Positions 1-32,000 of a stretch of 32,000 bases of DNA are shown here, in pieces; position 1 is the stretch's first letter; each line of letters starts with the position of its first letter. The notes beneath the pieces are model-generated. The model had not been told where the DNA came from. It worked only from the letters and a program-made list of their open reading frames with translations, and did not search any database. A program made the translations under genes and the position numbers. Source of the stretch: an uncultured Chloroflexia bacterium. GTDB lineage: Bacteria; Chloroflexota; Ktedonobacteria; Ktedonobacterales; JADMIN01. Where the stretch lies: assembly GCA_963718915.1 (NCBI GenBank), contig CAVRAI010000015.1:780001-812000 (forward strand), read 5' to 3'.

Positions 1-216
1 GCGCGACGCTGGCGTTCCATCGAGAAGCAGTACCGCGTGCGCGGCGCGATAGTTGGCAGCGTCGGGGCGCTGGCCGCGGCGTTCATTGCGGTTGCCGGGA
101 TAGCGGTTCTGTTCTTCGGCTTCGGTGGCATCGCCTGGCTGGTCGTGAGTGTCGCACTCTCGTATGTATTTGCCATTGAGGAGGCGTGGGTGCTGCTCGT
201 GGAGATAAATCGCTAG
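1..216 (+). CDS. 3' end of a hypothetical membrane protein gene, truncated by the window edge
   Basis: Frame 1 is open from nt 1 to TAG at 214-216 (71 codons). It is absent from the ORF track because it has no start codon. The translation ...GAIVGSVGALAAAFIAVAGIAVLFFGFGGIAWLVVSVALSYVFAIEEAWVLLVEINR has two hydrophobic helix-like segments. Third codon positions are GC-rich, like neighbouring genes. Confidence 0.45.
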   Translation, partial: ARRWRSIEKQYRVRGAIVGSVGALAAAFIAVAGIAVLFFGFGGIAWLVVSVALSYVFAIEEAWVLLVEINR

Positions 217-313
217 CCAGCCTTCCAATCGGGGCAGCCTGGCGGAGAATTAGCAGGTGAGTCACATATCTCATTCTCATTGATTGATCCTCCACACAAA
301 CGAGGTAGATTCT

Positions 314-1054
314 ATGAAACGCGCATCTGGCAGGCATCTCACCACACAGGGCGCTGACCTGATTGATCTGGTAATCGCTCGTGTCCGCGAAGACCCACAC
401 TGCATCTCAGGGTTCTGCGGCGACCATCCCCTGCCGCATCCACAGCCGCTCGCGCCTGAAGTCATCGCCCAACTGGCTTTTCCGAGTGGCAAGCCGCTGC
501 CGCCAAGTTTGAAACGATGGCTTGCCTTCGATGCGGGCTGGCTCGAACGCTTCGGCTGGTTCTCGTCGCTGGAGCCGCCGACCTTCTCCCCGCGCAGCAT
601 TGGCCAGATTGCCGACGATGAATTTGGCCGCGACTACGAATTGATCAAACAAATTACAGGGACAGAAGGCGACCTCAACTTCTACGCCGGGCTGGATGAG
701 CGGCTGGCGGAATGTTTCCTGCTGCCCGAAGGCTCCGACTCGCGCCGCATCTTCGCCGTGACCGAGCCGGACGAACTGGGGGAATATCCGGTGATGGTGA
801 TAGATGAGGATGATGTCCCCTATGCCGCGATCATGTATCCCGGCTTCGATGTCTATATGGCCGATCTGGCGGGCCTGCTCGACCTCGACTTCGATACGTA
901 TGAGTCCCTGCACGACGACAAACGCTATCAGTCGCGCCTGCGCCAGCATGCCGCGCTCATTTTTTACGGCAAGCCCAGCGCCGAGATGCAGGATCCGGAA
1001 TGGTACGGCGAGGAGGGCTGGCCTGACGGCGAGAATGAAGAGGTCAATAGCTAG
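314..1054 (+). CDS. Hypothetical cytoplasmic protein, tentatively SMI1/KNR4 (SUKH)-like, with an acidic C-terminal tail
   Basis: ORF 284..1054. I prefer the internal ATG at 314 (MKRASG...), which has GAGG 8 nt upstream, over the TTG at 284. The segment ...IAQLAFPSGKPLPPSLKRWLAFDAGW... and the later ...LLPEGSDSRRIFAV...YPVMVIDEDD resemble SMI1/KNR4 motifs. The family call is weak. Confidence 0.6.
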   Translation: MKRASGRHLTTQGADLIDLVIARVREDPHCISGFCGDHPLPHPQPLAPEVIAQLAFPSGKPLPPSLKRWLAFDAGWLERFGWFSSLEPPTFSPRSIGQIADDEFGRDYELIKQITGTEGDLNFYAGLDERLAECFLLPEGSDSRRIFAVTEPDELGEYPVMVIDEDDVPYAAIMYPGFDVYMADLAGLLDLDFDTYESLHDDKRYQSRLRQHAALIFYGKPSAEMQDPEWYGEEGWPDGENEEVNS

Positions 1055-1229
1055 CGCGCATGGGCTTCGCGAAAGAACGACGCCCGTCCAGTGGGCTACC
1101 CTCCCAGCCACTGACGGCGAAGGAAGTGGACTTCCTGAAATCGCGGCAAATGGCTCTGGCGAGTGTCCCGGCAAGTGGATACATTCTAGCGGGGGATATG
1201 TCCGGAGCGCGAAATGGGAGGGGAAGAGC

Positions 1230-2172
1230 ATGCTGGACGAGGCATTCTATGAGTTGTTGCAGGAAACAGGTGGCGCGATCTTCCAGGCAGTGGCCGATAT
1301 GCGTGCGCGTTTAGGGGTGGAGGATGAGCCACCGCCACCTCTGCTCCAACTGCGCGGCGGGCTGGCGGAAAGCCCAGGCTGGTATCTCGTGCAGGCGGTC
1401 GAATTCGCGCCAGAACCATTGACCGTCGAACGGCTGCGCGTGCGTGATATCTACGCCTCCGAGCGGATCGCGCAGGCGCTGCTGGAGATGATGGCGAGCG
1501 AGCGCTGGCTTGAGCGTATCGGCGATACGTATACGCTGACCGAGATGGGATGGGCGATGTCCAGACGTTCGCGCGAGCGGACGCGGAGCCTGCTGGCGGG
1601 CCTGGAACCGCTCCCTCCCGCTGACCTGGACATACCTGCTGACGCGGATCGAGCAGATTATCACCGCAAGCCTCGCGAGTCCCACGCCGCCGGGAAGCTG
1701 GTGTCTTGCCCACTCGCGCAACCGCGCGCCGGATGCCAGCGCGCCTCCACTCGCCCATCTGAGTCAGTACGTCAGCGACTTCAACGCCTTCCGCGATGAC
1801 GCGCATATGGCGGCGTGGCGGCCATACGAACAGAGTGGCGCTGCCTGGGAGGCGTTTTCCCTCGTCTGTGGCAGTGAGGTGACCTCGGTTGCGGCGATTG
1901 CGTCACAGCTTGCGCACCGTGGCTACTCGCCGAGCGAGTATGGCGCGTCGCTGGCGTCGCTGGCGCGGCGGGGCTGGCTGGAGTCAGCATCCGCCGATGG
2001 TGATTACCGTGTGACCGACGCGGGCCTGGCTATTCGCGCGTCGGTGGAGCGCCAGACTGACAGCTATTTCTATGCGCCGTGGTCGTCGCTTAACGAGTCC
2101 GAGATTGAGCGGCTAAAGGCCCTGCTGCTCCAGCTACAGGCCAACCTGCTCCAACCAGCGTCAGCGCGTTGA
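1230..2172 (+). pseudogene. Tandem winged-helix (MarR-like) regulator, reading frame broken near nt 1632
   Basis: ATG 1230 is preceded by GGGAGGGG. Frame 0 reads MLDEAFYELLQETGG...LAGLEPLPPADLD up to about 1631. The sequence continues sensibly only in frame 1 (YLLTRIEQIITASLASPTPPGSW...DDAHMAAWRPYEQSGAAWEAFSLV...RGWLESASADGDYRVTDAGLAIR...) to TGA at 2170-2172. Deleting one nt (a1632) joins the halves into about 313 aa. Both halves contain a wHTH-like 'RGWLE.....Y.LT..G' element. Confidence 0.6.
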
Positions 2173-2218
2173 ATCGGCGCTGATAGTTGCCCGTCTGCTG
2201 TTGTGGCGGTGTTGAGCA

Positions 2219-2338
2219 GAAGGCGAATTGCTGGCCGTCGGCATCCACCAGAATGGCGTCGCCATCGTGGAAGTCGCCGGAAAGCAGCCGCGCCGCCAGC
2301 GGAGCGGACACGAGCCAGTCTCGCAACATGGGATGCGC
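2219..2338 (-). pseudogene. Relic of a clpB-type AAA+ chaperone 3' end (C-terminal about 40 codons only)
   Basis: The minus-strand translation [36 protein letters not shown] parallels the C-terminus of the clpB at 4105-4200 ([32 protein letters not shown]). The DNA shares a 24-nt exact core gtcgccatcgtggaagtcgccgga (2258-2281 vs 4153-4176) within about 80% identity over about 85 nt. A TGA lies just upstream in frame and there is no AAA+ body. It sits in the convergent gap between two genes. Confidence 0.65.
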
Positions 2339-2368
2339 AAGACTGGCTCAATACCCCTCACGCTGTGC

Positions 2369-3412
2369 TCAGGAGAAGCCGACACAGGCGGCCCATACAG
2401 TCGGAACCAGGGGAATCAGTCCGTAGCCGGTAACGCCATAGATCGCGCCCTGCCAGCCACCAGTCGCCCCATGGAGCGTATAGAGATTGCCAATGTTGGG
2501 CGCGGTCCCATTACCAGCACGGTAGTCGAGTCCGCCACCAGCCACCGTCGTCCCAGTGGGACAGTTCACCGTGACGCTTCCCGTTGCGCTCGCATAGACG
2601 TAGCTGCCCGCCTGGCCGGGATAGCTCGCAAAGAACGGGACGCCCGTCAGGCACTCGGCGTAACCGATAGCGACACGCGCCGTCACGTCGTGGTTCTTCA
2701 CCCAGAAGTTCCACCACACCGCCTGCTCGAATGTCTCGGGATTGGTCGCCTGGAGTTCGAGATTGCCAGGCGATGCGCCGAGATCGAATCCGAAGCCTAC
2801 CGGAGCCTCATTGGCCTGGCAAAACTGGGTTAGCGTATTGGTCTTATTGGGTTGCACCGTGGAGTCAACCTCGCGTTGCATGATGACGGCCCCCGGCGCG
2901 CCCGCAAGGCACTCAACGTAGGCGGTGAAGCTGGTATCGTCTTGCGGAGCGCCCGCAACCTGCTGATTGACAGCAGCCGGAGTGTACGTATAGACGGTCC
3001 AGGTATTCCCGGTGAGTAGCGCCTTGAAGACCCGCTTGGTCTGGGGGACGCTCCATCCGCCGCCAAGCGCGATCTCGCCAGTGGGGCAGCTTGCCGCCAC
3101 GGGAGGAGTAACGGCAGTGATTGGTACCACCGTATGAGCCACCTCGTGGATAGATGGCGTCGTACTGGAGATGGTTCCGGATGGAAGCGTCGGCTGCACT
3201 TTGACAGTCGCAGAGGTCGAAGTTGGGCTGGCTGAGACAGTAGGCGTCTGCCCTGTTTTGCCTGCCGTCGGGCTGGCAGCCGCCAAACCTTGAACAGCTG
3301 TCGCGTCACATCCCACAAGCAGGATAGATAAGATGGAGACAACTGCGATCGCCGCGATATTGCCCAACAGCATTGGGTGGCGGCGGCCCGCCTTTTGATG
3401 TGATAGCTGCAT
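2369..3412 (-). CDS. Hypothetical lipoprotein with internally duplicated Cys-containing domain
   Basis: 347-aa ORF. The N-terminus MQLSHQKAGRRHPMLLGNIAAIAVVSILSILLVGC has a signal peptide plus a lipobox (LLVGC). A Ser/Thr/Pro-rich linker follows. Two related modules are present: CPTGEIALGGGW... and CPTGTTVAGGGLDY.... The RBS GACGGAGA lies upstream of ATG 3412. Confidence 0.8.
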   Translation of the reverse strand: MQLSHQKAGRRHPMLLGNIAAIAVVSILSILLVGCDATAVQGLAAASPTAGKTGQTPTVSASPTSTSATVKVQPTLPSGTISSTTPSIHEVAHTVVPITAVTPPVAASCPTGEIALGGGWSVPQTKRVFKALLTGNTWTVYTYTPAAVNQQVAGAPQDDTSFTAYVECLAGAPGAVIMQREVDSTVQPNKTNTLTQFCQANEAPVGFGFDLGASPGNLELQATNPETFEQAVWWNFWVKNHDVTARVAIGYAECLTGVPFFASYPGQAGSYVYASATGSVTVNCPTGTTVAGGGLDYRAGNGTAPNIGNLYTLHGATGGWQGAIYGVTGYGLIPLVPTVWAACVGFS

Positions 3413-3783
3413 AGCATCAATCTCCGTCTGTCTCTCACTCGCGTTCTTGCGCCTTACCAGTGGCGCTCACAGGGTCAAAAACGACGCGAGCCAACTACTC
3501 AAGCAGCCATAGAGTAGCCGAGCGAGAGGAGATATCTCATCGGCGGAAACACCCATCTTGGGGTTCGGCATCACCTATATTGGAGGTGACGGACAGTATT
3601 GAGGCGCGAGACAATCGTGCCGGATCCGAGAAGCCTTGCTACAGCAGTTAGAAGACAGTATGGTTCGGGTGACGCCAGTTCAATTGAAGGATTGCGAAAA
3701 TACGCTCTCTACGCCAATGCAATTGCGCTCAGGCTCTTCAATCCTTGTGGAGTTTATCCGTTTTGAGTTGTCGTTTACGCAAG

Positions 3784-3833
3784 CCCTAGCGTTTACGCTA
3801 CGGCGAATTTCCTGGCTCATTCACCGATTCGCC
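3784..3833 (-). repeat. REP-like two-hairpin element, copy 1 (inverted relative to copy 2)
   Basis: Hairpin A is ccctagcg-ttta-cgctacgg (3784-3803, one mismatch). Hairpin B is ggcgaat-N18-attcgcc (3802-3833). The reverse complement aligns with copy 2 at 12469-12511. The 18-nt tagcgtttacgctacggc is identical in both copies. Confidence 0.6.
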
Positions 3834-3933
3834 GAGGCATTCAGACGCCGGAACACTTCCACAATCTACAACATCTCGGACAAAAGCAGCATCATTTGGC
3901 TAGGAGGTACAGCCGCTTTAGAGTTCTCACGGT

Positions 3934-6687
<2,754 letters not shown>

Positions 6688-6691
<4 letters not shown>

Positions 6692-7689
6692 CGGAAGCCT
6701 CCTTGTGGCGTGGGCAGGTCGAGCGCCAGCACCTCCATCGTCAGCCGTGGGTTGGCGTTCGCCTCCAGCGCCAGTTGCGCGTCGAGCAGCGTCCGCAGAA
6801 ACGCCTGCGCGCGTTCCACGCCCAATGCGCGGCCTAGTCGCTCCGCCTGCTTCCGCAACGCGCCTGAAGTCACCAGATGGTTCGCCCCGCCCGCCGCCAG
6901 CACGACATCGCGCCACCAGAGTGTCCACAGTTCCAGCACGCGCCGCGCCGACTCCACATCCGAGCCGAGCGCGCCTGCCCGTCGCAGCCGTTCATCGCGT
7001 GAGGCCGTTGCCAGCCCGGCAAGCTCCTCGAGTTCATGGATGCGCTGCTCCCGCAGTTCAGGCTTCTCCGCGGCGCGCACAGCCCAGCCGAGCCGCCCAT
7101 TCGCCAGCCCCGCCAGCGTATGCGCCTCAACGTCGGGTACCCGCCACCGCTCGGAAAGCGCGCGCGCCACCTCGTCCGGGGAGAGCGGCAGCATAGGCAC
7201 GATCTGGCAGCGCGAGAGAACCGTGGGGAGCAGCGTCTCCGGCTCGGAGCTAGTCAACAGCAGGATGACCTGTGGCGCGGGTTCTTCCAGCGTCTTCAGC
7301 AACGCATTCATCCCAGCCAGTACCATCCGCTCGATGTCGGGAATCACAAAGATGCGCCAGCGTCCCTCAGTCGGCGCGAGGCTCGTCATTCGGATCATGT
7401 CACGAACGAGCTCGACTTTGAGCGTGCGTTCATCCTTCTTCGGTTCGATCAGTGTGACGTCGGGATGGTTGGCGTGGGCGATCTTCCGACAGGACAGACA
7501 CTCGCCGCATGGATCGCTGTCGGTGGGAGCGCGCCCGGTGCATTGCAGCAGGCGGGCAAATTCGAGCGCCAGCGTCGTTTTGCCGATATCTGAAGGGCCA
7601 GTCAATAGCCATGCGTGGCTCACGGCGTCGCCCAGCGCAGCGCGCTCCAGACGCGCCCGCGCCTGGTGATTGCCATAGACAGCACGCAT
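6688..7689 (-). CDS. holB: DNA polymerase III delta-prime subunit
   Basis: 333 aa: ...[28 protein letters not shown]...[23 protein letters not shown]...[10 protein letters not shown]...[18 protein letters not shown].... The RBS GAGGAGG lies upstream of ATG 7689. The stop TGA (6690-6688) overlaps the clpB GTG start (GTGA). Confidence 0.85.
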
Positions 7690-7767
7690 GTCCCGGCCTC
7701 CTCTCGACGACGATTGCGAACCAGTTGTTCACGCACATCATACAGCCGTATTGTATGTGTTGTGGCT

Positions 7768-7784
7768 GGTATCATCATGATACC
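7768..7784. promoter_or_regulatory. 17-bp perfect palindrome GGTATCAT-C-ATGATACC in the divergent holB / LON-N-domain intergenic region (candidate operator)
   Basis: Read directly from the sequence. It lies 79 nt upstream of holB ATG 7689 and 78 nt upstream of GTG 7862. It does not match the CIRCE, HAIR or CtsR consensus as I remember them. Confidence 0.3.
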
Positions 7785-7861
7785 CCGTTTGTTGGTGCGT
7801 GCACGGCTCTGGAATGGATGGTTGCAACGATCGCTGAAGTGGTAACAAAGGGGGGTATACC

Positions 7862-8512
7862 GTGGCTGGCGCTTTGCTGGAGATACCGCTGTTTCCACTT
7901 CACGTTGTGCTCTTTCCGGGAATGGCGCTGCCGGTACACATCTTCGAGCCTCGCTATCGCCGTATGACCAGCGATTGTCTGGATTCCAATCTTCCGATAG
8001 GCATTGTGCTGGCGATGCCTGGAAGCATCCATGGCCACGAGATTCCCGCTCCCGTGGGGACATTCGCGCGCATCGTTGACTACGAGCGGCTGGCCGACGG
8101 CCGTTATAACCTGCTCACCATTGGCACACAGCGTTTTCGCATCGTTGAGGCGTCGCGCGATAACCAACTTTATCTGATGGGCAGGGTCGAGCCACTGGAT
8201 GACGTGCCCGACGCCGATGCGCGCGAACAGGCCTATCTGGCGGCGGAGGCGCATGAGGCGCTGGCGGTCTATCTACGCACGGTGCTGACGTTGCTTGGCA
8301 GCGAGGAACGCGCCATCGCGGTGCCTGAGGACGCCGCCGACCTCTCCTATCTCATCGCCACCTGTCTCGGTTGTGATGACGACCAGAAGCAGCGGATACT
8401 GGAAATCACCTCGATTTCGGCCAGACTCACCGCAGGCATCCATGGCCTGCGCGCCGAGATTGAAGCGCTGGAGCGTCAGAGCGAAGATGGCGACCACGAT
8501 TCCCTCAATTGA
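7862..8512 (+). CDS. LON N-terminal (substrate-binding, PUA-like) domain protein
   Basis: 216 aa: LLEIPLFPLHVVLFPGMALPVHIFEPRYRRM...PIGIVL...GTFARIVDYERLADGRYNLLTIGTQRFRIVE. It starts at GTG with AGGGGGG upstream. There is no AAA+ or protease domain. Confidence 0.85.
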   Translation: MAGALLEIPLFPLHVVLFPGMALPVHIFEPRYRRMTSDCLDSNLPIGIVLAMPGSIHGHEIPAPVGTFARIVDYERLADGRYNLLTIGTQRFRIVEASRDNQLYLMGRVEPLDDVPDADAREQAYLAAEAHEALAVYLRTVLTLLGSEERAIAVPEDAADLSYLIATCLGCDDDQKQRILEITSISARLTAGIHGLRAEIEALERQSEDGDHDSLN

Positions 8513-8924
8513 CTCTAGCCTCTTGCCTGCTGTCGCGAAGCTTGTTCATGTCTCTACTCTACTGTCTATTTTGTCAAATGGTCTGACACCAATAGTGCTT
8601 GCGTTGCATTGGCGCCGACATGTGAGATGATGCGATAGTACAACCTGTCCAGGGGGTGATCACAGAGAGCGTATCGTGTCATGATAGAGTGGGAAGACAA
8701 GCGGGCATGGCAGAGGCTAATGAAAGCGAGCAAGCGATATCGGGGGCGGATATGGTATTTGAGTCCGCTACAGACCAGAGATTCGAACATATATCAACGT
8801 GTAGGCTGCACGTACAATGCCTGAGCGACAGAAGATCGTGTGACTGAGCTCTTGTGTCGTGCTGGACGCATGAGTAACAACGTCGGTGGGTAGCTGTGTC
8901 ATTCTTGAAAATTGGGAGACAAAG

Positions 8925-10745
8925 ATGCCATTTACCGTCCAGCACCTTATTGAAGGACGCGCTGCACCAGTTACAGCGCGACCAGAAGAATCCGCCTCGG
9001 CAGCGTTAGAGCGAATGATTGAGCAAGATTTCAGTCAGTTGCCTGTCGTTGATGACAACGATACTGTGCTCGGCGTTGTCACAAGCGATTCCCTGGCTCG
9101 TGCCGTCAATAATTTGGGTGTTCCACTTTCTGCGCTCCATGTTGCCGATGCGCTGGATCGTAAACCTGAGGTTCGCGCAGAGGACGATCTATTTGATGTC
9201 CTTGACGATCTTAGTAAGGCATACGCTGTTTTGATCGTGGATGGTCATCGACATTTGCAAGGCATTGTGACCAGCTACGACGCGATGGAGTATTTTCGAC
9301 GACGTGCCCAGGATACGATGCTCGTCGAAGATATCGAACTTATGCTACGTGAACTCATTCGCGCGGCATTCACCGACGGCGACGGCATTGTGCAGCAGTC
9401 GCAACTGGATGAGGCCATCGAAATGGTCACCGATCCAACACGAGGACTGGCTGATCGCTTTGAGACAGGGCTACGCCAATACCTGAACCTACAGAATCTT
9501 GATGGTAAGCCAGTATCGCTCAACCGAGAATGGGTGGCGCAGTCTTTTGGTCGCATGGTTGATCGAGTACCTACCAAATCGTTCGATCAACTGGCCCTGA
9601 GTGAGTTCATCGAACTCATTGTAAACAGGTCGCAGTGGGATCGCTACAGCAGCCTCTTCAACCTCGACACGGCAGCAGTGCGACAAATGCTGGATAGAGT
9701 GCGGAGGACGCGCAATGATTTAGCACATTTCCGCGGTCAAATCTCAGCCATGCAGCGCGATCATCTACAATACTGCGCCCGATGGCTCACGTATCACCTC
9801 TCCCCTTTTGAAAAGCGCCAGCTAGCTCAATCTAGCAGGGTTGCTCTTCCTGATGAGGTGGTTCATGTCAGTCACGCGAGTAGTGGCGCCGTAGCAGATG
9901 TTGCCGATGCTGGAGATCTGGAACAAAACGGAGAGGTCCCTGAGGAAGCTATCGAGCCACGAGATAGTAGATATGCCCCACTCGCCCTCTTCCTGAAAGG
10001 GCAGATTCGCGACCGCGAGCGGGTGACGCTGACCTTTTCGGAGATTGAGAACATCATCAAAGAACCTTTGCCACCAACTGCCCGAGAGCACAGATCTTTC
10101 TGGGCAAACGACAGCGTTGGCCATGTGCAATCGCGGCAATGGCTGGATGTCGATTGGCGGGTGTCAAGTGTTGATATGTCGAGCGAGGTGATTGTCTTCA
10201 CCCGCATCAAGGAGCGCGAGAAGCTGTATATCGCCTTCTTTAGCGCACTGCTGGCGTCGGTACGGGAGCATACGCCATTTCCAATACGGAACGTCTCTCC
10301 CGATGGCCAAAGCTGGATTACCGTCGCGGGAATACCGACTCAAGGCCCGCAGGTTGCCACATTCGCATTTTCGTTTGCACGCAATCAGCGCTTCCGCATC
10401 GAGCTCTATATCGACAAGAGTGACAAAGCCAGCAACAAGCGTATCTTCGACTATTTGTATTCTAAGCGACATGAGATCGATGACACGCTATTGCCAGACA
10501 GAAATGACTCTCTGGCCAACCCATTCAGTATTACCATGGGTTGGGAGCGACTTGATGATAGGCGCGCATCGCGCGTGGCGTTATACTGTCCAGCATCTAT
10601 CACGGATGATAAGAGCGATCTGGACCTTGTCATCTCATGGGCAGCAGGTACTGGACTGAACTTCGCGGAACTGATGAACCGGCTTGTCGCCGAAGCAATT
10701 CGTGAGGTTCGTTTGAGTGGCCTGGGTAATGGAAGTGCTGAATGA
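8925..10745 (+). CDS. Multidomain protein: CBS pair + Swt1-like HEPN (predicted RNase) + small 'YAPL..LTFSEIE' module + DUF4268-like C-terminal domain
   Basis: ATG 8925 has GGGAGA upstream; the protein is 606 aa.
- CBS1/CBS2: ...ALERMIEQDFSQLPVVDDNDTVLGVVTSDSL... and ...LFDVLDDLSKAYAVLIVDGHRHLQGIVTSYDAMEYF.
- HEPN: ...LSEFIELIVNRSQWDRYSSLF...MLDRVRRTRNDLAHFRG, with R-x4-H at nt 9711-9728.
- Small module: RYAPLALFLKGQ...VTLTFSEIENIIKEPLPPTAREHRSFWAND...HVQSRQWLDVDWRV..VD....VIVFTR.
- DUF4268-like: ...RFRIELYIDKSDKASNKRIFDYLYSKRHEIDDTL...WERLDDRRASRVALY....
GC is clearly lower than in the flanks. Confidence 0.85.
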   Translation: MPFTVQHLIEGRAAPVTARPEESASAALERMIEQDFSQLPVVDDNDTVLGVVTSDSLARAVNNLGVPLSALHVADALDRKPEVRAEDDLFDVLDDLSKAYAVLIVDGHRHLQGIVTSYDAMEYFRRRAQDTMLVEDIELMLRELIRAAFTDGDGIVQQSQLDEAIEMVTDPTRGLADRFETGLRQYLNLQNLDGKPVSLNREWVAQSFGRMVDRVPTKSFDQLALSEFIELIVNRSQWDRYSSLFNLDTAAVRQMLDRVRRTRNDLAHFRGQISAMQRDHLQYCARWLTYHLSPFEKRQLAQSSRVALPDEVVHVSHASSGAVADVADAGDLEQNGEVPEEAIEPRDSRYAPLALFLKGQIRDRERVTLTFSEIENIIKEPLPPTAREHRSFWANDSVGHVQSRQWLDVDWRVSSVDMSSEVIVFTRIKEREKLYIAFFSALLASVREHTPFPIRNVSPDGQSWITVAGIPTQGPQVATFAFSFARNQRFRIELYIDKSDKASNKRIFDYLYSKRHEIDDTLLPDRNDSLANPFSITMGWERLDDRRASRVALYCPASITDDKSDLDLVISWAAGTGLNFAELMNRLVAEAIREVRLSGLGNGSAE

Positions 10746-10766
10746 CAGAGTATTTCGTTCATTCTT

Positions 10767-11234
10767 TCACACTGCCGATGAGTCGTAGTCCGCGATGCGC
10801 CAGCGATTCTGCTCCAGCGTGAGTTGCGCCTGTGCTGAAGTCGCCATTAGTGTGCCGCGCGCGAGCGTGAGGGTGAGTGTGGCGCTACTGGCGCCTTGCC
10901 CCGCCACGGTAGAGCTACACGCGCGCGCCGTGCCCAGTTGCGCGTCAAGTTGGCGCTGGCTGGCGACGAATTGGTTCTGAGTACCGAGGGCCTGTTCAGC
11001 GGTTGAGAGCAGCCCATACAGGTCGCCATACTGCTGTGCGGTGAGGTCGCTGCAAATCTGGCGCGCGACCGGCCCAACCGCTGGACTGTTCGTGGGCGGC
11101 GCGGTCACTCGCGAGAGGAGCGTGATTCCCAGGATGACAAGGATAATGCCCGCCACCACGCCCAGCGTTAGCGGTAGCCATCGCGGCGTGCTCCGGCGTG
11201 TTGGTATGATCGTTGCGGTCGGGCGGTCGTTCAT
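10767..11234 (-). CDS. Hypothetical membrane-anchored protein
   Basis: 155 aa. It has an N-terminal TM anchor (WLPLTLGVVAGIILVILGITLL) followed by a small soluble domain (...CSDLTAQQYGDLYGLLS...LTLEQNRWRIADYD). Coding-like GC3. Confidence 0.7.
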   Translation of the reverse strand: MNDRPTATIIPTRRSTPRWLPLTLGVVAGIILVILGITLLSRVTAPPTNSPAVGPVARQICSDLTAQQYGDLYGLLSTAEQALGTQNQFVASQRQLDAQLGTARACSSTVAGQGASSATLTLTLARGTLMATSAQAQLTLEQNRWRIADYDSSAV

Positions 11235-11422
11235 GCGGCTTGCGCTCCTCCTGGCTGGGATAACTCCGTCGCAGTATAGTCGCCCGCGCCAGGGTGCGAC
11301 AATGACGCGGGCGAAAGGTACGCCGCTACGGTGGCTGGCATGCGCGCGCGCGATGCGGTAGAGTTTGGAGCAGACGGACGAGGTGTAAAGGCACGACTAA
11401 GTGCGACACGAGGAAATAGAGC

Positions 11423-12043
11423 ATGGCAGCGAAGGCGGAACGACCGGCGTCCACGCGCGCGCCGCTGATTGTCGGCATAACCGGCGCGAGCGGCGTGGTG
11501 ATGGCCTGTCGAGCCATCGAGGTGCTGGGCGAGCTGGGCATTCCGATGCATATCACCTATACCCAGGCATGCCGCCAGGTCTGGCCCGACGAGATTGGCC
11601 ATTCCTTCAACGACGATCTGGCCGACTGGAAGCGCCGCTTTGGCGCGCGCGTCTTCAATTCCGAGGACTTTCGCGCGCCGATGTCCAGTGGCAGCTTCCT
11701 CACCTCCGGGATGCTCGTCATCCCCTGTTCGATGCGTACCGTCTCGGCCATCGCGCAGGGTCTCTCGTCCAATCTGCTCGAACGCGCCGCCGACGTGGTG
11801 ATCAAAGAGGGGCGACCGCTGGCGCTGGTTCCGCGTGAAGCGCCACTTTCGGCGATCCACCTGGAAAATATGCTCAAGCTGGCGCGGCTGGGCGTGCGTA
11901 TCGTGCCGCCGATGCCGCAATTCTATCTGCGCCCGCAGACGGCGGACGAGATCGTCGACCGGATGGTGCGCCGCTGCCTGGCCGTCCTTGGCATCGAGGA
12001 GGCGCTGCCCCCAGAGATGCGCTGGCGTGGCGACGAAGAATAG
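11423..12043 (+). CDS. ubiX: Flavin prenyltransferase UbiX
   Basis: 206 aa: LIVGITGASGVVMACRAIEVL...MLVIPCSMRTVSAIAQGLSSNLLERAADVVIKEGRPLALVPREAPLSAIHLENMLKLARLGVRIVPPMPQFY. The RBS GAGGA lies upstream. Confidence 0.9.
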   Translation: MAAKAERPASTRAPLIVGITGASGVVMACRAIEVLGELGIPMHITYTQACRQVWPDEIGHSFNDDLADWKRRFGARVFNSEDFRAPMSSGSFLTSGMLVIPCSMRTVSAIAQGLSSNLLERAADVVIKEGRPLALVPREAPLSAIHLENMLKLARLGVRIVPPMPQFYLRPQTADEIVDRMVRRCLAVLGIEEALPPEMRWRGDEE

Positions 12044-12061
12044 GGTGAAGGAGCAACGAAA

Positions 12062-12353
12062 ATGATTGTCAGCATGTTCCACGTCACGGTACCGCCTCAG
12101 GCGATGGAGCCGTTCGAGCGAAGCTGGCAGCAGCGCGCGGGCAAAGTGGACGCTATGCCGGGCTTTCGCGGGCTGGAGGTGCTTGCGCGCGGGCGATACG
12201 CCAGGCAAGTATATCGTGCTGACCCGCTGGGAGACGCGCGAAGACTTCGACCGCTGGGCCAGCAGTCCGGAGTTCGCGGCGGGCCATGCGCGTACTGGCG
12301 ATACTGGCGCGGCGGGTGGCGGCGTCGAGTTCTACGAGGTGCTTCCAAGTTAG
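12062..12353 (+). pseudogene. Antibiotic-biosynthesis-monooxygenase (ABM, ferredoxin-like) domain protein, frameshifted near nt 12185
   Basis: ATG 12062 (RBS GAAGGAG) gives MIVSMFHVTVPPQAMEPFERSWQQRAGKVDAMPGFRGLEVL. The sensible continuation RAGDTPGKYIVLTRWETREDFDRWASSPEFAAGHA...VEFYEVLPS* is in the +1 frame. Removing one nt in cttGcgcgcggg (about 12185) restores a 96-aa ABM protein. Confidence 0.75.
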
Positions 12354-12468
12354 GCAGGCGCTCGCGGAATTCTTGGAGCAACCAATCCTTTCTTTACCAC
12401 AAATACCTTTGAGAGAAAGATGGGATCGGTTGGGATTTGGCGCCAGCATGCCGGAGCATAAATGCCCC

Positions 12469-12511
12469 GGCGAATTTCTCCGCCCCATTCGCCGTAGCGT
12501 TTACGCTACGG
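12469..12511 (+). repeat. REP-like two-hairpin element, copy 2
   Basis: ggcgaat-N11-attcgcc (12469-12493) is directly followed by the perfect hairpin ccgtagcg-ttta-cgctacgg (12492-12511). The stems are conserved with copy 1 while the loops differ. It is intergenic, between the ABM gene and the GNAT gene. Confidence 0.6.
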
Positions 12512-12573
12512 CCTGGAAAACGGCAAGAGCCGCACGAAATGAGTGTGACCGCACCTCCACGAAAGGACCAGCA

Positions 12574-13173
12574 ATGCCGCCAACCACCACCAGCTTCGAG
12601 ATCCACCCGCTGACCCCCGACCGCTGGGATGATTTGGAGGCGCTGTTTGGGCCGCGCGGCGCCTATGGTGGCTGCTGGTGCATGTTCTGGCGGGCGCCAC
12701 GCGCGCAATTTGGGGAGCAGTGCGCCCATGATGGCGCGGGTAATAAGGCAGCGTTTCACGGGGTTGTCATGAACGGAGATGCGCCGGGATTGCTCGCCTA
12801 TGCAGATGGAAAGCCAGTGGGCTGGTGCGCCATCGCCCCACGCGAGGAATATGCCGCACTCGAACGCTCGACAACCCGCAAGCGCATCGATGACCAACCA
12901 GTCTGGTCCATCACCTGCTTTTACGTGGCGCGCGGCTGGCGTAAGCGAGGGGTCAGCACGGCGCTGGTCAACGCAGCGATTGAGCATGTGCACAGCCGTG
13001 GCGGCGCAATGCTCGAAGCCTATCCCACCCTGAATGAGCCGGGGATGAAGCCACCCTCTAACTCAGCGGCGTACATGGGCCTGAGCGAGGTCTTTCGCGC
13101 CGCTGGCTTCGTCGAAGTTGCGCGCCCAGCCAACACGCGCCGTGTCACCGTGCGCTACGCCATCGAGGTATGA
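12574..13173 (+). CDS. GNAT-family N-acetyltransferase
   Basis: I use ATG 12574 (MPPTTTSFEIHPL...; AAAGGA upstream) rather than the track start 12286, whose extension crosses the hairpin repeat. Core motif: ...WSITCFYVARGWRKRGVSTALVNAAIEHVHSRGGAMLEAYP.... Confidence 0.8.
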   Translation: MPPTTTSFEIHPLTPDRWDDLEALFGPRGAYGGCWCMFWRAPRAQFGEQCAHDGAGNKAAFHGVVMNGDAPGLLAYADGKPVGWCAIAPREEYAALERSTTRKRIDDQPVWSITCFYVARGWRKRGVSTALVNAAIEHVHSRGGAMLEAYPTLNEPGMKPPSNSAAYMGLSEVFRAAGFVEVARPANTRRVTVRYAIEV

Positions 13174-13213
13174 CCGCAGCGGACGACGAGTTGAAGTGAG
13201 CGAAAGCGAGACG

Positions 13214-13669
13214 ATGATGAGCGATCAGGATAAAGCCTCGGGGACGCCGCAGGGCTATCCCGCTTTCGCGAGCCTGCCGCCCGCAGGAGCGTGGCTCCAG
13301 GATCACGGCCTCGTGCTCGACGAAATCAGCGGAACGCGAGTCACAGCGCATATTGACCTGAGCGCCCGGCATCACACGCCGTGGGGTGTCGTCCATGGCG
13401 GCGTCTATACTACTGCCATCGAGAGCGTCGCCAGCGTCGGAGCGTCGGCGGCGGTCTTCGAGCAGGGGCAGTTCGCCGTTGGCGTCAACAACTCGACGGA
13501 CTTCTTGCGGGCGATGCGCGAGGGCACAGTGGATATCGTCGCCGAGCCAGTCATCCAGGGGCGCGTGCAGCAACTCTGGCGCGTCACCATCACACGGCGC
13601 GAGGATGGGAAAGCCGTCGCGCAGGGACAGGTACGCCTCCAGAACGTGCCGCTGCCGGGGCAGCCGTAA
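13214..13669 (+). CDS. PaaI-family (hotdog fold) thioesterase
   Basis: ...HTPWGVVHGGVYTTAIESVASVGA...AVGVNNSTDFLRAMREGTVDIVAEPVIQGRVQQLWRVTITRE-DGKAVAQGQVRLQNV. The start is uncertain: ATG 13214 or GTG 13196. The track start 13118 overlaps the GNAT gene. Confidence 0.8.
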   Translation: MMSDQDKASGTPQGYPAFASLPPAGAWLQDHGLVLDEISGTRVTAHIDLSARHHTPWGVVHGGVYTTAIESVASVGASAAVFEQGQFAVGVNNSTDFLRAMREGTVDIVAEPVIQGRVQQLWRVTITRREDGKAVAQGQVRLQNVPLPGQP

Positions 13670-13809
13670 GAATAGCAAACGGCGGCGCGTCTGTTTTCGC
13701 TTGACACGACTTGTTACCCTGAACTTAAGCGACCACAGGACATGGCAGGACTCACTTGTAGGGATGCGGCGGTACGCGATCAGAAATAGTCAGGGAGCGG
13801 AAACAGCCG

Positions 13810-14643
13810 ATGCGCTACTGCGGCAATTGCGGCGCCTCGTTCGATCCGGTCACGCTTGTGGGCAGAGTCTGCCCATCATGCGGCGCGCCTATCAACCATA
13901 CGGGCGATACCAGATCTGCCCATGCGTTTGATGGGTCGTCACATCAACCATCCAGTGGCTCAGATGCGGTGAGCTTCTCCGCGTTGCCGACATTGCCTGA
14001 ACATGGCTATACCGATACACGCACGCATATTGCGCCCTCGCGACGGATCGCCAGGAGGCTCCCGACATTGCTGGCGCTGGGCGCCCTGGCGGCTTTACTC
14101 ATCGGTGGTTCCGCGCTGCTGCTGAATAGCGCCACCGGCGGGCGGATTCCCCTGCCGGGGCTGGCGGCTGGTGGCATTGGCGAAATGCAGCCCACAGCCA
14201 CACTGTCCGCCTCGCAGGCTGCTTCGACGAAAGGCGCGCAGTCTGGACCGCTCGCCTCGCCAACTGGATCGGTGTCTGCTGGCACACCTGGTTCTGGTAC
14301 CCCCATCTCGGGCACACCCACACCTGACGCGACTGCCACCGTTACTGTCACGCCAGCGCCCGGTCAGCCAGCGCTGACTGTTGCGCCTGCGTCATTCAGT
14401 AGCCTGGTGTGCCTTGGGTCCAGTGTCCAGCTTAGGGTAACTAATAGCGGTGACGGCGCCATGGCCTGGAGCGCGACTGCGTCGCAGAAGGCCTACAAGA
14501 TGTCGCCGCAAAGTGGCTCACTGGCTAGCGGACAGCAGCAGACAGTGACGGTCAGCGGCATCTCGGTGAGCGGCCGTGTCACGATTACCGCCCCTGGCGC
14601 CGCCAATTCGCCTCAGACCGTCTCCATCAACTGCACATTATGA
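13810..14643 (+). CDS. Zinc-ribbon membrane protein with extracellular Ig-like domain (hypothetical)
   Basis: MRYCGNCGASFD...CPSCGAPI is a double CxxC. A TM segment follows (LPTLLALGALAALLIGGSALLL), then a Ser/Thr/Pro/Gly-rich linker. The C-terminus is ...LRVTNSGDGAMAWSATAS...MSPQSGSLASGQQQTVTVSG.... Confidence 0.75.
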   Translation: MRYCGNCGASFDPVTLVGRVCPSCGAPINHTGDTRSAHAFDGSSHQPSSGSDAVSFSALPTLPEHGYTDTRTHIAPSRRIARRLPTLLALGALAALLIGGSALLLNSATGGRIPLPGLAAGGIGEMQPTATLSASQAASTKGAQSGPLASPTGSVSAGTPGSGTPISGTPTPDATATVTVTPAPGQPALTVAPASFSSLVCLGSSVQLRVTNSGDGAMAWSATASQKAYKMSPQSGSLASGQQQTVTVSGISVSGRVTITAPGAANSPQTVSINCTL

Positions 14644-14682
14644 GGGGTGATGTTGGTGGGGACTTTCGCCCTCATTGATTGG

Positions 14683-17232
14683 CTATGAGCGACAAGAATC
14701 GTTGCCACGGCGACAGCCACGAACCTCTACATCGCCGTCATTCGGTAGGGTATTCTTCCAATCCTCCATTACGAGCGATGGCGGCGCATCGACTGGAGCG
14801 CTACCCCACGCGCGATTGGGCGTTGACGCCATGGTATAGGTCAACACATTGGCGTCGGCGAGTGTTGAAAGCGGCAGCCATTGCGAGCTGTATGACGAGC
14901 CATCGACGAGCAATTGCTGGACATATGGAGCCTTCTGACTGGCCCCATTCGCGACGATGCTGACGCGGTGGCCGCCAAGTGTCAGCGTCACACGCGGGAA
15001 GAGTGGGCTGCCCAGCACAAAGCCAGCGCGCCCCGGAATCAGCGGATAGAGTCCGAGTGCGGCCCACACATACCATGACGACATCGTGCCAAGATCATCG
15101 TTGCCCGGCAGGCCGGTGGGTGAATTGTTGAAGAGCGCATTCATGACACGACGAACTGCCGCTTGCGTCTTCCATGGCGCTCCAACGTAGTCATACAGCC
15201 ATGGGGAGCCGAACGATACTTCATTGCCCATCCACGCCTGAGGTTCACGTGGCCCGACATTGATGTTCGCGAGATACGCATCGAGCCGCTGTTCAGCATG
15301 CGCGCGTCCCCCCATTCGCGCGATGAGGCCGCCAATGTCGAAGGGAATCATCCAGGTGTACTGGCTGGCGGTGCCTTCGATGAAGCCGTCCATGCTCGCA
15401 CCGTTGCCCACAAAAGCGCCGTCATAGGTGCGCGGTTGGATAAATCCGGTCGCGGGGTTGAAGAGGCGCGACCACTGCGATGCCCTGGCGGCGAAGGCTT
15501 GCGCCGTGGCGGTATCGCCGATGCGCGTGGCGAAGCATGCAATCGCGTAGTCAGCGGTATAGTATTCGAGCGATGTCGCGGCTGGCGCTCCGACGTTCGC
15601 GTCTAGCGGAACGTAGCCCATGCGCAGGTATTGCGCAAGACCGGGCCGCTCCTGCGCTCCTGGCTCCCCAACGCCGGGATGAGTAGCGCCTCGTACCAGC
15701 ACGCGCAGCGCCGCCTCCGCATCAAAGGTGTCGGCTCCAAATGCCAGCCCCTCGGCGAGGATCGGCGCGGCGGGATCGCCCACCATCAGGCCAGTGTCAA
15801 TGTTTGCCAGCGACCATCGCGGCAGACCGCCACCCTCCTCCGCGTCCAACACGAGCGACTGCATCATGTCGCTCACCTGCTTCGGCGCAATCATCGCGAT
15901 CAAGGGTATCTGGGTGCGGTAGATGTCCCAGCCGGAGAAGTTGGCGTACTGCGTGTGGCTGGTATCCGTGTGAACGCGCTGATCGAAGCCACGGTACTGC
16001 CCGTTGACATCGCTGAAGGTGTTGGGCTGGAGGAGTGCATGGTAGAGCGAAGTATAGAAGGTGTGGGTATCGGCGGGTGCGCCGCCTGAGACCTGAATCT
16101 GGTTCAGCATCGCATTCCAGATGGCATGCGCGGAGGCGCGCACCCCATCGAAGTCCCAGCCGGGATTCTCCGCCGCCAGATTAGCTTGAGCGTTCGCGAT
16201 GCTCACATACGACAGCCCGACCTTGAGGAGCAACTCGTTCCCAGTGGCGGGTGGGAATTCCAGGTATAGCCCGCTCTGCGAGCCGCGCGCCTGACGCGCT
16301 CCGGGCGCCACGTTGCCGTGCCACGCGCCGAATGCGCTCGCCGGTCGGCTGAATTGCGCTACGAAGTAGATAGTATAGGTGGATGACAACACATTGCAGA
16401 AGTGGCCGCCCCTGACCCAGCCAGCCACCTCGTTCGGGCCGACAAGCTGGGCCTGGGCATCGTAGACCGTCTGGATATCTGTGCCAGTCTCGATAAGTAG
16501 CGTCTGCCGTTGTCCCGCGGGATAGCGAATACGGGCAAAGCCACTCCGCTGCGTGGTCGTCAGCTCGACGTTGATCCCATTGCCCAGCAAGACGCTATAA
16601 TACCCCGGCTCCGCGGCCTCGTGGCTGTGAGTAAAGGTTGCGCTGTAGCGCTCGCCGCTGGTGGGAGGCGCGGAGTCCACCGCTTCAGTGGTCGGCATGA
16701 AAGGGATATCACCAGAAACGTTGCACCCCGCGCCGTCGATATGCGTCATGCTGAAACGTTCGATGCGGTGATCACTGTAGGTGTAGCCGCTGGGGTCAAG
16801 CGCCCATGATGGTGTCGGGCCTGAGTCAGGGCTGAACTGCGCCATGCCAAAGGGCAGCGTCGCGCCGGGGAATGTCTGGCCGCTGCTGCCGCCGTCGCCG
16901 AAGCTACGTCCGGCCCAATCACTGCCGATGAAGGGATTGACGTATTGTGTCAATGCCATTGGCGCGAGCGCCTCGCCGCCCGATGTCGCGTCACTCGAAG
17001 TGGCATGTTCCACTGGTACGTGGGTGATGCCGCTGATCGCATTTTGTATGTTTGTCAGATGGGTCGAGGAAATAGCAAGTAACCCACTGGCCACAACTGT
17101 TACCAGCAGCAACCAGATGATCCACCCTCGGAGTGGGCGCGCGCTCTTCACCTGCCGCTGTGTCCATCTCCACACGTGCCGCAACCCATGCGGTAGCGCA
17201 TCGCCCACACGCTTCAGTCGATTGTGCTTCAC
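14683..17232 (-). CDS. Glycoside hydrolase family 92 (alpha-mannosidase-like), membrane-anchored or secreted
   Basis: 849 aa with an N-terminal TM (WIIWLLLVTVVASGLLAI). GH92-type motifs are YVNPFIGSD...GQTFPGATLPFGMAQFSPD and ...GLPGNDDLGTMSSWYVWAALGLYP. It starts at GTG; the exact start is uncertain. Confidence 0.88.
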   Translation of the reverse strand: MKHNRLKRVGDALPHGLRHVWRWTQRQVKSARPLRGWIIWLLLVTVVASGLLAISSTHLTNIQNAISGITHVPVEHATSSDATSGGEALAPMALTQYVNPFIGSDWAGRSFGDGGSSGQTFPGATLPFGMAQFSPDSGPTPSWALDPSGYTYSDHRIERFSMTHIDGAGCNVSGDIPFMPTTEAVDSAPPTSGERYSATFTHSHEAAEPGYYSVLLGNGINVELTTTQRSGFARIRYPAGQRQTLLIETGTDIQTVYDAQAQLVGPNEVAGWVRGGHFCNVLSSTYTIYFVAQFSRPASAFGAWHGNVAPGARQARGSQSGLYLEFPPATGNELLLKVGLSYVSIANAQANLAAENPGWDFDGVRASAHAIWNAMLNQIQVSGGAPADTHTFYTSLYHALLQPNTFSDVNGQYRGFDQRVHTDTSHTQYANFSGWDIYRTQIPLIAMIAPKQVSDMMQSLVLDAEEGGGLPRWSLANIDTGLMVGDPAAPILAEGLAFGADTFDAEAALRVLVRGATHPGVGEPGAQERPGLAQYLRMGYVPLDANVGAPAATSLEYYTADYAIACFATRIGDTATAQAFAARASQWSRLFNPATGFIQPRTYDGAFVGNGASMDGFIEGTASQYTWMIPFDIGGLIARMGGRAHAEQRLDAYLANINVGPREPQAWMGNEVSFGSPWLYDYVGAPWKTQAAVRRVMNALFNNSPTGLPGNDDLGTMSSWYVWAALGLYPLIPGRAGFVLGSPLFPRVTLTLGGHRVSIVANGASQKAPYVQQLLVDGSSYSSQWLPLSTLADANVLTYTMASTPNRAWGSAPVDAPPSLVMEDWKNTLPNDGDVEVRGCRRGNDSCRS

Positions 17233-17470
17233 GCAACTCTCTCAGGCTTAGCGCCCGCTCTGGCGCGTCGTCCGTTCGCGCATAGGGGTCTATCCTGCCT
17301 GAGAGCCACGATTCTGGCAAGCTACTAGGCCATTCCTCCCTGCGATGATTGGCTGCCATGTGGACTAGTGGCTCATCTATGCTGGTTGGAAGGTCGTATG
17401 GATCCATTGGGTTGCGGCAATCGGGTAGAATTGCATCACATGAGAGGGACATCCACAATGTGAGGCAGCT

Positions 17471-17674
17471 ATGAAGGTGCGCGAGGCGATAGAGTATATT
17501 GAACGTGACGGCTGGTTTCAGGTTGCTATGGTAGGCGATCATCGCCAATACAAACATGCGTCGAAGAAAGGGCGTGTAACGATTCCGGGAAAGTTGAGCG
17601 ATGACCTGCTGCCTAAGACGGCTCGCAGTGTATTCAAACAAGCGCAAATACCCTGGCCTAAGGGACGACGATAG
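17471..17674 (+). CDS. hicA: HicA-family mRNA interferase toxin
   Basis: 67 aa: MKVREAIEYIERDGWFQVAMVGDHRQYKHASKKGRVTIPGKLSDDLLPKTARSVFKQAQI. This is a typical YcfA/HicA layout (G-x-H-x-x-Y/F-x-H...G..T.P). It lies in a lower-GC islet. Confidence 0.85.
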   Translation: MKVREAIEYIERDGWFQVAMVGDHRQYKHASKKGRVTIPGKLSDDLLPKTARSVFKQAQIPWPKGRR

Positions 17675-17701
17675 CTGATTCTAGAAGAAGGGTATGATCA
17701 T

Positions 17702-17953
17702 ATGCGGTACCGTTTTCTGGTGGTCTATGAGCAAGGTGAACACAACTATAGCGCCTATGCGCCTGATCTCCCCGGCTGTGTATCTACCGGCGCAACGCTA
17801 GGCGAGACGCGCGAACATATCCGCGAGGCCATCGCATTCCATCTGGAAGGCATGCGCGCTGATGGTGAAGACATTCCTTTCACTGATCCTGCTGAGGTCG
17901 CGGAGTATCTTGAAGTTGAGATTGCTGATCCAGCCACTATACCTGGCAATTAA
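17702..17953 (+). CDS. hicB: HicB-family antitoxin (UPF0150-type, no appended DNA-binding domain)
   Basis: 83 aa: MRYRFLVVYEQGEHNYSAYAPDLPGCVSTGATLGETREHIREAIAFHLEGMRADGEDIP. It lies 27 nt downstream of hicA, with the RBS GAAGAAGGG. Confidence 0.85.
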   Translation: MRYRFLVVYEQGEHNYSAYAPDLPGCVSTGATLGETREHIREAIAFHLEGMRADGEDIPFTDPAEVAEYLEVEIADPATIPGN

Positions 17954-19171
17954 CTGGGGTGGCGTTCACCGAGCAGCGTGTCGATGCCCATAAATGCGTG
18001 CAGGGCTGAAGGGAGCGCCACCGAGCTATCCGCGCGCTGCCCGTTCTCCAGCAGCGCCGCCAGCGTGCGCCCCAGCGCCAGCGCCGAGCCATTGAGCGTG
18101 TGCGGATAGCCCGCGCGTCCGCCGCCTTTCGGGCGGTAGCGCAGATGCAGGCCGCGCGCCTGGAAGGCGCCACAGTCGCTCACCGACGATATCTCCACAT
18201 AGCGGCCCTCGCCCGGCATCCATACCTCCAGGTCAACCGTCCGCTCCGCCGCGAAAGGCAGTTCGCCCGCGCAGAGCGCCACCACACGATATGGCAGCGC
18301 CAGTTGTCGTAGGGTCGCCTCCGCGTCGGCCAGCAGCGTCGCAAAGGCTGCATCTGCCGTCTCAGGCGTCGCGATGCGCACCAGTTCTACCTTATCGAAC
18401 TGATGCTGGCGAATCAGCCCTCGTTCTCGTGCGCCGGCCGAGCCAGCCTCGCGGCGGAAGGCGGGCGTGCAGGCGGTGTAGGCCAGCGGCAGCGCCTCTT
18501 CTGTCAGCGTCTCGTCGGCATGGAGCGCCACCAGTTGCGTCTCCGCCGTTGGGCTGAGCGCCAGAGCGTCCGCCGAGAGCTGATAGAGGTCGTCGGCGTA
18601 GCGCGGCAGATGGCCTGTGCCTTCCAGGATGGTCGTACGGAGCAGATGCGGCGGAGCAACCTCAAGATAGCCACGCTCGCGGTGCATGTCGAGGAATAGT
18701 GTTGCCAGCGCTCGTAGCAGCCGCGCGCCGTCGCCCACGAGCAGCGGGAAGCGTGGCCCGGCCAGCTTCGTCGCCCGTGGCAGATCGAGAATGCCCAGCG
18801 CGGTCATCAGTTCGTCGTGACGCTTTGGCGAGAAATCGAAGACTGGCGGCGTTCCCCATTGGCGCAACTCGAAATTGCCCTATGCGTCATGGCCATCGGG
18901 AACGTCATCGCGAGGTAGGTTGGGGATGCGCGTCAGCAGGCCGTGCTGCTCCTCTTCGAGCGGCTTGAGCCGTGCCCGTGTCTGCACGGAGCGCCAATGG
19001 CTCGCTTTTGCTGGCAGCCAGCGTATCATGCTCGCTCGCCAGCGTTCGCCGCTCGCCATCCAGCGCCAGCCAGCGCTCTAGCGCGTCGTACGTTTCCGGC
19101 GCGGACCCTCGCCGCCGCAACCCCTCGCGGACGCGGTCGGGCTGGGCGCGCACTAGCCGTTCGCTCAACAT
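17950..19171 (-). pseudogene. serS: Seryl-tRNA synthetase, disrupted by a frameshift in the N-terminal arm plus an in-frame TAG
   Basis: ATG 19171 (RBS AGGAGGG) gives MLSERLVRAQPDRVREGLRRRGS...LDGERRTLASEHDTLAASKSE.... The sensible text then moves to another frame (...RLKPLEEEQHGLLTRIPNLPRDDVPDGHDA). That frame hits TAG at 18882-18880 and continues GNFELRQWGTPPVFDFSPKRHDEL.... The class II core is intact: FRREAGSAGARERGLIRQHQFDKVE, TVDLEVWMPGEGRYVEISSVSDCGAFQARG, NGSALALGRTLAALLENGQ. Confidence 0.85.
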
Positions 19172-19213
19172 AGCACCCTCCTGGCATATACTGAGCCACG
19201 CTAAAGCATGATG

Positions 19214-19579
19214 CTACGTTGCCATGACGTTAATCATGCCGGTCAGGATTAGGAGAGCAGCTACTCCAACTGCGAGGAGCGGGAAACCGAAGGTCCATAG
19301 AATCTGATAGAGAAAGCGCCGCCACATCTCTCGTCGTAGTTGCTCCAATTCATTATCAGTCTGCCGTGTCACTGTCACATGCCAGATTGCGCGCGAGACA
19401 GCGCCGAATGGATTGCCACTATTGGCCATGTGAAGTGGAATGCCCTCAACAGGCGGAAAGTGCTTCAGATAGGCTACTTGTTTCGCGCGCAAACGCAAAA
19501 ATAGCACATATGCCCCGGTGAACCAAATGGCCATCAGCATAAAGGAAACGATATTCTGAGTAGTGGGCGATAAATGCAC
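19214..19579 (-). CDS. Hypothetical small membrane protein
   Basis: 121 aa, starting at GTG with GGAGAA upstream. Hydrophobic segments are IVSFMLMAIWFTGAYVLFLRL and FLYQILWTFGFPLLAVGVAALLILTGMI. It has lower GC than the flanks and lies directly upstream of serS on the same strand. Confidence 0.6.
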   Translation of the reverse strand: MHLSPTTQNIVSFMLMAIWFTGAYVLFLRLRAKQVAYLKHFPPVEGIPLHMANSGNPFGAVSRAIWHVTVTRQTDNELEQLRREMWRRFLYQILWTFGFPLLAVGVAALLILTGMINVMAT

Positions 19580-19673
19580 ACCATTTCTCCATATTTGACA
19601 AGATGGCGCGAAGTGACCTCCTGCTCTGCTAGTTTTCCCTCCCCGTATCGAGGAGGGGTAGGGAGCGGTTCAC

Positions 19674-22238
19674 TTACTTCTCCGGCTGCATAATGAGCAG
19701 CGCCTGGTTATCTTTCGCGATGGCCGACGCTGTGAACAGCATCTTCTGATAGCGCCCCTGATCCCACAGCGGCACCAGATCACTATAGTGGGCGGAGAAT
19801 GGTTGGCCCGACTCGCCGGTCGTCGTCACCCAGACCGAATTGTCGAAGTTCGAGAGATCGATAATCTGGCGCATCGAGGGAACCGTGCGCTGGTCAAAGT
19901 TCGCCGGGTCATCGCTGAAGCCGCCGCTACCACCGACGTTGATGGTCGTGCTGTCGCCGGGACGAGCAACGGGCGCTACGTCGAAGATCAGGTTGAGCGG
20001 ACTGACTGTCGCCAGCGGATGCTCGAAATGGGCGGTATGCAGCGTGCCCCACTGCCACTTGCTGGTGTCGTCGCCGAACTGCGCGCGGAGCGAATGCACC
20101 GTGTCTGCCAGCGCCTTGCCAATAGCGGCATCGCGCGCCTGGCTGCTGGCGAAGAGCGGCGCCGGATTGTTCAGGCTGTTCACCAGCGTCGTAAAGAGAC
20201 AGCTTGGCGTGGCATTGCTCTGGAAGATACCGTAGAGGTCTTTGCCCAGCATCGGCTCGACGGTCTCGCGCAGCAACGTGCCCGCCGCCGCCTCATAGAC
20301 TGCCGCCGCGGTGCTGTCGCGGGTCATCGTGTAGTCCCAGTTTTGCAGCAGACCCGCCGCCTTCGCCGCGTCGCCTCCCGCCGCCTGTCCCGCCTGGATG
20401 AACGCGGGTACAAGCTGGCTGGCGGGGATGGAGTAGACATCGGTCTGAATCTGCTCGATGTCGCTTACACTGAGTTTGGCCTTGCTTGTGAGCAGGTCGT
20501 CGATGCGCCGCGCGCGATAGCCGCAGTCCCAGTCGTTGGTGACGTAGACCGGATAATCGCTCGGCACGATGCGGTTGTTGGCGGTCGCGATCAGGTGTGT
20601 ATCGGGATTGTAGAGCGTCGGCATCTCGTTCTGCGGGACGACACCCTGCCACTCATGATCCGAGGTGCTGCCTGAGACAGGCAGCAGCCCATTGGCCGCC
20701 GGGCGGATTGGCAGCACACCCGACATGCGATAGCCGATGTTGCCGTAGATATCGGCGTAGACGAAGTTCTGGCTGATCGAGATATTCGCTATCGCGTCGA
20801 GGAACTCATACCAGTTGCGCGCGAAGTTGAGCTGGAAGAATCCCCGGAAGCTGTAGGTTGGCTGGAGCGCCGTCCACTTTAGCGAGACTGGCGGATACTT
20901 CTTCAGATCGTCAAGTCCACTGTTGATGATTGGCCCGTCGATGGTGCTGCTGATGGTGATGGTCTTGCTGCCACCTCCGCGAATGTGGATGACCTGCTGG
21001 CGCACCTGCAATGGCTCCCAGGCGCGGTCGTAGAGATACTGGCCGGGGTGGTTGGTCGGGTCGAGGTTTTCGAGATAGAGATCGGTGTTGTCGGCGTCCA
21101 CGTTGGTTACGCCCCAGGCGATATAGTCGTTGTGGCCAACGACGATGCCCGGCTCACCGGGGAAGGTGAAGCCGATCTCGTCCAGCCCGCCACCACGTAG
21201 CGCAACCTCGTACCAGACGGATGGCATACGAATGCCCAGGTGGGGGTCGTTCGCCAGCAGTGGCTTGCCAGTGGTGGTATGGGTGCCGTCCACCACCCAG
21301 TCGTTGCTGCCAAGCGCGTCGCGAACATCGCCGAGAATCTGGCGCAGGAATGCGGTCCCTTCGAGCAGATTGGGCGAGAGCGCCACGGTCTCTTCGACCG
21401 CGTCAGGCGAGCTTGCCTTGCTGCTCGCGCCGGACTCCTGTGGCGGCGCGGCGGTTCCTGGGCTGGCGAATAGCGTCGGGTTGGTGGACGGATATTGTGG
21501 GAAGAGCGCCGACGCGATGAGCGGGCCGACCTTGTTGGTGACCATCGCGCGCGAATACTTGGTGCCCCAGGTGCTATCGAGCGAGAGCGCCACCACGCGC
21601 CCATAGGCCAGACTATCCAGCGGGGTCCACTTCTGCGGCGTGATGCCAAGGATGGTGAACTCCAGCGGCAGACTATTCTGGTGGCTATCCAGGAACGCAT
21701 TGACGCCATCCGAGTATGCGGTAAGCATCTCCAGCGTGCGCGCGTCGAGATTCGCCTCCTCGAAGCGAGCGGCGCCATACAGGTCAAGCGTGCGCAGCAG
21801 GATATCGGTATCGAGGATGCTGTCATCCTCGCCCGCGCCGAACATCTCGGCCAGTCGTCCCTGCGCGACCCGACGGTTGAACTCCATCTGGAAGAGCCGG
21901 TCCTGCGCTGTGACGTAGCCTTCGGCAAAGGCGACATCATGCACATCGTCGCCAGTGATATGTGGAACCCCCCACGAATCGCGAAGCACCGAGACCGTAC
22001 TGTCCAGCCCTTTGACCTGCAGAGTTCCGGTCGTCTGCGGCAGCGTCCGCTGGACGAACCAGACTGACGTGGTTCCGGCGAGCGCGGCTAATATCACTAC
22101 GGCGATGGCGATGCCGAGCAGCACGCGAAACACGATACGGCCAACCCTGCGTCGGCGAACAGGAGCGCCGTGGGTCACGGGGGCGGGGGTCGCTGGCGCT
22201 ACGGGAACGGGCTGGCCGGTGGGGAGAATTGAACTCAT
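19674..22238 (-). CDS. Penicillin acylase / acyl-homoserine-lactone acylase family Ntn hydrolase (peptidase S45)
   Basis: ...WGVPHITGDDVHDVAFAEGYVTAQDRLFQMEF... and ...LGSNDWVVDGTHTTTGKPLLANDPHL (the SN.W nucleophile site of the beta chain). There is an N-terminal TM or signal segment. The start is taken at ATG 22238; the TTG at 22289 is possible. Confidence 0.9.
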   Translation of the reverse strand: MSSILPTGQPVPVAPATPAPVTHGAPVRRRRVGRIVFRVLLGIAIAVVILAALAGTTSVWFVQRTLPQTTGTLQVKGLDSTVSVLRDSWGVPHITGDDVHDVAFAEGYVTAQDRLFQMEFNRRVAQGRLAEMFGAGEDDSILDTDILLRTLDLYGAARFEEANLDARTLEMLTAYSDGVNAFLDSHQNSLPLEFTILGITPQKWTPLDSLAYGRVVALSLDSTWGTKYSRAMVTNKVGPLIASALFPQYPSTNPTLFASPGTAAPPQESGASSKASSPDAVEETVALSPNLLEGTAFLRQILGDVRDALGSNDWVVDGTHTTTGKPLLANDPHLGIRMPSVWYEVALRGGGLDEIGFTFPGEPGIVVGHNDYIAWGVTNVDADNTDLYLENLDPTNHPGQYLYDRAWEPLQVRQQVIHIRGGGSKTITISSTIDGPIINSGLDDLKKYPPVSLKWTALQPTYSFRGFFQLNFARNWYEFLDAIANISISQNFVYADIYGNIGYRMSGVLPIRPAANGLLPVSGSTSDHEWQGVVPQNEMPTLYNPDTHLIATANNRIVPSDYPVYVTNDWDCGYRARRIDDLLTSKAKLSVSDIEQIQTDVYSIPASQLVPAFIQAGQAAGGDAAKAAGLLQNWDYTMTRDSTAAAVYEAAAGTLLRETVEPMLGKDLYGIFQSNATPSCLFTTLVNSLNNPAPLFASSQARDAAIGKALADTVHSLRAQFGDDTSKWQWGTLHTAHFEHPLATVSPLNLIFDVAPVARPGDSTTINVGGSGGFSDDPANFDQRTVPSMRQIIDLSNFDNSVWVTTTGESGQPFSAHYSDLVPLWDQGRYQKMLFTASAIAKDNQALLIMQPEK

Positions 22239-22367
22239 GGCAGATATCACTTCACTATCGTTGGCATGCGCGAACCGTGTACCCTCCAAATGAAGGCATG
22301 TGTCGCCAGTCTAGCAGGGGAAGGTATCACCCGGCAAGTGGGGAGATATTTCCATTGGCGGAATAAG

Positions 22368-22403
22368 GTCGTATAGTATATATTCGATATATCGAGATAC
22401 GAC
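22368..22403. promoter_or_regulatory. AT-rich palindromes in a divergent intergenic region (candidate operator or promoter)
   Basis: The perfect 12-bp palindrome TCGATATATCGA (22384-22395) is nested between inverted 7-mers GTCGTAT (22368-22374) and ATACGAC (22397-22403). It lies between the acylase gene (minus strand) and the 22532 gene (plus strand). Confidence 0.3.
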
Positions 22404-22531
22404 AAAAGTCATAGACGAGACATTCCTTTCGTCACATCACTTTGTCGCCCGCTGGACGTATACTATGAAGCGAGAACGGATTTGTAGCCCCGTCGCCAGG
22501 CTATCGGCGCTCGGCCCGAGGAGCAGAGGAT

Positions 22532-23149
22532 ATGGCAAACACACCGGAAAAGTCACAAATGAGCGATGACGAACGCGCTGAACTGCGGGCGATGATCGCC
22601 GCGGGGCGCGATCTCTCGCCTGAAATGGACGAGTCGCTGGTCGACTCATATGCGGAAAGGCGCGCGTCGGAACAACGAGCCAAGGCGAAGGTGCAGGGTA
22701 ATGGCAACGCCGTGGTTCCGCAACAGCAATCTGGCGGGGTGATGGCCGGGACGCATCCAGCGGTGGCTATCACAGGCATCCTGGCGACAGCCGCTATCTT
22801 TGTGGCGATCATGGTATTCACAGGTGGTCAGGGCTGGTGGCTGATCTTCCCACTGTTCGGCATCTTCGGCGGCTGGTGGGGCAATAATGACCGCCATCGC
22901 GCCCGGAATGAGCGGCGCGCGCAACGCTATCAGATGCGCGCGGACTACTATCGGACGCGCATGGGTTATCCACCCGAGCAGGATGGCCGTCGTCTGCCTG
23001 AGGCGACCACGAGCGACTCGGGGCCACTGCCGCCGCCCGCCAGTGCGCAGACACAGACACCTCCGCCAGCGCGGAGTGTCCCGCCTGCCAGTACGCCTCC
23101 ATCGACGAGTGCATCAGGTGAGCAGCCTCCGGCCAATCCCGCTGGCTAG
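22532..23149 (+). CDS. Hypothetical membrane protein with Pro/Ser/Thr-rich C-terminal tail
   Basis: 205 aa. It has a charged N-terminal region (SDDERAELRAMIAAGRDLSPEMDE). Two TM segments follow: AVAITGILATAAIFVAIMVF and WWLIFPLFGIFGGWW. Then come a basic stretch and a PPPASAQTQTPPPARSVPPASTPPSTS tail. The RBS AGAGGA lies upstream. Confidence 0.7.
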   Translation: MANTPEKSQMSDDERAELRAMIAAGRDLSPEMDESLVDSYAERRASEQRAKAKVQGNGNAVVPQQQSGGVMAGTHPAVAITGILATAAIFVAIMVFTGGQGWWLIFPLFGIFGGWWGNNDRHRARNERRAQRYQMRADYYRTRMGYPPEQDGRRLPEATTSDSGPLPPPASAQTQTPPPARSVPPASTPPSTSASGEQPPANPAG

Positions 23150-23169
23150 ATATAGACAACTGATTATTT

Positions 23170-23204
23170 AGAAGCCTCTCCCTACTGTGGAGAGGCTTCT
23201 TTTC
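23170..23204 (+). terminator. Rho-independent terminator
   Basis: The stem gaagcctctc (23171-23180) pairs with gagaggcttc (23190-23199) across a 9-nt loop, followed by TTTTC. It begins 21 nt after the stop codon at 23147-23149. Confidence 0.75.
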
Positions 23205-23284
23205 AGCGCTTTTAGGAATATAGACAGTTTTCACAGAAATCATCTGCATCTCAACACCATGTGACCGGTGTCGCAATCCATTTT

Positions 23285-23334
23285 GAGGCTACTTCCTGGA
23301 AGTAGCCTCTGCCGTCTTCTTCACGTGACGTGAA
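23285..23334. promoter_or_regulatory. Two adjacent palindromes (candidate hairpin or operator)
   Basis: GAGGCTACTTCC-T-GGAAGTAGCCTC (23285-23309) has 12-bp perfect arms. TTCACGT-G-ACGTGAA (23320-23334) follows. Both are in the non-coding stretch upstream of the 23416 small ORF. Confidence 0.3.
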
Positions 23335-23415
23335 TTCGGGATAAGCGAGTCACCTTCAACTGGGTTATGATGCGGTCTATCACGACTCGTCAGCTCCCAT
23401 TGAGGAGGTATCAGC

Positions 23416-23583
23416 ATGAGTACACTCAACTGGTGGCGCTGCTCGGTGGATGTGTTTTGGCGTGTGTTCGAGCCGACGTGGGGGCGGGAACACTTGGCTG
23501 CCGCGAAGAGCATACTTCCCGATCGTTGCATGCGTGCGCTCTTGGCAGGCAGTGTACTATGGAAGTGCAGACGCCAGAGTTGA
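23416..23583 (+). CDS. Small hypothetical ORF (55 aa), below the ORF-track cutoff
   Basis: ATG 23416 is preceded by a consensus SD, GAGGAGG (23402-23408), at 7-nt spacing. Translation: MSTLNWWRCSVDVFWRVFEPTWGREHLAAAKSILPDRCMRALLAGSVLWKCRRQS*. It ends 23 nt before the next gene. No family is recognised. Confidence 0.35.
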   Translation: MSTLNWWRCSVDVFWRVFEPTWGREHLAAAKSILPDRCMRALLAGSVLWKCRRQS

Positions 23584-23606
23584 GAGCGCGAGCAGGAGGG
23601 TGACTG

Positions 23607-24932
23607 ATGAGGCGGCGCAACATGCCGACCGGCGATCTCGATGGCAACTTCCACGAGTATACTGGGCAACCGAGCGCATCGACCGATCGCCGTCCTGCCG
23701 CTGTAGGTGTCCTGGCTGTGCTGCTGGTGGTGGCGCTGGGCGTCGTGATCTTCATCTCGATGGGCACGCACCGACCTGTGGGGGGAGCGCCTGGGACTTC
23801 AGCGACGGATACGCCCAAGGCGACTCTTGCGCCGACCATTGGAGTGTCGCCGTTGCGAGCGCCCAGGCGCGGAGCAGGGCTGCCCCATGGGATAGAGGTG
23901 ATCACCTTCGAGCTGACGGGAACCGCTGAGGGGTGGGGTACCGGCGGGGTTAATATAAACCCACTGTATGGCATGCCGGATCGTGGCATGGTGCTGCATT
24001 ATTCCGCAGGCTCCTGGACACAGGTTGGCGCCACGCTGCCCGGCTCGTTCCTCAGCGGAATCTACATGGTCTCGTCCTCGGAAGGATGGGTGATGGGACA
24101 GGACAGCAACGGTAAGAGTCTGTTTCTTCATATCAGCAACGGCGGCTGGCAGCAGGCGTCACCGCCCGCAGTTGATCCGCGGGGGTCGCCCGGCGTCATG
24201 GCGATGCGGACACCAGACGAGGGCTGGATGGCGATGTTGAATCCGAAAGGCGAGCAAGGCGGGGCGAACACGTCACTGCTCCACTACACCGCTGGCGCCT
24301 GGTCGCTGGTAAACAATCCCCTGCATTTCATCACCGACATTGCACCGGTTGCCGATGGCGAGGCGTGGGTCGTCGGCTGGAACTCGGACGGCTCCAGTTC
24401 GCTCGTGCATGTTCAAAGTGGGACGGCGGCGGTGGTACTGACGGGTCCGCGCAATAGTACCTTCACCCGCCTGCGCATGTTCGCGCCGAACGATATCTGG
24501 ATCGAGGGCGCTTTGCACGCCCCAACGAACGTCGCAATCGCCGACAGTTCGCTGGTCTATCACTTCGATGGCGCCACCTGGTCAACTGTGAACCTGCATG
24601 TGCCCAACGGTGTGCAGGATATCGGCATCGTGGCGAGCAATACCGCCTGGAGCTTCGCTAGCGTCGAGGTGACAACGCCAATCCCCACTGGTGAGGGGCA
24701 TATTGCGTCTATCTACTCCAACGCAGACGGTCAGTGGACGGCGCTGAGCATACCCTATAAGGATCTGCAATCCATCGGCATCGTCTCAGATTCCAGCACG
24801 GACATCTGGGCTGTTGGCGTCTATATGGTCACGACACATACGATCGATGGCACTACTTCGAGTGATGCGAGCGTCAGCCACTACGTGCTGTTGCACTACA
24901 CTGGCGGCCTCTGGACCGAGTACGGGCGCTGA
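23607..24932 (+). CDS. Membrane-anchored repeat protein, probable beta-propeller (Ycf48/BNR-like)
   Basis: 441 aa with the RBS AGGAGGG. The TM anchor is AAVGVLAVLLVVALGVVIFI. Six degenerate blade-like repeats are present: LHYSAGSWTQV, LHISNGGWQQA, LLHYTAGAWSLV, LVHVQSGTAAVV, VYHFDGATWSTV, LLHYTGGLWTEY. Confidence 0.75.
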   Translation: MRRRNMPTGDLDGNFHEYTGQPSASTDRRPAAVGVLAVLLVVALGVVIFISMGTHRPVGGAPGTSATDTPKATLAPTIGVSPLRAPRRGAGLPHGIEVITFELTGTAEGWGTGGVNINPLYGMPDRGMVLHYSAGSWTQVGATLPGSFLSGIYMVSSSEGWVMGQDSNGKSLFLHISNGGWQQASPPAVDPRGSPGVMAMRTPDEGWMAMLNPKGEQGGANTSLLHYTAGAWSLVNNPLHFITDIAPVADGEAWVVGWNSDGSSSLVHVQSGTAAVVLTGPRNSTFTRLRMFAPNDIWIEGALHAPTNVAIADSSLVYHFDGATWSTVNLHVPNGVQDIGIVASNTAWSFASVEVTTPIPTGEGHIASIYSNADGQWTALSIPYKDLQSIGIVSDSSTDIWAVGVYMVTTHTIDGTTSSDASVSHYVLLHYTGGLWTEYGR

Positions 24933-25130
24933 GTTGCCCTGATGCCCTTACCAGTTTCGTCTCGGCCAAGGTAGTTTGGTATCTAGTTCCGCCCCATGAA
25001 CTCGGATTTTGAGCCCTTTTCCACCACACCCAATGCGAAACTGATATCATTCACATACCGCAAGACTCCATGAAACCGCAGGTTAGCGATCTGGAAGAGG
25101 CGCGCTTTTCACAAGGCAAGTGAGCGCATC

Positions 25131-25712
25131 ATGACGGGTAAGCCACTGCTCATCATCGTGAATGGGCTGCCCGGAACCGGCAAGACAACCCTTGCGCGGC
25201 GACTCGCCGCCGATGTAGGACTCCCGGCCTTCTCGCGCGATGGGCTGTATGAAACCCTCTACGATGCGCTGGACTGTGGCGCAGCTGGGCTGCCGTCCGA
25301 GATGGGCGCCGCGGCTTACGCTCTACTCTACGATGTGGCGAGGGCTGTGCTGGCGGCGGGCCAGCCAGTGATCGTTGAGGGCTTCTTTGGCCGCCCCGAC
25401 CTGCGGCGCGCCGAGTTTCAACATCTGCGACAAGACCATGACTTTGAGCCGCTTGAGATTCTCTGCAAGGCGGATGGGCAGGTATTGTTGCAGCGCTTCC
25501 TTGCCCGCATGGCCTCTGAAGAGCGCCACCGGGGCCATCTAGACCGGGAGTGGCTGGAACATAACGAAGCGCGACTCCTGGGCGGGCGGCTGGCTCCGCT
25601 TGCCATTGGTCGTCAGGTCATCGAAATCGAGACGACAACTCCGCGTAGTTTTGTGTATGCCGATGTTTTGCGGTATGTTCAGGCCGCCCTCAGGACCATA
25701 CCCATACGATGA
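25131..25712 (+). CDS. P-loop kinase-like ATP-binding protein (AAA_33-type)
   Basis: 193 aa. LLIIVNGLPGTGKTTLARRLA is a Walker A motif, followed by ...PVIVEGFF.... Confidence 0.75.
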   Translation: MTGKPLLIIVNGLPGTGKTTLARRLAADVGLPAFSRDGLYETLYDALDCGAAGLPSEMGAAAYALLYDVARAVLAAGQPVIVEGFFGRPDLRRAEFQHLRQDHDFEPLEILCKADGQVLLQRFLARMASEERHRGHLDREWLEHNEARLLGGRLAPLAIGRQVIEIETTTPRSFVYADVLRYVQAALRTIPIR

Positions 25713-25746
25713 TCTTCACAGGCGAACAGCACGACTATCCGCTACC

Positions 25747-26388
25747 TCAGGATGGGAGCGGCGTTGGCGCCGCTGTCGGCGAGGGTGATGAGGCGGGCTG
25801 TGGCGCACCTTTCACCAGCGCCTGCATGGCAGGATCGAAGGTGGCGGCGGTAATCTGGCCAGGGAACCGTTTCACGATGATGCCAGAGCGGTCGATCAAT
25901 ATCGTCTGGGGTATCCCGGTGACGCCAAAGTTGGTGACGATGTCGCCTTCAGGGTCGGGGCCGCATGGATAGCTGATGCCGTGCTGCTTGATAAACGCCT
26001 GTCCATCCTTCACTGGTGTCTGATAGGCGATACCGATGAAGACCACACCCTGCGCGGCATAGATTTTGGCAGCCGCCGAGAGCACGGGCGCCTCGGACTG
26101 GCACGGCTCGCACCACGACGCCCAGAAGTTCACCACAACTGGCTTGCCGTGGAGCGCCGCCAGATGAATACGCTGGCCCGCGGCGCCGTTCCAGATGCTG
26201 ACGGTGAAGTCGGGCGCGGCGTTGGCGTTGACTCCCCCTGGTGGTTTGCTCGTGACTAGACTGTTTGCCTGAATAATACGTATCACCAGCACGGTCACCA
26301 GAATTGCCGGAACCAGTGCGGTAATGACGAAGCTGCGAAAGCTGGGCTTGCCATTCGGTATCATCACCGCACGGATGTTCTGCAGCAT
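25747..26388 (-). CDS. TlpA/ResA-family thiol-disulfide oxidoreductase (thioredoxin fold), membrane-anchored
   Basis: 213 aa with a TM anchor (FVITALVPAILVTVLVI). The active site is VVNFWASWCEPCQSEAP, followed by ...GIPQTILIDRSG.... It is the last gene of the cox cluster. Confidence 0.85.
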   Translation of the reverse strand: MLQNIRAVMIPNGKPSFRSFVITALVPAILVTVLVIRIIQANSLVTSKPPGGVNANAAPDFTVSIWNGAAGQRIHLAALHGKPVVVNFWASWCEPCQSEAPVLSAAAKIYAAQGVVFIGIAYQTPVKDGQAFIKQHGISYPCGPDPEGDIVTNFGVTGIPQTILIDRSGIIVKRFPGQITAATFDPAMQALVKGAPQPASSPSPTAAPTPLPS

Positions 26389-26461
26389 GACTTATTCGCC
26401 TTGGTGAGATCGGCCAGCGCATGCTCTGTCGATGCCGTGGCATCTAGCTGCATTCACGCGA

Positions 26462-27352
26462 TCAATGCCAGAGATGATCAATGACCATCGCGGCAAAGAG
26501 CAGCGCCAGATAGTAGTTCGAGAACCAGAAAAACGCGCGCGCGTCGGCCAATGTGCGAGTACGCATCAGACGAATAGCATAGTAGAGCAGCGCCCCACTA
26601 GAAAGCAATGCCACCGCCAGATAGAACCACCCCAGCGTCCCGATGGCAAACAGCGTCAGCGAGCCAAGCAGCAGCGCCACCATGTAGATCACAATCTGCT
26701 TGCGGGTCTCGGCATCACCGCGCACCACCGGCAGCATAGGCACGCCTGCCCGCTCGTAGTCCTTGCGCAACACCAGCGAGAGCGCCCAAAAATGCGGCGG
26801 CGTCCACAAGAAGATGATCAAAAACATGCATAGAGCGGGCAGTCCCACACGCCCCGTGGAGGCAGCCCAGCCGACCAGCACCGGCACCGCGCCCGCTGCC
26901 CCCCCAATCACGATGTTCTGCGGCGTCGTCCGCTTGAGCCACATCGTGTAGACCCCCACATAAAAGGCAATCGCCGCGAACGCCAAGAGCGCCGCCACCA
27001 GATTGACCACCAGGCTCAGCAGCAGGAAGGAGGCGATCCCCAGACTGATCCCAAAGACGAGCGCCTGCTTCTCGCCCACCTTGTGGCTGGGCAGGGCGCG
27101 GCTGCGGGTGCGACTCATCACTTGATCGATGTCGCGATCCCAGTAGCAGTTGAGGGCGTTGGCGCTGCCTGCCGCCAGCGCGCCACCGAGCAGGGTCGCC
27201 AGCACTACGGGCAGGCTCGGCATCCCCGCCACCGCCATCGCCGCCAGCGTCGTGCCCAGCAGCAAGACCGTCACATGCGGCTTCATCAGCCCGATATACG
27301 CATTCACGCTGGCGCGCAGCGAAGATACTCGGGCACTCGTCACGTTCTGCAT
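26462..27352 (-). CDS. ctaB: Protoheme IX farnesyltransferase (heme O synthase)
   Basis: 296 aa, polytopic UbiA-family protein: ...NALNCYWDRDIDQVMSRTRSRALPSHKV... and ...GGAAGAVPVLVGWAA...FLWTPPHFWAL.... Confidence 0.9.
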   Translation of the reverse strand: MQNVTSARVSSLRASVNAYIGLMKPHVTVLLLGTTLAAMAVAGMPSLPVVLATLLGGALAAGSANALNCYWDRDIDQVMSRTRSRALPSHKVGEKQALVFGISLGIASFLLLSLVVNLVAALLAFAAIAFYVGVYTMWLKRTTPQNIVIGGAAGAVPVLVGWAASTGRVGLPALCMFLIIFLWTPPHFWALSLVLRKDYERAGVPMLPVVRGDAETRKQIVIYMVALLLGSLTLFAIGTLGWFYLAVALLSSGALLYYAIRLMRTRTLADARAFFWFSNYYLALLFAAMVIDHLWH

Positions 27353-27414
27353 ACTCGCAGACCTTTCACATCTATCGGTCGAGTTGGAGAAATCGGTCTA
27401 TTGCGTCTCGCCGG

Positions 27415-28281
27415 TCAGCCGCGCGCCTGACCCGGACGCACCGGCGCCTCATCGAGGCGTTCGGTCGCCTGGAGCCAGAGTCCAAGCATCACCATGACCA
27501 TGACCGTAATGACCAGCGTCCCTGAGACGCTCATGAGCGCGCCAGCCATGTGCTGGTCTTCCAATACAGTGATGCTGCCCGGCGCGCGCGGTATTGCGGC
27601 GTAGTAGGGATAGATTACGCCCGTCGAGAACATAAAGACGGTATCGAGGATATTGCTGGCCAGCCCTCCCAGCACCAGGTAGACTGCTCGTCGCGGGTAG
27701 CTCAGGCGCGGTCTGCCCGGGCGCCACGGCAGCGCCTGCGACCAGAAGAACAGCCCGGCCCAGAGGAAACACAGGTGCTGGAACGCATGAATGGTATCGT
27801 TTCCCAGCGCGGCATCGTAGAGCGCGGGCAGATGCCAGACATAGACAATGATGAGATAGATGCCCATGCAGGTCGCTGGCGCGCTGAAGAAGCGCCCTAT
27901 CACGTGTATCGTACGTCGGGTGCTCCGTTTGCGCATCAGCCATTGCAGCGATGCGCGACGCGCGGATAGCGGCACTGACCGCCAGATTGGGAGCGTGGGC
28001 ATGCCCAGCAGCAACAAGGGTGGCGCGGCCATGATCAGCAACTCATGCTGGATCATGTGCGCCCAGAGAAACTGCTCGGCGTAGTCGTCGAGCGCGGATT
28101 CGAGCGCGATGAAGAGGACGAGCAGGCCACCAAAGAAGGAAAGCACATGCCACCAGTGCAGTCGAGTCGTTTGGCCGTGCTGGCGCGAGTAGATCACTCC
28201 GCGTCCATAGAGCAGCGCCGCCACCACCAGCCCGGCGATAACGGTTGGCTCCAGAGTCCAGTCGGACAAGACACTCCACAT
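27415..28281 (-). CDS. ctaG: Cytochrome c oxidase assembly factor CtaG (Bacillus caa3_CtaG type)
   Basis: 288 aa, polytopic: MWSVLSDWTLEPTVIAGLVVAALLYGRG...HWWHVLSFFGGLLVLFIALESALDDYAEQFLWAHMIQHELLIMAAPPLLLLGMP. Confidence 0.8.
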   Translation of the reverse strand: MWSVLSDWTLEPTVIAGLVVAALLYGRGVIYSRQHGQTTRLHWWHVLSFFGGLLVLFIALESALDDYAEQFLWAHMIQHELLIMAAPPLLLLGMPTLPIWRSVPLSARRASLQWLMRKRSTRRTIHVIGRFFSAPATCMGIYLIIVYVWHLPALYDAALGNDTIHAFQHLCFLWAGLFFWSQALPWRPGRPRLSYPRRAVYLVLGGLASNILDTVFMFSTGVIYPYYAAIPRAPGSITVLEDQHMAGALMSVSGTLVITVMVMVMLGLWLQATERLDEAPVRPGQARG

Positions 28282-28370
28282 ACCGGTCCTCGTTCATGTA
28301 GCCCGCGAGCTGAACCTCGCCCTGCCCTGCTTAACCACCCTGCACAGAGCGAGGCTCACTCACAGGATAT

Positions 28371-28985
28371 TTATCCGTTCGGCGGTAGCACAATCATCAT
28401 CAGCGTAATCAGCACTGGAGTCAGCGCCATCCAGAGCCAGTAGTAGCCGATAGCGCTCAGGCCAGCCGTTCGCTCGCTGCTATAGCGTCCGCGGATCGCG
28501 CGATGAGTCACGCCAATGCCGAGGAAGATGCCAAGCAGCAGGTGATAGACATGATAGCCTGAGAGCAAGATGTAGTCACTGGCAAACGAGCCGTCGCCCG
28601 TCGTGAAGGGCAGATGTCCCATGAAGCGAATCTGCCCGCTGACCGCTGCGATAGCCAGCACCGTCGCGACGGCCATGCAAATCGTCAGCGTCGTCTTGCT
28701 GCCCGCGCGCAGGCCCATGAACCCAATGAAAAAGAAGATCGCACTGAGCACGCACAGGCCGGTCAGGATGTAGACGGTCTGCTCATCGGGCATCTTGGTT
28801 CCCTCAGGGAACCATCCCGGAGCGTGGTAGGCGCGCAGCCAGATGTAGGTCGCCAGCAGAAAGATGACGAACAAGACATCGGTGAGCACATAAAACAGCA
28901 TGCCTCGCCGCAACTTCAGGTCGTGATCGACACTGTCGTCGTGTGATGCGGCGTGTCCGGAGGCAGGAATCGAACTAGCCATCAA
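28371..28985 (-). CDS. ctaE: Cytochrome c oxidase subunit III
   Basis: 204 aa with 5 predicted TM segments. ...LLSGYHVYHLLLGIFLGIGV... and ...GYYWLWMALTPVLI... are heme-copper oxidase subunit III-type helices. Its position between ctaD and ctaG supports the call. Confidence 0.75.
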   Translation of the reverse strand: MMASSIPASGHAASHDDSVDHDLKLRRGMLFYVLTDVLFVIFLLATYIWLRAYHAPGWFPEGTKMPDEQTVYILTGLCVLSAIFFFIGFMGLRAGSKTTLTICMAVATVLAIAAVSGQIRFMGHLPFTTGDGSFASDYILLSGYHVYHLLLGIFLGIGVTHRAIRGRYSSERTAGLSAIGYYWLWMALTPVLITLMMIVLPPNG

Positions 28986-29084
28986 CGTCTCCCTGTGAGG
29001 TATTCTGCCAGCGCTCTCGCGTGTGGTGGAGGGCGCTGGCGGGTGGCGATATCGGTTTAAGCCAGGCGCGTCAGCGGCAGGATA

Positions 29085-31022
29085 TTAGCTCACTGCCTGC
29101 CCGGCTGATCCTCCTCCGGCTGCTGGTATATCTTTGCCGCTGCCAACCGGTTCCCCGTAGTTGTATGGGCCGCTGGTGACGACGGGCATCTGTTCGAAGT
29201 TTTCGAGCGGTACGGGTGTTGGCACCAACCACTCGAGCGACTTCGCGCCCCACGGGTTGGCCACCGCCTTCTCACCCGCGACCCAGGATGCGATCACGTT
29301 GTAGAAGAAGACGATGATCGAGGCCGCCAGGAGGTACGCGAAGATGCTGGTGACGAAATTGGCGCCCGCGAAGACCGGCGAGTAGTCGGCGACACGGCGT
29401 GGCATTCCCTGGAGGCCAGCGTAGAGCATGGCGAGGAAGGCGACGTTGAAGCCAATCTGCGTGCCCCAGAAGTGAATCTTGCCCAGCCTCTCGTCCATCA
29501 TCCGGCCCGTCATCTTCGGGAACCAGAAGTAGACGGCGGCGAAGAAGCCCATCAGCGCGCCACCGACCATCGTATAGTGGAAGTGGGCAGTGACAAACAT
29601 ACCGCCATGCAACTGCACATCTGCGGGCACATCAGAGAGGAAGATGCCCGTGATGCCGCCAATCAGGAAGTTCCAGATGAATGAGAGGCCAAAGAGCATC
29701 GCGGTGGTCATCCAGAGGCGTCCACGCCAGAGCGTGCCCAGCGCCACCAGGAAGACCAGCCCGGTCGGGATGGAGATCATCTCCGTGGTCGCCATATAGA
29801 CAGGGCGAATCTCAGGCGCCCAGCCCGAGACAAACTCGTGGTGCGCCCAGACGAGGAAGCTCAAGACCACAACGCCCATGATGCCGAGCACTGCGGTCTT
29901 ATAGCCGAAGAGCGGCTTGCGACCGAAGACGACGAGGATGTCGATCACGATGCCAAAGGCTGGCAAGACGATCAGATAGACCTCGGGGTGGCCGAAGAAC
30001 CAGAACAGGTTCTGCGCCAGCCAGGCGTTACCACCACCCGCGCCGGCAGCGTCACCGCCGACCTGGTAGTAGAAGAAACTGGTCTTATAGGCGCGATCCA
30101 GGAGGATCAACACCAGGTCGGCCGAGAAGGAGCTGGTGCCGATGGCCGCCAGCAACGCCGCGCCAAAGATGCCCCAGACCGTCATTGGCAGGCGAGTCCA
30201 GGTCATGCCCCGCGTGCGCATCGTCAGCACGGTGGTGATGACATTGACCGCGCCCATGATCGAGGAAGCGCCGATGAGTAGGACGCCCGCCGCGAGCGAG
30301 GTCATGCCAACACCTGTCTGGTCAGCGAGTGGAGCATAGAGCGTCCAGCCGGTCTGCACGCCCCCACCCTGACCGTTCATGAGAACGAGGCCAAGGAAAG
30401 GCGTGAAGAAGAAGATAATCAGGCCGGGAATCAGCAACGCGATGCTCAGGGCATTCAGCCGTGGGAAGGCCATATCACGCGCGCCGATCATGATCGGCAC
30501 GATGAAGTTGCCAAACGGGCCAATGAAGAACGAGATCGTCGCCAGAATCATGATCATGCCATGCATGGTGACGATGGTGTTATAGGTGCCTGTCGGGAAT
30601 GCCTTCGCGCCTGGCGTAATCAACTCGGTGCGGATGAGCATGGCTCCCAGGCCGCCTAGCGCCAGCATAATCATCGTGACGACGAGATACTGGATGCCCA
30701 CCACCTTGTGGTCGGTGGTGAAGCGGAAGTAGCGCATGGCGCCGCCGTCTTTCCCGGCCAGACGCATCTCTTCTTCGTGGGTAGGATCTTTGCGGGCGAG
30801 TAGCCAGGTGAACGGATACTTGAGCGCGCCGATGCCGATCAGCCAGCCGAGGAGCAGGCCGATAAAGCCGATAATCAGCGCCTGTTCGTCGAAGTTGATG
30901 CCGCCAACATCGTTACCGACGCCACCCTTCTGGATGAAATCGGTGACAAATTTGTTGCCGATGATGTAGCCAATCGCGCCGAGGACGGCCCCAGAAAAGT
31001 AACTGGGAACGAGTTTCCGCAT
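29085..31022 (-). CDS. ctaD: Cytochrome c oxidase subunit I with an about 95-aa, two-TM N-terminal extension
   Basis: The core runs from ...RYFRFTTDHKVVGIQYLV... through ...WFFGHPEVYLIVLPAFG... and ...HHEFVSG... to ...FHYTMVGG.... ATG 31022 overlaps the ctaC TAA by 1 nt (TAATG). The extension MRKLVPSYFSGAVLGAIGYIIGNKF...ALIIGFIGLLLGWLIGIGAL is hydrophobic and coding-like. Confidence 0.9.
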   Translation of the reverse strand: MRKLVPSYFSGAVLGAIGYIIGNKFVTDFIQKGGVGNDVGGINFDEQALIIGFIGLLLGWLIGIGALKYPFTWLLARKDPTHEEEMRLAGKDGGAMRYFRFTTDHKVVGIQYLVVTMIMLALGGLGAMLIRTELITPGAKAFPTGTYNTIVTMHGMIMILATISFFIGPFGNFIVPIMIGARDMAFPRLNALSIALLIPGLIIFFFTPFLGLVLMNGQGGGVQTGWTLYAPLADQTGVGMTSLAAGVLLIGASSIMGAVNVITTVLTMRTRGMTWTRLPMTVWGIFGAALLAAIGTSSFSADLVLILLDRAYKTSFFYYQVGGDAAGAGGGNAWLAQNLFWFFGHPEVYLIVLPAFGIVIDILVVFGRKPLFGYKTAVLGIMGVVVLSFLVWAHHEFVSGWAPEIRPVYMATTEMISIPTGLVFLVALGTLWRGRLWMTTAMLFGLSFIWNFLIGGITGIFLSDVPADVQLHGGMFVTAHFHYTMVGGALMGFFAAVYFWFPKMTGRMMDERLGKIHFWGTQIGFNVAFLAMLYAGLQGMPRRVADYSPVFAGANFVTSIFAYLLAASIIVFFYNVIASWVAGEKAVANPWGAKSLEWLVPTPVPLENFEQMPVVTSGPYNYGEPVGSGKDIPAAGGGSAGQAVS

Positions 31023-31861
31023 TATGCAACCCACCCTTCCCGGATGCTATAGGATCGCGCGTCGGCATCCCGTGCCATCCAGGCCAGTGTATTTCCCTGG
31101 CCAGAGATGCGCGCCGATTCGCCAGATTGGAGCGTTGCGACCCAGGAATCAAAGAAATCGGGAGTAACAACCTGTACCGGTGTCTCCATGTAGGAGTGGT
31201 AGACACCGCAGAGTTCCGCGCAGCGTACCTCATAGTTGCCGACCTGTGTTGGTGTAGCGCTGATATGAGTCGTCTGTCCGGGAACGGCGTCCTGCTTGAC
31301 CGCGAACGCTGGAATCCAGAACGAGTGCTGCACGTCGGTCGAGGTAATGTCGAAGCGTACCGGTCGGTTGACGGGCAGAACCAGCGTTGTCGAGGAGATA
31401 TTGCCGTATTGTGGATAGTAGTAGTCCCAGAGCCACTGCTCGCCGTTGACTTTGATGACCAGTGTGTCTTGCGCGGATGCCGAAACCGTCTGGATCTGGT
31501 TATAGAAAGCCAGACCATAGCCAAAGAGGAAGATCACCAGAACAATGGAAATGAGCAACCAGGTGACCTGTAATGGCATGTGACCGCGAATTCCTGGGCC
31601 ATCACCATCTGGGCGGCCGCGCGACCGGAATGCGAACGCGGCGTAGCCTCCGAAGACGACCACCATCATGAAGACGGGAATCGAAAGGAGCGTAAACAGC
31701 CCCAGGACCTGATCGACATCCGAGGCTCGATTGGACGCGACGGCTGGTATTGATCCCCAACTGACGAGTTGTGGGCCAATGAACCAGGCGACCGCCAGGC
31801 CCACAATCGTGGCTATGAGCCAGATGATCGCGGCGCGTAGCAAATGTCTTGGTTCGTTCAT
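31022..31861 (-). CDS. ctaC: Cytochrome c oxidase subunit II (CuA; no fused cytochrome c domain)
   Basis: 279 aa with two N-terminal TM helices. The cupredoxin domain contains ...DVQHSFWIPAF... and the CuA motif CAELCGVYHSYM. Confidence 0.9.
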   Translation of the reverse strand: MNEPRHLLRAAIIWLIATIVGLAVAWFIGPQLVSWGSIPAVASNRASDVDQVLGLFTLLSIPVFMMVVVFGGYAAFAFRSRGRPDGDGPGIRGHMPLQVTWLLISIVLVIFLFGYGLAFYNQIQTVSASAQDTLVIKVNGEQWLWDYYYPQYGNISSTTLVLPVNRPVRFDITSTDVQHSFWIPAFAVKQDAVPGQTTHISATPTQVGNYEVRCAELCGVYHSYMETPVQVVTPDFFDSWVATLQSGESARISGQGNTLAWMARDADARSYSIREGWVA

Positions 31862-32000
31862 ATTGTATCTCTACCGTGCCTCTCTACTGCTTGCTGTGAA
31901 CTCAGCGACTGTAGCTGCCTCAGGCAACGAGATCACACGACATCAATGGTGCCGGACATGTAGCCTTTGGTAGACATCGGGCCGCCAAATCCATCGAAGC

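Follow-up and report, generated by a model that had tools for sequence, protein, structure and literature searches.

Results

The islet holds one long gene. In the window (the whole 32-kb stretch of DNA that was analyzed), a reading frame on the + strand is open from a GTG at 8886 or an ATG at 8925 and ends at 10745. We chose the ATG as the start because a Shine-Dalgarno sequence (GGGAGA) lies upstream and all homologs open with MPFTVQ or MPYxV. An earlier sequence-only reading of this DNA had proposed a single 606-aa ORF, preceded by approximately 410 bp of non-coding DNA and followed by a convergent gene. ORF analysis, start signals and homolog N-termini all agreed with the first point, and the convergent neighbor was found 21 nt away (10767-11234). 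The leading segment (8513-8924) contained no credible ORF, Rfam family, tRNA, terminator or flanking repeat. Rfam (at the gathering threshold) and ARAGORN gave zero matches across the whole window, and a scan for promoters and terminators found none above the expectation from shuffled sequence, using a sigma-70 model that is a poor fit to such an organism. The features are listed in Table 1.

Table 1. Features of the islet and of the protein that it encodes (nucleotide positions in the window).
Feature	Position	Strand	Basis or remark
Non-coding 5' part of islet	8513..8924	+	GC 0.50
Degraded 3' end of hsdM1-type methyltransferase gene (candidate)	8825..8878	+	peptide match, colinear position
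Shine-Dalgarno sequence GGGAGA	8914..8919	+	5 nt 5' of ATG 8925
606-aa ORF: CBS pair, HEPN, linker, DUF7662, DUF4268	8925..10745	+	
CBS pair (Bateman module), aa 1-127	8925..9305	+	Pfam CBS x2, Foldseek
F36, D[FY]SQLPV motif	9030-9032	+	aligned to DS-11 Y157
All-helical HEPN-type domain, aa 128-296	9306..9812	+	DS11 profile, weak HEPN-clan matches, helical model
Rx4H motif R263-N-D-L-A-H268 (predicted catalytic)	9711..9728	+	
Variable disordered linker, aa 297-345	9813..9959	+	
DUF7662 small alpha/beta domain, aa 346-428	9960..10208	+	
DUF4268 domain, aa 429-600, alpha-beta3-alpha2-beta2-long alpha	10209..10724	+	

The islet has a foreign composition, with a dip in GC content that exceeds chance but is smaller than had been estimated from spot counts. 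The islet had been described as 43-47% GC between flanks of about 65%. Over its full extent (8513-10760) it is 52.2% GC, versus 63.5% in the flanks, and GC drops to 47% or less in just 9% of 100-bp windows, the lowest value being 44% at 10413. The dip itself stands, as no 2.2-kb segment of the 32 kb has a lower GC content (z of approximately -3.6), and GC3 is 0.53 in the 606-aa ORF versus 0.69-0.81 in neighboring genes. Both junctions of the islet are spanned by an independent Logan contig (99.97% identity), and therefore the islet is not an assembly chimera. A repeat search of its flanks found no direct or inverted repeats of the insertion-scar type.

The gene has no recognizable partner in the window. 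By tblastn and Pfam, hsdM, hsdS and hsdR are absent from the 32 kb; there is no R-M or other defense gene near the 606-aa ORF, the neighbors in the window are all housekeeping genes, and we saw no antitoxin-like partner that could restrain toxicity. The earlier statement that the gene lacks a partner thus holds for the window but not for the family, in which type I R-M genes are frequent partners (below).

The N-terminus is a tandem CBS pair, as had been proposed. Pfam CBS matched in two stretches (63.4 bits versus a cutoff of 24, E = 2.4e-17), and Foldseek aligned the region with ligand-bound CBS pairs (SAM, AMP, ATP) with E of approximately 1e-7 and target TM scores of 0.76-0.89. CBS pairs often serve as metabolic sensors, and the ribose-binding motif of CBS domains is G-h-h-[ST]-x-x-[DN]. 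The corresponding segments are G50-V-V-T53-S-D-S56 in the first CBS domain and G113-I-V-T116-S-Y-D119 in the second, and G50, T53, T116 and D119 are invariant in the alignment of homologs. Position 36 is F or Y throughout the family.

The CBS pair is followed by a helical domain with the sequence motif of HEPN ribonucleases. The motif is at nt 9711-9728, where the earlier reading had placed it. R263, N264 and H268 are invariant across 43 homologs, and the motif has the HEPN superfamily trait of Rx4-6H with a polar residue following the arginine. No curated HEPN Pfam model scored above its threshold: HEPN_Swt1 gave 14.3 bits at aa 216-288 (14.3-17.7 overall; cutoff 27.5). Members of the family matched HEPN-clan models weakly but repeatedly, including HEPN_Swt1 (best E-value 5e-4), Abi_2 (0.002), HEPN_Apea and DUF4145, and PADLOC RTasHEPN matched at 0.005. 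The region is purely helical in the AF2 model of the protein (mean pLDDT of 86 for the full model). In a Foldseek comparison of the full-length model with the PDB, the matches listed were saturated by CBS pairs; in sequence searches of the PDB, the full protein gave CBS matches only and a profile of the HEPN region gave none. Based on the invariant Rx4H motif, the sub-threshold HEPN_Swt1 match and the DS-11 profile described below, we retain the assignment of a Swt1-like HEPN domain in which R263 and H268 are the predicted catalytic residues.

As judged by alignment, the N-terminal half is a distant, colinear homolog of the anti-phage protein DS-11. To our knowledge, DS-11 is the sole characterized CBS-HEPN defense protein. 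It is a one-protein anti-phage system of E. coli, validated in 2025/26 (DefensePredictor, Science 2026, PMC13092281), and defense is lost in the Y157A, R330A and H335A mutants (PMC13092281). DS-11 is WP_000257686.1 and is covered by NCBIfam NF053863 ('CBS domain-containing anti-phage protein', equivalog cutoff 260 bits). We recovered its sequence by tblastn from a mislabeled E. coli record; the verified protein, with Y157, R330 and H335 present, scored 404.9 bits.

The DS11_antiphage profile matched the CBS part of the window protein (aa 5-168 to profile positions 75-238, E = 1.7e-33) and, separately, its HEPN segment (aa 216-288 to profile positions 234-305 of 305, the last 72 positions, E = 1.9e-8). 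BLASTP aligned aa 3-269 with residues 124-336 of DS-11, colinearly and with 25% identity (E = 2e-17), such that F36, R263 and H268 are at the positions of Y157, R330 and H335. The window protein scored 116.1 bits, not reaching the 260-bit cutoff, and shorter relatives scored 82-129 bits. An exhaustive HMMER search with the CBS and HEPN half recovered only its own family among the best 150 matches listed, DS-11 not being among them. The proposal that a single polypeptide combines a CBS sensor with a gated HEPN RNase for phage defense gains support, as a prediction, from homology to this validated system. The accompanying remark that no characterized system has such an architecture is outdated for the CBS-HEPN core, given DS-11 in 2025/26 and the fusions noted in 2013.

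The C-terminal half contains DUF7662 and DUF4268. It begins after a linker with pLDDT below 50 at aa 307-340 and no conservation in the alignment. Pfam DUF7662 matched aa 363-426 (39.5 bits versus a cutoff of 26, E = 5e-10), giving an identity to the compact module that had been seen at aa ~347-427 and described as recurring alone or fused. L382, P383, R390, W393, N395, H400, W406, L407 and W411 are invariant in this domain. Elsewhere this promiscuous adaptor domain occurs alone, or joined to kinases or to a nuclease with weak similarity to Hjc. Pfam DUF4268 matched aa 435-580 (51.5 bits versus a cutoff of 27, E = 1.4e-13), confirming the DUF4268-like domain placed at aa ~433-595, and the PADLOC profile PDC-S11 (Madara) and its equivalents matched aa 426-594 (profile positions 220-370 of 375, E = 1.3e-14). 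Nothing in the window protein matched the nuclease part at the N-terminus of the PDC-S11 profiles.

DUF4268 links the protein to modification-dependent defense systems. In Madara (PDC-S11; bioRxiv 10.64898/2026.09.05.749240), D63 is assigned to an N-terminal NucS-like PD-(D/E)XK nuclease. MdgA degrades modified T4 DNA in vitro and does not degrade unmodified DNA (bioRxiv 10.1101/2025.02.28.640651), and DUF4268 is also fused to GmrSD-type type IV enzymes (PMC4619093). That DUF4268 reads modified DNA has only been proposed, for Madara, MdgA/B and GmrSD. We did not adopt a reading of DUF4268 as a second nuclease, as the tested catalytic residues of Madara and MdgA are assigned to predicted nuclease domains and we found no nuclease fold in the C-terminal model.

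A separate AF2 model of DUF4268 had a pLDDT of 85 and pTM of 0.73, and Foldseek searches of the PDB and viral libraries with the C-terminal model gave no significant fold match, EVE and PUA included (best E = 0.08). We distrust its faint resemblance to YbjN and T3SS chaperones. The domain has a conserved charged cluster (R491, E493, D497, N504, K505, D509, E541, R542, R547 and R550), and one relative carries an additional MGMT-type DNA-binding domain. The C-terminal domains had been suggested to bind nucleic acid or a target; DUF4268 narrows this to a putative connection with modification-dependent systems.

The family is patchily distributed and frequently associated with R-M genes. We found it in approximately 70 of 185,579 species representatives, from at least seven phyla, and clustering at 50% identity gives 270 clusters with E below 1e-30. 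One homolog is plasmid-borne, and the phage genome collection holds no relative. R-M genes were at most four genes away in approximately 27 of 63 loci (about 40%), and about half of the copies, including that in the window, have none close by. The cassette hsdM1-X-hsdM2-hsdS-hsdR, in which X is the gene of interest, is conserved across phyla; in at least six loci X sits between genes for two orthologous HsdM paralogs, with translational coupling, and a second subfamily lies in EcoEI-type R-S-X-M operons. Other neighbors include an integrase, a STAND NTPase, an OLD-type ATPase, a DEAD/MZB helicase, toxin-antitoxin clusters and EVE proteins. In loci lacking R-M clusters, a PADLOC and Pfam scan of the neighbors found no further recurrent partner; PD-T4-6 matches among neighbors were to generic kinases. 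Synteny with housekeeping genes is not conserved among the family loci. With the Rx4H motif invariant and the homologs patchy, partly mobile, linked to R-M and defense and outside housekeeping operons, these observations do not refute the earlier proposal of a defense RNase.

The position of X between hsdM genes raises the question of whether the protein guards the R-M system in the manner of PrrC. The RNase would be inactive while bound to HsdM or the R-M complex and freed once a phage disables that system with an anti-restriction factor (an Ocr- or Stp-like protein, or a SAM-degrading enzyme), and the C-terminal domains would dock on the complex and read no DNA. PrrC, a HEPN RNase inside a type Ic R-M operon, is a precedent, and the coupling of X in at least six loci, the R-S-X-M subfamily and the SAM-bound CBS pairs among the best structural matches fit such a guard. 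However, about half of the copies (including that in the window) are without R-M genes, with orphans intact and constrained, DS-11 protects as a single gene, and DUF4268 is found in stand-alone modification-dependent nucleases that have no type I partner. We consider the guard function unlikely.

It is very improbable that the protein is a housekeeping or stress RNase, that is, a nucleotide-sensing regulator of RNA stability (responding to energy charge, SAM or c-di-AMP) unrelated to phage. A presence in approximately 70 of 185,579 species representatives from at least seven phyla, the foreign composition, the absence of conserved housekeeping synteny, the recurring R-M, defense and mobile-element contexts, and an anti-phage protein as nearest characterized relative all argue against this role, which is favored by the frequency of metabolic sensing among CBS pairs and by the housekeeping neighbors in the window. 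In addition, the 2013 survey proposed ligand-regulated RNA stability for CBS-HEPN fusions generically.

The window copy is an orphan that has stayed intact, and its substitutions indicate purifying selection. The ORF is intact with all family-invariant residues kept, and dN/dS versus the closest homolog is 0.13 across all domains, a value that averages two lineages and in which dS is saturated. The orphan probably lost an upstream neighbor. The peptide ATEDRVTELLCRAGRMSN, encoded at 8825-8878, matches the HsdM1 C-terminus AAEDRLAELLQRAGLISS of locus L084 at 11 of 18 positions, conforms to the M1 consensus, and occupies the colinear site, with an in-frame stop ahead of it. Statistical support is weak (tblastn E = 0.02; a borderline HMM score, near the 95th percentile of shuffles), the alignment at the DNA level falls short of significance (55 of 300 shuffles scored as high), and DNA similarity to the locus of the closest homolog starts only at 8914. 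We have moderate confidence in a probable hsdM remnant of approximately 55 nt 5' of the gene, a hint supported by its position.

The gene could be a silent relic, left over from a broken hsdM1-X-hsdM2 cassette and by now neither expressed nor useful in the host genome. Relatives form a decay series, from a complete cassette (L090) to one with M2 truncated (L084) to one with only a truncated M1 (L089), and in the window a probable hsdM remnant remains, the partner genes are all gone and a consensus promoter was not found. Nonetheless, we think that a silent relic is decidedly unlikely: the ORF is full-length with a good Shine-Dalgarno sequence, every family-invariant residue is kept, the low dN/dS extends over all domains (with the averaging and saturation described above), and a sigma-70 promoter scan suits such an organism poorly.

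Discussion

We believe that the islet is probably a horizontally acquired, now solitary phage-defense gene, with a DS-11-like core and a C-terminal infection sensor. In the best reading, the protein would join a HEPN RNase, gated by a nucleotide, to a part that senses modified phage DNA. The CBS pair would take up an adenosine-containing ligand, dimerize, and gate the HEPN ribonuclease, in which R263 and H268 would cleave RNA, so that protein synthesis stops in the infected cell and either the infection aborts or growth is arrested. The DUF7662-DUF4268 module would substitute for the N-terminal domain of DS-11 as the infection sensor and most likely recognize phage DNA, particularly when it is hypermodified, a role suggested for DUF4268 in Madara, MdgA/B and GmrSD. 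Because phages with such DNA escape R-M, the family would complement R-M. We count against this reading the score of 116 bits versus 260, the 25% identity, the sub-threshold HEPN Pfam matches, and the lack of a significant fold match for DUF4268. The missing antitoxin-like partner also counts against it, as does the absence of R-M or other defense genes near the gene and of a recognizable promoter, which leaves expression and function in the host genome putative.

We also put forward, tentatively, a more specific version that we regard as rather unlikely, in which the four-domain family would form a separate, new class of defense protein. DUF7662-DUF4268 would be a type IV-restriction-style reader of hypermodified phage DNA, and the effector that it drives would not be a DNase but an abortive one that cuts RNA. 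The status of a restriction-linked adenosyl metabolite (e.g., SAM, or its breakdown product MTA after the action of a phage SAM-degrading enzyme) would be sensed by the CBS pair, and the protein, built between two HsdM paralogs, would be a back-up that fires once type I R-M has been evaded or disarmed.

The window protein belongs to a branch of the CBS-HEPN module that is far larger and more varied than that of DS-11. In this branch, a domain known from modification-dependent nucleases takes the place of the accessory domain, and type I R-M operons often contain the gene. This suggests candidate triggers for CBS-HEPN effectors that can be tested: modified DNA, R-M status and an adenosyl metabolite. 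A defense role would give DUF7662 its first functional context, widen that of DUF4268, and supply an RNase-output counterpart to the complementary defense pairs BREX-BrxU and BREX-Madara.

Comparison with known systems

The window protein and DS-11 have in common a single polypeptide with a CBS pair and then HEPN, the positions of the essential residues and, for the window copy, a single-gene system. They differ in an N-terminal region of approximately 120 aa in DS-11 that is missing in the window protein (profile positions 1-74 unmatched), and in an approximately 52-aa insertion in HEPN and 260 additional C-terminal residues (DUF7662 and DUF4268) in the window protein. In addition, the window family is often inside R-M operons and occurs in phyla such as Chloroflexota and Cyanobacteria, but not in enterobacteria. 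Anantharaman et al. 2013 (PMC3710099) had found CBS-HEPN fusions by computation and suggested that they cleave RNA under the control of nucleotides; these have the same two-domain pairing, some with HD, and DUF7662, DUF4268 and R-M cassettes are unmentioned.

Csm6/Csx1 (CARF-HEPN) and other ligand-gated HEPN effectors share the logic predicted for the window protein, a small-molecule domain joined to a dimeric HEPN RNase, but the sensor in the window protein is a CBS pair, not CARF or SAVED, and a cyclase or CRISPR partner is absent. The anticodon nucleases PrrC/EcoprrI and RloC are, as predicted for the window protein, HEPN-type RNases with Rx4-6H and a nucleotide-sensing domain in the same chain. 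Their genes lie within a type I R-M operon and provide a second line of defense, whereas the window copy is without an R-M partner. The regulator of PrrC is an N-terminal ABC-ATPase where the window protein has its CBS pair, and the two have no sequence kinship beyond the motif.

Madara, MdgA, MdgB and GmrSD share DUF4268 with the window protein, where it corresponds to the C-terminal, non-catalytic, putative modification sensor of PDC-S11. Their effectors are DNases (NucS-like PD-(D/E)XK or DUF262/DUF1524), in contrast to the predicted CBS-gated HEPN RNase of the window protein. All are one-chain proteins that combine a sensor with a nuclease and complement R-M or BREX (both predictions in the case of the window protein).

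The islet and its gene

The window gene lies in a segment of low GC content. The GC content of the islet (8513-10760) is 52.2% and that of both flanks 63.5%, and the islet is the lowest-GC 2.2-kb window within the 32 kb (z about -3.6). The dip reported in the sequence-only reading is thus real, but its figure of 43-47% was exaggerated, as only 9% of 100-bp windows are at ≤47%. More telling than the overall dip is the third-codon-position GC, 0.53 in the window gene versus 0.69-0.81 in its neighbors. An independently assembled Logan contig covers both islet junctions at 99.97% identity. Two other GC dips, at 3501-4000 (0.50) and 17001-18000 (0.53-0.56), are largely intergenic, and Rfam and tRNA searches of them gave no match.

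ORF calling recovered the single ORF, the ~410 bp of non-coding DNA upstream of it and the convergent next gene, all as first described. Translation starts at ATG 8925: a GGGAGA Shine-Dalgarno sequence lies 5 nt upstream, and every homologue opens with an equivalent of MPFTVQ. The 412 bp between the Lon-N-domain gene and this ATG yielded neither a credible ORF nor a match to Rfam, a tRNA, a terminator or a repeat. The convergent ORF encodes 155 aa with an apparent N-terminal transmembrane segment and no Pfam match.

Features of the islet, its borders and the encoded protein
Feature	Position	Strand	Remarks
Lon-N-domain gene	7862-8512		upstream neighbor of islet
HsdM1-like peptide	nt 8825-8878		encodes ATEDRVTELLCRAGRMSN; in-frame stop before it
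Window ORF	8886 (GTG) or 8925 (ATG) to 10745	+	ORF calling
Next ORF	10767-11234	-	convergent; 21 nt between its stop and the window-gene stop
Two CBS motifs			Pfam, 63 bits
HEPN_Swt1	aa 216-288		Pfam, sub-threshold
DUF7662	aa 363-426		Pfam
DUF4268	aa 435-580		Pfam

The four domains proposed from sequence were recovered by Pfam profile search, the HEPN_Swt1 part below threshold. A confident AlphaFold2 model of the full protein from 43 homologues (mean pLDDT 86) comprises the CBS pair, an all-helical region (117-306), a disordered linker (307-340) and two alpha/beta domains. Across the aligned family, the Rx4H motif RNxLAH keeps R263, N264 and H268 without exception; CBS residues G50, T53, T116 and D119 are likewise invariant, along with a number of aromatic and charged positions in DUF7662 and DUF4268. 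Profile searches with the window protein and its relatives gave weak but recurrent matches to several HEPN-clan families. These matches, the motif, and homology to DS-11, an E. coli anti-phage system with CBS and HEPN in a single protein (PMC13092281), suggest that the helical domain is HEPN.

Neighborhoods and distribution

Scoring the neighborhoods of homologues, as had been proposed, showed recurrent defense and restriction-modification (R-M) genes and a patchy distribution. R-M genes (HsdM, HsdS, HsdR and type IIG methylase-nucleases) are ≤4 genes away in about 27 of 63 loci, and EVE-domain proteins are nearby in 4 loci. Other copies neighbor toxin-antitoxin clusters, a STAND NTPase, an OLD-type ATPase and a DEAD/MZB helicase, and one homologue is flanked by a Schlafen/AlbA gene and hsdR, adjoining an integrase. 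At R-M-free loci the neighbors are heterogeneous and not conserved.

The gene (X) sits, translationally coupled, between a pair of full-length hsdM genes in at least six loci. These hsdM genes form two orthologous clades, and the gene order is hsdM1-X-hsdM2-(214 aa)-hsdS-hsdR; EcoEI-type R-S-X-M operons house a more divergent subfamily. The coupling to hsdM could suit a PrrC-like guard that docks on the type I enzyme and is then released, a reading that we consider unlikely given the R-M-free loci and a 32-kb window with no hsd genes. The type I operon cassette uses two HsdM paralogues. The 214-aa protein between hsdM2 and hsdS is conserved (11263-11907 in locus L090, 13263-13907 in L005), with a hydrophobic N-terminus and no Pfam match.

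Apart from this gene the window carries housekeeping genes, for ClpB, HolB, a Lon-N protein, UbiX, a GNAT, a thioesterase, GH92, an aminoacyl-tRNA synthetase, penicillin amidase and cytochrome oxidase. A housekeeping RNase under ligand regulation would fit these surroundings, and is very improbable beside the defense genes that recur around its relatives. The clpB gene (3934-6928, minus strand) is broken up into two ORFs that overlap (5003-6928 and 3934-5247); the first ends '...KLVREEV/ERGRYRR' and the sequence carries on in the second, which suggests one frameshift at around nt 5100, caused by a sequencing error or marking a pseudogene.

The window may hold a trace of hsdM1. The nearest homologue, at 70% aa identity and, counted from window 8914 on, 72.6% nt identity, lies in an hsdM1-X-truncated hsdM2 locus, and another relative has nothing but a truncated hsdM upstream. 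The peptide ATEDRVTELLCRAGRMSN agrees at 11 of 18 positions with the conserved HsdM1 C-terminus AAEDRLAELLQRAGLISS, at the colinear position, though with weak statistics (tblastn E 0.02; HMM score about the 95th percentile of shuffles); DNA-level alignment of this trace was not significant. We take the match as moderate evidence that the islet was acquired as a fragment of an hsdM1-X-hsdM2-type cassette, or is the decayed product of such a fragment. Such decay might have left a silent relic in this genome, which we regard as improbable: the gene is intact, every family-invariant residue is retained, and dN/dS against the closest relative is about 0.13, with dS saturated.

Full-length homologues number in the hundreds (41-70% identity). 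The gene is present in about 70 of 185,579 species representatives, scattered over Chloroflexota, Cyanobacteria, Acidobacteriota, Planctomycetota, Gemmatimonadota, Myxococcota and one Pseudomonadales. An Anabaena plasmid bears one copy close to an integrase and an AbiEii toxin; no copy was found in phage genomes. A search with the CBS+HEPN half gave 270 clusters (50% identity) at E ≤1e-30, with lengths of about 290-340, 390-440, 500-560 and 580 aa, and these distinct length classes indicate modular C-termini. Naive ORF calls for two homologues, from Archangiaceae and Longimicrobium, give products of 1108 aa (L023, 33-3359) and 992 aa (L041, 1380-4358), which may be N-terminal fusions or mere upstream ORF extension in high-GC DNA.

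The C-terminal half and proposed mechanism

DUF4268 recurs in modification-dependent defense proteins. PADLOC PDC-S11 models align with aa 426-594 solely via their C-terminal parts. PDC-S11 is Madara, which restricts T4 with glucosyl-hydroxymethylcytosine and not unmodified T4, and has an N-terminal NucS-like nuclease and a putative C-terminal modification-sensing domain (bioRxiv 10.64898/2026.09.05.749240). The modification-dependent nucleases MdgA and MdgB both carry DUF4268, and in vitro MdgA degrades T4 DNA only when that DNA is modified (bioRxiv 10.1101/2025.02.28.640651). DUF4268 also occurs in fusions with GmrSD type IV enzymes; some GmrSD enzymes are reported with a DNA_binding_1 add-on (PMC4619093), as seen in P0141 (690 aa), a relative of the window protein in which an MGMT-type DNA_binding_1 domain follows DUF4268.

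DUF7662, of which a literature search found no mention, is promiscuous, occurring alone or fused to Ser/Thr kinases or a weakly Hjc-like nuclease. In Ktedonobacter it occurs with DUF4268 behind an N-terminal domain of no known family; in these ~500-aa proteins (L062 9263-10762; L064 9215-10711) Pfam finds nothing in the ~245-aa N-terminal region, which may be another kind of effector joined to the DUF7662+DUF4268 sensor module. Stand-alone DUF7662 proteins of Alphaproteobacteria (L079, L080 and L081; 127-136 aa) share a C-terminal tail, G-x-MKGT-x-x-I-x-PGVDLT-x-P, that recalls short antitoxin-like tails. A separate model of aa 343-606 was confident (pLDDT 85, pTM 0.73) and had no significant match among solved and viral structures, and hence confirms this half neither as a nuclease nor as EVE-like in fold.

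We think it most likely, with fair confidence, that the window protein is a defense protein whose CBS pair would bind an adenosyl ligand and govern the dimerization and activation of a HEPN RNase, as proposed for DS-11. Infection sensing would come from DUF7662-DUF4268, probably by recognizing modified phage DNA, and this would account for how often the gene is paired with R-M, which phages with modified DNA evade.

Relation to DS-11

The window protein is distantly homologous to the core of DS-11 but falls outside the DS-11 equivalog group. The NCBIfam DS-11 model is its best curated match (E 1.7e-33), at 116 bits versus a 260-bit cutoff, and the HEPN segment by itself aligns with the final 72 positions of the model (E 1.9e-8). 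An E. coli record yielded a genuine DS-11 of 365 aa, scoring 405 bits, that has Y157, R330 and H335. Anti-phage activity is abolished by Y157A, R330A or H335A, Y157 being a predicted adenine contact (PMC13092281). That record, NZ_CP141089.1 (L087), is a 4.9-Mb chromosome filed as 'plasmid' in the plasmid collection and almost unannotated there; the DS-11 gene, at L087 locus positions 5632-6729, is likewise unannotated.

BLASTP aligned DS-11 124-336 colinearly with window 3-269 (25% identity, E 2e-17), placing Y157 opposite F36, inside a conserved D[FY]SQLPV motif, and R330/H335 opposite R263/H268. At the level of homology, the earlier inference of a CBS-gated HEPN defense protein is thereby supported. 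The window protein differs from DS-11 in lacking its N-terminal ~120 residues, in a helical domain ~52 residues longer by insertion, and in 260 extra C-terminal residues; the equivalog assignment fails on these differences together with the bit score and identity. CBS+HEPN-only relatives on haloarchaeal plasmids (H2-H5, e.g. NC_006394.1 128928-129665; about 28% identity over aa 3-289) are annotated solely as 'CBS domain-containing protein'.

CBS-HEPN fusions were spotted computationally as early as 2013 (PMC3710099). The sequence-only reading took the whole architecture as uncharacterized; the CBS-HEPN core is an already known kind, validated in DS-11, whereas neither the joining of that core to DUF7662-DUF4268 nor the hsdM1-X-hsdM2 cassette is described.
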